Assembly (NCBI GenBank): GCA_004322205.1
Contig: SCSN01000004.1
Location: 1 to 36,939 of the forward strand
Reading direction: 5' to 3'
Source: Patescibacteria group bacterium
Lineage (GTDB): Bacteria; Patescibacteriota; Minisyncoccia; Phycocordibacterales; Zambryskibacteraceae
DNA: 36,939 nucleotides
Part shown: one piece after another, positions 1 to 36,939 of the stretch
Numbering within the stretch: position 1 is the stretch's first letter
How the letters are laid out: each line of letters begins with the position of its first letter
Position numbers and translations under genes: made by a program
The notes under the pieces: model-generated
What the model saw: only the letters and a program-made list of their open reading frames with translations
The model's database searches: none
What the model was told of the DNA's origin: nothing

Positions 1-70
1 TGGGCAGTTTCAGGAACGCAGGGTAGTCATTCCGAGGTAGGGCGAATGACGGGGTGAATGACTAGGTAAA

Positions 71-124
71 TCAGTCGGGATTTTGCTCAAAATGAGTCCG
101 AACAGTATCATACAAACACCACCA
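71..124 (-). mobile_element. Orphan 17-codon tail WWCLYDTVRTHFEQNPD*, putative integrase C-terminus/att scar (copy 1)
   Basis: Colinear with 1691-1744, 18797-18850 and 36903-36938; conserved at the peptide level; no upstream gene body. Confidence 0.55.
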
Positions 125-131
125 AATTTGA

Positions 132-188
132 TTTGCCGAAGAACTTGCGGGTGCGCTTGATGTTTCGGTAGATGAGTTGTTGAAATGA
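132..188 (+). pseudogene. 3' remnant of an XRE-family HTH regulator
   Basis: Frame reads FAEELAGALDVSVDELLK*, a typical HTH_3 C-terminal helix; its TGA overlaps the ATG at 185; in-frame stop at 129. Confidence 0.6.
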
Positions 189-1009
189 CCATGTTAGACT
201 CTAATTTTATAAATGAATGGCAAGAACTAATTGGGGCCGCGCTTGGCCCTTTTCTTGCCGTTATTCTTTCCGCTATTGGATTTTGGATAAAATCCGTTAT
301 TGAGGATAAGAAAGAGCGGAAAGAATTTTTACGGAGAATAGAAATTAGTCTCGCAAGAAGTCTCAATGATATTTTCACTGCTCGCGAACAGTTGAGATGG
401 TTTTCTAGCCGCGTAAAAAATCTTGCAGCTGAATCAAGATCAATAACAGACGACAAGGTCTTTTTCTTGAATCGGGTGAACTTTCCGACTATGCGCGAAA
501 TTTACCGAGATATTGATATGCCAAACTTCAAAGTCAAAAGTTATTATCTGCATAACAAGATAATGTGGGTTGACGCTGGCACAAAAGAAATGAACGAAGT
601 TGTGTTAAATCTAAAAAGTGACTTTGAAGATTTGATACGACAAAACGAATTGCTTGTTGCGGTAATGAGGAACAGCCCCAACCCGAAAATGCAACGAAGC
701 GCATACGAACAAAATCTAGAATCTTTTGCAAACGCAATAGATGACTTCACCTCAAAAAGTATGGGGCAAGGAATTGAGATAATGACGCAGGTCAAAATCT
801 ACAATGAGAAATTACGACGCAGAAATGGTCACTTGTTCTTATGGAAGCAAGAAGGAACAAAATTTAAGTTTTTCCGAAATAAAAAAGAGCAAAAGGCGTT
901 TGCAAGAAATCTCGATTCACTAGATCGGATTGATAAAGTTATAGAAAAGGAGGTGCAGAACGCAATAACGAACGCAGAAGATAGGGCTAAAAAGCTAGTA
1001 CATACATAA
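185..1009 (+). CDS. Hypothetical protein with N-terminal TM helix, helical body
   Basis: 274-aa AT-rich ORF; hydrophobic LIGAALGPFLAVILSAIGFWI. Confidence 0.8.
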   Translation: MTMLDSNFINEWQELIGAALGPFLAVILSAIGFWIKSVIEDKKERKEFLRRIEISLARSLNDIFTAREQLRWFSSRVKNLAAESRSITDDKVFFLNRVNFPTMREIYRDIDMPNFKVKSYYLHNKIMWVDAGTKEMNEVVLNLKSDFEDLIRQNELLVAVMRNSPNPKMQRSAYEQNLESFANAIDDFTSKSMGQGIEIMTQVKIYNEKLRRRNGHLFLWKQEGTKFKFFRNKKEQKAFARNLDSLDRIDKVIEKEVQNAITNAEDRAKKLVHT

Positions 1010-1119
1010 TTCAGCGGCGACTTGCCGATCATTGACTTTTATTGCGTAATGTGCTAAGCTGGTTGGCAATAAGCTAATCAGCTTATTTTGTACACCACAA
1101 CAGAAGAAAGGAGTGAGAC

Positions 1120-1491
1120 ATGGGACTAGACCTGACCTTGCTGCCCCTCCGGGGACCGCAACAGATGGGCGACACTTCGGTTCTCTGCCATGATCGTTTG
1201 AGCTTCGATCGAGACTACGAGATCTTCGGTCAACTCACGGATGTTGGCGAGGGCAACAAGCCGACAATCAAGGCGAACTCGATCCCGCCGCAGATGTGGG
1301 TCGAGACGTACGAGGACGAGGGCATCAAACGACGCCGCGACGACAAGTACGGCACCGAGCTGACGTTCGTCTACGCCGAGCGGCTCAAGAAGCTAAAGGT
1401 GTCGGACGACGCGTCGGCCAAGAACAAGGCGATCAAGGCCTTCGTCGAGGCGTTACCGAACGACACGCCCATCCTCCTGCTCTGGCGGTGA
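1120..1491 (+). CDS. Hypothetical protein (123 aa)
   Basis: SD AGAAAGGAG, TTGACT-17-TAAGCT promoter-like site upstream, terminator downstream, strong GC3 bias. Confidence 0.85.
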   Translation: MGLDLTLLPLRGPQQMGDTSVLCHDRLSFDRDYEIFGQLTDVGEGNKPTIKANSIPPQMWVETYEDEGIKRRRDDKYGTELTFVYAERLKKLKVSDDASAKNKAIKAFVEALPNDTPILLLWR

Positions 1492-1519
1492 GGATAAAAT
1501 GTCTCACCGCCCACAACAC

Positions 1520-1556
1520 AGGCGCACGACCTTCGGGTACGGCGCCTTTCTTTTTT
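1520..1556 (+). terminator. Intrinsic terminator
   Basis: AGGCGC...GCGCCT hairpin followed by a T-rich tract. Confidence 0.7.
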
Positions 1557-1599
1557 CACAAAAAATTTCTATACTAATTTTACTTGTCGCCGTCAAAAA

Positions 1600-1870
1600 A
1601 CTTGGAAGCCCAAGCGAGGGCGCGGCGGAAGGGGGGTGTGGGGGGAATTCCGCCGCGCCCGAGCGTCCCGCCGGAGCGAAGCGGAGGCGGTCAGTCAGGG
1701 TTCTCCGCAAAATGGGTTCTGACTTTTTCAAACAAACACCACAATTCAAAACTTTTCAACTTTTTCGCTGGGGACAAGACCGCATGCTCGCCGCTCTTCG
1801 GCCCGAAAGATTAACGGTGCTCCCTGTTTCGCCACGCGAGCCCAGGTGGGTTCGCTTTTCGTTTTGAAAA
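1600..1870. repeat. GC-rich palindromic island-edge element containing tail copy 2 (1691-1744, minus strand, LWCLFEKVRTHFAENPD*)
   Basis: GGGCGCGGCGGAA/TTCCGCCGCGCCC inverted repeat; ACGCGAGC...GGTTCGCT motif shared with ~36856-36880. Confidence 0.6.
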
Positions 1871-1871
1871 A

Positions 1872-2231
1872 TCACTTCTCGCTCCTCTTTTTATCAAATA
1901 ATACTTTGTAGCCGGCGAATTCCCTCGCAAGCATCCTCCCCACAACGGCAGTGTCGGGGGACGGTCCGAATTCGGTGCTCCAACCCCAGAGCTTGATTGT
2001 CTTTGCAATATGATTGAGAAGAATCTTACCGCCGCCCAGTGGAAAAATTTTTACATTCGGATCGGTCACCATAATTTCCTTTTCAAATTTTGCAAGAATA
2101 TCCCTATGGAAAGAAGAATCTGTGTCTGCGCGAAGAAAAAGAGTTCGTTTCCGGGAATCGTCAGTTACTTGAATCAAAAGATACTTCCGCCCCGGGCCTC
2201 TTATTGCCACAACGGGAATTTTAGATAGCAT
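1872..2231 (-). CDS. Janus/Ocnus (PHPT1-like) phosphohistidine phosphatase homolog
   Basis: Motifs IP-V-I...KYLLI-V, LR-x7-H-DI, LGGGKI, IKLWGWSTEFGP and F-GY-V match human PHPT1 in order and spacing. Confidence 0.8.
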   Translation of the reverse strand: MLSKIPVVAIRGPGRKYLLIQVTDDSRKRTLFLRADTDSSFHRDILAKFEKEIMVTDPNVKIFPLGGGKILLNHIAKTIKLWGWSTEFGPSPDTAVVGRMLAREFAGYKVLFDKKRSEK

Positions 2232-2234
2232 ACT

Positions 2235-3227
2235 TTACTTCTGCCAATGCGATTCGATATAAGAGTTGACTTCGCTTACCTTGAGGGGGGTAGTGGTATT
2301 GCCGGTGCGAATGTAGAACTCCTCCTCCCCGTTGGCGCGTACATAAGCCGGTTTCGGAGACGGCACCACCTCGATAAGACAGATATTCTTCTCCTCAATT
2401 CGCTCAAAAGATAGGTCAACGTACTGACGGAATTCCGCGCCGATAGTTGTCTTAAAAGCCTGATTGAAGTGATTCTCAAACCCGTCCTTATCCTTACGGA
2501 TAAGCGTTTTGATGTCATCTTCGAGTCCGGCAATACCACCGTTGTCAGAAACACCGACAATAAGGTTGCCGCCGTCAGAGTTGAGAAAAGCGGCAATGGT
2601 TTTCATGACCGAGCGCTCGAGGTCCTTATTGACTGCTTTGCGTTTGGTATCCCAGCGAAACGTTTGCTTGAACTCCAGTCGGCGGTTCTCGCCCTCGAGA
2701 ATCAAATCGAGAATGGAAAACTTTTTGCTCTCCGGCGGTTTGCGGCGGATTGCAAGATCAACTGTGTCCTTGACAATATTGGCGTAAATCTCCGCATTTT
2801 CAACACTTCTGATGCAGAGTGGCCTTTCCGAGACCAAAGTGTGAACAACAATTGTGCCGTAGTTAAGGAAAAATTCGAGAGGCGAGCGCTTGTATTCAAC
2901 GGAGGAGACATTCTTTAGCATGATGGAGTTCTCGCGATTGAACATCATACCCCAGCGGTGGACAATTTCTTTTTCCTTGATGCGATACTCCTCGCTGTGC
3001 CAGCGCAGAAACACCCCGAGGGTGACGAGCAATTGGAGAATTGAGGCGGCAATGACGAGAAAAATATCGTAGCGGATGAGCCTGCCGATAAAAGTTTGTC
3101 TGTAAAGCTGCTCGTAGTTGGCAATAAACGAAATGGCAAATAGAACGATGCTGATACCGACCTCCACTCCAATAATTCGGCGGATCAGGACGAGCGGACT
3201 CTGCCGTATCACCACAGGGTATCGCAT
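2235..3227 (-). CDS. Membrane protein: 2 TM + bacterial PH (bPH_2) domain + Schlafen/AlbA_2 domain
   Basis: EYRI...IVHRWG...I-L-NV-SV...LNYGTIVVHT (bPH_2); GENRRLEFKQT, IAAFLNSDGG-LIVGVSDNG, FYIRTGNTT (AlbA_2). Confidence 0.88.
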   Translation of the reverse strand: MRYPVVIRQSPLVLIRRIIGVEVGISIVLFAISFIANYEQLYRQTFIGRLIRYDIFLVIAASILQLLVTLGVFLRWHSEEYRIKEKEIVHRWGMMFNRENSIMLKNVSSVEYKRSPLEFFLNYGTIVVHTLVSERPLCIRSVENAEIYANIVKDTVDLAIRRKPPESKKFSILDLILEGENRRLEFKQTFRWDTKRKAVNKDLERSVMKTIAAFLNSDGGNLIVGVSDNGGIAGLEDDIKTLIRKDKDGFENHFNQAFKTTIGAEFRQYVDLSFERIEEKNICLIEVVPSPKPAYVRANGEEEFYIRTGNTTTPLKVSEVNSYIESHWQK

Positions 3228-3325
3228 GACATCATCATATCACCCCGAAAGAGGCTCCGCATCTGACGGGCCAGGCAGGCCTGCCGCCGGCAAGGCAGAG
3301 AAAACGCTCTCATGCGCTTGACGCT

Positions 3326-4315
3326 CTAGCCGCGGCGCAGAGCTAAATGAACAAGATGATCCAGAAAGTCAGGAAAAGACAGCTCTGCCACTTCCAGAGC
3401 CTTTGGAAGAAGTGATTTGGGCGTCAGGCCGGGTAGGGCGTTGGCCTCGATGAGATAGACCCCCCGCTTGGGGTGGATGATGAAATCGGCGTTGGAATAG
3501 TGCCGCAGTCCGAGCGCCCGGTGAACCTTCATCGCCCAATTCTGAATTTGCTCTTTTTCCTCACGAGAAAATTTGCTGGGACAGATTTTTTCCGTTTCCC
3601 CGACATATTTGGACTGGTAATCAAAAAAGTGTTTCCCCGGCGGCCGCACCACTTCTACTGGAAAAAGCGAATAAAGACTGCGGTCGGTGGCACTCTCGAC
3701 GACACTTGCCGTTGCCTCCCGTCCCGGAATATATTCCTCGATAAGCACATGCCCGCCGTGGCGGAAAGCTTCTTCGATCCCTAGCGCAAATTCAGGAAAA
3801 GTTCGAGCAACAGAAATACCAATGGAAGAGCCGCCGAAGAGCGGTTTAACAATTGAGGGCTGGGGAAAGGTCTTGAAGAGCTCGAGGGCGTTGCGGTGAG
3901 TGTTTGCAGAATGCGGCAAGACGGCGGAAACTGGCGTCTTGATCCCGTGATTTTCAAAAATCTGCTTAGACCGAGCTTTGTTCATTGAAAGCGCCGCCGA
4001 GAGCGCCCTTGAGCCGGTATAAGGAATCCCAAAATACTCGAGCTGGGTCTGGACTTTGCCGTCCTCGCCGTAGGCGCCGTGCAGAGCGTTGACTACCAAA
4101 TCCGCCTCGCGAAGTGCCCGCTCCGGCAAGAGAGTCACACCCCGAACATGCCAATCGCCGTCTTGGGAAATAAAAATGTCGAGCGGGACATACTTTTCCG
4201 GCAGATGCCGCAAAACTTGTGCCCCGCTCTGAAGCGAAACCTCGTATTCAGGAGAGGGGCCGCCGCGCAGCACTCCGACGCGGAGCTTGCCGCGGTTCAA
4301 GACATCGGTTGACAT
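3326..4315 (-). CDS. ddl: D-alanine--D-alanine ligase
   Basis: GGPSPEYEVSL, LHGAYGEDG, GSSIG, FDYQSKY, EANALPG; start set at ATG 4315 (MSTDV). Confidence 0.95.
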   Translation of the reverse strand: MSTDVLNRGKLRVGVLRGGPSPEYEVSLQSGAQVLRHLPEKYVPLDIFISQDGDWHVRGVTLLPERALREADLVVNALHGAYGEDGKVQTQLEYFGIPYTGSRALSAALSMNKARSKQIFENHGIKTPVSAVLPHSANTHRNALELFKTFPQPSIVKPLFGGSSIGISVARTFPEFALGIEEAFRHGGHVLIEEYIPGREATASVVESATDRSLYSLFPVEVVRPPGKHFFDYQSKYVGETEKICPSKFSREEKEQIQNWAMKVHRALGLRHYSNADFIIHPKRGVYLIEANALPGLTPKSLLPKALEVAELSFPDFLDHLVHLALRRG

Positions 4316-4341
4316 AACTTCATTGTATAAAAGCAAACTGT

Positions 4342-4509
4342 AAAACGAAAGCCGCCGAGGTGATTCGGCGGCCGGCAGACCTGGCAAGCGCTGGGATGAT
4401 CGCGGCAGAGGGACATTTACTCAATGAGAAATGTCTACTGCTGGTCTAACCTCCTTTCTTAGCGACCATGAGGGTTTCCATCGAGGGGTGTATCCAGCGC
4501 TTGCCTCTA
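4342..4509 (-). ncRNA. Unknown structured small RNA candidate 1
   Basis: TTGCGC-16-TAAAAT promoter (4542-4515); 12-bp closing stem 4494-4505/4383-4394; internal hairpins; terminator 4372-4342. Confidence 0.6.
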
Positions 4510-4531
4510 TTTTCATTTTACAAAACCCAGC

Positions 4532-5911
4532 CTAATGCGCAAGGCGGCCCTTTCTCATCCTTCGTCGGTGATAACTTACAGCAAAGCGGTGAGCCTCTGC
4601 ATTCACAAGCAGAATTTCTCTCGTATGATTCTCAATTATTCCTTTTTTTCCTAAAACCTCCTTCGGCCGATGTTTTTCATTTTTGACAACCGAGACAACT
4701 TCGATGTTGAAACCTCGCCCCGCAAGCACTTCTCGTGCAATGTTTCTCTGTGCCCCCCCTCCATCAACCACAATCACCTGCGGCAGAGGCCATTCTGCGT
4801 GACCGAGGCGCCGAACAAGCACTTCTTTTAGATTGGTAATATCGTCAATTGAGACTCTAAGCCTGCTCTGCCCGGTCGGCGGTCTGGTGCCGCGAATCTT
4901 AAACTTTCGGTATTCGCTTCCCTCTAACTCGCTGTTCTCGGCAACAACCATCACTCCCACTGTTTCCGCTCCGGCACTATGCGCAATGTCATAAGCTTCA
5001 ATCCGAAAGGAATCTTCGAGTTTCGCATTTCGATTCTCGAATTTCGTTCGCTTAAGCAACGAAACGTCCTGAATATGTTCGAGTGCGAAAATTTTCCGCC
5101 TTAGCTCATCCGCTTTCTCAAATTGAAGCGCTTTGGCAGCTTCTCTCATCTCTCGCTCGAGATTTTTTACAACTTCTCTTTTCTTACCGCTGAAAAAAAG
5201 GATGATATTCCGAATTGTCTTAGCGTAATCTTTTTGCGATATTTCGCCGGTACAAACTCCGGGACAAAGGCCAATTTGTCTATTGAAACAAGGTTTGGAA
5301 ACTTTTGTCTTTCCAGACACAGAAGTTATCCCAACATTCTCAAGTTTGTCAGTGTGTTGTTCTGATGACGGAGAGCATTTATCCCTAAAAGGGAAAATTT
5401 TGCGGATAATCTTGAGCGCTTCTTTGAGTTGGGCGCCATGGGGAAAAGGGCCCGCCACAAAATGAACAGCGAATGAGGAATAAGGAATGACGAGTAACTT
5501 TGTGGATTCATTCTTTATTCCCAATTCCTTATTCTTTATTCGGAAAAGTTCCTTTTGTCGCATTGTTAAAACTCTTGGGAACTTTTCCTTTATGATAACC
5601 ACATAGTTATAGCTTTTATCGTCTTTTTCGCGAACGTTATATGGCGGCTGGAACTTTTTTATGTAGTTGGCTTCGAGAATCAAAGCTTCCAGAACAGAAT
5701 CAGTTTGCTCACACTCAATCTTGTCAGCTTCTTGAACCATTTTGGCAATGCGAAGCCCCCGCACCATTGTCAAATCATTTGAAAAGTAGCTTTTAATACG
5801 ATCGTGAAGAGAGGTTGCTTTTCCGACGTATAGAATCTCCTTGCCAGTTTTAAAAAAGTAAACCCCCGGAGTGTCAGGCAGATCAAGTTTCCTCAAATCT
5901 TGACTGGTCAT
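4532..5911 (-). CDS. uvrC: Excinuclease ABC subunit C (short form, no C-terminal HhH domain)
   Basis: GIY-YIG (PGVY...YVGKA), Cys cluster, UVR domain, RIEAYDIAH, VDGG. Confidence 0.92.
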   Translation of the reverse strand: MTSQDLRKLDLPDTPGVYFFKTGKEILYVGKATSLHDRIKSYFSNDLTMVRGLRIAKMVQEADKIECEQTDSVLEALILEANYIKKFQPPYNVREKDDKSYNYVVIIKEKFPRVLTMRQKELFRIKNKELGIKNESTKLLVIPYSSFAVHFVAGPFPHGAQLKEALKIIRKIFPFRDKCSPSSEQHTDKLENVGITSVSGKTKVSKPCFNRQIGLCPGVCTGEISQKDYAKTIRNIILFFSGKKREVVKNLEREMREAAKALQFEKADELRRKIFALEHIQDVSLLKRTKFENRNAKLEDSFRIEAYDIAHSAGAETVGVMVVAENSELEGSEYRKFKIRGTRPPTGQSRLRVSIDDITNLKEVLVRRLGHAEWPLPQVIVVDGGGAQRNIAREVLAGRGFNIEVVSVVKNEKHRPKEVLGKKGIIENHTREILLVNAEAHRFAVSYHRRRMRKGRLAH

Positions 5912-5964
5912 CGCCTTCAAGATACGCTACGCGAGGAACGCACGCAAACTTCCAAGGAGGAGTT

Positions 5965-6192
5965 ATGAGCATCGACAATCGACCGCTGCCAGACGAGCAG
6001 GCCCGGACACTTTCGGATGACGCTCATCAGGTTTGCCGGGCCCTCAACGGGTATCTGTCGCCGGAAGTCAGAAGCGACTTCCGGGCAAGGTTGAATGAGC
6101 TTCAGGAACTCTGTCCAAACTACCCCCACACTGGTTCGTCGCCGGATATGGTAAACGACCAGTGCGAGATCTGCTGCGCCTACGCAAGCTAG
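5965..6192 (+). CDS. Small hypothetical protein with Cys/His-rich C-terminus
   Basis: SD AAGGAGGAG; UUCG-loop terminator immediately after the stop. Confidence 0.7.
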   Translation: MSIDNRPLPDEQARTLSDDAHQVCRALNGYLSPEVRSDFRARLNELQELCPNYPHTGSSPDMVNDQCEICCAYAS

Positions 6193-6213
6193 AGAGACCT
6201 TCGGGTCTCTTTT
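6193..6213 (+). terminator. Intrinsic terminator
   Basis: AGAGACC-TTCG-GGTCTCT-TTT. Confidence 0.75.
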
Positions 6214-6281
6214 CCTTTATATGAAATAACCCCGCCCCCACATTTTTCACATGTGAGGAGCGGGGCAACTGCTCCGAGCTT

Positions 6282-6533
6282 CTACTGAAGCCCCCGAGCT
6301 CGGAGGTTCTCTTCGGCACGCTTGCGGAGCTCACAGGTCGCGATGTCACCTCTTTCACCCTTCTCCGCCTTCCCTTTCCAGAGAAGCTCCGGGGGTATTT
6401 GGGTAGGTAGGATGATGCCGAGAGACTCTCGCCGCTGAAGGCGCGGAGCAGAGATCGTGTGAATCTCCATCTCGGGTCGAAGAGCATCCCGAAGCCGACC
6501 GATCAGACCGACCAGTGGATTTCGCATATTCAA
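6282..6533 (-). CDS. Small hypothetical protein
   Basis: SD GAGAGGAG, own promoter at 6610-6581, GC hairpin at ~6230-6266 downstream. Confidence 0.6.
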   Translation of the reverse strand: MNMRNPLVGLIGRLRDALRPEMEIHTISAPRLQRRESLGIILPTQIPPELLWKGKAEKGERGDIATCELRKRAEENLRARGLQ

Positions 6534-6580
6534 AGGTTCTCCTCTCCGTCCGGGTACCTACTCTTTCCGACTCTTTTTTT

Positions 6581-6676
6581 ATCATACAGCAAATAATACT
6601 CGATTGTCAATAGAGACAGGAATTGTGCACCACATTACCACACGTTCTTGACATAGTACATCTTTTTGTTTATAAT
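6581..6676. promoter_or_regulatory. Divergent sigma70 promoters
   Basis: Plus strand: TTGACA(6648)-17-TATAAT(6671), perfect consensus; minus strand: TTGACA(6610)-18-TATGAT(6586). Confidence 0.8.
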
Positions 6677-6723
6677 GTATCACGGAAAGTACCTTATAAT
6701 CTACCCTCTCAAGGAAGGGGTCA

Positions 6724-7860
6724 ATGACCGAGAAACGCGATATTATCAGGCTTGACCTGGTGGATGAGGATATCCGCCTGGTCATTGAAGAAGTTGTTCC
6801 CGAACTCCGCGAACCCCAGCAGCCGAAAGTTCTTGGCTTTTGGCAGGCCTTGAAGAAGTCGTGGCAGTTTTGGAACGATTTTGAAAGTAATGTCGCAGGA
6901 CCCGTCTCATTACTCGTCGCAGGACTCGTCGCAGGAGTCAGCGCAGTACTCGGCGCAGTACTCGGCGCAGGACTCGGCGCAGGACTCGTCGCAGGACTCG
7001 TCGCAGGACTCGTCGCAGGAGTCAGCGCAGTATTCGGCGCAGGACTCGGCGCAGGAGTCAGCGCAGTACTCGGCGCAGTACTCGGCGCAGGATTCGTCGC
7101 AGGATTCGTCGCAGGAGTCGTTGGCGGCGCAAGCGCCGCGGGTCTGGAGTTCGCTCTTGTTACCGGGCGCGCGCTTGTGCTGATGCGCCGATCAGCCCAA
7201 GAGGCCGCTAGGATCCCTGTCTCGCCGGCCCCGATACCCACCCTGGCCGAAGTCGAACGCCGCTTCATCTCTTATATGAGAAAAGAGGCGGGTGCTTGCG
7301 AAGGCGAGTTCGCTGGAGAATCCTCGTCTATTGAACGGCGAGCGGCGGAAATTCGGCGACAACTCAACGAGGCGAAAAAAGCCGAGGAGTATTTTCGGGC
7401 GAGGCGATCCGACGAGCCTGATGATACGAGGCTCGCCGCGGACTACGCCAAAGCCTGCCAGACAGTCAAGGATTTTGAGGCTGATCTTGCAGTGCTCAAG
7501 CGTACGCAGGAGGCGGCGCTCAAGCTCCTGCGCGAAGCCGACATTTTCCTGCCGCAAGAGGAGCGACGGGCCACCGACGAGGAATGGCGGATGCGCCTGT
7601 ATGAGCTCCGCGGCGAGGCTGATCGCGGTCCAGCCGTAACCCGCGAGGTGATCGCGGCCGCCGTGCGGCCGATCGCCGAGCGTCTTGTGCCGCTCGCTCA
7701 AGCGCGCGAACACGTTCGGCTCATGGCCACCGCCGCGCTCACCGGCCCAGGTGCCTTGAGCCGGCTCGAAGCTGAAGCTTCCTCGGCCGGCCGCACCTTG
7801 AGCCAGCTGGCTCGTATTAGTTCCGCGGCCAGCCGCCTTGCCGAGGAGGATGGAGAGTAA
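6724..7860 (+). CDS. Glycine-zipper-like membrane protein with C-terminal coiled coil
   Basis: SD AAGGAAGGGG; about 80-aa hydrophobic AGLV/AVLG repeat; charged helical C-terminus; terminator downstream. Confidence 0.8.
   Translation: MTEKRDIIRLDLVDEDIRLVIEEVVPELREPQQPKVLGFWQALKKSWQFWNDFESNVAGPVSLLVAGLVAGVSAVLGAVLGAGLGAGLVAGLVAGLVAGVSAVFGAGLGAGVSAVLGAVLGAGFVAGFVAGVVGGASAAGLEFALVTGRALVLMRRSAQEAARIPVSPAPIPTLAEVERRFISYMRKEAGACEGEFAGESSSIERRAAEIRRQLNEAKKAEEYFRARRSDEPDDTRLAADYAKACQTVKDFEADLAVLKRTQEAALKLLREADIFLPQEERRATDEEWRMRLYELRGEADRGPAVTREVIAAAVRPIAERLVPLAQAREHVRLMATAALTGPGALSRLEAEASSAGRTLSQLARISSAASRLAEEDGE
6895..7122 (+). repeat. 19 x 12-bp coding minisatellite
   Basis: Units GCAGGACTCGTC, GCAGGACTCGGC, GCAGGAGTCAGC, GCAGTACTCGGC and variants, with no spacers. 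Confidence 0.95.
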
Positions 7861-7872
7861 TTGTTCCTTAAC

Positions 7873-7915
7873 CGGGCCCCGACAGTTTATCTGTCGGGGC
7901 CCGAACTCTTTTATT
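7873..7915 (+). terminator. Intrinsic terminator between convergent genes
   Basis: Perfect 13-bp stem CGGGCCCCGACAG/CTGTCGGGGCCCG followed by a T-rich tail. Confidence 0.8.
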
Positions 7916-7916
7916 T

Positions 7917-10601
7917 TTATTGATTTTTCAGAACCTTTTTCAGGTAATTGCCTGTATGCGAGCCCGAGACACTGGCGATGTGCTCCGGCATGCCGGCGGC
8001 AACAATTTTTCCGCCGCCTTCCCCACCTTCCGGACCGATATCGATGACCCAGTCGCAGGATTTTATGAAATCCATATTGTGCTCAATCACTACAACAGTA
8101 TTGCCATGGTCAACAAGTCTCTGCAAAATTTCGATAAGCCTCTTCACATCATCGTAGTGGAGACCGATAGTCGGCTCATCCAAAAGATAAATAGTTTTCT
8201 GCAAATGCGGCCGATAGAGCTCGGAGGAAATCTTCACCCTCTGCGCTTCCCCGCCAGAGAGCGTAGTGGCAGACTGCCCAAGCTCCAAGTAGCCGAGGCC
8301 GACATCTTCCATTGTTTTAAGCCGATCATAGACAGCCGGGATGTCCTCAAAAAATTTCAGGGCTTCTTCGACAGTCATCCGCAAAACGTCGTAAATGCTC
8401 TTTTTCTTATATGTGATTTCAAGTGTCTCTTTCATGAAGCGTTTGCCGTTACAGACATCGCAGGGCACGTAAACGGCCGGGAGAAAATGCATTTCCACAG
8501 CAATCTCACCTTTTCCTTGACAGGCCTCGCAACGCCCGCCTTTAATGTTAAAAGAAAAGCGGTTTGCCTTCCAGCCGCGCGCCCGGGCCTCCGAGGTTTG
8601 CACAAAGAGTTCGCGGATAAAAGTGAACGCCCCCGTGTAGGTGGCAGGATTTGAACGCGGAGTTCTGCCGATGGGAGATTGGTCAATAAGGATCGCTCGT
8701 CCCAGATATTCAGTGCCGGAAAATTCTGTGCAGTTGTAAACATCGTTGGAGCGATACCGCCGCTCAAAACGCACTTGAAGATTCCGGTGGAGAATCTCAT
8801 ACATAAGTGACGACTTTCCCGATCCCGACACACCAGTAACGGCAATCAACCTGCCAAGCGGCACGTCAACATTCATATTTTTGATATTGAAAATATTGCC
8901 GCCGCGAATGGAAATTCGTCCCCGGTTCTCCGCTCGGCGCTTCTCCGGCAACGCAATTCTTTCCTCGTCCCGAAGATAAGACAAAGTTCGCGATCCAGAG
9001 GCATTTTTCTTGGAGGTGATGAGTTTTTCGAGCCAATCGGCAACAACGACATGCCCACCGTGCACACCGGCGCCCGGGCCGAGGTCAACAATGTAATCGG
9101 AGGAAAAAATCGTGTCCTCGTCATGTTCCACCACGATTATGGTATTACCAAGGTCGCGAAGATTCAGGAGTGTCTTAATCAGCCGATCGTTGTCACGAGC
9201 GTGAAGACCAATAGTCGGCTCGTCAAGAACATAGAGAGCTCCGACCAACCCCGAGCCGAGCTGGGAAGCGAGACGAATGCGTTGGGCTTCACCGCCAGAG
9301 AGAGTGTGAGCGCGGCGATCAAGAGAGAGATATTCAATGCCGACGTTAATCATAAACTGAAGGCGAGATTTGATCTCCCGAAGCACTACCTTTGAAATGC
9401 TTCTCTCGCGCGCTGTAAGCTTCAAATTTTCGAAAAACTTAAAACAATCTTTTATTGAGAGCGCGGAGATGTCAACAATATTTTTCCCTCGGTCTGCCGA
9501 AGCTTTATGCGAAGGCGACCCGCCCACAAGCACCTGGAGAGCTTCCGGCCGCAGCCGCACCCCCTTGCAGGCCGGACAGGTTTTACCCGCTCTCTGCCAA
9601 CCTTCATTCTCTTCATATTCCCATTCCAGTTCAACCTGACCCAGACCATGGCAGCGCTCACAAGCGCCGAAAGGGCTATTGAAAGAAAAAAGGCGAGGCT
9701 CAATTTCAGGAAAAGAAAAGCCGTCGTGCGGGCAGGCGAATTTTGACGACATCAGGAAGCTTTCAATCCCAGGTTTCGAGTTTTTAGTTTGTTTTGTGTC
9801 GCCAAAGGCGATGCGCACTAAGCCGTCCGACTCGTGAAGGGCACGCTCCAGCGATTCGGAGAGCCGCTCTTCCGAACTTTTCGGATCATTGACGAAATCA
9901 GTAAGACTGATTGAATCAACCAAAACATCAATTTCGTGCCGCTTGTACTTTGAGAGAATGATTTGCTCGCGAAGTTTTTTGCGAACGCCGTCAATAAGCA
10001 CTTCAGAATAGCCCTTGCCCAAGAGGTCGTAGAGAAGCTGGTAATACTCGCCTTTTCTACCGCGCACCACCGGCGCAAAAATTTCAATGTACTGCGGAAG
10101 TGTAATTTTTCCAACCACGTTAGAAGCAACTCGCGGAACGCGAGCGCGGCTTCGTACGTGGTCGAGAACAAAATTTTTAATCTCTTCGACCGAGAGTCTT
10201 TTAATTTCCCTGCCGCAGACAAGACAGTGAGGTCGGCCCATTCGCGCGAATAGTACACGCAGATAATCGTAGATTTCAGTAATAGTTGCCACCGTCGAGC
10301 GCGGATTGTTTGAGCGAGATTTCTGATCAATTGAAATTGCTGGAGAAAGACCCGTAATTTCATCGACATCGGGCTTTTGCATCTGGCGCAGGAATTGCCG
10401 AGCATAGGCAGAAAGCGACTCAACATAGCGCCGCTGACCCTCGGCAAAAATCGTGTCAAAAGCCAAAGAGGACTTGCCGGAGCCGGAAAGCCCCGTAAAA
10501 ACAATCATTTTGTTGCGCGGCATTTCAACCGTAATGTTTTTGAGGTTGTGCGTGCGTGCGCCTTTAACTATGAGTTTTTCTTCAGTTTCCTTTTTAGACA
10601 T
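7917..10601 (-). CDS. uvrA: Excinuclease ABC subunit A
   Basis: Two ABC modules ([26 protein letters not shown] twice), zinc fingers. Confidence 0.98.
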
Positions 10602-10843
10602 ACAGCCAACTCACCCCAGGTTTTGCCACAGGGTGCAATATAAGCACTCTATCAAATAAGATTGGCTAGAACAAGCACTCCTTAATATATCATATATGAT
10701 ACATTAAGAATCTTAGAAAAAATTTGACAAGTAACTACTAGTATGATAGCGTATTATTGGAAGTAGCCGAATCCCGCGGCGGCAGCTGTTTCATCCCAGT
10801 ACCACAAGCTTCGCTTGGCTACGGGATTTCGTCCTCCTTTTTA

Positions 10844-12931
10844 CTAACTTTTCTCTATAGTTTTCAATTTTTCTTTAAGAGCCGCAATTTCATCTCTTAG
10901 AATAGCTGCGGACTCAAAATCCAAAATTTTTACCGCAGCGTTCATTTGCAGTTCTTTTTGGCGGATAAGTTTGCGCGGGTTTTTTTTGAATAAGTACTCT
11001 TCAAGAGCAAGCTCATGCTCGACTGCCCTCTTGTGTTCGCGATTAAGTTCTTGAGTGATGTCTTTGATTTTTTTGACAATGGTTTGTGGTGTAATGCCGT
11101 GTTTTTCGTTATAGGCAATCTGAAGGGCACGCCGCCGGTTTGTCTCATCGACAGCGCGCTCGATTGAACCGGTGACACTGTCGGCGTAGAGAACCACTCT
11201 ACCTTCTACGTTTCTGGCGGCGCGCCCGATAATCTGAATAAGCGAAGTTTCGCTCCGCAAAAACCCCTCTTTGTCGGCGTCAAGAATTCCGATGAAAGTA
11301 ACCTCCGGCAAATCAAGTCCCTCCCGCAGAAGGTTGACGCCAACCAAAACATCGAACTCCCCTTTTCGAAACGTTGTCAAAATCTCTATGCGCTCAAGGG
11401 TCTGAATATCACTGTGAAGATACCGTGCTTTAATCTTTTTTTCTTTTAGAAACTCTGTCAGATCTTCGGCCATCTTTTTGGTAAGTGTAGTAGCTATAAC
11501 TCTTCCTCTCTTTTGAATAACTTTTTCCGCTTCAGCAATAAAGTCATAGATTTGTCCGCCGTATTTGTTTGGCGACCGGACCGCCGACTTGGCGGTTCGG
11601 TCGCCAAGTCCGCTTCTCCTACCTGCTTGGATTGGGTGCACCAAAACTTCCGGATCAACCAGCCCCGTCGGGCGGATAACTTGCTCCACCACTTGCCCGC
11701 TGACTTGCCGTTCATATTCCGCCGGTGTGGCTGATGTAAAAATAATTTGGCCTACGCGCTCGTTGAATTCATCAAACTTGAGAGGGCGATTGTCTTTAGC
11801 GCTCGGCAACCGAAAACCATGCTCGATAAGAGTCTCTTTTCGGGAGCGGTCTCCTTCGTACATTCCCCGAATTTGAGGAACTGTCACATGCGATTCATCA
11901 ATAATGGTGAGAAAATCCGGCTCGCCGCTTATGGCGTGCGGGAAATAAGAAAGCAGAGTATCAGGGGGCTCGCCGGCCGCCTTGCCCGAGAGGTGGCGCG
12001 AATAATTCTCAATACCATTGCAATAGCCGATTTCGCGAATCAAAGCCAAGTCATAATTCGTCCGACGCTTCAGCCTCTCTGCTTCCAGCAACTTGCCCTG
12101 CTCTTTTAATTCCTCCAACCGTCTTTCCAATTCCGCCTTTATATCTCGCAAAGCTCTCTCAAGCTCGCTCGGAGCAGTGATGAAGTGTTTAGCGGGGAAA
12201 AGAAAGAGAACATCAATGCTGTCTTTGAGAATAACACGCGAGACCGCGTCAATTTTCTGAATGGAGCTCACCGCGTCGTGAGCCGCCTCAAGCCGATATA
12301 TTACCCGCTCGGAGACAGGCATAATTTCGACAATATTGCCGATTGCGCGGAACTGCCCCGGAGTGAGGTCTGCATTGGTGCGCTCGAAGTGAATATCAAC
12401 AAGCTTGCGGATAAAGTCCGCCCGGGAAAACTTGTCGCCGCGAGCAATTTTTAGATTGACTCTCTCATACTCGACAGGACTTCCTAAACCGTATATGCAG
12501 GAAACTGAAGCGACTACGATCACATCTTTACGAGTCAAAAGAGCCTGGGTTGAAGCGTGCCGTAAACGTTCGATTTCTTCATTGATCTGTGCTTCTTTTT
12601 CAATATATGTGTCAGTTATCGGCATATATGCCTCCGGCTGATAGTAGTCGTAGTATGAAACAAAGTAGTGAACAGCATTGTTAGGGAAAAATTCTTTGTA
12701 CTCTTGAGCAAGTTGGGCAGCAAGAGTCTTGTTGTGTGCAATAACAAGAGTGGGCTTTTGAACCGCCTCAATAACATTCGCAACTGTAAATGTTTTTCCT
12801 GAGCCAGTCACACCTAAAAGAGTCTGGTGGGTTAGATCTTTCTCAAGCCCATCCACCAATTCCTTAATTGCATTTGGCTGGTCCCCCGCCGGAGCAAACT
12901 CACTTTTGATTTTAAATTTTTTCTTATTCAC
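10844..12931 (-). CDS. uvrB: Excinuclease ABC subunit B
   Basis: GVTGSGKT, YYDYYQPEAY, DESH, GRAAR, C-terminal UVR domain. Confidence 0.98.
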   Translation of the reverse strand: MNKKKFKIKSEFAPAGDQPNAIKELVDGLEKDLTHQTLLGVTGSGKTFTVANVIEAVQKPTLVIAHNKTLAAQLAQEYKEFFPNNAVHYFVSYYDYYQPEAYMPITDTYIEKEAQINEEIERLRHASTQALLTRKDVIVVASVSCIYGLGSPVEYERVNLKIARGDKFSRADFIRKLVDIHFERTNADLTPGQFRAIGNIVEIMPVSERVIYRLEAAHDAVSSIQKIDAVSRVILKDSIDVLFLFPAKHFITAPSELERALRDIKAELERRLEELKEQGKLLEAERLKRRTNYDLALIREIGYCNGIENYSRHLSGKAAGEPPDTLLSYFPHAISGEPDFLTIIDESHVTVPQIRGMYEGDRSRKETLIEHGFRLPSAKDNRPLKFDEFNERVGQIIFTSATPAEYERQVSGQVVEQVIRPTGLVDPEVLVHPIQAGRRSGLGDRTAKSAVRSPNKYGGQIYDFIAEAEKVIQKRGRVIATTLTKKMAEDLTEFLKEKKIKARYLHSDIQTLERIEILTTFRKGEFDVLVGVNLLREGLDLPEVTFIGILDADKEGFLRSETSLIQIIGRAARNVEGRVVLYADSVTGSIERAVDETNRRRALQIAYNEKHGITPQTIVKKIKDITQELNREHKRAVEHELALEEYLFKKNPRKLIRQKELQMNAAVKILDFESAAILRDEIAALKEKLKTIEKS

Positions 12932-14207
12932 GTACGTAATTCTTCAAAAAATCTTCTCGAAAGTCAAAAAAGTTGTCTTCCAGAATTACCTGCCTCATCT
13001 TACCCACCAAATGAAGAATGAAAAAGAGATTATGAATGGTCGCCAGCGTTCCGGCAAGCATTTCTTTACCGCGAAAAAGATGCGATAGATAGCTTCTGGT
13101 GTAATTCTTACAGGTATAGCACTCACACCCGGATTCAATGGGAGAAAAATCTTTTGTAAACTGTGCGTTGGTGATATTTATCTTCCCTTGCGCTGTATAG
13201 AGTGTGCCGTTGCGAGCATTGCGCGTTGGGGCGACACAGTCAAAAAGATCGACCCCGTTTAGAACTCCCGTAAACAAATCTTCAGGCTCCCCTATCCCAA
13301 GCAAATGACGAGGCTTGTCTTCCGGCAAAATTTCATTGACCCATTTGACCGCATTTGACATATCTTCTTTAGCAAACGAACCGCCAATGCCAAATCCGTC
13401 AAAATTCATTCCAGATATTATCGTTGCACTCTTTTTCCGTAAATCCTCGTGTCGTCCTCCCTGCACAATTCCAAAGAGCGCTGGCACATCTATTCGCTTA
13501 TTCGCGCGAATTAGAGAACGGTGATGTTCAAGTGAGCGCAATGCCCAGCGGTGGGTTCTCTCAAGCGCTTCCCGCTGATAACGCAAGTCTTCGGCAGGAG
13601 ATGTGCATTCATCAAAGGCAAAAATGATGTCGGCGCCGAAATTGTGCTGAATCTCAATGGATTTCTCCGGAGTGATGAAGTGGACCGAACCATCCAAATG
13701 AGATTTAAATGAAACTCCATCTTCGCCTATTTTTGCCAAGCGCGGCAGGAGAGCTTCATCGGCGCGTTCGAGAAAGGGTGGGTTTGGGTCAGCTTGAGAA
13801 ACAACCTTTGAAAGTTCCTTGCCTAAATCAGACTTGCTTGGCAAATCTGATCGGCCAAACTGTCCTATTTTGGAGAGTTTTAGACCATAAGCCGCCCCGA
13901 GAGAAAAAACTTGAAAGCCGCCGGAGTCGGCCATGATCGGCCCTTCCCAATTCATGAATTTATGCAATCCTCCGGCGTCCCGAATAAGCTCGTCGCCTGG
14001 CTGAAGATAAAGGTGATAAGTATTGACAAGCAATGCTTGCGCTCCAGTATTTTTCACTTGCTCCGGTGTAAGTGATTTGATCGTAGCCTTAGTGCCAACT
14101 GGAATAAAAGCTGGAGTATTAATTTTGCCGTGTGCAGTAAGAATAGATCCGGCGCGCGTAAGCGCGCCGGCAACTTTCTTCTCAATGCGAAAAGAGAGAG
14201 GCTGCAT
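12924..14207 (-). CDS. tgt: tRNA-guanine transglycosylase
   Basis: TPAFIPVGT, NTYHL, DSGGFQVFSL, GIVQGG, DLFDCV, CECYTC...H. Confidence 0.96.
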   Translation of the reverse strand: MQPLSFRIEKKVAGALTRAGSILTAHGKINTPAFIPVGTKATIKSLTPEQVKNTGAQALLVNTYHLYLQPGDELIRDAGGLHKFMNWEGPIMADSGGFQVFSLGAAYGLKLSKIGQFGRSDLPSKSDLGKELSKVVSQADPNPPFLERADEALLPRLAKIGEDGVSFKSHLDGSVHFITPEKSIEIQHNFGADIIFAFDECTSPAEDLRYQREALERTHRWALRSLEHHRSLIRANKRIDVPALFGIVQGGRHEDLRKKSATIISGMNFDGFGIGGSFAKEDMSNAVKWVNEILPEDKPRHLLGIGEPEDLFTGVLNGVDLFDCVAPTRNARNGTLYTAQGKINITNAQFTKDFSPIESGCECYTCKNYTRSYLSHLFRGKEMLAGTLATIHNLFFILHLVGKMRQVILEDNFFDFREDFLKNYVRE

Positions 14208-14233
14208 GAGAGATTACAGCCGCAAGACAAAAA

Positions 14234-14725
14234 TTACTGCGGCCTCCGGACGTCGAGCAACTCCACCTCAAAGACAAGAGTTGAGTTAGCAGGAATAGGG
14301 CCGGCGACGACGTTACCGTAGCCGAGTGACGGAGGAATGGTAATCCGTCGCTTGCCGCCCACCTTCATGCCAAGCACGCCGCGGTCAAAGCCCGGGATGA
14401 CTTGACCGCTGTCGAGAATAAATTGAAACGGCTGTCCGCGAACTCTAGAGCTGTCAAAAATCTGCCCATTCGTAAGCATGCCGACATAGTGAATCGTCAC
14501 AAGACTGCCGCGGAGTGCTTCTTGGCCGCTGCCAAGCGAGAGCTCATCAACGCGAAATTGGGAGTCATTAAACGAGACGGCGGTTTCAGCTCCACCGCCG
14601 AGCGCCGGAGCTTGAGCACGAATTCCACCAAAGAGCTGAGCAAAGGAGTCACCGAAAAAGAAAAAAGCAACGGCAACAAGACCGACGGCAAGAGCGATCC
14701 ACTGGATCATGTGTTTTGTTTGCAT
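14234..14725 (-). CDS. FKBP-type peptidyl-prolyl isomerase with N-terminal anchor
   Basis: HYVG-L-NG-IFDSS, VIPGFD-G, IPPSLGYG, IPANSTLVFEVEL. Confidence 0.95.
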   Translation of the reverse strand: MQTKHMIQWIALAVGLVAVAFFFFGDSFAQLFGGIRAQAPALGGGAETAVSFNDSQFRVDELSLGSGQEALRGSLVTIHYVGMLTNGQIFDSSRVRGQPFQFILDSGQVIPGFDRGVLGMKVGGKRRITIPPSLGYGNVVAGPIPANSTLVFEVELLDVRRPQ

Positions 14726-14922
14726 ATGTTACATGTTAACCCGTATGCATTTATTATACCCCATGAGATATTATAAATCACTCGTCATGCAACCTCTTCA
14801 GGTATCGCCTAACTACACATCTAGTGCATATATTGTACTATCTCACTGTTATCTCACGGGGTATACGCCAGATGGGAGACTAAGGAAAGGAAAATTGCAA
14901 AAGTGTTTTATTGGTTTAATAT

Positions 14923-15678
14923 ATGTGCTATATGACTGACGACGAACATTGTGCCCGGGTCAATTTACCCGAAAAACAGCTTCATAGAGTCCCTCTCTCG
15001 CACGCCGAAATGCACCGTGCAACACAAGAGCGGATTTACGAAATTTCCCGCGAATTCGAACAGGGCTTCAAATTTCTAGAGCGGTTTCCAAAGTCGGTAA
15101 CATTTTTCGGATCAACTAGGGTCTCGGATGGTCACCCAGACTATGATCACGCTCGGCTTCTCGCCGGGAGAATTACCCGCGAACTCGGCTATTCAGTGGT
15201 AACGGGCGGCGGTCCCGGCATCATGGAGGCGGCCAATCGCGGTGCCAAGGAAACCGGCGGGCACTCTGTCGGCCTAACTATCCGTCTGCCCAAGGAGCAG
15301 GTGATGAACGACTATCTCACCGAACACGTTGATTTTTACTATTTCTTCAGCCGAAAAGTCTGCCTCGCCTATTCGGCAGAAGCTTTTCTGTTTTTCCCGG
15401 GCGGCCTCGGCACCCTTGACGAATGTCTCGAAAATATCACCCTACTCCAGACTCACAAAATCCCGTCCGTACCTGTTATTCTTGTTGGCGATGGTTATTG
15501 GGAAAATTTCCGCGAGTTTTTGCGGAAGAATCTTCTCGAGCGCAGGACAATCGATCCGGAAGATCTCGAACTCTTCACTATCGAGAATGATGATGAAAAA
15601 ATTCTCTCTATCATCAAGTCGGCACCAGTGAAAGAGTTCGTCCCCTACAAAGGTCTGCGGGTCAATCCTATTGAATAA
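14923..15678 (+). CDS. LOG family (TIGR00730-like) nucleotide phosphoribohydrolase
   Basis: TGGGPGIMEAANRGA, YFFSRK, PGGLGTLDE; start uncertain (14923 or 14932). Confidence 0.92.
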   Translation: MCYMTDDEHCARVNLPEKQLHRVPLSHAEMHRATQERIYEISREFEQGFKFLERFPKSVTFFGSTRVSDGHPDYDHARLLAGRITRELGYSVVTGGGPGIMEAANRGAKETGGHSVGLTIRLPKEQVMNDYLTEHVDFYYFFSRKVCLAYSAEAFLFFPGGLGTLDECLENITLLQTHKIPSVPVILVGDGYWENFREFLRKNLLERRTIDPEDLELFTIENDDEKILSIIKSAPVKEFVPYKGLRVNPIE

Positions 15679-15721
15679 GACTTGGGAGCTTAGCTTCCAA
15701 GTTCCAACAAGCTTTTTTAAT

Positions 15722-16060
15722 ATGGAGCCACTCGCCAGAAAAAAATGTGTCCCTTGCGAAGGAAGCACGCCGCCACTCAACCACTCCAAAAATCTCGAGT
15801 ATCTAAAGCAGATCAACCAATGGGAGCTCGAAGAAGACAGAGCGATTGAGAAAACATATTTGTTTAAGGATTTTGCGGCGGCGATGAAATTTCTAAATGA
15901 AGTGGCGCGTATTGCCGAGGAGGAAAGTCACCACCCTGATTTCTGCCTGCGCGGCTGGAACAAAGTGACAATCCGTCTCTCCACTCACGCTGTTGGCGGA
16001 CTTTCGGAAAACGACTTTATTCTAGCCGCCAAGATCGATGAAATTTTACCAAAAACGTGA
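15722..16060 (+). CDS. Pterin-4-alpha-carbinolamine dehydratase
   Basis: CVPCEG, FKDFAAA, HHPD, THAVGGLSENDFILAAKID. Confidence 0.95.
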   Translation: MEPLARKKCVPCEGSTPPLNHSKNLEYLKQINQWELEEDRAIEKTYLFKDFAAAMKFLNEVARIAEEESHHPDFCLRGWNKVTIRLSTHAVGGLSENDFILAAKIDEILPKT

Positions 16061-16089
16061 ACCCCGCCAGCCCTGAAGCTGGCGGGGTT
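16060..16089. terminator. Hairpin terminator between convergent genes
   Basis: AACCCCGCCAGC/GCTGGCGGGGTT 12-bp stem. Confidence 0.65.
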
Positions 16090-16112
16090 ATGTCGCGCGC
16101 TTGCTTGCTAAA

Positions 16113-16643
16113 CTAACGGACTTCCATCTGGCGTCTGATGTGCGTGAAAGGCAAGATCGCTATCTTCCCGTTCTCGCACACGACTACCTCCAAGTCCTCC
16201 TCGGAGAGGGCGCTCTGGACATGCACCAGAACGCTGTCTCCATCTTGGAAGACGAAAAGGGAATCACGCCAGAGCCGTTCCCTGCCATCCAGAGAGTGCG
16301 ACCCTCGCCCCCACGAGAGCTCTTGCGGTGAACCGCTGTACCTCCTCACCCACCCATCTCGAGTGCCGATCGGAGCAGCCGATCTGGTGATGATTCGCAC
16401 CAGATGGAGTGCCGTGAGAATTCCCATTGTTCCTTGCAGAAAGAGTGCGCTGGGATCTCCCGGCCTCTGGAACTCCGGATAGGCCCGGAAGATACGACCA
16501 TCCTCTGCAAGCGGAGGGTTGTTCTCGGAGAGTGGAATGAAACGCTGAACTCGTCTTCCTTTACCGCTTTCCCCGAGCGATATACTCCGCTTGCAGACAA
16601 CTAAGCCCGGTTCCAGAATGTGGTTCGCGACAGTGTAGAGCAC
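16113..16643 (-). CDS. Hypothetical protein
   Basis: GTG start after SD AAAGGGGG; promoter TTGACC-17-TATCTT at ~16737-16709. Confidence 0.7.
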   Translation of the reverse strand: MLYTVANHILEPGLVVCKRSISLGESGKGRRVQRFIPLSENNPPLAEDGRIFRAYPEFQRPGDPSALFLQGTMGILTALHLVRIITRSAAPIGTRDGWVRRYSGSPQELSWGRGSHSLDGRERLWRDSLFVFQDGDSVLVHVQSALSEEDLEVVVCENGKIAILPFTHIRRQMEVR

Positions 16644-16740
16644 TATTCCCCCTTTTCTTATCTTGTTGGTTTTGTGTTGTGCGCGCGACATCAATGAACT
16701 CCGTGCTAAAGATAACACATTGAAAATGTTTGGTCAAACA

Positions 16741-16894
16741 AAAAACTCGAGGCGCGCCTCGAGCCGGTGAAGACTAGGTACGGAAACCCGCTTCCCTGTC
16801 GGGGGGAACGAAGATGGCAGGTTTGCTCTGGCTTGATGAGCTGGCGGACCCACCAGCGACACTGCAACCGTATCCGTACCCAGTCTTCAGATCT
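16741..16894 (-). ncRNA. Unknown structured small RNA candidate 2
   Basis: TTGACA(16929)-17-TATCCT(16906) promoter; 17-bp closing stem 16889-16873/16784-16768; terminator CTCGAGG-CGCG-CCTCGAG-TTTTTT. Confidence 0.7.
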
Positions 16895-16968
16895 ATTGTA
16901 AGGATACAAAAACGCTTTACTTCTGTCAAGAGATATGCGGCGGCGGGCTTATATTGCTTTGGTATTTC

Positions 16969-17370
16969 CTACTCGGCCTCCCCGTGTAAAAGCCACTCTA
17001 TAGCTTCTTCTTTGTTGCGAAAACCCTTGAGATTTTTTCGGCCGGAGAGCGCTACCACCACGTCCTCCGCCATAATCATATACTGGGTGCCCCCAAAGGT
17101 AGCGGTGCGAAGCACATACGGCTCGTTTTCTTTCATCAGGGCGACGAGCTGCGTTACCACTTCGGCGTCATATTGGTGCAACTCGGAAATATCGATCAGG
17201 CAGAGAACCCTCTCTCCTTTCTTATCAAAAAGACTTTTGATTGTCTCCTTTACCTTTTGCGCCCACTCGGCAAATTTCGGCAGGTGGCGCGCCTCTAAAT
17301 TTCCCCCGATGGTTACGTGAACAACATCGGAAGTACCAACAGAGACTTCAAGTTTCACTCCGTTTTTCAT
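16969..17370 (-). CDS. STAS/SpoIIAA-like domain protein
   Basis: VHVTIGG-L, LCLIDISEL, RTATFG, F-N-EEAIEWL. Confidence 0.75.
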   Translation of the reverse strand: MKNGVKLEVSVGTSDVVHVTIGGNLEARHLPKFAEWAQKVKETIKSLFDKKGERVLCLIDISELHQYDAEVVTQLVALMKENEPYVLRTATFGGTQYMIMAEDVVVALSGRKNLKGFRNKEEAIEWLLHGEAE

Positions 17371-17397
17371 TTAAAAATTATACCAAGCCATTTAAAA

Positions 17398-17814
17398 CTA
17401 TCGTCTTCTGCCGTCGAGACCGCGATACCTGCCGGCATTAGCCGCGATAAAGAGCCAAAATAGAAGAGCGTAAATAATATGCTCATCGACCAAATAGGAA
17501 TGGTCGCCGGCGTATGGGAACTTGAGAATTGGAAAGTAGTAGAGCGTCATGAGAACAATCCCAGCAATTGACGCCCAGCGAACATAAAAGCCGATAAGTA
17601 GAGCAATGCCGATAATTAGCAGACCCCATTCGTTTATAAAATTCACCCAGCCGATATTGCCGGGGCTTGCAAACCAAGCAAAGGGTCCCTTGAAAGACTG
17701 CGCGTTCTTGAGATAGCCTGCCGCCGTCCACGAGGCGTCGGTGATTTTCGAAAGCCCGGCATAAACAAACAACCAGCCCATCGCCAAACGGAGAACAAAA
17801 ATTACGTTTTTCAT
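17398..17814 (-). CDS. DoxX family membrane protein
   Basis: LRLAMGWLFVYAGLSKI, IGIALLIG--VRWAS, AGRY-GLD. Confidence 0.9.
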   Translation of the reverse strand: MKNVIFVLRLAMGWLFVYAGLSKITDASWTAAGYLKNAQSFKGPFAWFASPGNIGWVNFINEWGLLIIGIALLIGFYVRWASIAGIVLMTLYYFPILKFPYAGDHSYLVDEHIIYALLFWLFIAANAGRYRGLDGRRR

Positions 17815-17870
17815 ATTCGCGCTTCAAAAATTAACCACCTTTATAGAATTCACCAAATTGCTAACGTAAG

Positions 17871-18158
17871 TTATTTTTTGCTCTGCTGGGCTATCCGCTG
17901 GAGTTCCTGCTGCATTTTCCCCAGTTCCCGCTCGTGTTCGCTCATCCGCCGCTTAATCTGTTCAACTTCAAATTGGAGTTTATTGAGCTCTGCTTCCTCC
18001 CTCTGCAGTTCTTGTTTCTTTCGCTCCAATTCTGCTTTCCTCTTGTGTAAATCACGCTCTTTATCCGCCAGCTCGTTGTTTTCCTTATCAATTTCTCTCT
18101 TGAGCTGTTCGAGAGTTTGTGTTGACGCATTCATGCTGTTGCCGTTAGTTTGTAACAA
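17871..18158 (-). CDS. Small coiled-coil protein
   Basis: Continuous E/K/Q/L heptads; start may be ATG 18134. Confidence 0.75.
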   Translation of the reverse strand: MLQTNGNSMNASTQTLEQLKREIDKENNELADKERDLHKRKAELERKKQELQREEAELNKLQFEVEQIKRRMSEHERELGKMQQELQRIAQQSKK

Positions 18159-18213
18159 TACCTCTTTTCTTGACTCTCATTTTACCACAAATATCCGCGC
18201 GGTATGTGCATAC

Positions 18214-18234
18214 TACCAAGGTTTAACCTTGGTA
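18214..18234. repeat. AGGTTTAACCT-family palindrome (also 18625-18640 and a double copy at 29706-29742)
   Basis: TACCAAGGTT-T-AACCTTGGTA perfect inverted repeat. Confidence 0.7.
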
Positions 18235-18284
18235 AAAGCAAATAATCAGTTTTGGTTGTAAGTTAAGAGAAAACGAAGCTTGGA

Positions 18285-18539
18285 TTACGAAAGATGCTTG
18301 GAGACAAGTTTTGTCATCTCAAACATATTGACAGTCGCTCTTCCGTCAAATACTTTCTTGAGCTTTTCATCGGCGTTAATGTTGCGCTTGTTTGCCGAAT
18401 CTTGAAGACCGTTTCTTTTTATGTACTCCCAGAGCTTCTTAACCACTTCGGAACGAGGCATTGGCCCTTGCCCAACTACAGACGCCAATTCCGGGCTAAT
18501 ATTCATCGGCTTCATAAATGCAGAATTGCTTTTTGCCAT
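18285..18539 (-). CDS. SWIB/MDM2 domain protein
   Basis: FMKP--ISPELA-VVG--PMPRSEVVKKLWEYIK-NGLQD--NKR-I-AD, MFEMTKLVSKHL. Confidence 0.95.
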   Translation of the reverse strand: MAKSNSAFMKPMNISPELASVVGQGPMPRSEVVKKLWEYIKRNGLQDSANKRNINADEKLKKVFDGRATVNMFEMTKLVSKHLS

Positions 18540-18701
18540 GATTGTTCTTTTTACTTATTTAATCATTCAATCATATCAATTTTATAATGCAAAAGCCATC
18601 AAAATTTCCCATTCTTAGAGTTTACCGAGGTTTAACCTTGATGCAGGGATAATTGTCTAAATTCTACCACAACACACTCTGCAATACACAAAGGAAAACG
18701 G

Positions 18702-19053
18702 CAGCCGCGTAAAGACTAAGCTTTTGCCTCGTCCACTTGGCCACGTAAAGCTAAGGCCGCGTGGCCGCGTGGACTTGCTGCAAGCAAGTCTTTACGCGGC
18801 TGTTCCTCCTGAACAAAATCCGAACTTTTTACCAAACGAATCCTGACTAAGGAAGCCAGCCCGCCGCCGCTCGCTACCACTCGCCACCCAGCAAAAAAGT
18901 TTTCTCTGCATTTCTGATTTTGCGCGCGCCGGATTTCTTCTTCCCCGCCTGCGCCGAGGCTTCAGCGGGCAGGTAAAAGGAAAAGAAAACTTTTTTGCTG
19001 GGTTCTGCTCTCTCCGGCGAAGCCGCGAGGCAACCTTTCAATCTTATCCTTGT
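18702..19053. mobile_element. Minimal integrative-element remnant at the tRNA-Gln 3' end with palindromes and tail copy 3 (18797-18850, plus strand)
   Basis: 16-bp IR 18702-18717/18787-18802; core GGCTG shared with the tRNA 3' end; CCCAGCAAAAAAGTTTT/AAAACTTTTTTGCTGGG IR; REP-like unit 18945-18973. Confidence 0.55.
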
Positions 19054-19127
19054 TGGCTGCCGGACTTGGACTCGAACCAAGATACTCGCCTCCAAAGGGC
19101 GATGTCCTACCATTAGACGATCCGGCA
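19054..19127 (-). tRNA. tRNA-Gln(TTG)
   Basis: Full cloverleaf, TCGCC-CTTTGGA-GGCGA anticodon arm, GGTTCGAGTCC T arm, encoded CCA. Confidence 0.96.
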
Positions 19128-19158
19128 AACTAATAAGCTTCGTCAGCTAATTAGCTAA

Positions 19159-20214
19159 TTAGCTTTGGGAGTTATTGTTTACCAAAAGTTTCACCAGCGC
19201 AAGTTCGACAGGAAGTTCTGGGATAGCGGTTCTAGATACCATATCGTGTGCGGAGAGAAATTCAGCGAGCGTGGCGGAGCTTATAGCATCAGTACCCTTG
19301 GCGGCTACTTTTTTCAAAAACTCGAGGTCTTCATCGGAGAAGTCCTCCGCGAATTCTTTCTCCATCTCTCCGGCATAGCGCAGAAGAAGAACTGCCCGCA
19401 GTTTCTGCAGGACGAGCTTGAGAAAAACCTTGATATCGATATTTTCATTCTTTGCCCGAGCAACAGTTCCGAGCGCTTTATCAATTTTCCTCTCCGCTAT
19501 GGCTTCAATAAAACCGTTGACAAGTTTGCCGCGCGGAGCGCCGGTAACTATCTCAACTTCTTCCGGGTCAATTTTCTTGCTGCGGCCAAAACTCAAGACC
19601 TTCTGCAAAATCCCCTGCGCGTCGCGAAACGAGCCTTCCGAGAGCACCGCTATAAGCTCCGCCGAGGACGGCTCCAGAGTAAATCCCTCCTTCTTTGCAA
19701 TGGAGAGCGCCAACTCCTTTAGCACCTTCTGGCCGGGGCGTTTGAATGAAAAAACCTGACAGCGGGAAAAAACAGTTTCCGGCACTTTTTCAATTTCGGT
19801 GGTGGCAAGGATAAAAATTGCGTGGCGGGGCGGCTCTTCAAGCGTTTTCAGGAAAGCGTTCCAGGCTTCTTTGGTAAGCATATGCGCCTCGTCAATAATA
19901 TAGACCTTGTAGGGAGACTCGAACGGCAGACTCAACACCGACTCGCGTATGGCGCGGACATCATCAATGCCGCGGTTGGAAGCGGCGTCAATTTCGTAGA
20001 GATCGGTCTGGCTGCAGCCGATATCTTTGGCAAAAATACGAGCAACGGATGTTTTTCCCGTCCCGCGAGAACCAGCAAAAAGATAGGCATGAGAGATGTT
20101 GCTGAGCTTAATTGAACCTTCAAGAACCTTAACCACCTGATCCTGACCGATGACGTCGGAAAAATTCTGCGGACGATACTTGCGATAGAGAGCGACGGGG
20201 TCAGTTTTATTCAT
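19159..20214 (-). CDS. dnaX: DNA polymerase III subunit gamma/tau (short form)
   Basis: ALYRKYRP, GSRGTGKT, EIDAASNRG, IIDEAHML, SRCQ. Confidence 0.96.
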   Translation of the reverse strand: MNKTDPVALYRKYRPQNFSDVIGQDQVVKVLEGSIKLSNISHAYLFAGSRGTGKTSVARIFAKDIGCSQTDLYEIDAASNRGIDDVRAIRESVLSLPFESPYKVYIIDEAHMLTKEAWNAFLKTLEEPPRHAIFILATTEIEKVPETVFSRCQVFSFKRPGQKVLKELALSIAKKEGFTLEPSSAELIAVLSEGSFRDAQGILQKVLSFGRSKKIDPEEVEIVTGAPRGKLVNGFIEAIAERKIDKALGTVARAKNENIDIKVFLKLVLQKLRAVLLLRYAGEMEKEFAEDFSDEDLEFLKKVAAKGTDAISSATLAEFLSAHDMVSRTAIPELPVELALVKLLVNNNSQS

Positions 20215-20314
20215 AGGGACACATTATAACAAAGCAGAAAAATTATCTAGGCCTGACATCTATACTCCAAAACACGAAGGGGCGAATCGCAGACGATTCG
20301 CCCCCGCTTCTTCA

Positions 20315-20725
20315 CTACTCCGCGTCGTAATCGAGATCCTCGTCCGGAAAATCACCGAATATCGGCGTTCTCCGCACGACAGAGAATTCTCCAGTGTCTT
20401 CTACTACAACCGAATGGAAGAGACCATTCTCAACCTCATCACTTCTGTCCTCCTCCTCATCCTCCAAGTAAACCATAAAGGCAGAGGCGTAAAGGGTAAC
20501 TTCATCTGCCGCCAGTCGAACATTCGACTCGCCGCAATCTCTCCACTGCCTTCCTCTTCCCCCTCCTCTGCTTTCTTTCTTGTGAATGGTGAGAACTTCT
20601 TCGGGGTCGAGCTCCTCCCCGCCACAGCTGCAGCCTTCGTCATTGAGGTACGTCTCCTGGTCGCGAAACTGTGCTTGGAGCGACCTGTACCCCTCCGGGA
20701 CCTCTCGTCTCTGCTGTTGTTGCAT
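20315..20725 (-). CDS. Acidic hypothetical protein
   Basis: SD AGGGGGA before ATG 20725; promoter TTGACC-18-TATAAT (20810-20781); hairpin ~20277-20310 downstream. Confidence 0.7.
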   Translation of the reverse strand: MQQQQRREVPEGYRSLQAQFRDQETYLNDEGCSCGGEELDPEEVLTIHKKESRGGGRGRQWRDCGESNVRLAADEVTLYASAFMVYLEDEEEDRSDEVENGLFHSVVVEDTGEFSVVRRTPIFGDFPDEDLDYDAE

Positions 20726-20811
20726 CGCAGTCCCCCTAGACGTGAGCGTGAAGAAAACATGAAACAACACCTCTAGCTAAATTATACCACTAAAAATAAA
20801 AACTGGTCAAG

Positions 20812-20820
20812 TTATCCACA
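20812..20820 (+). promoter_or_regulatory. Single consensus DnaA box
   Basis: TTATCCACA adjacent to a -35 hexamer. Confidence 0.4.
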
Positions 20821-20842
20821 GTCTCAAATTTTAGAAATTCGT

Positions 20843-23224
20843 CTACAAACCTTGCAAATCGGCGAGAGTGAGTTCAAGTGTTGAGCCGGGGCGTAATTTA
20901 CCGCCAATGATTTTATCGGCGACGACTTTCTCTACCGTATCTTGAATGGCACGATTGAGGGCGCGCGCTCCGAACTTCGGGTCGTTTCCCTTCTCGGCAA
21001 GAAACGAGAGGAGCGGGTCGTTTACGGCAAGGGTGATGCCGCGCTCCCGAAGCCGCCACTCGAGGCGCTTGAGAAGCAAACCCGCTACCTCTTTGAGCTC
21101 CCCGAGACGAAGCGGATGGAAAAAAACAATGGCATCAAAACGATTAAGGAGCTCCGCCTTGAAGATACCTTGAGAGATCATTGTATCTAGAATCTTTTCT
21201 CGATGGGCACTTGGATCTTGGCCGCGCTTGACGAGATCAAAAATCAAGTCACTGCCGGCATTCGAGGTAGCGATGATAATGAGATTGCGGGCATTGATTT
21301 TCCTGCCCGACGCGTCGGAAAACATCCCTTCATCAAGAATTTGCAAAAAGAGATCGAGGGCGAGCCGCTCCGTTTTCTCAAACTCATCAAGCAGAAGTAC
21401 TCCGTACGGCCGCTCACGCACGAGTGATGCGAGCACCCCCGGCTGGCGGCCGAGAGAGTCTCCTATGAGGCGCGAAAGAGCGTCGGCGCTCTCATATTCC
21501 GACATATCGAGGCGCGTCATCGCTCCCTCTGCGCCAAAGAAAATTTCGGAGAGCGCTTTGGCTGTTTCCGTTTTCCCAACACCTGTGGGGCCGAGAAAAA
21601 GAAATGAGCCGAGAGGACGGTTGGGATTGCCGACATGAGCGCGGGCGCGGCGCAGGGCGTTGCTAATCGCTCGGATAGCTTCATCCTGTCCGACAATGCG
21701 CTGGTGAAGATGCGCTTCAAGATTTTCAAGAAGCGCCGCGTCCGCCGAAGAAACACCGCCTGCCGGCACGCCGGTGCGCACCTCAACAATCGTTAGAACA
21801 TCATCAGGCATGAGCACCGCCTGTCTTTCTTCCCGCACCCTGACAATTGATTCTTCAAGAAGATCCTTGGCGGCATCGTAGAGAGGAGCAGAGACAAGGT
21901 ATTGAGCGGCGCCCCTCACGGCTTCCACCAAGGCCGGATAGGTGATAAAGACTCCCTCCCGGCTCTCAACAATCTCCACTTCTCCCTCAAGAAGAGAAAG
22001 GATCTCTTCCTCCGTTCCACCACGCACCATAACTACATCAAAGCGCTGCATCAGCTCCTGATTGCGTTCAATCAGGCGGTGGAAATCTTCCGTATTGCTT
22101 ACCGCCACGATGAAAATATCGGAGGAGCGCAGATAAGGATTCAAAATCTCAACAGCATTGACTTCAAGGGCCTCCGCCGCGGCGAGAAGAACCGGCAAAT
22201 CGGGAATGATAAGAACAATGTTGCCGGCTCTGTGTGCTTCGGCGAGAACTCTAGCAAGGGTGCGTTCAAATGCTTCTCTCGTAGCAAAGATGGTACAAAA
22301 ATCACCCGTTGCAAAAACAAGAAACCTTCTGCTGAATAGACGGGGGTTAGATTTGCGCCCCTCTGCCAGTCTTGCCAGTCGCTCAACTACCTCAATCTTC
22401 CCTGCACCCTCTTCGCCTACCAGAAGAGCGTTGCTTTCCGCGCTTTTTCCAAGAATTGTTTCGAGCGCCCTCATCTCTTCCTCGTGAAATGTCACCTCCG
22501 GCGGAAGCGTCTGGAGAAGAGGCGCACTTAGGCGCTCCAAAGTAAAGGCTCTGCCGTATGTCCAATGTTTGCCGACACCCTCAAAGCGAGCGAGGTTATC
22601 CGGATGCCACCAGCGCTCGCGATGAACTCGGCCCTGCCGCAGGCGGAGAACAAATCGGACACAGCGCAAAAAGAGATCTTCGGGGGTGGCGTGAGAAGAA
22701 AGAAAAGCAACGAATTCCGGGTAAGTTTGGAGAAGAGCTCGGAAATATACTTCGTCAAGAAGCTCTCTGTCGTCAACCGAAAATGTGCGTCGTTGGACAA
22801 TTTTCTTTGTTTGCGAAAGAAAGTACTGGCGCGAATCTTCGTCAATACCCAGGCGTTCAAGTATCTCGGAACCGAGAGAGGAGCGGAAGAAACCGAGAAG
22901 AGGATCCTGTCCGCTTCTAGAGACAAGCATCACAAGCTCAAGGGAATGAGACAGACGATGTCGCGATTCCTCAAAATAGAGGGAATAGAAATAAGCCTCC
23001 CAGAGAGCGAGTAGCAAAAAAACCACAAGAGAAAGAAAGAAGAGTCCCGAAAGCCGAGTGCTTGGTTCGGAGAAAACAATGCCAGAGGCAAGAGCAAATA
23101 GGATAAGAGAGAGGGCGAAGAAAATTTTGAGGAGGAACCGGCGCGTCTGGTGAGAAACAATATGCTCAAGAAAAGCGACTGGTCGCCAAGGAGAGAGCAT
23201 GTGTTCTAGATCGGCGAAGGTCAT
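20843..23224 (-). CDS. ClpA/ClpB-like double AAA+ ATPase with N-terminal TM helices
   Basis: D1 degenerate (GEEGAGKI, no DE Walker B); D2 intact (GPTGVGKT, RLDMSEY, LLDEFEK, ELLNRFD, GARAL). Confidence 0.9.
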   Translation of the reverse strand: MTFADLEHMLSPWRPVAFLEHIVSHQTRRFLLKIFFALSLILFALASGIVFSEPSTRLSGLFFLSLVVFLLLALWEAYFYSLYFEESRHRLSHSLELVMLVSRSGQDPLLGFFRSSLGSEILERLGIDEDSRQYFLSQTKKIVQRRTFSVDDRELLDEVYFRALLQTYPEFVAFLSSHATPEDLFLRCVRFVLRLRQGRVHRERWWHPDNLARFEGVGKHWTYGRAFTLERLSAPLLQTLPPEVTFHEEEMRALETILGKSAESNALLVGEEGAGKIEVVERLARLAEGRKSNPRLFSRRFLVFATGDFCTIFATREAFERTLARVLAEAHRAGNIVLIIPDLPVLLAAAEALEVNAVEILNPYLRSSDIFIVAVSNTEDFHRLIERNQELMQRFDVVMVRGGTEEEILSLLEGEVEIVESREGVFITYPALVEAVRGAAQYLVSAPLYDAAKDLLEESIVRVREERQAVLMPDDVLTIVEVRTGVPAGGVSSADAALLENLEAHLHQRIVGQDEAIRAISNALRRARAHVGNPNRPLGSFLFLGPTGVGKTETAKALSEIFFGAEGAMTRLDMSEYESADALSRLIGDSLGRQPGVLASLVRERPYGVLLLDEFEKTERLALDLFLQILDEGMFSDASGRKINARNLIIIATSNAGSDLIFDLVKRGQDPSAHREKILDTMISQGIFKAELLNRFDAIVFFHPLRLGELKEVAGLLLKRLEWRLRERGITLAVNDPLLSFLAEKGNDPKFGARALNRAIQDTVEKVVADKIIGGKLRPGSTLELTLADLQGL

Positions 23225-23607
23225 AGCAGTCGAATAAGACCGAGAGCAAAAAGAAAAAGAACGACCAGTGGGGCAACCAACCAGAGCAGGAAGAAGAGGG
23301 CGGTAAGGGCTAAAGCAGTGAGAAAGACAGCAAGTCCAAATAAAAGAGTTACGGAGCGGACCACAAAACCAACGAAGCGCAGAACACTGTTAATAATAAA
23401 AGTTTCGAACCACTGCCCCGGCTCAAGCCCTCGAGCGTAACCCTCGCTCATCCGCTCCCACGGTGCAAAGAGAGTTGTGATAAGAACAGAGAAAGAGAAA
23501 AAGTTACCGAGAAAAGCGAGGAGGTTGCGAAGATTTCGCGAGAGATCTCGAATGGCTAAGCTGTAATGCCAACCGACGTAGCGCGGAAGGATAGAAAGAA
23601 GTTCCAT
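23221..23607 (-). CDS. Membrane protein translationally coupled to the Clp-like ATPase
   Basis: 4-bp overlap with the ATPase gene; YVGWHY and TLFAPW motifs; hydrophobic. Confidence 0.85.
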   Translation of the reverse strand: MELLSILPRYVGWHYSLAIRDLSRNLRNLLAFLGNFFSFSVLITTLFAPWERMSEGYARGLEPGQWFETFIINSVLRFVGFVVRSVTLLFGLAVFLTALALTALFFLLWLVAPLVVLFLFALGLIRLL

Positions 23608-23628
23608 ACCAGTATTATACCCAATATC

Positions 23629-24468
23629 TCACGGTTGACTTCTATCTGTTTCGCCAGACTCTCTGTAAAAAACCTTATTACCGAAGCGAAGATCCAGAAC
23701 TGCGGCAGTGAGTTTACCACCATTCAACAGTCCCAGTTTCGGGTCGCTCAAGACCGACTCCAAATTCGAAAAGACTCGCTCGAGGTCGGCATTTGCTTCA
23801 AAAAGAATTTCACTTCCGGGCGCCACGGCAAGACGCACGTCACTCTCCGCCGTGAGAGTAAGCGTCTGCGGCTCAAGCCGAAGACCTTTCAGCCGCTCAA
23901 CCAGAGCGGCGAGGTTTGCAAAGAGCTTGCGCTCGATGGGATAGATTCCCAGTACTTTGCCGGGCAACTCTGAAATATAAACAAAGTAGAGCCTGGGCGG
24001 CACTTCCGCCACTGCGTCAAAAGCAAAGCCTTCCTTATCAATGAAATAGCACGATTGGGAAGACACTTCCCCGCCGCACCAGACTGCCGCCGGTTCACGC
24101 TCCTCGATAGAAAGAGTGAGCACATTGCGCCCAAGCTCGAGATCCACTGCAATGCGCGCAATGCGCGGGAACTGCTCTCTAATCTTTTTTTCGAGCGCTC
24201 CCTTCGGATAGAAGAAAATGTTGGCGCGAGAAAAAAGACGCGCGTAATTGCCGGCGAGAGCGGTTTGGGCTGTCGCTGCTATCGCCTCGCTTGTCACAAC
24301 CGAGTTGCCCGAGATCTCAACAGTGCGAATCTGCAAATACCGGTTCTGGGAAAAAAGCACCGGACCGCCCAAGAGAGCGATAAGAAACATGCCGCCGAAA
24401 GCGATTCTTTTGAGTAGCCGGAGCCGCTGCTTTCGTCGCAATTTTGGAGATCGGAGAAAAGCTCGCAT
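23629..24468 (-). CDS. FtsQ/DivIB-like POTRA protein
   Basis: Basic N-terminus + TM, I--VEISGN, FPRI--I-V, I-EREP-A-W, LDLRFGNKVFY. Confidence 0.85.
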   Translation of the reverse strand: MRAFLRSPKLRRKQRLRLLKRIAFGGMFLIALLGGPVLFSQNRYLQIRTVEISGNSVVTSEAIAATAQTALAGNYARLFSRANIFFYPKGALEKKIREQFPRIARIAVDLELGRNVLTLSIEEREPAAVWCGGEVSSQSCYFIDKEGFAFDAVAEVPPRLYFVYISELPGKVLGIYPIERKLFANLAALVERLKGLRLEPQTLTLTAESDVRLAVAPGSEILFEANADLERVFSNLESVLSDPKLGLLNGGKLTAAVLDLRFGNKVFYRESGETDRSQP

Positions 24469-24544
24469 ATTATAGAACTTTTAGCCCTGGCGCTTTCGTC
24501 TTGGCCCCGACTTCCCGTCGGGATTTCCAGCTCGGATTACAACA

Positions 24545-25813
24545 TTAATTCTTTGTAATTTCCGTGCAACCATTTAGATAAGGAACGAGGGCTTTGGGAA
24601 TTTTCACGGAGCCGCTCGCGGTTTGATTGTTTTCAACAAGCGCAACTAATATTCTGGGAGTGGGGATAGCTGTATTGTTTAGAGAGTGGGCATAAGATTT
24701 TTTGCCGTTATCATCATATTTGATGTTAAAGCGTCGGGTCTGGAAATCGTGGTAGTAAGAGGAGCTGGCAATTTCTCGATATGCTTTTTGAGAAGGCAAC
24801 CAAAGTTCAATTTCATACTGTTTCACTTTGCTTGCCGACAAATCTCCACCGCAGATCACCAGCCGTCGATAAGGCAACCCAAGACTTTCAATAAACTCTT
24901 CGGTGCGGCGCGTTAGCTCTTCGTGCAGGCGTTCGCTTTCTTCATGTTTGGCTTCACAGAGCACTAGTTGTTCCAACTTGTAAAATTCGTGAACGCGGAT
25001 AAGCCCTTTGATGTCCTTGCCGTGGCTACCGGCTTCGCGCCGATAACAGGGAGAAAATGCAAGAAACTTTTTCGGCAACTCTTCTTTCTTCAGAACCTCG
25101 TCCGCATAGAAAGCCATCATCGGCACCTCGGCCGTGCCGGAGAGAAATTCATCGTCTTGAGTTTTAAATAAATCTTCGGCTTCGTTGGGTAAGTGTCCAG
25201 TGCCGTAGAAATGCTCCTTGCGTACGATGGCCGGAGTAATGACATGCTGCGCGCCATTGACAGAAAAAAAATCACGGGCATAGTTCCAAACCGCCCAACT
25301 CAAATCAGCGCCGGTATTTAAAAGAAAATAACCGCGAAAACCGTGAGCCTTGATACCGCGCTCAAAATCCACCATGTCCAAAAAGGTCATGAGTTCAACA
25401 TGGTCCTTGATCGGAAAATTGAAGGTGGGCTTTTCACCCCAGATTTTTAGTTCAACATTATCTTTCTCTCCATCGCCTTCCGGCACAGAAACGTCGGGGA
25501 TATTCGGCACCTGAAGCATGAGCGCCTGCCATTCCTTCATGAGCTCGCGGAGCTCGTTCTCCTCTTCCTGAAGCGACTCTTTGAGCGTTTTCATTTTCTC
25601 AATCCATTCAAGCTTCAAGGCAGAGTTTCTCTCGGCGGCAATTTTGAGACTAAACTCATTCTGTTCGCGGCGCCGCTCTTCCACACGCGCCAGTACCTCA
25701 CGCCGCTTGTCATCGAGAGTAATGAGCTTATCCACGTCAAACTTAATTCGCTTCTTGCGGGCGGCTTCAAGAATAAGATCTTTGTTTTCTCTAATGAATT
25801 TGATGTCTAACAT
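24545..25813 (-). CDS. serS: Serine--tRNA ligase
   Basis: MLDIKFIREN, GTAEVP, CYRREAGSHG, GLIRVHEF-K-E, HSLNNT. Confidence 0.98.
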   Translation of the reverse strand: MLDIKFIRENKDLILEAARKKRIKFDVDKLITLDDKRREVLARVEERRREQNEFSLKIAAERNSALKLEWIEKMKTLKESLQEEENELRELMKEWQALMLQVPNIPDVSVPEGDGEKDNVELKIWGEKPTFNFPIKDHVELMTFLDMVDFERGIKAHGFRGYFLLNTGADLSWAVWNYARDFFSVNGAQHVITPAIVRKEHFYGTGHLPNEAEDLFKTQDDEFLSGTAEVPMMAFYADEVLKKEELPKKFLAFSPCYRREAGSHGKDIKGLIRVHEFYKLEQLVLCEAKHEESERLHEELTRRTEEFIESLGLPYRRLVICGGDLSASKVKQYEIELWLPSQKAYREIASSSYYHDFQTRRFNIKYDDNGKKSYAHSLNNTAIPTPRILVALVENNQTASGSVKIPKALVPYLNGCTEITKN

Positions 25814-25919
25814 GAATAGCTTTCTAGCTACTTAGCTTCACGAATTTCTAGAAAGCTTTCTAAAAAACTAATGAAGCTTGATAAGCATAATACTAGCAGA
25901 AAATGCTAAAATTTGGCAT

Positions 25920-26783
25920 ATGTCATACACAATTCGGGAACTCAAAAATTCAGAATTTCCCCCCCTTCTCAAGGAAATTCCCGATCCGCCGAAAAAGCTC
26001 TTCTGCGCCGGCACGCTGCCTCCAGCCGAAAACAAAATCCTTTGCGTCGTCGGCTCGCGTAAAGGGAGCGACTACGGACGAGAGGTTTGCGAGCAGATGA
26101 TTGCGGGATTGCGCGGCTTTCCCATCACTATTGTCTCTGGTCTCGCCCTCGGAATTGACTCTCTCGCCCACCGCGCCGCCCTCGAGAGTGGCTTACAAAA
26201 TATCGCTATCCCCGGCTCGGGGCTTGATCCGAAAGTTCTTTATCCGAGCTCTCATATCCACCTAGCAGAAGAAATTATTGAAAAAGGAGGAGCTTTGCTC
26301 TCTGAATTTGAGAATGACTTTCGAGCCGCCCCATGGTCATTCCCGCAGAGAAACCGAATCATGGCGGGCATGAGTCATGCTGCTTTCATCGTTGAGGCAG
26401 AGGCACGCTCGGGCACTCTTATCACCGCCCGCCTTGCCGCGGACTACAACCGCGATGTACTCACCGTCCCCGGCTCGATTTTTTCTCCAAACTCGGAAGG
26501 TCCGAATATGCTCATCAAGCTCGGTGCCGTTCCTGTCACCTCCCCTGAAGATATTTTGAAAACTCTTGGATTTGAAGTTGTTGAGAGGCGCAAATTATAC
26601 GATTCGTATGAAAACCTGTCGCCCGAAGAGAAAAAAATAGTTGGACTTCTCACAAATCCCATGTCTCGCGATGAATTAATCCGCGCTCTCAACGTGCCGG
26701 CAAGCCAAGTCAATATGATTCTCTCTGCGATGGAAATAAAAGGACTTATAGCTGAATCAATGGGAGAAATCCGTCTAAACTAG
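25920..26783 (+). CDS. dprA: DNA-processing protein A
   Basis: IPDPP, VVGSR, VSGLALGID, FPQRNRIMAG, SGTLITA, VPGSI. Confidence 0.96.
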   Translation: MSYTIRELKNSEFPPLLKEIPDPPKKLFCAGTLPPAENKILCVVGSRKGSDYGREVCEQMIAGLRGFPITIVSGLALGIDSLAHRAALESGLQNIAIPGSGLDPKVLYPSSHIHLAEEIIEKGGALLSEFENDFRAAPWSFPQRNRIMAGMSHAAFIVEAEARSGTLITARLAADYNRDVLTVPGSIFSPNSEGPNMLIKLGAVPVTSPEDILKTLGFEVVERRKLYDSYENLSPEEKKIVGLLTNPMSRDELIRALNVPASQVNMILSAMEIKGLIAESMGEIRLN

Positions 26784-26849
26784 CTTCCGGCTTCAAACCT
26801 CTGCAGGTTGCATTGAAAAAGTATTTATAGTACTAATTGATTCCAACAT

Positions 26850-29114
26850 ATGGCGGGAAAAGTTTTAATTGTTGAATCGCCGGCGAAAGCGAAGACAGTT
26901 TCAAAATATCTTGAAGGCGAGTATGAAGTGATCGCTAGTGTCGGTCATATCCGTGATCTGCCAAAAGGGAACAATGCCATCGACATCGAAGGCGGTTTCA
27001 TCCCTCACTATGAAATTGTCAAAGGTAAAGAAAAGGTAATAGAGAGCATCAAACGCCACGTTGCCAGAGCCGACGAAGTACTTCTTGCCACCGACCCCGA
27101 TCGCGAAGGAGAAGCAATTGCTTGGCACATCGCCCAAATCATCAAAGATGATTTGGGAAATTCAAAATCCCCTGCCCGTCCCCGCCTCGCCGGCAGGCAG
27201 GCGGCAGGCGGGAAAATTCAAAGCTCGAAAAGTAAGGGTCAAAAGATAAAGAGAATCACATATCACGAAATTACAAAAGAAGCTATTCAAGAAGCGCTGA
27301 AGCACCCACGTGACATAGATATAAATTTGAAAACAGCGCAAGAGGCCCGGAGAGTGCTTGATCGTTTGGTTGGCTATGACCTCTCGGGGCTTATCTGGAA
27401 GAAGGTGCGCTATGGATTATCCGCCGGCAGAGTGCAGTCCCCCGCCTTACGCATTCTTATGGAGCGGGAGCGCGAAATCCGCGCTTTCCTGCCGGAGGGA
27501 TTTTGGACGATCGCCGGGCAATTCAAAACCGAATCCGGCGACACCATTACCCTAACCTGTGAAGAAGAACCGCGTGACAAAAAAGAAGTTGATCGTATTG
27601 TTCGTGTCGGCAAGGCGAAACAGTGGTCAGTTGTTGATGTTAAGGAAACGGAAATAACGAGAGTTCCACGGGCGCCTTTCATTACCTCTACACTCCAGCA
27701 GGCCGCCAGTTCGCGGCTCGGTTTTTCACCCTCGCGCACTATGAGAATTGCCCAGCGGCTCTACGAAGCAGGGCTAATCACCTACATGCGAACGGATAGC
27801 ACAAGCTTAAGCGTCGCCGCTCAAAAGCACATTGCCGGGGTAATAGAGGAGAAGTTCGGAAAAGTAAATCTCTCCCCGCGAGTCTACAAAACCAAAAGCA
27901 AAACTGCCCAAGAGGCCCATGAAGCAATCCGCCCCACTGACGCTTCAAAGGAAGACGCCGGCGCAAACGAAGAGCAGAAGAAACTCTATAAGCTCATCTG
28001 GCAAAGGACAGTGGCCTCACAGATGGCAAATGCCAGAATTCTGCGCACCAAAGTCTCGGCAAACGTTACAAGCAAATCAATACCAGATTTTTCCGTCGTT
28101 GGTTCAAGAGTGCTCTTCGAAGGATGGCTCTCTGCAGACCCGCGAGCCAGACAGGAAGACATCGAACTTCCAAAACTTAAAGCGGGCGATCCGCTGACAC
28201 TTCTTTCTCTTGACTCCCAAGAGAAAGAAACGACCCCGCCACCGCGCTACTCCGAAGCCGGTCTCATCAAAGAGCTTGAAAAACGAGGCATCGGGCGCCC
28301 CTCGACATATGCCACTATCGTTGAGACGCTTGTGAACCGCGGTTATGTCACGAAAATTGAACGCTCACTCATGCCCACCGACACCGGCGATGTTGTCAGC
28401 TCGTTTCTGGAGAATAACTTCGCAAAGTACATCAGCGACTCCTTCACAGCCGAAATGGAAGACGAACTCGACGAGATTGCAGACGGCAAGCGTGAGTATG
28501 TTGCAACTTTGAAGAGTTTTTACGCGCCATTTTCCAAAGACGTTAAGGCTAAAGAAAAAATTGAAAAAATCACCACTTTGGGAGAGGCGGACAAAAAGTG
28601 GAAATGTCCAAAATGCGGGAGCGGTATGGTAATTAAACTCGGCCGCACCGGCAAATTCCTCTCCTGTGAGCGTTTCCCCGAATGCCACGGCGCGCGCACT
28701 ATTGACGGCGAGGCTCTCGATGGTCCCAAAGACACGGGTGAGGTTTGTCCTGAATGCGGCAAGGGTACGCTTGTTGAGCGCGACGGAAAATTCGGCAGAT
28801 TTATTGCCTGTTCCCGCTATCCCCGCTGCAAATACGTCAAACGAGACGAGGCAGAATTGGAAAAAATGAATACCGGAGTGAAATGCCCGCTCTGCGGCGA
28901 CGGTCTCATGATGGAACGGCGCGGGCGATACGGAGTGTTTTACTCGTGCAGCAATTATCCCAAATGCAAGAATGCCATAAAAGCAAAACCAACGGGACGC
29001 CTCTGCGACCTCTGCGGCTCGCTTATGATGCAAGGCACAAAGATCATACCAGAACGGTGCAGTAACAATAAATGTCTTAATTACAGACCAGATAAATTAG
29101 GCAAGCTGAAGTAG
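26850..29114 (+). CDS. topA: DNA topoisomerase I
   Basis: IVESPAKA, ATDPDREGEAI, SAGRVQS, ITYMRTDS, GIGRPSTY, C-terminal zinc ribbons. Confidence 0.98.
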   Translation: MAGKVLIVESPAKAKTVSKYLEGEYEVIASVGHIRDLPKGNNAIDIEGGFIPHYEIVKGKEKVIESIKRHVARADEVLLATDPDREGEAIAWHIAQIIKDDLGNSKSPARPRLAGRQAAGGKIQSSKSKGQKIKRITYHEITKEAIQEALKHPRDIDINLKTAQEARRVLDRLVGYDLSGLIWKKVRYGLSAGRVQSPALRILMEREREIRAFLPEGFWTIAGQFKTESGDTITLTCEEEPRDKKEVDRIVRVGKAKQWSVVDVKETEITRVPRAPFITSTLQQAASSRLGFSPSRTMRIAQRLYEAGLITYMRTDSTSLSVAAQKHIAGVIEEKFGKVNLSPRVYKTKSKTAQEAHEAIRPTDASKEDAGANEEQKKLYKLIWQRTVASQMANARILRTKVSANVTSKSIPDFSVVGSRVLFEGWLSADPRARQEDIELPKLKAGDPLTLLSLDSQEKETTPPPRYSEAGLIKELEKRGIGRPSTYATIVETLVNRGYVTKIERSLMPTDTGDVVSSFLENNFAKYISDSFTAEMEDELDEIADGKREYVATLKSFYAPFSKDVKAKEKIEKITTLGEADKKWKCPKCGSGMVIKLGRTGKFLSCERFPECHGARTIDGEALDGPKDTGEVCPECGKGTLVERDGKFGRFIACSRYPRCKYVKRDEAELEKMNTGVKCPLCGDGLMMERRGRYGVFYSCSNYPKCKNAIKAKPTGRLCDLCGSLMMQGTKIIPERCSNNKCLNYRPDKLGKLK

Positions 29115-29171
29115 CGCCGCAGTCCCGTAGTCAGCTTTGCTGTACTACTGGGATTCGTTCTGCTACTGGGA

Positions 29172-29255
29172 GAAGGCACGAAAACAATACCGGAGAGATG
29201 TTCAAACAAAACTTGCATTAACCACAATCCGCACAAGGCCAAGAATAAGGAATAA
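29172..29255 (+). pseudogene. Second, diverged copy of the topA 3' end
   Basis: EGTKTIPERCSNKTCINHNPHKAKNKE* versus topA end QGTKIIPERCSNNKCLNYRPDKLGKLK*. Confidence 0.85.
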
Positions 29256-29356
29256 CGAACAACTATAAGAACGGAATGACAATTTCGTTACCTGTGGAAT
29301 TACTTTTCTCTAAATAGAGTACAATAGAACACGGACGCACCCCTTAAGGAGGTGAT

Positions 29357-29614
29357 ATGTTCTACACCTTGCCCGCTGTCACGAAGAGCCAGATTGCATG
29401 GTACATTAAAACCTTCGTGGGCCTCTCCGACGTCGAGAAGGCAGTTCTGCGAGACCACCACAACATCCCGCAGGAAGATGAGGCACTGCCGAAAGGCTAC
29501 GGCCGAGGAACGTTCTTGTACACCGCAACTCTGGCGGATCTCTGGCGGCGGGGGTTTCTATACGCACCCCATCCACAGCCCCTCAAGACAGGGACACCCG
29601 CTCGCTCGCCGTAA
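29357..29614 (+). CDS. Small hypothetical protein
   Basis: Perfect SD TAAGGAGGTGAT; terminator at 29658-29689. Confidence 0.75.
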   Translation: MFYTLPAVTKSQIAWYIKTFVGLSDVEKAVLRDHHNIPQEDEALPKGYGRGTFLYTATLADLWRRGFLYAPHPQPLKTGTPARSP

Positions 29615-29793
29615 CGGCAAGATAAGTCGGGGACATGCAAATGCAAAAGTGAGTCCTAAGCTCGGCGCACACGCCGAGCTTTCGTTTTTCTGGCGCATAA
29701 GGATTACGAGGTTTAACCTCCGCTATGGAGGTTAAACCTCGTTTGCTTTGCATTTCCATTTGCCTTAATTTCCTGCTTCCCTAGAATAAGGAC

Positions 29794-31302
29794 ATGGATG
29801 ATGTTCAGAGCATCATATCGCTTCTTCATTCACCCTCGGAGAAAGACCGGGCGCTCATCGCTCAAGCGTTTGCTTTTGCGGCGGAAGTTCACAAGAGCCA
29901 TGTCCGTCTCTCCGGCGAGCCGTATATAATCCACCCCGTTGAAACCGTCAAAATTCTCGCCGAATACGGCATGGGGGCAACCACCATAGCGGCAGGTCTT
30001 CTTCATGATTCGATTGAAGACGGCAATATCGAACCGAAGATAATCGAGAGCGAATTTGGGGAAGAAGTCCTTTTTTTGGTTGAAGGAGTGACCAAGCTCG
30101 GCTCTCTCAAATACCGCGGCGCTGATCGGCACAACGAAAGTCTGCGCAAACTTTTTGTGGCGATGTCGCGCGACATTCGGGTGCTGATGATTAAACTCGC
30201 CGACCGCTTGCACAACATGCGCACTCTCTCTTTCGTCCCTGAGGAGAAGCGCGTCCGGATTGCCCGCGAGACTCTTGAGATTTACGCTCCTATCGCCTAC
30301 CGACTCGGCATCAGAAAACTCTCGCGCGAACTTGAAGATCTCGCTTTTCCATTTGTCTATCCGAAAGAGTACGAGGAAGTGCGAGGCGCCGCCGCGGAGC
30401 GGCGCAAAAAGCAGGAAGAAAGCCTTCAGAAATTCCTCAAGTCAGTCAAGAAGGCTCTGGCCAAAGAGGAAATCACCCGCGTCAGAACCGAGTACCGCGT
30501 CAAGGGGCTCTACAGTCTTTGGAAAAAACTCCATGCGCGGGAGAAAAACATTGACGAAGTTTACGATATCCTCGCTCTCCGCGTCGTTGTGCCTACGGTC
30601 CAGGATTGCTACCGCGTGCTTGGAGCAATCCACGCCTCATGGCGGCCGCTTCCGCACCAGATAGACGATTACATCGCCTTCCCCAAACCAAACGGCTATC
30701 AAGCTCTCCACACAACAGTTTTTACCGGCGACGGCAACATTGTTGAAGTGCAGATTAAGACTGAAGCGATGTATCAAAATGCCGAGTACGGCATTGCCTC
30801 ACACATCTCGTACAAGGAAGGGAAAATGAAAGGGGAAATCCCGGCAAGCTTGGTTTGGGCTGGAGCGCTGCTCCCGCAGGGTGCTACTCCGAGAGAGACG
30901 GTAAATCCCAACACCCTTCATAAAGATGTCCCGCAGTGGATCAACGAGCTTGTTTCGCACCACGAGGAAGAAGCAAGCGTTGACGTTTTCAACCACGGTC
31001 TGCGGAGCGATTTCTTTCAACACCGCATCTTCATTTTTACCCCCAAAGGTGACGTGGTTGATTTGCCGAAGGAATCATCGCCCGTTGACTTCGCTTACGC
31101 TATTCACTCCGATATCGGCAGCCACATGACAGGAGCGAAGGTAAACGGCAAGCTCGTTTCTCTTGACACACATTTGCAAAACGGCGACATCGTTGAAATT
31201 GTAACAAAGCTATCCGCCCATCCGACAGCAAAATGGCTGGAGTACGTAAAAACTTCGCTGGCGCGGCGGCGCATCAAGGCGTCAGTGCAAAAGCAAAGCT
31301 AA
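29794..31302 (+). CDS. RelA/SpoT family (p)ppGpp synthetase/hydrolase (HD + SYNTH + TGS, no ACT)
   Basis: R-SGEPYIIHP, LLHDSIED, KLADRLHNMRTL, PKPNGYQALH, EVQI, DFAYAIHS. Confidence 0.95.
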   Translation: MDDVQSIISLLHSPSEKDRALIAQAFAFAAEVHKSHVRLSGEPYIIHPVETVKILAEYGMGATTIAAGLLHDSIEDGNIEPKIIESEFGEEVLFLVEGVTKLGSLKYRGADRHNESLRKLFVAMSRDIRVLMIKLADRLHNMRTLSFVPEEKRVRIARETLEIYAPIAYRLGIRKLSRELEDLAFPFVYPKEYEEVRGAAAERRKKQEESLQKFLKSVKKALAKEEITRVRTEYRVKGLYSLWKKLHAREKNIDEVYDILALRVVVPTVQDCYRVLGAIHASWRPLPHQIDDYIAFPKPNGYQALHTTVFTGDGNIVEVQIKTEAMYQNAEYGIASHISYKEGKMKGEIPASLVWAGALLPQGATPRETVNPNTLHKDVPQWINELVSHHEEEASVDVFNHGLRSDFFQHRIFIFTPKGDVVDLPKESSPVDFAYAIHSDIGSHMTGAKVNGKLVSLDTHLQNGDIVEIVTKLSAHPTAKWLEYVKTSLARRRIKASVQKQS

Positions 31303-31303
31303 A

Positions 31304-32314
31304 CTAAATAGTAAAATTCCTCATCGAATAGAGATCATCGTCTTCGGAATTTGATTCACTGGGAGCGCGATCGTCAAGAGGAGTTTCCGAGTCGGCTTTT
31401 GCCACTTCAGGATGCTCGGCTTCCCGCCCAAGGCGGGCCAGCCTCGGGCTGGCAAGTTTTTCAAGGGAGTCGTTGGGACTCTTTTCAGCATTGCTCTGCA
31501 AGATGGCAAGCAAGCTGCGCAGATCATCGTTCGAAAAGAAGTCAATCATAACCTTGCCGCCGACGTCACGCCGCTCAATTTGAACGCGGGTGCCGAGCGC
31601 TTCTCGGAGTTTCTCCTCGAGCTCAATGATTTCGGGATCGATCGCCCGCTCCTTCTTGCGCACTTTGTCGTAAGCGATACGCCGAGCAATGCCCTCTGCT
31701 TCCCGCACATTAAGTTTCTTGAAAGTAATTTCTTTAAAAAGCACTGTCTGTTCATCGGGGCGGTCGCCAAGCATCATGAGCGGCCGGGCGTGGCCTTCGG
31801 AAATCTTCCCTTGGCTTAAGGAGTCCAAAATAAACTGCGGCAGGGAGAGCAGGCGCATGGTGTTGGAGACATATTCGCGGCTCTTGCCGATCTTGCCGGC
31901 AATGATGTGGTGTTTGAAACCAAACTCGCCCGCCAGCCGCTCGAAAGCGCGAGCGCGGTCAACAGGATTAAGATCTTCACGCTGAAGATTCTCAATAATG
32001 GAAAGCTCAAGCTTCATAAGGTCGGTGTCTTCGCCCGTTTTGATAAGCACCGGCACTTGAGAGAGTCCCGCCATTTTAGCGGCGCGAAGGCGCCGCTCAC
32101 CGGCAATGAGCTCATAGAGGACGCCGAGCCCGCCGTCCGGCTTTTCGTATTCGCGGCGCGTAACCACCAATGCTTGAAGCACACCGTACTGGCGGATGGA
32201 GTCAGCCAGACTTTTCATCTCGGCTTCATTGAACTCGCGACGTGGCTGATATGGATTCGGCTTGATCTTGTCAACGTCAATCCAGAAAACCGAGTCGTTG
32301 TAGAATTGAGTCAT
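31304..32314 (-). CDS. ParB/Spo0J family protein
   Basis: PNPYQPRR, GVLQ, IAGERRLRA, IENLQREDLNP, ISEGHAR. Confidence 0.95.
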   Translation of the reverse strand: MTQFYNDSVFWIDVDKIKPNPYQPRREFNEAEMKSLADSIRQYGVLQALVVTRREYEKPDGGLGVLYELIAGERRLRAAKMAGLSQVPVLIKTGEDTDLMKLELSIIENLQREDLNPVDRARAFERLAGEFGFKHHIIAGKIGKSREYVSNTMRLLSLPQFILDSLSQGKISEGHARPLMMLGDRPDEQTVLFKEITFKKLNVREAEGIARRIAYDKVRKKERAIDPEIIELEEKLREALGTRVQIERRDVGGKVMIDFFSNDDLRSLLAILQSNAEKSPNDSLEKLASPRLARLGREAEHPEVAKADSETPLDDRAPSESNSEDDDLYSMRNFTI

Positions 32315-32486
32315 GCTGAAATTTTATCACGAATAAAGAATAGCTAATAAGGAATTCTAATCAAGAAATTGAAAAAGACCACCAATGTAGTAGAGTGGTA
32401 CTCATCGCTGGGGTGGCGGAACCCCGAAGGACCCCGCGTATGCAGGGCCTGTGGGGCAGTCGGCAAATTTATCCCGCACAGTTGGT

Positions 32487-32567
32487 GGGCGAGTGATGGA
32501 ATGGCAGACATGCACGACTCAAAATCGTGTGCCGTAAGGCATGAGGGTTCGACTCCCTCCTCGCCCA
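32487..32567 (+). tRNA. tRNA-Leu(CAA)
   Basis: Cloverleaf with long variable arm; CACGA-CTCAAAA-TCGTG; GGTTCGACTCC; CCA not encoded. Confidence 0.95.
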
Positions 32568-32676
32568 CATTAAAGAACTTTGCGTTTTGAAAGCCAGATT
32601 GTGGGCCGCAAAATACAGCACTTTCGCCAGCTCGTTGTGCTTGATTTTTTAGATGTTTCGTGGTATTATTATAATA

Positions 32677-33540
32677 ATGACAAATCTGAAGCAAAAAACA
32701 CGGAAGATCAGGGTCAAAGGGAGATGGGTTACCATAGTCGCAATGCTCTCTCTCCTTCCCCTCTCTTTCGCGCTGGCAGAGCTTCCCAGCAATGAAACCC
32801 CATACCCGGAAAAACTCTACGCCCAATGTTTTGACAGCAAAGACAATGACGGCGACGGAAAAATCGACCTCAAGGACGTTGACTGTCCTAAATGCGCTGA
32901 CGGTATTGATAACGACGGCGACGGCTTTATAGATCAAGCTGATTCTGATTGCCCGAAGAAAATCGGGTTCTGGAGGCAAGCGGCGGCGGCAGTTCTTGGC
33001 GTTGATACGACAGACGAAGGCACAGCTGGTGCGGGATTTCCTTCAGGCGGCACTGTTGCCGCCGGAGGCACGATTGCGGCAGGGGGTGCACCTTGCAGCG
33101 GACGTGTTGTTGTTTTCCAACGGAGAGTGAGGACTGCGACGAGCTTTTATCTTCAGCCGGTTTATACTACCTGCATTAATCAAGTTGACGCCGGAGGAGA
33201 AATTGGAACAATAGACGACCCTCGCGACGTACCTGTGGGGGGCGAAATTTCTGCAGGCGGCAGGACCGCGAGCAGTGAACGTATCCAAGCTGGCGGAACA
33301 GTCCCCGCTGGTGGAACAATTAGTAGCGGCGGAACAATTACTACGGGTGGTACTCTTCCTGGAGGTGGCACCGTCACTTCAGGGGGCAAGATTATCGCTG
33401 GAGGTGCGGTGGAAGTTAGTAGCTCGATTAATGTTGGCGGCAAGATTCAGGGTGGCGGAATAGTTGACGCCGCTAGCTCCGTCATTTCCGGAGGAAGAGT
33501 CTCTGCAGGCGGTTCTATCCCTGCAGGCGGAACTATATAA
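32677..33540 (+). CDS. Exported protein with two C-D--DNDGDG--D--D-DC Ca-binding-like repeats and a Gly-rich hexapeptide solenoid
   Basis: Signal/TM N-terminus; repeats visible in the translation; start 32677 preferred over 32653. Confidence 0.8.
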   Translation: MTNLKQKTRKIRVKGRWVTIVAMLSLLPLSFALAELPSNETPYPEKLYAQCFDSKDNDGDGKIDLKDVDCPKCADGIDNDGDGFIDQADSDCPKKIGFWRQAAAAVLGVDTTDEGTAGAGFPSGGTVAAGGTIAAGGAPCSGRVVVFQRRVRTATSFYLQPVYTTCINQVDAGGEIGTIDDPRDVPVGGEISAGGRTASSERIQAGGTVPAGGTISSGGTITTGGTLPGGGTVTSGGKIIAGGAVEVSSSINVGGKIQGGGIVDAASSVISGGRVSAGGSIPAGGTI

Positions 33541-33547
33541 TTGGGGA

Positions 33548-34465
33548 ATGAAAAAGAGACTCCTTGTTGTCATCGGGCCGACGACATCGGGCAAGAGCGC
33601 TTTAGCGGTGGCGCTTGCCAAAAAATTTTCCGGCGAAGTTGTATCTGCCGATTCACGCCAAGTCTACAAGGATCTTGATATCGGCACGGGAAAAATCACG
33701 AGAAAAGAAAAGGCAGGGATTCCTCATCACTGCCTCGACATTGCTAGTTCCAAGCGCCAGATTACCGTCGAAGAATACCGCAAGCATGCCGAAAAAGCGC
33801 TCGAAGAAATCTGGGCGCGCGGAAAACTCCCCATCATAATCGGCGGAACCGGATTTTACATCCAGGCTCTGGTTGATAAAGTAGTTTTTCCTCATGTCCC
33901 GCCGAATAAGATACTGCGCAAGAGATTAGAGAAGAAATCTGCGCAGGAACTTTTTTTAATACTCAAAAAACTGGATCCTGCCCGCGCCCGAACAATTGAA
34001 CCAAAGAATCCGCGCAGACTTATCCGCGCCATAGAAATCGCCAAGACATTAGGCAAAGTGCCGCAGTTAAAAAGACGAAAGAAAGAACTTGATGCACTTT
34101 TCATGGGTATAAAAATTTCCCCGCAGATTCTCAAGAAAAATATTGAAAGACGGGCAATAGAAAGACTGCGCCAAGGAATGATTGCCGAAGCACAAAGACT
34201 CCGAGCGAGAGGGCTTTCACTCAAGCGAATGCGCGAACTCGGTTTGGAATACCGATATTTGGCTGACTTCCTGCAGGACAAAATTTCAAAAAAAGAGCTC
34301 CGCCAGAAAATTATCAGCGGCAATTGGCAATATGCCAAACGCCAATTGCGCTGGTTCAACCGCGATAAAAGAATTAAATGGTTTGATATCTCCAAAAAAC
34401 AAGAAAGGAAGAAACTCGAGAGGTCGGTGAGAAAGTTTCTTGATATTGACACAATTCAGAAATAG
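33548..34465 (+). CDS. miaA: tRNA dimethylallyltransferase
   Basis: GPTTSGKS, SADSRQVY, DIGTGK, PHH, GGTGFY, YAKRQ--WF. Confidence 0.97.
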   Translation: MKKRLLVVIGPTTSGKSALAVALAKKFSGEVVSADSRQVYKDLDIGTGKITRKEKAGIPHHCLDIASSKRQITVEEYRKHAEKALEEIWARGKLPIIIGGTGFYIQALVDKVVFPHVPPNKILRKRLEKKSAQELFLILKKLDPARARTIEPKNPRRLIRAIEIAKTLGKVPQLKRRKKELDALFMGIKISPQILKKNIERRAIERLRQGMIAEAQRLRARGLSLKRMRELGLEYRYLADFLQDKISKKELRQKIISGNWQYAKRQLRWFNRDKRIKWFDISKKQERKKLERSVRKFLDIDTIQK

Positions 34466-34524
34466 AGGTATTCTAAAAAGAGAAGGCTCACCAGACAACT
34501 TGGACAACTTGAAAGGGGCACAGT

Positions 34525-34887
34525 ATGTCGAAGAGAGACGAGTTCTTTTGGGGTTCACTCTTGCTGTCCGCTGTCCTTTGGTTTATCACCTTGCTAAGCA
34601 CCAAATGGCCAGCCAATCTTGTTGCAACCTCGTTCCTCGGCATGCTAGCAACGATAAACACGGCGATATTCGCTTTCCTGCTCGGAGAAAGGTTGCTTCG
34701 CGGGAAGCCGAGGCTACGAAAGATTGCGGCAGGAGGTGCTTGGCTCGCAAGCGTTTTCGTTACGCTCGTCGGCTGGTTCAGAGGTAATACACTGGAGGTA
34801 GGTGTAGCTCTGATCTTCATGATCTGCCTTGTGGCTTTCGGCGCCGGACTTTTCGATTCAGAGAGTGAAAAAGCACCTGTGGTATAA
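34525..34887 (+). CDS. Small 4-TM membrane protein
   Basis: TTGACA(34446)-17-TATTCT promoter, SD AAGGGG, terminator 34901-34950. Confidence 0.8.
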   Translation: MSKRDEFFWGSLLLSAVLWFITLLSTKWPANLVATSFLGMLATINTAIFAFLLGERLLRGKPRLRKIAAGGAWLASVFVTLVGWFRGNTLEVGVALIFMICLVAFGAGLFDSESEKAPVV

Positions 34888-34986
34888 TTCCAGCATCCCC
34901 GCCCCGTGAGATAGCGCGCACGCGCGCCAACTCACGGGGCGGTTTTTCTTTGAGAAAAAATTTGATACGATTGTGTGCAAATATAA

Positions 34987-35022
34987 AGGTGGTTGGTTGA
35001 GTGGCATAACTTCGGCCTCCAA
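34987..35022 (+). pseudogene. tRNA-Trp(CCA) 5' half (layer A)
   Basis: AGGTGGT-TG-GTTG-AGTGGCA-TAAC-T-TCGGC-CTCCAA; no matching intact 3' half found. Confidence 0.6.
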
Positions 35023-35046
35023 CCCAGCACATTATTAGAGGTCAAT

Positions 35047-35219
35047 GGGAGCTTAGTTAAGTGGTATAACTGCTGTCTCTCCGCCTGCGTATGGGTCTAT
35101 AGTTCAACGGTAGAACGATGGTCTCCAAAACCATTAATCCAGGTTCAAGTCCTGGTGGACCCGCAAATTTCGGCGGGCAGGCAAAACAGCGGTCGGAGGT
35201 TCGATTCCTCCAGCTCCCG
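35047..35219 (+). tRNA. Split tRNA, probably Trp(CCA), with a 102-nt anticodon insertion (layer B; exons 35047-35079 and 35182-35219)
   Basis: GGGAGCT/AGCTCCC-G, GTTA/TAAC, GCTGT/ACAGC and GGAGG-TTCGATT-CCTCC all pair perfectly. Confidence 0.85.
35093..35163 (+). tRNA. tRNA-Trp(CCA), intact, nested in layer B (layer C)
   Basis: GGGTCTA/TGGACCC-G, GTTC/GAAC, ATGGT-CTCCAAA-ACCAT, CCAGG-TTCAAGT-CCTGG. Confidence 0.95.
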
Positions 35220-35288
35220 CTAGAATGTGCTGGGCGAGTCCTGGTGGGCCCGCAAATATTAAACCCCGCCGTATGGCTGGGTTCAATG

Positions 35289-35447
35289 TTATTTCTTTGC
35301 CTCCTTGTGAAGAGTGCGCTTTCTGCAAAATCTGCAGTACTTCTTGAGCTCGATTTTTCGCTCGACTTTCTTCTTATTTTTGCTTGTCCAATAGTTAATC
35401 CGCTTACAGTTCGAGCATACAAGTTTTATAAGATTTTCTTGAGACAT
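35289..35447 (-). CDS. rpmG: 50S ribosomal protein L33 (zinc-binding form)
   Basis: Manual translation MSQENLIKLVCSNCKRINYWTSKNKKKVERKIELKKYCRFCRKRTLHKEAKK; below the ORF-track length cutoff. Confidence 0.96.
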   Translation of the reverse strand: MSQENLIKLVCSNCKRINYWTSKNKKKVERKIELKKYCRFCRKRTLHKEAKK

Positions 35448-35526
35448 AACAGGACGACAATAACAGAAAAAACAAAAATAGCTAAGCGCTCTTTTCTACA
35501 AAAGAGTTGTTGCTGAAAATCACTGG

Positions 35527-35781
35527 TTACTCCGCGGCATAAATCGCCGCCCCCTCTTTTGCCTGCTGCGAGAGTTTGACGGCTACCTCCTGCCCTTTCT
35601 TGCCCGACTCAATGGCTTGGTGGTTGAGCTGCATGGAGTCCACAGAATCTTCAAACTCCGTTTCTCCACGCCTCACCTTAATCTTGTCTCCTACCTTGAG
35701 AGCGCCTGCAAGTTTAATAACCGCAACGCCGATTTTGTCGTACCAGTGCACAACTTCACCAATTGGCTTTGCTTCTGCCAT
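35527..35781 (-). CDS. Small EF-Tu domain II-like beta-barrel protein
   Basis: IGEVVHWYDKIGVAVIKL...LKVGDKI...V-SMQ...GQEVAVK. Confidence 0.8.
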   Translation of the reverse strand: MAEAKPIGEVVHWYDKIGVAVIKLAGALKVGDKIKVRRGETEFEDSVDSMQLNHQAIESGKKGQEVAVKLSQQAKEGAAIYAAE

Positions 35782-35937
35782 ATAACCATATATTAGTACG
35801 GAGCGCTTTAGATGTCCAATGTGCAGAATACTTGAATTAGCTCAAACCGGCCGTCAGCTTTTTGACAATTTAAGGCTTTCTTCTGGCGGGCTAGGTTCGA
35901 GCGCACAAAGCTCTCACAATTAGCTCTCTATAAAACA

Positions 35938-35978
35938 GAAAGCCGCCCCGAAGTCGAGACGACTTTCAGGGGCGGCTG
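35938..35978 (-). terminator. Intrinsic terminator
   Basis: AGCCGCCCC...GGGGCGGCT-TT hairpin just after the frame-corrected stop at 35983. Confidence 0.7.
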
Positions 35979-35982
35979 GAGC

Positions 35983-36586
35983 TCACGCGACTACCTTGTT
36001 CAGACGCAGCTTGCGTGAGATCAGAAGTACCATCAACACCTGGAGGAAGAGGAACCAGACGGGGGTGAGGGCCGCCGCGATGTTCCAAGTCGGAATCGCC
36101 AGCACTCCGAAGACCCCCCCCCGCCAAGAACAGAAGCCAAGGCAGGAGCGGCTCGCGTGCGGGGTTCTCCCAAACGTTCACCACCATGGGGACAGACCCG
36201 ATAGTGATGGCGACGAAACTCAAAATGATGGCGACGAGACTCAAAATGATGGCGATGTTCGGGTCCCCCGAAACCGCCCAGAGCCCGATCGCAACGATCA
36301 CGACGGTGAGACAGATGAAGTCGAGACGAGTCCACCCAACTGCTGCGCCCTTGTAGACACTGGCTCCAACAAGGACCGCGACGCCGACCGTGTACGCCAC
36401 CATCTGCCATGCCATCTCGCTAGCAGCGATCATACCCGCCAGAATCGCGGCGTTCATGAGCAACCAAGAGATCCACGTTGAGACTGTGAGCTGGGCATTG
36501 CTCGTGAGCACTGACTTGGCGTAAGGCACGTAGGCCGCCGCCGAGAACAGAAACGCGAGAACAGCAAAGACGGAAATGAGCTGCAT
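35983..36586 (-). pseudogene. Multi-pass membrane protein frameshifted in a G9 tract
   Basis: SD AGAGGAGG; with G8 at 36114-36122 the ORF continues as hydrophobic VFGVLAIPTWNIAAALTPVWFLFLQVLMVLLI to TGA at 35983. Confidence 0.8.
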
Positions 36587-36738
36587 TTGGCCCTCCTCTA
36601 AGGGTCTAAAGTTGACAGTGAACTCTATTTAACATTATACACCCAGTATCAATACTTGTCAAACCATCAAGGGAGCCAATGGCAAAAGCGACAAAAACCC
36701 AAGCTATCGAGACTATTGAAAGCGGGTAAATTTGCCTG

Positions 36739-36939
36739 CCCGACGCATAGCTCTAAGACTCGTTATGCGTCGGGAGGGATTCGAATCTTACAGATTCTGT
36801 ACACCTTTCGCATTCCGCTTCGCGGAATATGCTCAAGGTCTTCTCATCCCTCACGCGAGCGAAGCGGTTCGCTCGCTCCGACGCATTTTTCACTTCGTTT
36901 CAAAATGCAGTATTCTTGAATTAGTCCGAACCCATTTCG
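36739..36939. mobile_element. Palindromic element with a tRNA-3'-end mimic followed by tail copy 4 (36903-36938, KCSILELVRTHF, cut by the window edge)
   Basis: Minus strand TTCGAATCCCTCCCGACGCA; ATGCGTCGG/CCGACGCAT inverted repeats; nested hairpins. Confidence 0.6.

Follow-up and report, generated by a model that had tools for sequence, protein, structure and literature searches.

Genomic setting

The window analysed here is a 36,939-nucleotide stretch of contig SCSN01000004.1 (GCA_004322205.1), from a Patescibacteria group bacterium of the Zambryskibacteraceae. A gene of the PHPT1/Janus/Ocnus family, hereafter the Ocnus gene, lies close to its start, among the following features:

185-1009 and 1120-1491, plus strand: two ORFs in a low-GC stretch, of 274 and 123 amino acids, with no family match
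1588..1744, strand not assigned: GC-rich hairpin repeat of dispersed type, within the spacer that follows the Ocnus gene, marking the edge of a variable interval
1600..1615, minus strand: hairpin plus T run resembling a terminator, 257 nt past the Ocnus stop codon (a consensus match only)
1872..2231, minus strand: PHPT1/Janus/Ocnus-family ORF, 119 amino acids, ATG start, frame intact
2235..3227, minus strand: bPH_2-AlbA_2 gene, 330 amino acids, with N-terminal hydrophobic segments, a bPH_2 domain and then a Schlafen AlbA_2 domain
3326..4387, minus strand: D-alanine-D-alanine ligase gene ddl (Dala_Dala_lig_C, E 2.2e-35; Dala_Dala_lig_N, E 1.8e-22)

The contig is truly bacterial. Pfam identifies its other genes as those for Ddl, UvrC, UvrA, UvrB, TGT, an FKBP and a LOG-like protein, and it carries three tRNAs. 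The genome assembly totals 667,355 bases over 18 contigs, with completeness scored at 100% and contamination at 0.42%, and 0.67 Mb is a size typical of the candidate phyla radiation. Contigs from two runs of one groundwater metagenome study, one of which may be the source of the assembly, bridge the junction between the Ocnus and bPH_2-AlbA_2 genes with 0 differing letters.

Ddl heads a co-directional row that continues with the bPH_2-AlbA_2 gene (SLFN_AlbA_2, E 1.1e-21; bPH_2, E 2.3e-10) and the Ocnus gene. The stop codon of the second gene lies 3 nt ahead of the Ocnus ATG, and this short spacer indicates that the two are probably co-transcribed. Full-length copies of the bPH_2-AlbA_2 gene, 60-69% identical, occur in 15 of 36 same-family genomes, with a 16th match being partial, and the gene follows Ddl in all five loci examined. 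It is present without a PF05005 (Ocnus) match in three examined loci, those of relatives G003, G007 and G010. Across five loci compared (L002, L003, L004, L022 and L023), no conserved gene neighbourhood was found. Over its AlbA_2 part, the neighbouring protein, which is membrane-anchored, also weakly matches a pAgo model of PADLOC (E 0.001) and matches a PHROG annotated as 'DNA helicase' (E 1.2e-9).

The Ocnus gene is accessory rather than core and sits in a variable interval. Among genomes of the same taxonomic family, the stretch downstream of the bPH_2-AlbA_2 gene differs; in relatives it is closed off by a tRNA-Ala pair, followed by a NUDIX gene and pgi. Here, the NUDIX gene and pgi lie at the start of a separate contig (C15), so the first 3.3 kb of the window represent one side of the variable interval. 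The repeat at its edge reaches a contig depth of 6291 in a metagenome run against 179 in its flanks (~35 times), and further, partial copies occur inside contigs C5 and C15 and at, or close to, the ends of C2, C7, C12, C14 and C17; high depth and copies at contig ends suggest that the repeat breaks the assembly. The first kilobase of the window has a GC content of 0.397, against about 0.50 elsewhere. Neither ORF in this stretch matched NCBIfam, PHROGs or PADLOC at E <= 0.01, and in Pfam the 274-residue product had sub-threshold matches only (E >= 0.086) and the 123-residue product none. Two relatives, G002 and G028, carry Ocnus copies in the same interval, between tRNA-Ala and the NUDIX gene and in another position and orientation. 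These copies are 27-28% identical to the window protein, whereas the adjacent AlbA_2 genes are 64-69% identical.

Family membership and fold

Homology of the 119-residue protein to the PHPT1 family is secure. Its single Pfam-A family is Ocnus (PF05005; E 1.5e-16, 60.9 bits, against a curated gathering cut-off of 23 bits), with residues 2-109 spanning profile positions 1-108 of 108, and a six-frame search of the genome recovered the same ORF at 60.3 bits. With E values up to 1, Pfam returned nothing besides Ocnus and, in particular, no His_Phos_1 (PF00300). The protein alone is a weak query against PDB sequences (phmmer, human PHPT1 at E 0.12), and a profile of 39 homologs retrieves human PHPT1 at E 3.9e-30 over the whole profile.

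Structural comparison agrees. An AlphaFold2 model built from the 39-homolog alignment is very confident (mean pLDDT 93.5, pTM 0.86), and the top five chains in a Foldseek search of the PDB are all human PHPT1 (E 2e-9 to 4e-8; TM 0.78-0.88, rmsd 1.7-2.7 A over 113-119 columns), after which the next match falls to E 0.07. Against the PHPT1 crystal structures, Foldseek gives TM 0.82-0.88 and rmsd 1.7-2.0 A over 114-115 columns. The ESM Atlas holds an identical sequence, whose Atlas model has a TM of 0.87 to a chordate PHPT1 cluster. An initial sequence-only reading of this DNA had identified a PHPT1/Janus homolog and named an Ocnus HMM match and structural superposition on PHPT1 as its tests; both came out in its favour.

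Active-site residues

The residues that we take to form the phosphate pocket of human PHPT1 (Lys21, Arg45, Arg78 and Ser94, with the GGG loop) have counterparts in the window protein at K16, R34, K69, S85 and G66-G67-G68, with a conservative change to Lys at the position of Arg78. Pairwise HMMER alignment to human PHPT1 (2ai6_A) equates R34 with R45, H42 with the catalytic H53, GGGK69 with GGGR78, and S85 with S94; the profile alignment likewise places H42 on His53 and equates K16 with K21. Numbers follow 2ai6_A, which has natural numbering; comparison of aligned ranges shows 2hw4_A to be offset from it by 19. All five equivalences had been proposed from the sequence and are borne out by the two kinds of alignment, as are the spacings, which are identical in both proteins (8 from R to H, 16 from R/K to S), and the motifs, with GGG at 66-68 and the G-S--[YF]GP signature as G83-W-S85-T-E-F88-G89-P90. 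In the alignment of 39 homologs, whose mean column identity is 26%, H42, G66, G67 and S85 never vary, and conservation reaches 90% or more at K16, R34, G68 and G89.

The human His102 position is occupied by T94 (MAFFT and profile) or D93 (pairwise) and by no histidine in either case, in keeping with the sequence-only reading, which had reported this position as not conserved. Early mutagenesis found His102 important for human PHPT1, according to the available text of PMC11277029. The corresponding column is not conserved across the 39 sequences and is Arg in many homologs with a GxEPxR motif, which suggests that His102 characterises the animal branch rather than the whole family. The window protein thus carries every testable defining feature of the PHPT1/Janus/Ocnus family apart from an equivalent of His102.

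Distribution

Bacterial members of the family are sparse and patchy but recurrent, and the gene is not unique to this genome. PF05005 was found in two of 36 other genomes of the same taxonomic family (34 had no match), in none of 24 genomes from other families of the same order and in one of 400 genomes sampled evenly across the phylum. Wider sampling recovered it in 3/200 genomes of the class around a Candidatus Saccharibacteria MAG and in 9/250 genomes of the phylum around an Acidobacteria MAG (seven above the cut-off), with none in 14 named control genomes. Relatives came from named records of three Saccharibacteria MAGs, one Acidobacteria MAG and one Bryobacterales MAG. Two of the Saccharibacteria MAG copies are interrupted, one by a frameshift after the GGG (L023:4001-4331) and one by stops near the N-terminus (L022:4001-4285); both MAGs also carry a second, intact copy.

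An exhaustive HMMER search of 1.84 billion representatives returned 111 proteins at E <= 0.001, the query included, of which one besides the query reached 1e-10; the best match was 37% identical. A word-index search of 5.8 billion proteins found only the query itself. Because strong matches are so few and at most 37% identical, we regard the window protein as an isolated branch of a recurrent family.

Existing resources already record bacterial members: the protein database tags the window protein with PF05005, and an ESM Atlas cluster named Janus/Ocnus is 53% bacterial. The available text of PMC4389004, PMC7948535 and PMC11277029 treats PHPT1 as a eukaryotic or mammalian enzyme, and a literature search of limited scope returned no paper on a bacterial PHPT1-family protein. 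The claim that the family is known mainly from eukaryotes therefore holds for its characterised members, which are all eukaryotic, but overstates its rarity in bacteria, given the genome counts and the Atlas cluster.

Phylogeny

We inferred trees from 114 domain rows and 116 columns, leaving out P0109 (a 26-residue match) and the near-duplicates P0112-P0114, and labelled groups by motif (C-terminal [DE]GY; GxEPxR) rather than by taxonomy. Of the 28 sequences with the eukaryote-type C-terminal [DE]GY, the careful IQ-TREE run places 27 in a clade of 40 rows (support 97/93). The window protein falls outside it, in a large polytomy among many short sequences lacking the motif; four tree rows come from bacterial genomes, and others are metagenomic. 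Recent transfer from a eukaryote finds no support. The phylogeny of homologs that the sequence-only reading had called for thus separates the window protein from the eukaryote-type clade, but leaves its place relative to other bacterial copies within the polytomy. The description 'eukaryote-like' is overstated in view of this tree position, and the sequence has no [DE]GY motif.

The G002 and G028 copies pair with support of 100/92. In an approximately unbiased (AU) test, a clade of these two with the window protein was not rejected (p 0.584), and the tree constrained to contain it was 9.5 log-likelihood units better than the quick free tree. That quick tree had set the window protein far from G002 and G028, and we dropped the independent acquisition within the taxonomic family that it implied after the AU test. 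Two histories stand: a single old acquisition followed by fast divergence and many losses, or repeated insertion at one hot spot.

Proposed function and candidate substrates

We favour, with a probability of roughly 0.6, the reading that the gene encodes a stand-alone bacterial PHPT1-family P-N phosphatase, carried as an accessory gene, with the genome's lone GAF-HisKA-HATPase kinase as the simplest candidate substrate. By analogy with the human enzyme, phosphohistidine or other P-N phosphatase activity (EC 3.9.1.3) is likely: the enzyme would hydrolyse P-N phosphoryl bonds, above all that of phosphohistidine. K16, R34, K69, S85 and the GGG loop would hold the phosphate, and H42 may serve as the general base for activating a water molecule, without a phospho-enzyme intermediate, as has been proposed for His53 of human PHPT1 (PMC11277029). 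The same source, in its available text, reports that human PHPT1 dephosphorylates the bacterial kinase CheA in vitro.

Candidate substrates in the genome are few. The assembly encodes one HisKA protein, a soluble 467-residue GAF-HisKA-HATPase on contig C15 (L006:451-1854), and our inventory of its phosphohistidine proteins returned zero for NDK, PEP-utilizers, PTS-HPr and Hpt. The kinase is thus alone among the usual phosphohistidine proteins, which makes it the simplest candidate. The two genes are not linked; the window's contig has no HisKA match, in agreement with the earlier observation that no histidine kinase is present in the window. Counting against the kinase as substrate, most relatives with kinases lack the phosphatase family (34 of 36 without PF05005).

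Receiver domains were sought in the assembled genome by Pfam, by a profile of ten relatives' regulators and by tblastn, and none was found, whereas 29 of 30 relatives have one. Among ten loci from relatives, the two that hold the pilT start (L017 and L018) have the regulator gene immediately ahead of it. Here, 115 nt separate the start of pilT from the edge of contig C1, with stops in all three forward frames, so the missing receiver domain may reflect either a gap in the assembly or genuine loss. An orphan kinase without a response regulator was considered as a rationale for the phosphatase and dropped for this reason.

Alternative explanations

Retention of the fold and chemistry with another substrate, such as phospholysine, small phosphoramidates, or nucleotide-linked phosphoryl or phosphotyrosine groups, rather than a two-component kinase, is unlikely overall but credible. 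PHPT1 can dephosphorylate polylysine and histone H1 that have been phosphorylated chemically (PMC4389004, PMC11277029), and the available text of a 2026 report describes activity of Drosophila Ocnus on a phosphotyrosine peptide (PMC13602238). Metagenomic members of the family are fused to other domains, including two linked to nucleotide enzymes (Tmk-Ocnus, P0054; NudC-like NUDIX-Ocnus, P0015) and an Ocnus-ankyrin protein (P0040). The fusions and the reported phosphotyrosine activity make substrates other than phosphohistidine on the kinase quite possible. The G002 and G028 copies, moreover, adjoin a NUDIX gene. However, that gene occurs in five same-family genomes (G000, G002, G003, G007 and G028), two of which (G003 and G007) have no PF05005 match, and it matches the fused algal NUDIX domain at E 0.023 only, so the adjacency may be due to chance. 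The alternative activities, furthermore, have so far been tied to no bacterial pathway.

A role in conflict or host interaction appears very improbable; the gene would act against the phosphohistidine signalling (two-component or PTS) of a host or competitor, if the bacterium is an episymbiont, or belong to a mobile or defence island. The patchy distribution is consistent with it, as are the variable interval, ended by tRNA-Ala in relatives and bordered by the dispersed repeat here, the low GC of the first kilobase, and distant ESM Atlas phage clusters (TM 0.56-0.63). Divergence would also be very fast (27-28% identity against 64-69% for AlbA_2) if the three copies are orthologs. Against it, the sequence shows neither a signal peptide nor a neighbour associated with secretion. 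The protein also had no match in PHROGs, PADLOC or NCBIfam and none among BFVD structures at E <= 0.001, and tblastn found none in a phage collection (searched with the window protein and P0012) or a plasmid collection.

We give still less credence to the idea that the gene was acquired horizontally and is now decaying or without function. The broken Saccharibacteria MAG copies, the absence from most relatives and the lack of a near relative among 5.8 billion proteins would fit such decay, but the frame is intact with all core residues kept, the model is very confident, and the gene is closely packed against a conserved one, with 3 nt between them. The view that eukaryotic DNA contaminates the assembly, or that the gene came recently from a eukaryote, draws on the eukaryotic origin of all characterised members and is contradicted by the data, since the gene lies between bacterial genes on a 36.9-kb contig of a genome with 0.42% contamination, and the protein falls outside the eukaryote-type clade with best matches at 37% identity or less.

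Comparison with known systems

Human PHPT1 (14 kDa; PDB 2hw4, 2nmm and 2ai6), Drosophila Ocnus/Janus and Caenorhabditis elegans PHIP-1 belong to the same PF05005 family and length class as the window protein. With human PHPT1 it shares 25-27% identity, the fold, the catalytic His, the equivalents of Lys21, Arg45 and Ser94, the GGG and G-x-S-x-x-[FY]-G-P motifs and their spacing; it differs in having Lys for Arg78, no His102 equivalent, no C-terminal [DE]GY and a bacterial host. A PHPT1 partner such as NDPK has no known counterpart here, NDK not being found in the genome. The GxEPxR-type proteins of Saccharibacteria and Acidobacteria MAGs are also stand-alone (~110-120 amino acids), some in very small genomes, with the same core residues and the same patchy distribution. 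They differ from the window protein in carrying FGxEPDR in place of FGPSPDT, at 29-34% identity, and the relative position of the two types lies within the tree polytomy.

What is known of how bacteria reverse phosphohistidine concerns mainly SixA and the phosphatase activity of the kinases themselves. The fold and mechanism of SixA, whose catalytic His becomes phosphorylated, are unrelated to those of PHPT1. With the window protein it shares a presumed role only, that of dephosphorylating protein phosphohistidine, and the absence of any His_Phos_1 match there agrees with the initial view that the two are unrelated. SixA is the characterised bacterial protein phosphohistidine phosphatase in the available text of PMC7948535.

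If the favoured reading is true, bacterial signalling would include a second, unrelated class of phosphohistidine phosphatase. The protein is small and lends itself to expression, and its source genome of 0.67 Mb encodes one histidine kinase; it would offer a simple system for substrate choice in the family, as well as an outgroup for tracing where the eukaryotic enzyme came from. Its value is limited by the fact that bacterial presence of the family can already be read from databases, and by a gene context that points to no specific pathway. A broader proposal, which we consider rather improbable, is that the protein would be a first case of a PHPT1-type phosphatase at work in bacterial signalling, a fast-evolving accessory enzyme of ultra-small bacteria of this radiation, kept in one variable genomic interval and erasing phosphohistidine on a lone kinase (as a phosphate sink) or on two-component and PTS proteins of a host, and that eukaryotic PHPT1 descended from a wide radiation outside eukaryotes.

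The genome's only His_Phos_1 (SixA-superfamily) domain is an insert in isoleucyl-tRNA synthetase (IleRS), encoded on the minus strand of contig C5 (L008:46-3252) and bearing an RHG motif. His_Phos_1 was likewise found within open frames of 973-1329 amino acids in all 21 genomes searched in the order.

What the first reader, a model, noticed from the sequence alone, without database searches (positions are those of the whole stretch)
1872..3227. Candidate two-gene system: membrane bPH-Schlafen nuclease plus PHPT1-like phosphatase
Seen: a 2TM + bPH_2 + AlbA_2 fusion retains the Schlafen acidic triad pattern (E-x4-EFK...GVSD). It is followed 3 nt later by the PHPT1-like gene, with one -10-like site (TATGAT) upstream, directly beside an island-edge element. 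Established: Schlafen domains can be tRNA/rRNA endonucleases and are fused to varied sensor domains in prokaryotes. Inference: a membrane-sensing RNase (defence or dormancy) whose activity might be tuned by a phosphatase partner. The pairing could also be incidental.
Basis: partly seen in the sequence, partly recalled or inferred. Interest (0 to 1): 0.78.

Follow-up and report, generated by a model that had tools for sequence, protein, structure and literature searches.

The report
Membrane Schlafen gene, chance phosphatase neighbour
Both genes are real, but the membrane-anchored Schlafen nuclease is a conserved stand-alone gene of ultrasmall groundwater bacteria, and the phosphohistidine-phosphatase-like gene sits directly next to it only in this genome, so this is not a shared two-gene system.

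Summary
Observation confirmed. Window 2235-3227 (-) encodes a 330-aa protein with a 2-TM hairpin, a bPH_2 domain and a Schlafen/AlbA_2 domain. Its ENRRLEFK and GVSD motifs are intact. Window 1872-2231 (-) encodes a 119-aa PHPT1/Ocnus-fold protein and starts 3 nt after the first gene's stop.

The "two-gene system" reading is not supported.
- The bPH-Schlafen protein belongs to a Patescibacteria family (309 clusters). E180, E185, K187 and D228 are invariant in 84 of 84 aligned members.
- None of 80 other loci has an Ocnus-like gene adjacent to it. Two have one about 3 kb away on the opposite strand.
- None of 14 other Ocnus-like loci in the order has a bPH-Schlafen gene within 1.5 kb.
- In this genome's family the conserved neighbour is ddl, upstream on the same strand in 15 of 15 orthologous loci.
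- Immediate neighbours elsewhere are housekeeping genes, not recognisable defence genes.
- The Ocnus-like gene is a divergent, sporadic accessory gene. It lies at the edge of a compositionally mixed variable stretch with a dispersed GC-rich hairpin repeat.

Best reading: a single-gene, membrane-tethered Schlafen RNase of the sensor-effector type, with the bPH module as sensor. The phosphatase gene is a lineage-specific, probably co-transcribed neighbour. Interest is modest.

The parts
2235..3227 (-). Gene for the 330-aa 2TM-bPH_2-Schlafen/AlbA_2 protein (stop codon included)
   Evidence: ORF; Pfam; 60-69% identical full-length orthologues in 15 of 60 related genomes; 309 clusters in the public protein collection
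2997..3197 (-). N-terminal transmembrane hairpin (residues 11-77; helices 11-35 and 53-77)
   Evidence: AlphaFold2 model. The N-terminus and the stretch after helix 2 are rich in K/R, so bPH and Schlafen are inferred to be cytoplasmic
2745..2996 (-). bPH_2 (bacterial pleckstrin-homology) domain, residues 78-161
   Evidence: Pfam; Foldseek matches to bacterial PH structures 3dcx and 3hsa
2238..2714 (-). Schlafen/AlbA_2 domain, residues 172-330
   Evidence: Pfam; PDB profile hits to SLFN14, 13/8, 11, 12 and 5; Foldseek hits to 3lmm, SAMD9 and SLFN14/13/11/5; mean pairwise identity 60% across 84 relatives
2667..2690 (-). E-x4-E-x-K motif, ENRRLEFK (E180, E185, K187)
   Evidence: Translation; invariant in 16/16 and 84/84 sequences; aligns with tEsthvEFK of SLFN14
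2544..2555 (-). GVSD with D228, the third acidic residue
   Evidence: Translation; D228 invariant; aligns with GVDD of SLFN14/13
2232..2234 (-). 3-nt spacer between the Schlafen stop and the Ocnus start
   Evidence: A contig of a second sample spans it
1872..2231 (-). Gene for the 119-aa PHPT1/Janus-Ocnus-like protein (H42 codon at 2106-2108)
   Evidence: Pfam; profile hit to human PHPT1 chains, E 8e-13; model pLDDT 93.3; TM-score 0.78-0.87 to PHPT1 structures
3326..4387 (-). ddl (D-alanine--D-alanine ligase), the conserved upstream neighbour; 98 nt from the Schlafen start in this genome
   Evidence: NCBIfam; upstream on the same strand in 15 of 15 orthologous loci
3234..3239 (-).
   Evidence: Sequence; not listed by the promoter scan
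1588..1744 (.). Dispersed GC-rich repeat with hairpin (arms 1618-1630 and 1648-1660). It marks the start of the variable stretch. It is not part of a two-gene unit
   Evidence: summed contig depth 4415 in bin 1541-1694, against about 170-180 beside it

Best explanation
Window 2235-3227 encodes one member of a stand-alone protein family found mainly in Patescibacteria (Paceibacteria-type lineages). The protein has a two-helix membrane anchor, a cytoplasmic bPH_2 domain and a single Schlafen/AlbA_2 domain with an intact E-x4-E-x-K...D site. I read it as a single-gene sensor-effector. The membrane-proximal bPH module holds the Schlafen RNase in check and releases or assembles it on a membrane or envelope cue. 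The RNase then cuts tRNA or other RNA and slows translation. Both the cue and the RNA target are inferred. The 119-aa gene at 1872-2231 is an intact PHPT1-fold, probable phosphohistidine phosphatase. It is a sporadic accessory gene that lies directly behind the Schlafen gene only in this genome. With a 3-nt spacer it is probably co-transcribed here, but it is not a conserved partner, and nothing shows that it acts on the Schlafen protein.
For: Architecture and active site: Pfam; model pLDDT 88.1; fold matches to AlbA_2/SLFN and bacterial PH structures. E180, E185, K187 and D228 are invariant in 84 of 84 relatives spanning 36-72% identity and align with SLFN14's motif. The E-x4-(E/D)-x-K motif is needed for defence by RorSlfn5 (PMC13056530, sections 6-10 read or searched).

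Stand-alone family: 309 clusters were found, and 115 of the 120 listed carry both Pfam domains. There are 158 relatives in genome contigs. No neighbour is conserved across the 80 loci kept.

Pairing not conserved:
- The single Ocnus protein hit 2 of 61 related genomes, and the second hit is on another contig.
- PF05005 hit 2 of 401 genomes in the phylum sample.
- An Ocnus-like gene lies within 5 kb in 2 of 80 Schlafen loci. Both are about 3 kb off, on the opposite strand, with unrelated genes between. None of the 80 is adjacent.
- Ocnus-like genes occur in 15 of 401 genomes of the order sample. Only G000's locus holds a bPH-Schlafen gene within 1.5 kb, i.e. 1 of 15.
- On the Schlafen tree the four Ocnus-bearing rows need 3 changes, no better than shuffled labels (128 of 500 shuffles as low).

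Conserved context instead: ddl is upstream on the same strand in 15 of 15 orthologous loci, with gaps of -14 to 116 nt in 13 of them.

The Ocnus gene is an outlier: its best relative among 1.84 billion representatives is 37% identical.
Against: - All four Ocnus-bearing genomes among the 61 relatives also carry the bPH-Schlafen gene. That is 4 of 16 Schlafen-positive against 0 of 21 Schlafen-negative family genomes. These genomes are kin, so this is weak.
- In G002 and G004, and judging by gene order also G028, the Ocnus-like gene lies in the same Schlafen-to-NUDIX interval. A loose link is therefore not excluded.
- The 3-nt spacing in G000 is what a real operon looks like.
- No RNase activity, trigger or oligomeric state was tested.
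- The family's housekeeping-like conservation (63-69% identity, against Ddl 50-54% and UvrC 55-56% in the same genomes) and its non-defence neighbours fit a physiological role as well as they fit a gated toxic effector.
Confidence: 0.6

Rival explanations
1. One reading: the two genes form a functional module in which the PHPT1-like phosphatase tunes the membrane Schlafen RNase, at least in this lineage.
For: The spacer is 3 nt on the same strand, and the junction is present in a second sample. Both proteins look intact and catalytically competent. Ocnus-like genes were found only in Schlafen-positive genomes of the family (4 of 16 against 0 of 21). In three relatives they lie in the same interval.
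Against: Adjacency was seen in 0 of 80 other Schlafen loci and in 0 of 14 other Ocnus-like loci. Twelve of the 16 Schlafen-positive family genomes have no Ocnus-like gene detectable with the profile. G000's copy is only 25-27% identical to those of the relatives. In the relatives the gene is on the opposite strand, separated by tag and an ABC-F ATPase or other genes.
Confidence: 0.1
2. A non-immune, envelope-coupled role: the bPH-Schlafen protein is a physiological membrane RNase or RNA-binding factor co-expressed with cell-wall and division genes. It would link envelope state to translation rather than answer phage.
For: It has a fixed chromosomal position behind ddl, with overlapping or abutting stop and start codons in several genomes. 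In other clades it sits directly beside DivIC, M23 peptidase or PG_binding_1 genes. Of 138 immediate neighbours, Ddl accounts for 13, DivIC 4, PG_binding_1 4, M23 3 and PAP2 2. No PADLOC model matches more than 4 of the 138, and those models are helicase-type. Conservation is housekeeping-like. The Schlafen paper itself notes that 30.4% of prokaryotic Schlafen genes are not near defence genes.
Against: Distribution is patchy: 16 of 37 genomes in the family and full length in 1 of 401 in the phylum sample, so it is not essential. RNase Y is present in 60 of 61 relatives including G000, so the protein does not replace the usual membrane RNase. The neighbour counts come from only a few independent synteny groups. 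Only the two nearest genes per locus were scanned against PADLOC.
Confidence: 0.25
3. The AlbA_2 domain here only binds nucleic acid (NCBI's name is 'putative DNA binding domain-containing protein') and the protein is a membrane-tethered regulator or tether, not a nuclease.
For: Source names. Top fold hits include DNA-binding AlbA_2 proteins: 3lmm, and the SAMD9 DNA-binding-domain entry 7ksp. There is no enzymology.
Against: All three acidic residues and the lysine are invariant across 84 of 84 sequences. SAMD9's homologous domain is also deposited as a tRNase (9o0d). There is no HTH or other DNA-reading domain.
Confidence: 0.08

Closest known systems
Prokaryotic Schlafen sensor-effector fusions (pSlfn; e.g. 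RorSlfn5, EcoSlfn7), PMC13056530
   Same: A single Schlafen domain carries the E-x4-(E/D)-x-K motif and is fused to a non-catalytic domain that could act as sensor. The gene stands alone.
   Different: The partner domain is a 2-TM hairpin plus bPH_2. The immediate neighbours here are housekeeping genes, not defence genes. The family is found mainly in Patescibacteria.
Eukaryotic SLFN11/13/14 tRNA/rRNA endonucleases
   Same: Fold and active-site motif. ENRRLEFK...GVSD aligns with tEsthvEFK...GVDD of SLFN14, and there are Foldseek hits.
   Different: The eukaryotic enzymes have two lobes in one chain plus a helicase domain. Here there is one lobe only, so a dimer or higher oligomer would be needed to form a clamp (inference). 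Sequence similarity is weak (E 2e-6 with a profile).
YdbS/YdbT-type bPH_2 membrane proteins
   Same: A two-helix anchor is followed by a cytoplasmic bPH domain. JGI names several relatives 'membrane protein YdbS with pleckstrin-like domain'. The phylum also has about 165-aa proteins that match only this half.
   Different: Those proteins have no nuclease domain. Their known links are to bacteriocin transport or immunity (PMC8657885, search listing and abstract start only), not to RNA.
Human PHPT1 (14-kDa phosphohistidine phosphatase) / Drosophila Janus-Ocnus
   Same: Same fold (TM-score 0.78-0.87, rmsd 1.9-2.7 A). The invariant R34, H42, G66-G68, S85 and G89 align with conserved PHPT1 positions.
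   Different: Identity is 25-27%. The host is bacterial and the family is rare there: PF05005 in 2 of 401 genomes and the profile in 15 of 401. The substrate is unknown.
RNase Y (membrane-anchored endoribonuclease)
   Same: It works like one possible model for this protein: an RNase held at the membrane by an N-terminal anchor.
   Different: The fold is unrelated. RNase Y is itself present in G000 and in 60 of 61 relatives, so the Schlafen protein is not its substitute.

Membership tests
Schlafen/AlbA_2 nuclease domain (PF04326; pSlfn) | Profile match above the curated cut-off | tested here: met
   78 bits against a cut-off of 25.3, residues 180-315
Schlafen/AlbA_2 nuclease domain (PF04326; pSlfn) | E-x4-(E/D)-x-K active-site motif | tested here: met
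   ENRRLEFK; E180, E185 and K187 invariant in 84 of 84 sequences; motif definition from PMC13056530 section 6
Schlafen/AlbA_2 nuclease domain (PF04326; pSlfn) | Third acidic residue in the G-V-x-D strand | tested here: met
   D228 invariant and aligned with GVDD of SLFN14 and SLFN13/8. Its role as a catalytic residue is recalled, not taken from a call
Schlafen/AlbA_2 nuclease domain (PF04326; pSlfn) | Fold like solved SLFN / AlbA_2 domains | tested here: met
   Foldseek: 3lmm E 1.2e-6; SAMD9 7ksp and 9o0d; SLFN14, 13, 11 and 5
Schlafen/AlbA_2 nuclease domain (PF04326; pSlfn) | RNase (tRNA-cleaving) activity | not testable with these tools
   Needs enzymology or tRNA sequencing
Anti-phage defence gene (defence-island criterion) | Known defence genes in the neighbourhood | tested here: not met
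   138 immediate neighbours of 80 loci were scanned. No PADLOC model was matched by more than 4, and those models are helicase-type. Pfam shows Ddl, DivIC, Obg, M23, release factors and so on. Only the nearest gene on each side was scanned, not +/-10 kb
bPH_2 / YdbS-like membrane module (PF03703) | Profile match above cut-off, preceded by a two-helix membrane hairpin | tested here: met
   41 bits against 22; helices 11-35 and 53-77; fold matches 3dcx and 3hsa
PHPT1 / Janus-Ocnus (PF05005) | Profile match above cut-off and PHPT1 fold | tested here: met
   60.9 bits against 23; TM-score 0.78-0.87 to 2hw4, 2nmm and 2ai6
PHPT1 / Janus-Ocnus (PF05005) | Active-site histidine | tested here: met
   H42 is invariant in 26 of 26 sequences and aligns with the H of 'EYHADIY' in PHPT1. 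That this is the catalytic His is recalled
PHPT1 / Janus-Ocnus (PF05005) | Phosphohistidine phosphatase activity | not testable with these tools
   Needs an assay
Conserved two-gene system (Schlafen + phosphatase) | Repeated adjacency or co-occurrence of the two families in other genomes | tested here: not met
   Adjacent in 0 of 80 Schlafen loci and in 0 of 14 other Ocnus-like loci. Twelve of 16 Schlafen-positive family genomes lack an Ocnus-like gene
Conserved two-gene system (Schlafen + phosphatase) | Physical interaction of the two proteins | tested here: inconclusive
   The one complex-prediction job gave no verdict; see Tried and rejected

The most novel reading that the evidence does not exclude
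In these ultrasmall bacteria the membrane bPH-Schlafen protein is not an anti-phage gene. It is an envelope-coupled RNase, co-expressed with peptidoglycan and division genes (ddl, divIC, M23), that ties membrane or cell-wall state to a translation shut-down. In this one lineage a PHPT1-like phosphohistidine phosphatase has been recruited into its operon as a regulator.
Probability: 0.1. Interest if true: 0.7.

Novelty: new variant of a known kind. Interest (0 to 1): 0.3.

Why it matters
Prokaryotic Schlafen nucleases have recently been shown to be phage-triggered tRNases fused to varied sensors (PMC13056530). A membrane-anchored bPH fusion, fixed behind housekeeping genes in reduced Patescibacteria genomes, would extend that picture. 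It points either to a membrane-sensing trigger or to a non-immune role. The proposed phosphatase partnership does not hold up as a general system, so it should not be catalogued as a new two-gene defence system. The PHPT1-fold gene is a rare bacterial example of a mainly eukaryotic family, and its substrate in a bacterium with so few signalling proteins is unknown.

Tried and rejected
1. Complex prediction of Schlafen residues 78-330 with the Ocnus-like protein: score 0.02 against a mark of 0.32, no verdict. This is evidence neither for nor against binding.
2. Expression: no RNA holder is listed for this stretch, so co-transcription could not be checked.
3. Reciprocal neighbourhood scan in metagenome contigs with the Ocnus alignment A5: the tool found no stretch conserved enough to search with. 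I used a profile search of 401 genomes of the order instead.
4. Idea that the protein replaces the membrane RNase Y: rejected, because RNase Y is found in 60 of 61 relatives including G000.
5. Idea that Ocnus-bearing genomes form one clade on the Schlafen tree: not shown. The tree needs 3 changes and is poorly resolved.
6. NCBIfam and PADLOC gave nothing for either protein beyond one weak pAgo-model hit (E 0.001) that covers the Schlafen domain. PHROGs gave only generic hits, 'DNA helicase' over the AlbA_2 part and 'membrane-flanked domain' over the bPH part.
7. The word-index protein search found no relative of the Ocnus-like protein other than itself.
9. Literature: searches listed no paper that joins Schlafen with bPH, YdbT or Patescibacteria. 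One search listed no paper on bacterial PHPT1 homologues. One search failed on a term's syntax and was not repeated. Supplementary tables of PMC13056530 could not be seen, so a bPH-Schlafen class may already be listed there.
Full report
**What is there**

On the minus strand of the window, the order is uvrA (7917-10601), uvrC (4532-5920), ddl (3326-4387), a 330-aa ORF (2235-3227) and a 119-aa ORF (1872-2231).

The 330-aa protein matches Pfam bPH_2 (residues 80-146) and SLFN_AlbA_2 (residues 180-315), both well above the curated cut-offs. The 119-aa protein matches Janus/Ocnus PF05005. The stop of the first ORF and the ATG of the second are 3 nt apart.

The junction is not an assembly chimera. 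A contig from a second sample of the same study covers 1991-3038 without a single difference.

**The organism**

The window is contig C10 of a 667-kb, 18-contig genome rated 100% complete. The closest named relatives of its proteins are Candidatus Zambryskibacteria and other Paceibacteria-type Patescibacteria. The DNA is held by groundwater metagenome runs.

**The Schlafen protein**

An AlphaFold2 model built on 84 relatives has a mean pLDDT of 88.1. It shows:
- two long helices (residues 11-35 and 53-77);
- a beta-rich domain with a C-terminal helix (80-161);
- a low-confidence linker (163-170);
- an alpha/beta domain (172-327).

Foldseek matches the C-terminal domain to the AlbA_2 protein 3lmm, to the SAMD9 domain (deposited both as a DNA-binding domain and as a tRNase domain), and to SLFN14, 13, 11 and 5. 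It matches the middle domain to bacterial PH-domain structures 3dcx and 3hsa.

A profile of the family hits SLFN14, SLFN13/8, SLFN11, SLFN12 and SLFN5 chains by sequence. In that alignment E180-x4-E185-F-K187 lies on SLFN14's E-x4-E-F-K and GVSD lies on GVDD. One SLFN14 entry, whose title names an E211A mutant, carries A in place of the E that aligns with E185.

E180, E185, K187 and D228 are invariant in 16 of 16 family orthologues and in 84 of 84 wider relatives at 36-72% identity. The published definition of the prokaryotic Schlafen active site is E-x4-(E/D)-x-K, and alanine changes in it abolish defence by RorSlfn5 (PMC13056530, sections 6-10). Activity itself is untested.

**The phosphatase-like protein**

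A profile of five bacterial homologues hits human PHPT1 chains at E 8e-13. The invariant R34, H42, GGG, S85 and G89 fall on conserved PHPT1 positions. The model (pLDDT 93.3) superposes on PHPT1 structures with TM-scores of 0.78-0.87.

The protein is a sequence outlier:
- the word-index search found only itself;
- among 1.84 billion representatives only one other protein reaches E 1e-10, and that protein is 37% identical;
- the top hits are unnamed metagenome proteins.

**Test of the pairing, from the Schlafen side**

Among 60 related genomes, 15 have a full-length orthologue at 60-69% identity. In all 15, ddl lies upstream on the same strand. In 13 of them the gap is between -14 and +116 nt; the other two gaps are 464 and 1152 nt. 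The gene downstream differs from genome to genome, and none of these loci has an Ocnus gene next to the Schlafen gene.

A scan of one genome per species found 158 relatives, and the best 80 loci were kept with up to 5 kb on each side. These 80 include most of the 15 genomes above, so the two sets are not independent.
- By BLAST and by a profile search, an Ocnus-like gene is present in 2 of the 80 (L035 and L037).
- In both it is about 3 kb downstream, on the opposite strand, and separated by tag plus an ABC-F ATPase or other genes.
- None of the 80 has one adjacent. A third, weak profile hit (L077, E 0.022) I treat as noise.
- No gene cluster is a general neighbour of the family: ddl is the nearest upstream gene in 13 of 80, and every other cluster in 4 or fewer.

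**Test of the pairing, from the Ocnus side**

- The single protein finds 2 of 61 related genomes, and the second hit is on a different contig from that genome's Schlafen gene.
- PF05005 finds 2 of 401 genomes in the phylum sample. The other one (G128) sits beside an unrelated 202-aa membrane protein.
- A five-sequence profile finds 4 of 61 relatives: G000, G002, G004 and G028. Three of those sequences were in the profile.
- A 26-sequence profile finds 15 of 401 genomes in the order sample. Only G000's locus contains a bPH-Schlafen gene within the 1.5-kb flanks, i.e. 1 of 15.

**A residual link**

All four Ocnus-bearing relatives are Schlafen-positive. That is 4 of 16 Schlafen-positive against 0 of 21 Schlafen-negative genomes of the family.

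In G002 and G004 the Ocnus-like gene lies next to a NUDIX gene and pgi. In G000 those two genes are at the very start of contig C15, which shares short repeat pieces with the start of C10. So the gene probably occupies the same Schlafen-to-NUDIX interval in these genomes.

This is weak evidence for three reasons:
- these genomes are kin;
- the Ocnus-bearing rows are not one clade on the poorly resolved Schlafen tree (3 changes; 128 of 500 shuffles as low);
- G000's copy is only 25-27% identical to the others, whereas Schlafen is 63-69% and NUDIX 74-76% identical.

I read this interval as a variable spot in which an Ocnus-like gene occurs sporadically.

**Context and kind of selection**

The stretch beyond the Ocnus gene is a mixture:
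- a GC-rich hairpin repeat with copies at several contig ends of G000, and a very high summed depth in the metagenome contigs;
- an orphan ORF with GC3 of 0.83;
- another orphan ORF with GC of 0.38, against a genome GC of 0.488.

Neither orphan matches any Pfam (above its cut-off), NCBIfam, PHROGs or PADLOC family.

The Schlafen gene belongs to the conserved block. Between G000 and G004/G002 it is 63/69% identical, compared with UvrA 73/74%, UvrC 55/56%, Ddl 50/54% and Pgi 38/45%. Within the family the Schlafen domain is the best-conserved part, at 60% mean pairwise identity across 84 sequences. The membrane hairpin and the bPH domain are each at 39%.

Of 138 immediate neighbours in the 80 loci, no PADLOC model is matched by more than 4, and those are helicase-type models. 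Pfam finds Ddl (13), DEAD-box helicases (4), DivIC (4), PG_binding_1 (4), Obg (3), M23 peptidase (3), Tag (3) and release factors (2). The gene is therefore not in recognisable defence islands, unlike 69.6% of the prokaryotic Schlafen genes in the published survey.

Distribution is patchy. The gene is in 16 of 37 genomes of the family, mostly all-or-none by genus. In an even sample of the phylum only G000 has the full-length form (1 of 401); four genomes have only the bPH half and four only the Schlafen half, in other ORFs.

**Mechanism I commit to**

- Shown: the architecture, the conserved active-site residues, the stand-alone status and the lack of a conserved phosphatase partner.
- Inferred: the bPH module at the inner face of the membrane acts as sensor or assembly platform. 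A membrane or envelope cue brings single-lobe Schlafen domains together into an active RNase. RNA cleavage then slows translation.

Whether the cue is phage entry or envelope stress is open. I put about 45% on a defence or abortive type of role, about 25-30% on a physiological envelope-linked role, and about 10% on binding without cleavage.

The PHPT1-like gene is probably co-transcribed in G000 because of the 3-nt spacing. I give about 10% to a real functional coupling.

**Comparison with the known, and novelty**

The protein works like, and by the tested features belongs with, the prokaryotic Schlafen sensor-effector fusions. The differences are the membrane-anchored bPH sensor, the occurrence mainly in Patescibacteria and the housekeeping-type context.

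The main text of the 2026 survey does not mention membrane or PH fusions. I therefore rate this a new variant of a known kind. The 'two-gene system' is not supported. Interest is modest.

Noticed in passing
window 1588-1744 (hairpin arms 1618-1630 / 1648-1660): A GC-rich repeat with a 13-nt perfect inverted repeat around a GAATTC core. Copies of 83-100% identity lie on contigs C2, C5, C7, C12, C14, C15 and C17 of the same genome, several at positions 33-79 of contig ends. Summed contig depth is about 25 times the flanks in the metagenome runs. It may be a REP/MITE-like element that breaks the assembly.
   Followed up: partly
window 185-1009 (+) and 1120-1491 (+): Two orphan ORFs with opposite composition: GC 0.379, and GC 0.599 with GC3 0.83, against a genome GC of 0.488. 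Neither matches a Pfam (above its cut-off), NCBIfam, PHROGs or PADLOC family. The stretch looks like a mosaic variable region.
   Followed up: partly
window 1-150 and G000 contig C15:1-2763 (L108): The starts of C10 and C15 share short repeat pieces. C15 begins with the NUDIX and pgi genes that follow the Schlafen interval in relatives G002 and G004, so the two contigs are probably neighbours in the real chromosome.
   Followed up: partly
loci L038, L041, L042, L044 (DivIC upstream); L087, L091, L098 (M23 peptidase downstream, 1-nt overlap); L023-L037 (ddl upstream): In at least three separate synteny groups the bPH-Schlafen gene abuts a cell-wall or division gene. This is a possible envelope theme, resting on few independent groups.
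   Followed up: partly
Schlafen protein residues 244-253 (window 2469-2498): An R-K-D-x-D-G-F-E-N-H stretch is invariant in the 16 family orthologues. D248 is invariant, and G249, F250, E251, N252 and H253 are nearly invariant in 84 relatives. It lies beyond the part that aligns with solved Schlafen structures. Its role is unknown.
   Followed up: no
loci L068, L084, L088, L095, L099: Full-length bPH-Schlafen genes lie on contigs of MAGs labelled Chloroflexi, Anaerolineae, Caldilineales/Caldilineaceae and Pseudomonadales. This could be transfer outside Patescibacteria or mis-binned contigs.
   Followed up: no
G132:C133, G099:C4, G107:C70, G019:C9 (L017): The Schlafen half of the family profile also matches inside much longer ORFs (648-742 aa) in other members of the phylum and family. 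The same nuclease domain therefore occurs in other fusions there.
   Followed up: no
window 6582-7860: A GC-rich stretch (0.61-0.64) has long overlapping ORFs on both strands (6724-7860 + and 6582-7268 -). Their translations are repetitive and rich in Ala, Gly, Leu and Val or in Pro, Ala, Thr and Ser. It is unexplained.
   Followed up: no

What the first reader, a model, noticed from the sequence alone, without database searches (positions are those of the whole stretch)
34987..35257. Third layer of the Russian doll: another Trp 5' half and an 11-bp inverted repeat enclosing both inner tRNAs
Seen: 34987-35022 is a tRNA 5' half ending TCGGC-CT-CCA-A (position 37). It is directly followed by CCCAGCACATT (35023-35033), whose exact complement AATGTGCTGGG (35224-35234) closes around layers B and C. 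Then comes AGTCCTGGTGGGCCCGCAAAT, a near-direct repeat of the layer C 3' end (AGTCCTGGTGGACCCGCAAAT). Inference: repeated cycles of anticodon-loop insertion followed by arrival of a replacement tRNA-Trp, that is, serial tRNA turnover at one locus, possibly driven by integrating elements or anticodon nucleases.
Basis: partly seen in the sequence, partly recalled or inferred. Interest (0 to 1): 0.8.

Follow-up and report, generated by a model that had tools for sequence, protein, structure and literature searches.

The report
Nested scars of tRNA-Trp gene replacement
Remains of at least four tryptophan-tRNA genes lie nested at one spot in a tiny groundwater bacterium's genome, apparently because small mobile DNA cassettes repeatedly broke the resident gene and brought their own replacement copy.

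Summary
34987-35022 is the 5' half of a tRNA-Trp: it matches intact tRNA-Trp genes of relatives at 29-31 of 36 positions, though no covariance-model hit was found. The 11-bp inverted repeat is exact. The 21-nt copy of the tRNA 3' end differs by one base. Two samples carry the arrangement without differences, one at about 170x.

New findings:
- The inverted repeat is not chance. It belongs to a family of repeat-bounded cassettes, 8 in this genome, and one of them holds exactly a small GIY-YIG nuclease gene.
- The intact tRNA sits between the arms of a second palindrome family, inserted between C34 and C35 of an otherwise perfect tRNA-Trp.
- The 3' copy is not the partner of the outer 5' half. 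It comes from a fourth tRNA-Trp.
- In relatives the conserved miaA/rpmG locus holds two tRNA-Trp classes, in either orientation. Six loci have 5' halves, and three have a GIY-YIG gene beside the tRNA.
- The promoter-like motif stays upstream of the outermost scar.

Best reading: scars of serial insertion into the resident gene, each bringing a replacement tRNA. A GIY-YIG driver is inferred, not shown. This is a new variant of a known kind. Interest 0.6.

The parts
34963..34971 (+). TGATACGAT, an extended -10-like motif 15 nt upstream of the outermost tRNA scar. It is the likely promoter of the whole array.
   Evidence: The motif TGnTAnnAT lies 8-21 nt upstream of the intact tRNA-Trp in 22 of 37 relatives' loci without a 5' remnant. 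It is within 25 nt of the intact tRNA in 0 of 7 loci with 5' remnants. In 5 of those 7 it sits 10-15 nt upstream of the outermost remnant. The generic sigma-70 scan found no + strand site.
34987..35022 (+). Layer A: orphan 5' half (positions 1-37) of an A/B-class tRNA-Trp. It has no 3' partner.
   Evidence: 29-31 of 36 matches to intact tRNA-Trp of 12 relatives; 89% to L030. No Rfam hit. It departs from the conserved TTAGTTAAGTGG at two positions.
35023..35234 (+). Cassette bounded by inverted repeats (arms 35023-35033 and 35224-35234). Its cargo is tRNA-Trp B, which itself holds C.
   Evidence: Exact 11-bp inverted repeat. Same CCCAGCAC/GTGCTGGG core, and the same CAA left flank as two other copies (C15 90558-90803 and C13 35792-35887). 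Seven other pairs exist in G000, and C15 90558-90803 encloses exactly a GIY-YIG ORF. The family is present in 5 of 61 genomes; the reversed-pattern control gave 0.
35047..35079 (+). Layer B, 5' half of a tRNA-Trp, ending ...GCTGT-CT-C (C34).
   Evidence: 97% to L018 positions 1-33. In relatives this half is directly followed by the 3' half.
35080..35181 (+). 102-nt insert in the anticodon loop of B: arm (T)CCGCCTGCG, TAT, tRNA-Trp C, AATTTC, arm GGCGGGCAGG.
   Evidence: The junction 35079|35182 is fixed by relatives in which the halves are adjacent and by aragorn on the joined halves. The arm pair recurs at C5 13737-13786 and C14 117734-117762. The 9-mer occurs 25 times against 5.1 expected, and the 10-mer 15 times against 1.3 expected.
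35093..35164 (+). Layer C: intact tRNA-Trp(CCA), the only tRNA-Trp gene found in the genome.
   Evidence: ARAGORN; Rfam RF00005 at 70.7 bits.
35182..35220 (+). Layer B, 3' half (C35 to discriminator G at 35219, plus C).
   Evidence: 90% to L026 positions 34-72. All four stems of B pair perfectly when the halves are joined (read; aragorn tRNA-Trp).
35235..35257 (+). Scar D: copy of the T-loop-to-3'-end (from C56) of a C-class tRNA-Trp.
   Evidence: 19/19 to positions 54-72 of the G033 tRNA-Trp; 20/21 to 35148-35168. The same kind of 3' copy, with the same start point, lies downstream of tRNA-Trp in 11 of 43 relatives' loci.

Best explanation
The interval is a stack of non-functional scars around one working gene.

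Proposed history:
- The locus between miaA and rpmG originally held an A/B-class tRNA-Trp behind its own promoter (TGATACGAT, 34963-34971).
- A small promoter-less cassette bounded by the inverted repeat CCCAGCAC.../...GTGCTGGG entered that gene in the anticodon loop. It carried tRNA-Trp B.
- Later a second small piece, bounded by the arms of another palindrome family, entered B exactly between C34 and C35. It carried tRNA-Trp C.
- Only C is intact.
- The downstream copy of a tRNA 3' end (D) is a separate scar from yet another tRNA-Trp.

How it works now (inferred): transcription from the old promoter reads through the two dead 5' halves. Ordinary tRNA end-processing then releases C.

How the insertions happen (inferred, about 40% confidence within this explanation): small GIY-YIG endonucleases cut tRNA genes in their loops, and repair copies in a cassette. 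These nucleases are multi-copy in this lineage. One of them sits inside a cassette with the same ends in this very genome.

Shown: the anatomy, the family membership of both pairs of arms, the homology of each scar, and the turnover pattern in relatives. Not shown: any cleavage, any movement, or the order of events.
For: Anatomy and homology
- B's two halves are directly adjacent, forming an intact tRNA-Trp, in many relatives. When joined at 35079|35182 they give a 72-nt tRNA-Trp(CCA).
- Low-depth contigs in run X2 carry an uninterrupted close variant of B...GCTGTCTC|CAAAACAGCGG.
- A matches intact tRNA-Trp of relatives at 29-31 of 36.

Element families
- There are 8 CCCAGCAC...GTGCTGGG pairs in G000. 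One (246 nt) encloses exactly a GIY-YIG ORF, and ours encloses B.
- The pattern occurs in 5 of 61 genomes, with 0 hits for the reversed control.
- The arms around C recur 3 times in G000.

Lineage pattern
- In 36 of 36 loci where both flanking genes were seen, tRNA-Trp lies between convergent miaA and rpmG.
- Its orientation is the same as miaA in 24 loci and opposite in 18. Both orientations occur in both tRNA classes.
- 4 of the 5 genera with two or more loci hold both classes.
- 5' halves lie upstream of the intact gene in 6 of 43 relatives' loci. In G028, G011 and G049 the half is of a different class or type from the intact gene. G028 has three layers.
- A GIY-YIG ORF (Pfam E 2.7e-16 and 5.2e-15) lies between the 5' half and the intact tRNA-Trp in G028 and G017, and directly upstream of it in G030.
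- The layout '5' remnant, GIY-YIG, intact tRNA' also occurs for Ser (two genomes), Lys and Gln.
- Of 31 small GIY-YIG genes, 15 have perfect flanking inverted repeats of 12-19 bp, against 0 of 417 shifted control windows.
- 11 of those 31 lie within 400 nt of a tRNA, against 5.2% expected (P=2.5e-7, kin not independent).

Promoter and fold
- The promoter-like motif stays in front of the outermost scar.
- The RNA fold of 34980-35262 is a fully nested set of stems (z = -3.4).

Precedent
- The phage GIY-YIG enzyme SegB cuts inside tRNA genes and co-localises with them (PMC13096335, passages read).
Against: - There is no GIY-YIG ORF at this locus. The three small GIY-YIG genes of G000 lie on other contigs.
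- Ours is the only one of the 8 cassettes in this genome that carries a tRNA. The relatives were searched only for cassettes with a 70-100 nt interior.
- A and D cannot be the two ends of one gene, so at least one further unobserved event (deletion or recombination) is needed.
- In 6 of the 7 other copies the right flank of the cassette is a conserved stretch of about 45 nt. That stretch is absent here.
- No filled-versus-empty polymorphism of the cassettes was seen. The uninterrupted B variants in X2 have a different upstream context and no inverted repeat (tables 7 and 8).
- The remnants beside GIY-YIG genes for Ser, Lys and Gln are of the same type as the intact tRNA. That fits local duplication as well as import.
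- Neither A nor the B halves reach any Rfam score.
Confidence: 0.7

Rival explanations
1. Tyrosine-integrase scars. Larger integrative elements used the anticodon loop and the T loop of tRNA-Trp as attachment sites. They were later deleted almost completely, leaving att-like duplications and imported tRNA pieces.
For: The break points fall in the anticodon loop (A, B; G013 and G049 in relatives) and in the T loop (D, and 11 of 43 relatives). These are the classic integrase sublocations (Williams 2002, recalled, not read). An archaeal case with a tRNA 5' fragment, a 1.8-kb recombinase element and a replacement tRNA is in print (PMC3293823, abstract read). G000 has one tyrosine recombinase gene (C5 96885-97403).
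Against: No integrase gene lies next to tRNA-Trp in any of the 44 loci examined with our query set; only miaA, rpmG and GIY-YIG were searched for. The inserted pieces are 102 and 212 nt and end in palindrome arms of repeat families rather than in random deletion ends. Where a gene does lie between remnant and tRNA it is GIY-YIG. An integrase attP normally restores the gene with a partial copy, whereas here whole tRNAs are brought in.
Confidence: 0.15
2. Local duplication and decay without mobile elements. Slippage or unequal recombination made tandem partial copies of tRNA-Trp, and these then diverged.
For: G002 has tandem [spacer + 5' half] units in front of its tRNA-Trp. The remnants next to GIY-YIG genes for Ser, Lys and Gln are identical to the adjacent tRNA's own 5' end.
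Against: A, B, C and D are of different sequence classes that are each intact in other genomes. B is split cleanly by an insert, not truncated. The inserts are bounded by arms of repeat families found elsewhere in the genome.
Confidence: 0.08
3. A working nested or split tRNA. B (and perhaps A) is a real gene whose 'intron' contains another tRNA. The inverted repeats bring the halves together for splicing, as in archaeal split tRNAs.
For: B's four stems are all intact, and the predicted RNA fold pairs both sets of arms and keeps all cloverleaf stems. B shows a compensatory change in the anticodon stem relative to relatives: GCTGT/ACAGC against GCGGT/ACCGC.
Against: No tRNA-splicing endonuclease (PF01974) and no RtcB ligase (PF01139) were found in a genome that is 100% complete by markers. 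A has no 3' half. In G049 a B-type 5' half broken at the same place has no 3' half. None of the 43 relatives' loci shares the nested arrangement. The break 34|35 lies inside the anticodon.
Confidence: 0.03
4. Assembly chimera or chance similarity.
For: This is a metagenome-assembled genome. tRNA-like pieces attract mis-joins, and an 11-bp inverted repeat arises in 3% of shuffled regions.
Against: Zero-difference contigs cover it in two samples, one at about 170x, and they bridge every junction. The inverted-repeat core is shared with 7 other pairs.
Confidence: 0.02

Closest known systems
tRNA gene fragments left by integrating elements (Caldiarchaeum tRNA-Thr: PMC3293823, abstract read; Thermococcaceae survey: PMC9897764, abstract read)
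   Same: A 5' fragment of a tRNA lies upstream of a complete replacement tRNA, with foreign DNA between them. Fragments mark past insertions.
   Different: Those cases are archaeal, with kb-sized elements that encode a recombinase. Here a bacterium has ORF-less inserts of 102 and 212 nt that end in palindrome arms. There are three nested layers, and whole tRNAs serve as cargo.
Free-standing GIY-YIG homing endonuclease SegB of T-even phages (PMC13096335, passages read; Brok-Volchanskaya 2008, seen only as a reference)
   Same: A GIY-YIG nuclease gene sits next to tRNA genes. The enzyme cuts inside tRNA genes (motif RAWTSGAAC), and break repair rearranges and duplicates the tRNA region.
   Different: SegB is a phage protein with a DNA-binding part (size recalled, not checked here). 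The genes here encode about 85-90 aa, the catalytic domain only. They are chromosomal and multi-copy (up to 9 per 0.6-Mb genome) and are often bounded by perfect inverted repeats of 12-19 bp. No cleavage data exist, and none lies at the window's locus.
REPIN/MITE-type palindromic repeats (recalled from general knowledge, no paper read here)
   Same: Short non-coding units with conserved inverted arms and a less conserved interior of about 70 nt, in several copies per genome.
   Different: No RAYT/Y1 transposase in G000 (0 hits). One copy encloses a GIY-YIG ORF and one a tRNA. The insertion sites lie in tRNA loops.
Archaeal split and intron-containing tRNAs (recalled)
   Same: tRNA halves are separated by other sequence and flanked by complementary stretches.
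   Different: No splicing endonuclease or RtcB. The outer half has no partner. The break lies within the anticodon.

Membership tests
tRNA (Rfam RF00005) | Covariance-model score at or above the gathering threshold | tested here: met
   Met only for C: 35093-35163, 70.7 bits against 29.
tRNA (Rfam RF00005) | Model hit for the outer 5' half 34987-35022 and for the B halves as they lie | tested here: not met
   No hit at E<=10 in 34900-35320 other than C. ARAGORN with introns allowed also finds only C.
tRNA-Trp pseudogene halves | Sequence homology to intact tRNA-Trp genes, with the halves contiguous elsewhere | tested here: met
   A: 29-31 of 36. B5' 97% and B3' 90%, and the two are adjacent in relatives. 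Joined B gives tRNA-Trp by ARAGORN.
Integrase att-site duplication in a tRNA gene | Direct repeat running from a loop of the tRNA to its 3' end | tested here: met
   D: 20/21 to C's 3' end and 19/19 to G033 positions 54-72.
Integrase att-site duplication in a tRNA gene | Integrase gene within or beside the inserted DNA | tested here: not met
   No ORF of that kind between 34887 and 35289. The single PF00589 match in G000 is on contig C5.
CCCAGCAC inverted-repeat cassette family | Terminal inverted repeat with core CCCAGCAC/GTGCTGGG, in several copies | tested here: met
   8 pairs in G000 including ours. 5 of 61 genomes, control 0.
CCCAGCAC inverted-repeat cassette family | Conserved right flank TGA(A/T)GATTTT...CATG | tested here: not met
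   Present in 6 of the 7 other copies. In ours the right flank is scar D.
Free-standing GIY-YIG homing endonuclease cassette (SegB-like) | GIY-YIG ORF at the locus | tested here: not met
   None in the window's tRNA-Trp locus. Present beside tRNA-Trp in 3 of 43 relatives' loci.
Free-standing GIY-YIG homing endonuclease cassette (SegB-like) | Co-localisation of the nuclease genes with tRNA genes | tested here: met
   11 of 31 genes lie within 400 nt of a tRNA, against 5.2% expected. The loci were chosen by similarity to a tRNA-adjacent query, and kin are not independent.
Free-standing GIY-YIG homing endonuclease cassette (SegB-like) | Cleavage of the cassette-free target and copying by repair | not testable with these tools
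   Needs enzyme assays or strain polymorphism data.
REPIN/RAYT system | A Y1 (RAYT) transposase in the genome | tested here: not met
   PF01797: 0 matches in G000; the control rings in 6 of 14 known genomes.
Spliced or split tRNA (archaeal type) | Splicing endonuclease and RNA ligase present | tested here: not met
   PF01974: 0. PF01139: 0.

The most novel reading that the evidence does not exclude
These ultra-small bacteria carry a minimal selfish element: a GIY-YIG nuclease gene of about 250 nt, or an ORF-less derivative, bounded by perfect inverted repeats. It homes into the single-stranded loops of tRNA genes and uses the victim's promoter. Some copies carry a complete replacement tRNA. 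The host then loses its own gene and depends on the invader's copy, which is gene replacement acting as an addiction mechanism. Repeated rounds give the nested 'Russian doll'. They also explain why the tRNA-Trp class and orientation at a conserved locus differ between species of one genus.
Probability: 0.3. Interest if true: 0.8.

Novelty: new variant of a known kind. Interest (0 to 1): 0.6.

Why it matters
tRNA genes are usually regarded as the most stable genes in a genome, and as passive landing sites where the invader restores the gene end it displaces. Here the only tRNA-Trp of a 0.67-Mb genome is itself imported cargo. It sits inside two generations of dead predecessors and is apparently still driven by the promoter of the oldest one.

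If the link to the small GIY-YIG nucleases holds, it would have three consequences:
- It would give a function to a very abundant, unexplained gene family of Patescibacteria: present in 48 of the 61 genomes searched, with up to 9 copies each.
- It would provide a cellular counterpart to the phage SegB-tRNA association.
- It would offer a mechanism for horizontal replacement of essential RNA genes.

There is also a practical point. Such fragments mislead tRNA annotation and break assemblies. Two contigs of this genome end in a tRNA-Tyr scar.

Tried and rejected
- ARAGORN with introns of 0-300 nt and lowered thresholds: only C, plus spurious calls.
- Generic sigma-70 scan: no + strand promoter. 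A lineage-specific motif was found by comparison instead.
- The direct repeat GCAAATAT(A/T)AA at 34977-34987 and 35252-35262. By my estimate about one such 10-of-11 match is expected by chance in a 551-nt region, so I treat it as chance.
- The third copy of GTGGTATAA... at 34879-34903: 68-76% identity, inside the end of an ORF. Not taken as a fourth tRNA half.
- Model R1 of the tRNA-downstream element: no match at D (best in 35133-35226 is E 0.4-0.9). D therefore cannot be assigned to that element here.
- Metagenome scan with MiaA. The closest relative is only 57% identical. Seven more miaA/tRNA-Trp/rpmG loci were found, none with remnants. No genus-level relative was available to order the events.
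- RNA evidence: no RNA holder was listed for this stretch. All runs laid are contigs, so starts, ends and expression cannot be read.
- A G014 stretch that resembles A plus CCCA (28 of 36) lies inside a sulfatase-like ORF of at least 479 aa (open at one end). G000 has no homologue. I reject it as the source of A, because A fits tRNA-Trp better (31 of 36).
- Literature searches found no paper on GIY-YIG cassettes or nested tRNA remnants in Patescibacteria. Supplements are closed and were not seen. Only abstracts or passages of four papers were read.
- No structure prediction, complex prediction or large protein search was used.

Full report
**What is there**

The window is a whole 36.9-kb contig of a 667-kb, 18-contig genome. 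After miaA (33464-34465), a small membrane-protein ORF and a strong hairpin (34899-34942), the + strand reads as follows:
- a 36-nt tRNA 5' half, A (34987-35022)
- CCCAGCACATT (35023-35033), then 13 nt
- the 5' half of a second tRNA, B (35047-35079, ending GCTGT-CT-C)
- a 102-nt insert (35080-35181) that contains a complete tRNA-Trp, C (35093-35164)
- the 3' half of B (35182-35220), then 3 nt
- AATGTGCTGGG (35224-35234)
- a copy of a tRNA 3' end, D (35235-35257)

rpmG follows on the other strand (35289-35447).

C is the only tRNA-Trp that ARAGORN finds in the genome. It scores 70.7 bits with Rfam.

**Check of the observation**

The inverted repeat is exact, and the 21-nt direct repeat has one mismatch. 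The covariance model sees neither A nor the halves of B, so I tested them by homology.

A BLAST of 34960-35290 against 60 relatives showed the following:
- B's 5' half (query 88-120) and 3' half (query 223-261) lie directly adjacent in many genomes, for example G007, G010, G015, G017 and G041. This fixes the junction at 35079|35182, that is between C34 and C35 of a CCA anticodon.
- Joining the halves at that junction in a script gives a 72-nt tRNA-Trp. All four of its stems pair perfectly (read).
- A matches the first 36 nt of intact tRNA-Trp genes at 29-31 of 36 in the 12 best relatives.
- D is 19/19 identical to positions 54-72 of the tRNA-Trp of G033.

A and D are not two ends of one gene. 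AGGTGGT and TGGGCCC pair at only 3 of 7 positions, and they belong to the two different tRNA-Trp classes seen in the lineage. At least four tRNA-Trp genes have therefore left sequence here.

The arrangement is not an assembly error. One contig in run X1 and three overlapping contigs at about 170x in run X2 cover every junction with no difference. X2 also holds low-depth contigs in which a close variant of B is uninterrupted.

**The inverted repeat is the end of a repeat family**

Taken alone, an 11-bp inverted repeat occurs in 31 of 1000 shuffled regions. While looking at the three small GIY-YIG genes of this genome, I saw that one of them (C15 90573-90791) is enclosed by CCCAGCACTTAC...GTAAGTGCTGGG. 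The left arm abuts its ATG and the right arm abuts its stop.

A genome-wide scan found eight CCCAGCAC...GTGCTGGG pairs closer than 1.5 kb:
- five of 94-105 nt with unrelated AT-rich interiors
- one of 176 nt
- the 246-nt one holding the GIY-YIG ORF
- ours of 212 nt holding B

Ours shares 11 nt (CAACCCAGCAC) with the GIY-YIG copy on the left. The 70-100-nt form occurs in 5 of 61 genomes, scattered over different families, with no hit for the reversed control.

The 102-nt insert around C has the same logic. Its ends, (T)CCGCCTGCG and GGCGGGCAGG, are the arms of a second GC-rich palindrome. That palindrome recurs as a 29-nt hairpin on C14 and, enclosing another palindrome, on C5. Both inner layers are therefore 'a tRNA between the arms of a palindromic repeat'. 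The predicted RNA fold of the whole interval is a perfectly nested set of stems.

**The locus in relatives**

I examined 44 loci with an intact tRNA-Trp: ours and 43 relatives.
- In all 36 where both flanking genes were seen, the tRNA lies between convergent miaA and rpmG.
- The tRNA points either way (24 against 18). It belongs to either of two classes, and four of the five genera with two or more loci hold both classes.
- Six relatives have tRNA-Trp 5' halves upstream of the intact gene, broken at positions 32-37 of the anticodon loop.
  - G049 breaks after C34, as B does.
  - G028 has three layers, with halves of both classes.
  - G002 has tandem halves.
- In G028 and G017 an 87-90-aa GIY-YIG ORF (Pfam E 2.7e-16 and 5.2e-15) lies between the half and the intact tRNA. 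In G030 it lies directly upstream of the tRNA.
- Eleven relatives have a copy of tRNA positions 54-72 lying 117-214 nt downstream.

**The nuclease genes**

- Small GIY-YIG genes occur in 48 of 61 genomes, up to nine per genome. Some carry internal stops.
- Of the 31 in fetched loci, 15 are bracketed by perfect inverted repeats of 12-19 bp, against none of 417 shifted control windows.
- 11 of the 31 lie within 400 nt of a tRNA, against 5.2% expected. The loci were picked by similarity to a tRNA-adjacent query, and relatives are not independent.
- The layout '5' remnant with GC hairpin(s), GIY-YIG ORF, intact tRNA' recurs for tRNA-Ser in two genomes, for tRNA-Lys and for tRNA-Gln.
- G000 has no Y1 transposase, one tyrosine recombinase on another contig, and no tRNA-splicing endonuclease or RtcB.

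**Promoter**

A motif TGnTAnnAT lies 8-21 nt upstream of the intact tRNA-Trp in 22 of 37 loci without 5' remnants. The background expectation is 0.006 per window.

In all 7 loci with 5' remnants it is missing from that place. In 5 of those 7 it lies 10-15 nt upstream of the outermost remnant. In ours it is TGATACGAT at 34963-34971.

This fits insertion of promoter-less DNA into a resident gene, and read-through transcription of the scars.

**Explanation**

I read the interval as scars of serial insertion into the resident tRNA-Trp gene, each insert bringing a replacement tRNA. A is the oldest: it lies next to the promoter and has changes at otherwise conserved D-arm positions. B is next: it is still perfect, and an uninterrupted variant exists in the same aquifer. 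C is the current gene.

D is a separate T-loop scar of a type common in the lineage. Joining A's end and D's start to the two ends of one cassette needs at least one further unseen event.

The GIY-YIG nucleases are the best candidates for the driver. The grounds are association in relatives and the shared cassette ends in this genome. There is also a precedent: phage SegB cuts inside tRNA genes and travels with them (PMC13096335, passages read). No cleavage or movement has been shown.

Rivals are listed with their weights: integrase scars, local duplication, a spliced nested tRNA, and artefact.

**Comparison and novelty**

tRNA fragments left by integrating elements are known (PMC3293823 and PMC9897764, abstracts read). 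GIY-YIG nucleases linked to tRNA genes are known in phages.

What appears unreported, in four full-text searches (supplements not available), is:
- a bacterial locus with three nested generations
- whole tRNAs as cargo between palindrome arms
- a lineage-wide link of minimal, repeat-bounded GIY-YIG genes with tRNA remnants

I rate this a new variant of a known kind.

Noticed in passing
G000 C1 12084-12204; C5 1023-1124; C6 37647-37751 (-); relatives L008, L033, L037, L038, L043, L045 and others: A conserved structured element of about 110 nt lies directly downstream of tRNA genes. It is a three-way junction of 30 pairs, 19 of them with compensatory changes. Its closing helix is formed by a copy of the tRNA's last 19 nt (from C56) and a degenerate inverted copy that co-varies with the tRNA (Trp classes, Asp). 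There is no Rfam match. My model R1 finds 16 places in 77 loci and 4 in G000, two of which are not next to a tRNA. Its function is unknown.
   Followed up: partly
window 36763-36868 (-), 36765-36785 (-): A copy of the last 21 nt of tRNA-Tyr, preceded by a variant of the same downstream element (R1, E 0.2). The end of this contig overlaps the end of contig C16 just after its tRNA-Tyr. The two contigs therefore probably join there, and the assembly broke at the repeat.
   Followed up: partly
G000 C7 8952-8980; C6 11022-11047; C1 12184-12202: Other tRNA scars in the same genome: a tRNA-Ile(TAT) 5' half broken after position 37, about 80 nt upstream of the intact gene; a tRNA-Gly-like 5' piece upstream of tRNA-Gly(CCC); and a tRNA-Asp 3' copy.
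   Followed up: partly
G000 C3 1288-1330, C6 45022-45065, C13 9776-9818, C15 (flanks of 88253 and 90558), C5 flanks of 93717-93920: In 6 of the 7 other CCCAGCAC cassettes, and beside a GIY-YIG gene with different repeat arms, the right flank is a conserved stretch of about 45 nt (TGA(A/T)GATTTT..TCGCTTCGCTCA..AAAATCATTCATG). It runs into the start codon of the next gene. It could be a target site or part of the element; this is unexplained.
   Followed up: no
L169 (G014 C7 9023-9064): A stretch 28/36 identical to the outer tRNA half plus CCCA lies inside a sulfatase-like ORF of at least 479 aa (open at one end), coding ...FWVGDRSYANYPNTF.... It is either chance or an old tRNA-derived insertion in a coding gene.
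   Followed up: partly
L052 (G036 C23, locus 1483-1568): ARAGORN calls an 86-nt tRNA with a CCA anticodon and a long extra arm. This is unlike the other 43 tRNA-Trp genes, and it is not at the miaA/rpmG locus.
   Followed up: no
L029 (G002 C6), L030 (G011), L157 (G022), L168 (G010), L050: GC-rich perfect palindromes (for example CCTGCCTGCCGGCAGGCAGG and CCCCGTCGCTCGCGAGCGACGGGG) sit precisely inside loops or stems of tRNA remnants: the anticodon loop, T loop or D region. In G000 they are nested within each other (C5 13737-13786; window 27170-27215).
   Followed up: partly
window 34880-34888: TGGTATAAT, a perfect extended -10-like motif, lies at the very end of the ORF 34525-34887, just before the terminator-like hairpin 34899-34942.
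   Followed up: no

What the first reader, a model, noticed from the sequence alone, without database searches (positions are those of the whole stretch)
35047..35219. tRNA inside a tRNA: intact tRNA-Trp nested in the anticodon insertion of a second complete tRNA
Seen: 35047-35079 plus 35182-35219 join into a perfectly paired cloverleaf with loop CT-CCA-AA and discriminator G73 (Trp identity). The 102-nt insert 35080-35181 contains a second, sequence-divergent, complete tRNA-Trp(CCA) at 35093-35163. An alternative junction one base earlier gives anticodon GCA (Cys), but bacterial tRNA-Cys uses U73. The outer tRNA shows no decay in any stem. Inference: either a recent disruption rescued by an incoming tRNA, or a precursor processed into two tRNAs. 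The insert is too short and lacks group I intron cores, so any splicing would be by a mechanism I cannot identify.
Basis: partly seen in the sequence, partly recalled or inferred. Interest (0 to 1): 0.92.

Follow-up and report, generated by a model that had tools for sequence, protein, structure and literature searches.

The report
Broken tRNA-Trp gene holding its replacement
A complete tryptophan tRNA gene sits inside the anticodon loop of a second, still perfect-looking tryptophan tRNA gene; this is most likely a recent DNA insertion that killed and replaced the old gene, one step in a repeated turnover of this gene in tiny-genome bacteria.

Summary
Window 35047-35079 plus 35182-35219 are the two halves of a tRNA-Trp(CCA) gene ('B'). 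They are split between anticodon positions 34 and 35 by 102 nt that carry a different, complete tRNA-Trp(CCA) ('C', 35093-35163). Eight related genomes hold the same two halves uninterrupted. One intact relative matches the joined gene at 66 of 71 positions.

- a decayed third 5' half (34988-35022);
- an 11-bp inverted repeat round B;
- a 3' fragment of a fourth tRNA-Trp (35237-35257);
- arms round C that copy a hairpin repeat found elsewhere in this genome.

I found no splicing endonuclease, no RtcB ligase and no intron core. Of 67 relatives' tRNA-Trp loci, 7 carry a 5' fragment just upstream of a complete gene, most ending in or just past the anticodon loop. None keeps both halves.

Best reading (about 0.8): serial insertion of replacement tRNA-Trp cassettes at the DNA level. 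B is a fresh pseudogene and C is the working gene. How the cassette got in is not resolved. Reads could not be checked. Interest is moderate.

The parts
34961..34971 (+). Promoter-like motif TTTGATACGAT, 16 nt before the oldest fragment. It is probably the only promoter for the whole nest.
   Evidence: The same or a near-identical motif (TTTGATACGAT, TTTGATAGGAT, TCTGCTAGGAT and the like) lies about 10-17 nt upstream of tRNA-Trp in L012, L008, L018, L020, L017, L009, L004, L014, L123 and L125 (read by eye). The simple sigma-70 scan found no + strand site here, so this part is inferred.
34988..35022 (+). 'A5': a decayed 5' half of an older tRNA-Trp gene, running through the anticodon loop. It is a pseudogene fragment.
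   Evidence: 31 of 35 identical to positions 2-36 of the intact tRNA-Trp of G011 (L020). The mismatches include the conserved A14 and an anticodon-stem base. No matching 3' half was found in the genome.
35023..35033 (+). Left arm of an 11-bp perfect inverted repeat enclosing the outer tRNA gene.
   Evidence: It pairs with 35224-35234. In 66 related tRNA-Trp loci the longest perfect leader-trailer repeat is 8 nt; none reaches 9. It occurs at one other place in the genome, C5:16702, without its partner.
35047..35079 (+). 'B5': the 5' half of the outer tRNA-Trp(CCA) gene, positions 1-34, ending at C34.
   Evidence: 100% identical over 33 nt to G315. Adjacent to the 3' half in 8 relatives.
35080..35181 (+). 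The 102-nt insert in the anticodon loop of B: hairpin arm, 3-nt leader, tRNA C, trailer, hairpin arm.
   Evidence: No intron family matches.
35081..35089 (+). Left arm (CCGCCTGCG) of a GC-rich hairpin repeat.
   Evidence: Identical to the left arm of hairpin copies at C14:117734-117762, at window 18945-18973 and (8 nt) at C15:10283.
35093..35163 (+). 'C': the complete inner tRNA-Trp(CCA), and the only intact tRNA-Trp in the genome. It is presumably the working gene.
   Evidence: ARAGORN. Rfam 70.7 bits. 91-92% identical to tRNA-Trp of G279, G100 and G124.
35170..35181 (+). Right arm (TCGGCGGGCAGG) of the same hairpin repeat, flush with the 3' junction.
   Evidence: Identical to the C14 copy and one mismatch from the copy at window 18945-18973. 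It pairs with 35081-35088 in the predicted fold.
35182..35219 (+). 'B3': the 3' half of the outer tRNA-Trp gene, from C35 to discriminator G73.
   Evidence: 87-95% identical to the 3' halves of intact relatives, where it abuts the 5' half.
35224..35234 (+). Right arm of the 11-bp inverted repeat.
35237..35257 (+). 'C-prime 3': a 3' fragment (T-loop to 3' end plus 5 nt of trailer) of a fourth tRNA-Trp gene. It is a direct repeat of 35148-35168.
   Evidence: 20 of 21 identical to the inner tRNA's 3' end and trailer. The same kind of 3' repeat lies 97-241 nt downstream of tRNA-Trp in 8 of 67 relatives.
33464..34465 (+). miaA (tRNA isopentenyltransferase), the conserved upstream neighbour.
   Evidence: Pfam IPPT, E 3.3e-63.
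35289..35447 (-). rpmG (ribosomal protein L33), the conserved converging downstream neighbour.
   Evidence: Pfam Ribosomal_L33, E 8.4e-19.

Best explanation
The region is a stack of tRNA-Trp genes that replaced one another at the DNA level.

Proposed order of events (inferred):
1. A tRNA-Trp gene stood behind the promoter between miaA and rpmG.
2. A piece of DNA bounded by inverted repeats and carrying another tRNA-Trp gene landed in or next to its anticodon loop. This destroyed the resident gene and supplied a working one.
3. This happened at least twice. First gene A was broken by the unit that carries B. Then B was broken between positions 34 and 35 by a 102-nt unit in which gene C sits in the loop of a copy of a genomic GC-rich hairpin repeat.

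Only C is intact and serves translation. B is a very young pseudogene whose halves have not yet mutated. A5' and the 3' fragment at 35237-35257 are older debris.

The whole nest is probably transcribed from the one promoter upstream of A5'. C would then be cut out by the ordinary RNase P and 3'-end pathway.

Shown: the anatomy, the homology of each piece, the absence of splicing machinery, and the recurrence of 5' fragments in relatives.

Inferred: the order of events, transcription, and the insertion mechanism. Candidates are a break at the anticodon hairpin repaired with foreign DNA, a mobile hairpin-bounded cassette, or a nuclease such as the GIY-YIG genes seen at this site in two relatives.
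For: Anatomy and homology:
- The joined halves form a perfect tRNA-Trp, and the halves are contiguous in 8 relatives.
- The joined gene is 66 of 71 identical to an intact gene of G315 and has no private substitution at any of 71 positions.

The inner gene is the only working copy:
- It is the only intact tRNA-Trp among 47 tRNA genes.

Both sequence types are ordinary alleles of this gene:
- Among 11 fetched loci of the same family, 7 carry type B and 4 carry type C.
- Both types are seen between miaA and rpmG.

Graded decay:
- A5' has 4 mismatches in 35, including A14.
- B has none.

Recurrence in relatives:
- 7 of 67 relatives (G013, G037, G017, G002, G011, G385, G246) have a tRNA-Trp 5' fragment 15-300 nt upstream of a complete tRNA-Trp. 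Five of the 7 end in or just past the anticodon loop; in G002 and G385 the matched pieces stop at about position 20 or are interrupted there.
- The replacement runs in different directions: C replaced by B in G011, B by B in G013, B by another type in G037.

The inserted unit:
- The arms round C are copies of a repeated hairpin of this genome.
- A related hairpin sits in the anticodon loop of the pseudo-fragment in G011.
- Another palindromic repeat sits there in G017 and G246.

No splicing machinery:
- PF01974 absent, with 4 archaeal controls positive.
- PF01139 absent, with 10 controls positive.
- No intron families.
- The genome is rated 100% complete.

Other tRNA debris in the same genome: Ile, Gly, Asp and Tyr fragments.
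Against: - No read-level check of the assembly was possible.
- No orthologous nest exists in any other genome, so neither selection on the outer halves nor the age of the insertion can be measured. The pattern scan of 185,579 species representatives gave 2 hits, neither nested.
- A pristine outer gene with all stems intact is also what a functional gene would look like.
- No mobility gene lies in or beside the nest.
- The small GIY-YIG genes (3 in this genome, 0-10 in the relatives searched) touch tRNA-Trp only in G017 and G246.
- No Y1 transposase was found. The one tyrosine recombinase is on another contig.
- No target-site duplication flanks the 102-nt insert.
- The 11-bp repeat round B has no explained origin.
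- No donor was found in viral contigs. Phage genomes gave only generic tRNA similarity of 76-81%.
Confidence: 0.8

Rival explanations
1. The 102 nt are an intron-like insert removed at the RNA level, so one precursor yields two tRNA-Trp molecules: the inner one by RNase P and 3' processing, the outer one by cutting and ligation of its halves.
For: The outer halves are flawless. The predicted fold brings the two junctions together at the base of a hairpin, and the whole region folds better than all 100 shuffles, z = -4.28. A central 4-bp helix of bulge-helix-bulge type can be drawn between 35074-35077 and 35176-35179 (my reading).
Against: - No tRNA splicing endonuclease and no RtcB in a genome rated 100% complete.
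- No group I or II intron match, and 102 nt is too short for either.
- The flanking helices of a bulge-helix-bulge are 0 and 1 bp, and forming the central helix would open 3 of the 5 anticodon-stem pairs.
- The junction lies at 34/35, inside the anticodon.
- Excision of the inner tRNA alone would leave 13 + 18 extra nt in the loop.
- A second tRNA-Trp(CCA) gives no decoding gain.
- No other genome keeps such an arrangement.
Confidence: 0.04
2. The nest is an assembly artefact: reads from strains with B-type and C-type alleles were stitched together.
For: The genome is a multi-contig assembly (18 contigs). The nest lies about 1.7 kb from a contig end. Both allele types circulate in the family. 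Reads could not be checked.
Against: - The junctions do not lie in sequence shared by the two alleles. The longest shared stretch is about 11 nt of the anticodon loop, and the insert starts and ends with hairpin-repeat arms that belong to neither tRNA.
- A switch between allele paths would give a chimera, not a nest with both halves kept in order.
- Similar fragment-plus-gene layouts occur in 7 independent assemblies.
Confidence: 0.05
3. The insertion happened at the DNA level, but the outer halves and hairpin arms are now kept by selection as a long processing or stabilising helix round the inner pre-tRNA. On this reading the outer gene is not simply decaying.
For: The nest forms a continuous set of helices round the inner tRNA. 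Some other tRNA genes of this genome have leader-trailer complementarity: Gln-CTG -19.1 kcal/mol (z -3.1), Leu-CAA -18.3 (z -3.3), Glu-TTC (z -3.1).
Against: In 66 relatives' tRNA-Trp loci, leader-trailer repeats do not exceed 8 nt and look like chance. Relatives with 5' fragments have lost the 3' halves, so the scaffold is not needed. No comparative data exist for this nest.
Confidence: 0.07

Closest known systems
tRNA gene fragments left beside tRNA genes by integrating genetic elements (attL/attR duplications)
   Same: Partial tRNA copies lie next to a complete gene. One is a 21-nt direct repeat of the 3' end (35148-35168 and 35237-35257). The incoming DNA restores a working tRNA. PMC9897764 (abstract read) says partial, non-canonical tRNA genes in prokaryotes arise from integration of genetic elements. 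That integrase subfamilies prefer sublocations, including the anticodon loop, is recalled from Williams 2002 and was not read here.
   Different: No integrase and no element body: the insert is 102 nt. The incoming DNA carries a whole tRNA rather than the missing half, so both halves of the old gene remain, nested round it. 5' fragments lie upstream of the new gene, rather than 3' fragments at the far end of an island.
Phage T4 SegB, a free-standing GIY-YIG homing endonuclease in a tRNA gene cluster
   Same: A GIY-YIG gene is tied to tRNA genes and to the preferential inheritance of a tRNA region (PMC2330249; search listing and start of abstract only). In G017 and G246, a GIY-YIG ORF (Pfam E 2.7e-15 and 5.4e-13) sits between a tRNA-Trp 5' fragment and a complete tRNA-Trp and overlaps its 5' end.
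   Different: The window's nest has no such ORF. The 3 GIY-YIG genes of this genome are elsewhere. These proteins are only about 88 aa, a bare catalytic domain. No cleavage data exist.
Archaeal and eukaryal tRNA introns (bulge-helix-bulge), including the Haloferax tRNA-Trp intron that holds a C/D box RNA (recalled)
   Same: An insert of about 100 nt in the anticodon region of a tRNA-Trp gene carries another small RNA gene.
   Different: The host is a bacterium. I found no endonuclease, no RtcB and no proper bulge-helix-bulge motif. The position is 34/35, not 37/38.
Bacterial group I introns in tRNA anticodon loops (recalled: tRNA-Leu, tRNA-fMet and others in cyanobacteria and proteobacteria)
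   Same: A bacterial tRNA gene is interrupted in the anticodon loop.
   Different: No group I core was found by Rfam at E up to 1. The insert is too short, and it is itself a tRNA.
Short palindromic repeats that invade genes (REP elements; Rickettsia palindromic elements; recalled)
   Same: Multi-copy GC-rich hairpins lie at scattered sites: at least 10 of the CCTGCC...GGCAGG family in this genome. A 24-nt palindrome is present 5 times in G246, once in frame in an EF-G-like ORF, with 3-4 bp flanking repeats in four of the five copies. Copies sit in the anticodon loops of tRNA-Trp pseudo-fragments.
   Different: These are much shorter than Rickettsia palindromic elements. No REP-associated (Y1) transposase was found. 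Here a copy carries a whole tRNA gene in its loop.

Membership tests
Intron-containing tRNA of the archaeal/eukaryal type | Bulge-helix-bulge motif at the two splice sites (two 3-nt bulges round a 4-bp helix, with flanking helices). The definition is recalled. | tested here: not met
   By inspection, 4 bp are possible (35074-35077 with 35176-35179, one a G-U pair). The flanking helices are 0 bp on the exon side (35073/35183 is C/A) and 1 bp on the intron side. The helix also competes with the anticodon stem.
Intron-containing tRNA of the archaeal/eukaryal type | tRNA splicing endonuclease (EndA) in the genome | tested here: not met
   PF01974: 0 matches at E up to 0.1 in a genome rated 100% complete. 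The 4 archaeal controls were positive.
Intron-containing tRNA of the archaeal/eukaryal type | RtcB-type RNA ligase in the genome | tested here: not met
   PF01139: 0 matches. 10 of 14 control genomes were positive.
Bacterial tRNA group I (or II) intron | Catalytic intron core recognisable by a covariance model | tested here: not met
   Rfam at gathering threshold on the whole window, and at E up to 1 on L001, which covers window 33460-36800. Only tRNA matched.
Spliced or joined outer tRNA | A joined RNA product exists | not testable with these tools
Integrative element in a tRNA gene (att duplication) | Direct repeat of part of the tRNA gene bounding the inserted DNA | tested here: met
   35148-35168 and 35237-35257 are 20 of 21 identical. 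The repeat bounds only 68 nt (35169-35236), which include the 3' half of B.
Integrative element in a tRNA gene (att duplication) | Integrase gene within or beside the inserted DNA | tested here: not met
   The only PF00589 match in the genome is at C5:96885-97403, on another contig. No ORF of that kind lies at 34900-35300.
Free-standing GIY-YIG homing endonuclease cassette at a tRNA gene | GIY-YIG ORF adjacent to the interrupted tRNA gene | tested here: not met
   The window's nest has none. The feature is met in two relatives, G017 (L018:1244-1510) and G246 (L035:456-722).
Free-standing GIY-YIG homing endonuclease cassette at a tRNA gene | The enzyme cleaves the uninterrupted tRNA gene | not testable with these tools
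   This needs an in vitro cleavage assay.
REP/MITE-like palindromic repeat | Several copies of the same imperfect hairpin at unrelated sites | tested here: met
   The arms CCGCCTGCG and TCGGCGGGCAGG recur at C14:117734-117762 (identical), at window 18945-18973 (1 mismatch) and at C15:10283 (8 + 9 nt). The wider family has at least 10 sites against about 0.6 expected, by my estimate. Caveat: the C14 and window 18945 copies lie within one 150-nt two-copy repeat.
REP/MITE-like palindromic repeat | Target-site duplication or a cognate transposase | tested here: inconclusive
   No duplication flanks the 102-nt insert. The other palindrome family, in G246 and G017, shows 3-4 bp flanking repeats. No Y1 transposase was found.

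The most novel reading that the evidence does not exclude
These small-genome bacteria may harbour a class of minute, enzyme-less mobile cassettes. Each would be a complete tRNA gene held in the loop of an inverted-repeat hairpin. The cassette would insert into the anticodon hairpin of the resident gene for the same tRNA. By destroying the host's only copy while supplying its own, it could not be lost again. This would be a 'kill and replace' addiction that turns an essential tRNA gene into selfish DNA. The nest in this window, with three generations, would be the first case caught with both halves of the victim still intact. The short palindromic repeats in the anticodon loops of other pseudo-fragments would be cassettes that have lost their tRNA.
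Probability: 0.2. Interest if true: 0.75.

Novelty: new variant of a known kind. Interest (0 to 1): 0.5.

Why it matters
tRNA genes are classic landing sites for mobile DNA, but the incoming element normally repairs the gene with a matching half. Here the incoming DNA brings a whole gene of the same identity and leaves the old one split but otherwise untouched. This gives a snapshot of an essential single-copy gene being replaced.

Three further observations point the same way:
- 5' fragments lie beside complete tRNA-Trp genes in 7 of 67 related genomes, most of them ending in or just past the anticodon loop.
- Two sequence types alternate at one syntenic site within one family.
- Hairpin repeats sit in the anticodon loops of the dead copies.

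Together they suggest that tRNA-Trp in this order of very small genomes turns over by a targeted route that has not been described. My searches found no report of it.

The case also has a practical side. Annotation pipelines will meet such nests and fragments and should not call them intron-bearing or extra tRNAs.

Tried and rejected
Cys reading of the outer gene. Rejected: relatives read CCA at the uninterrupted junction, and a tRNA-Cys(GCA) exists on C16.

Splicing. No PF01974, PF01139 or intron families. The bulge-helix-bulge test by hand was not met.

A phage donor.
- Two viral contigs pattern scans, for the C-type and B-type anticodon regions, gave 0 hits.
- blastn against phage genomes gave only 76-81% tRNA-level matches.

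Other nests.
- The genome contigs pattern for a B-type 3' half preceded by a non-C base gave 2 hits: a coding-sequence chance match, and an uninterrupted tRNA with anticodon UCA. The pattern is strict, with a fixed T-loop, so variants would be missed.
- The metagenome scan with MiaA gave 80 loci. The closest has only 57% identity, and only 7 hold a tRNA-Trp, none of them nested.

Integrase, transposase or GIY-YIG at the nest. None was found. The GIY-YIG lead rests on 2 genomes only. In the 41-genome search, 26 genomes have such genes, but only G017 has one touching tRNA-Trp.

Leader-trailer pairing as a general feature of tRNA-Trp genes. Not seen in 66 relatives.

The 150-nt repeat next to tRNA-Gln as a high-copy MITE. 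It has only 2 full copies and one short partial match.

A genome-wide list of hairpins. It was dominated by terminator-like stems and gave nothing.

Known RNA families for the elements flanking tRNA-Trp in relatives. No credible match.

ARAGORN notes. With the intron option it did not find the outer gene on the unspliced sequence. Without the -w option it reported nothing in that 260-nt piece, which I did not explain.

Tools and data limits.
- Supplements of papers were not consulted.
- One genome flagged unpublished (G271) enters only the tally and the 401 genomes sampled.
Full report
WHAT IS THERE

The window is a whole contig (C10) of a 667-kb, 18-contig genome rated 100% complete. The small size and gene set, and relatives of 0.4-1.4 Mb, suggest the ultra-small bacteria often called CPR or Patescibacteria. 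No tool named the organism.

The finding lies between miaA (33464-34465; Pfam IPPT, E 3.3e-63) and a converging rpmG (35289-35447, minus strand; Ribosomal_L33, E 8.4e-19).

ARAGORN finds one tRNA-Trp(CCA) at 35093-35164, and Rfam's tRNA model scores it 70.7 bits. It is the only intact tRNA-Trp among the genome's 47 tRNA genes.

THE OUTER GENE IS REAL

Slices 35047-35079 and 35182-35219, joined in a script, give an ARAGORN tRNA-Trp(CCA) with all stems paired.

In a search of 41 genomes of the same family and order (40 relatives and the window's own), 8 relatives hold the two halves side by side as one gene: G002, G003, G007, G010, G015, G017, G022 and G029. The break is therefore exactly 35079|35182, between anticodon positions 34 and 35.

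An intact tRNA-Trp of G315 is identical to the joined sequence over its first 46 positions, anticodon arm included, and at 66 of 71 overall. Against 39 intact genes of this type ('B'), the joined gene has no private base at any of 71 positions.

The Cys reading is unnecessary, because a tRNA-Cys(GCA) stands on C16.

THE NEST HAS MORE LAYERS

Reading 5' to 3':

- 34961-34971: a promoter-like motif, also found about 10-17 nt before tRNA-Trp in ten relatives (by eye). The simple promoter scan did not call it.
- 34988-35022: a decayed 5' half, 'A5'. It is 31 of 35 identical to positions 2-36 of the gene of G011, with A14 and an anticodon-stem base changed.
- 35023-35033: the left arm of an 11-bp perfect inverted repeat.
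- 13 nt of spacer.
- 35047-35079: B5'.
- 35080: one T.
- 35081-35089: a hairpin arm.
- TAT, then gene C, then CAAATT.
- 35170-35181: the partner hairpin arm.
- 35182-35219: B3'.
- CTAG, then the right arm of the 11-bp repeat (35224-35234).
- 35237-35257: a copy (20 of 21) of the inner tRNA's last 16 nt plus 5 nt of trailer, from yet another tRNA-Trp gene.

So at least four generations of the gene have left pieces here, and only C is whole. The region folds into a set of nested helices, z = -4.28 against 100 shuffles.

THE ARMS ROUND THE INNER GENE ARE A GENOMIC REPEAT

CCGCCTGCG and TCGGCGGGCAGG are also the arms of short hairpins in three other places:

- C14:117734-117762, identical;
- window 18945-18973, next to tRNA-Gln, one mismatch;
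- C15:10283, 8 + 9 nt.

The copies share the same imperfection, a bulged A and a G-T pair. They are therefore copies of one element rather than independent hairpins. Two of them lie within one 150-nt two-copy repeat.

A wider family (CCTGCC...GGCAGG) has at least 10 sites in the genome. I estimate about 0.6 expected by chance.

The trailer of the closest C-type gene, in G124 (92% identical over 73 nt), contains a related stretch.

RELATIVES SHOW A RECURRENT PROCESS

I looked at the tRNA-Trp loci of 67 related genomes.

The two sequence types, B and C, are both ordinary alleles. Of 11 loci from the window's own family, 7 are B and 4 are C. Both types occur between miaA and rpmG.

In 7 of the 67 genomes, a 5' fragment of a tRNA-Trp gene lies 15-300 nt upstream of a complete one: G013, G037, G017, G002, G011, G385 and G246. 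In five of them the fragment ends at positions 33, 34, about 37, or 42 (two cases). In G002 and G385 the matched pieces stop at about position 20 or are interrupted there by a hairpin.

The pairs differ in direction:
- a C fragment before a B gene in G011;
- a B fragment before a different B gene in G013;
- a B fragment before a third type in G037.

In four of the seven (G011, G017, G246, G385), the dead fragment carries a GC-rich hairpin. In three of these it lies in the anticodon loop.
- In G011 it belongs to the same family as in the window.
- In G017 and G246 it is a 24-nt palindrome. It occurs 5 times in G246, once in frame in an EF-G-like ORF, with 3-4 bp flanking repeats in four of the five copies.

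In G017 and G246, a GIY-YIG ORF of 88 aa (Pfam E 2.7e-15 and 5.4e-13) fills the gap between the fragment and the complete gene and overlaps the gene's 5' end.

Eight of the 67 also have a 15-22-nt direct repeat of the tRNA's 3' end 97-241 nt downstream.

None of the 67 keeps both halves of a broken gene round a complete one. A pattern scan of one genome for each of 185,579 species, looking for a broken B-type 3' half, found no further case: 2 irrelevant hits.

The window's own genome has similar debris for tRNA-Ile, Gly, Asp and Tyr.

RNA-LEVEL READINGS

The genome has no tRNA splicing endonuclease and no RtcB, and the controls behaved as expected. Rfam finds no intron.

A bulge-helix-bulge can be drawn only as a bare 4-bp helix without flanking helices, and only at the cost of the anticodon stem. 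This is my inspection, and the motif definition is recalled.

Cutting out the inner tRNA by RNase P and 3' processing would leave 31 foreign nt in the outer anticodon loop. A second tRNA-Trp(CCA) would add nothing to decoding.

RNA reads could not be consulted.

MOST LIKELY HISTORY AND MECHANISM

I read the nest as two successive DNA insertions, each of a hairpin-bounded unit carrying a tRNA-Trp gene, into the anticodon loop of the gene then in service. The first broke A, which has since decayed. The second broke B, which has not yet changed, so it is recent.

C now depends on the old promoter and is presumably released from a long precursor by the normal enzymes.

How the unit gets in is open. 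I see three candidates:

(a) Breakage of the anticodon hairpin, followed by repair with DNA from a related strain.
(b) A passive mobile cassette whose ends are the hairpin-repeat arms.
(c) A nuclease such as the multi-copy small GIY-YIG genes. There are 3 here and 0-10 in the relatives searched, but they touch tRNA-Trp in only two genomes.

Against all three: there is no mobility gene at the nest and no target duplication, and no donor was found.

COMPARISON WITH WHAT IS KNOWN

The nearest known thing is the tRNA fragment left by an integrating element (PMC9897764, abstract read). The nest differs from that case in three ways: a whole gene arrives, both halves of the old gene stay, and no integrase or element body is present.

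Phage T4 SegB is a GIY-YIG endonuclease tied to inheritance of a tRNA region (PMC2330249; listing and start of abstract only). It resembles the two relatives with an ORF, not the window.

Archaeal tRNA-Trp introns that carry a small RNA, bacterial group I introns in anticodon loops, and REP or Rickettsia palindromic elements are recalled parallels. The membership tests for the first two fail, and for the third they are only partly met.

My searches for a nested tRNA gene, or for such elements in these bacteria, found nothing. The library covers open-access papers only.

VERDICT

- The nest is best filed as a new variant of insertional tRNA-gene disruption with replacement.
- Interest is moderate in itself. 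It would be higher if the hairpin-bounded tRNA cassette proves to be a mobile element with a preference for the anticodon loop.
- The main weakness is that neither reads nor close relatives were available. The assembly and the age of the event therefore rest on indirect arguments.

Noticed in passing
L018:1165-1572 (G017) and L035:396-794, minus strand (G246): A conserved cassette with this order: tRNA-Trp 5' fragment (to about position 42) with a 24-nt palindrome in its anticodon loop, then an 88-aa GIY-YIG ORF, then a complete tRNA-Trp whose first bases overlap the ORF's end. In G017 the same palindrome recurs 12 nt after the complete gene.
   Followed up: partly
L163-L166 and L035 (G246); L018 (G017): A 24-nt perfect palindrome with core GTCGCTCGCGAGCGAC is present 5 times in G246 and twice in G017. 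Four of the five G246 copies and one G017 copy have 3-4 bp flanking repeats (TCCA, TCAA, TGGA, TCA). One copy lies in frame inside an EF-G-like ORF (L164). It looks like a very small mobile palindromic element.
   Followed up: partly
L028, L031, L022, L128, L156, L124, L149, L159; own genome C1:12019-12202: Inserts of about 100-240 nt lie between a tRNA's 3' end and a direct repeat of that end. Several hold an inverted copy of the T-arm/acceptor 3' strand, interrupted by a hairpin with a CTGC tetraloop. No Rfam family matches. They may be a family of miniature elements that target tRNA 3' ends.
   Followed up: partly
window 36765-36785 (-) and 36856-36877: A 21-nt fragment is identical to the 3' end of the genome's tRNA-Tyr (C16:1648-1733). 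A hairpin at the contig end also occurs at C16:36-57. C10 and C16 are probably neighbours, and the assembly seems to have broken at tRNA debris.
   Followed up: no
own genome C7:8952-8980 and C7:9060-9134; C6:11022-11047: A 5' fragment of tRNA-Ile(TAT), running through the anticodon loop, lies about 80 nt upstream of the complete gene. A tRNA-Gly pseudo-gene has a hairpin replacing its middle. This is the same kind of debris as at tRNA-Trp.
   Followed up: partly
own genome C7:9060-9134: ARAGORN calls a tRNA-Ile with anticodon TAT, which would read AUA directly. As far as I recall this is uncommon in bacteria. Whether the genome lacks TilS was not checked.
   Followed up: no
window 18860-19010 and C14:117697-117847: A 150-nt imperfect palindromic repeat (two copies, 91% identical) lies next to tRNA-Gln(TTG). 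Its centre is the same hairpin whose arms flank the inner tRNA-Trp. Its ends begin CCCAGCA, like the 11-bp repeat round the outer tRNA.
   Followed up: partly
L122:1890-1962 (-), genome contigs record titled as a Sulfuritalea MAG: An uninterrupted tRNA has an anticodon arm and T-arm like type-B tRNA-Trp but anticodon UCA. ARAGORN calls it SeC. It could be a UGA-reading Trp-like or suppressor tRNA, perhaps on foreign DNA.
   Followed up: no
own genome C5:101385 to the contig end: A tRNA-Pro(TGG)-like gene is cut off by the end of contig C5. This explains why ARAGORN's list lacks that anticodon.
   Followed up: no
L124:190-392 (G100), L021 (G046), L126 (G237): Units of about 73 nt lie upstream of C-type tRNA-Trp, and two stand in tandem in G100. 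Each starts with a copy of the tRNA's first 9 nt folded back on itself (GGGCCTATA...TAGGCCC), followed by a conserved GCACTCGGA motif.
   Followed up: no
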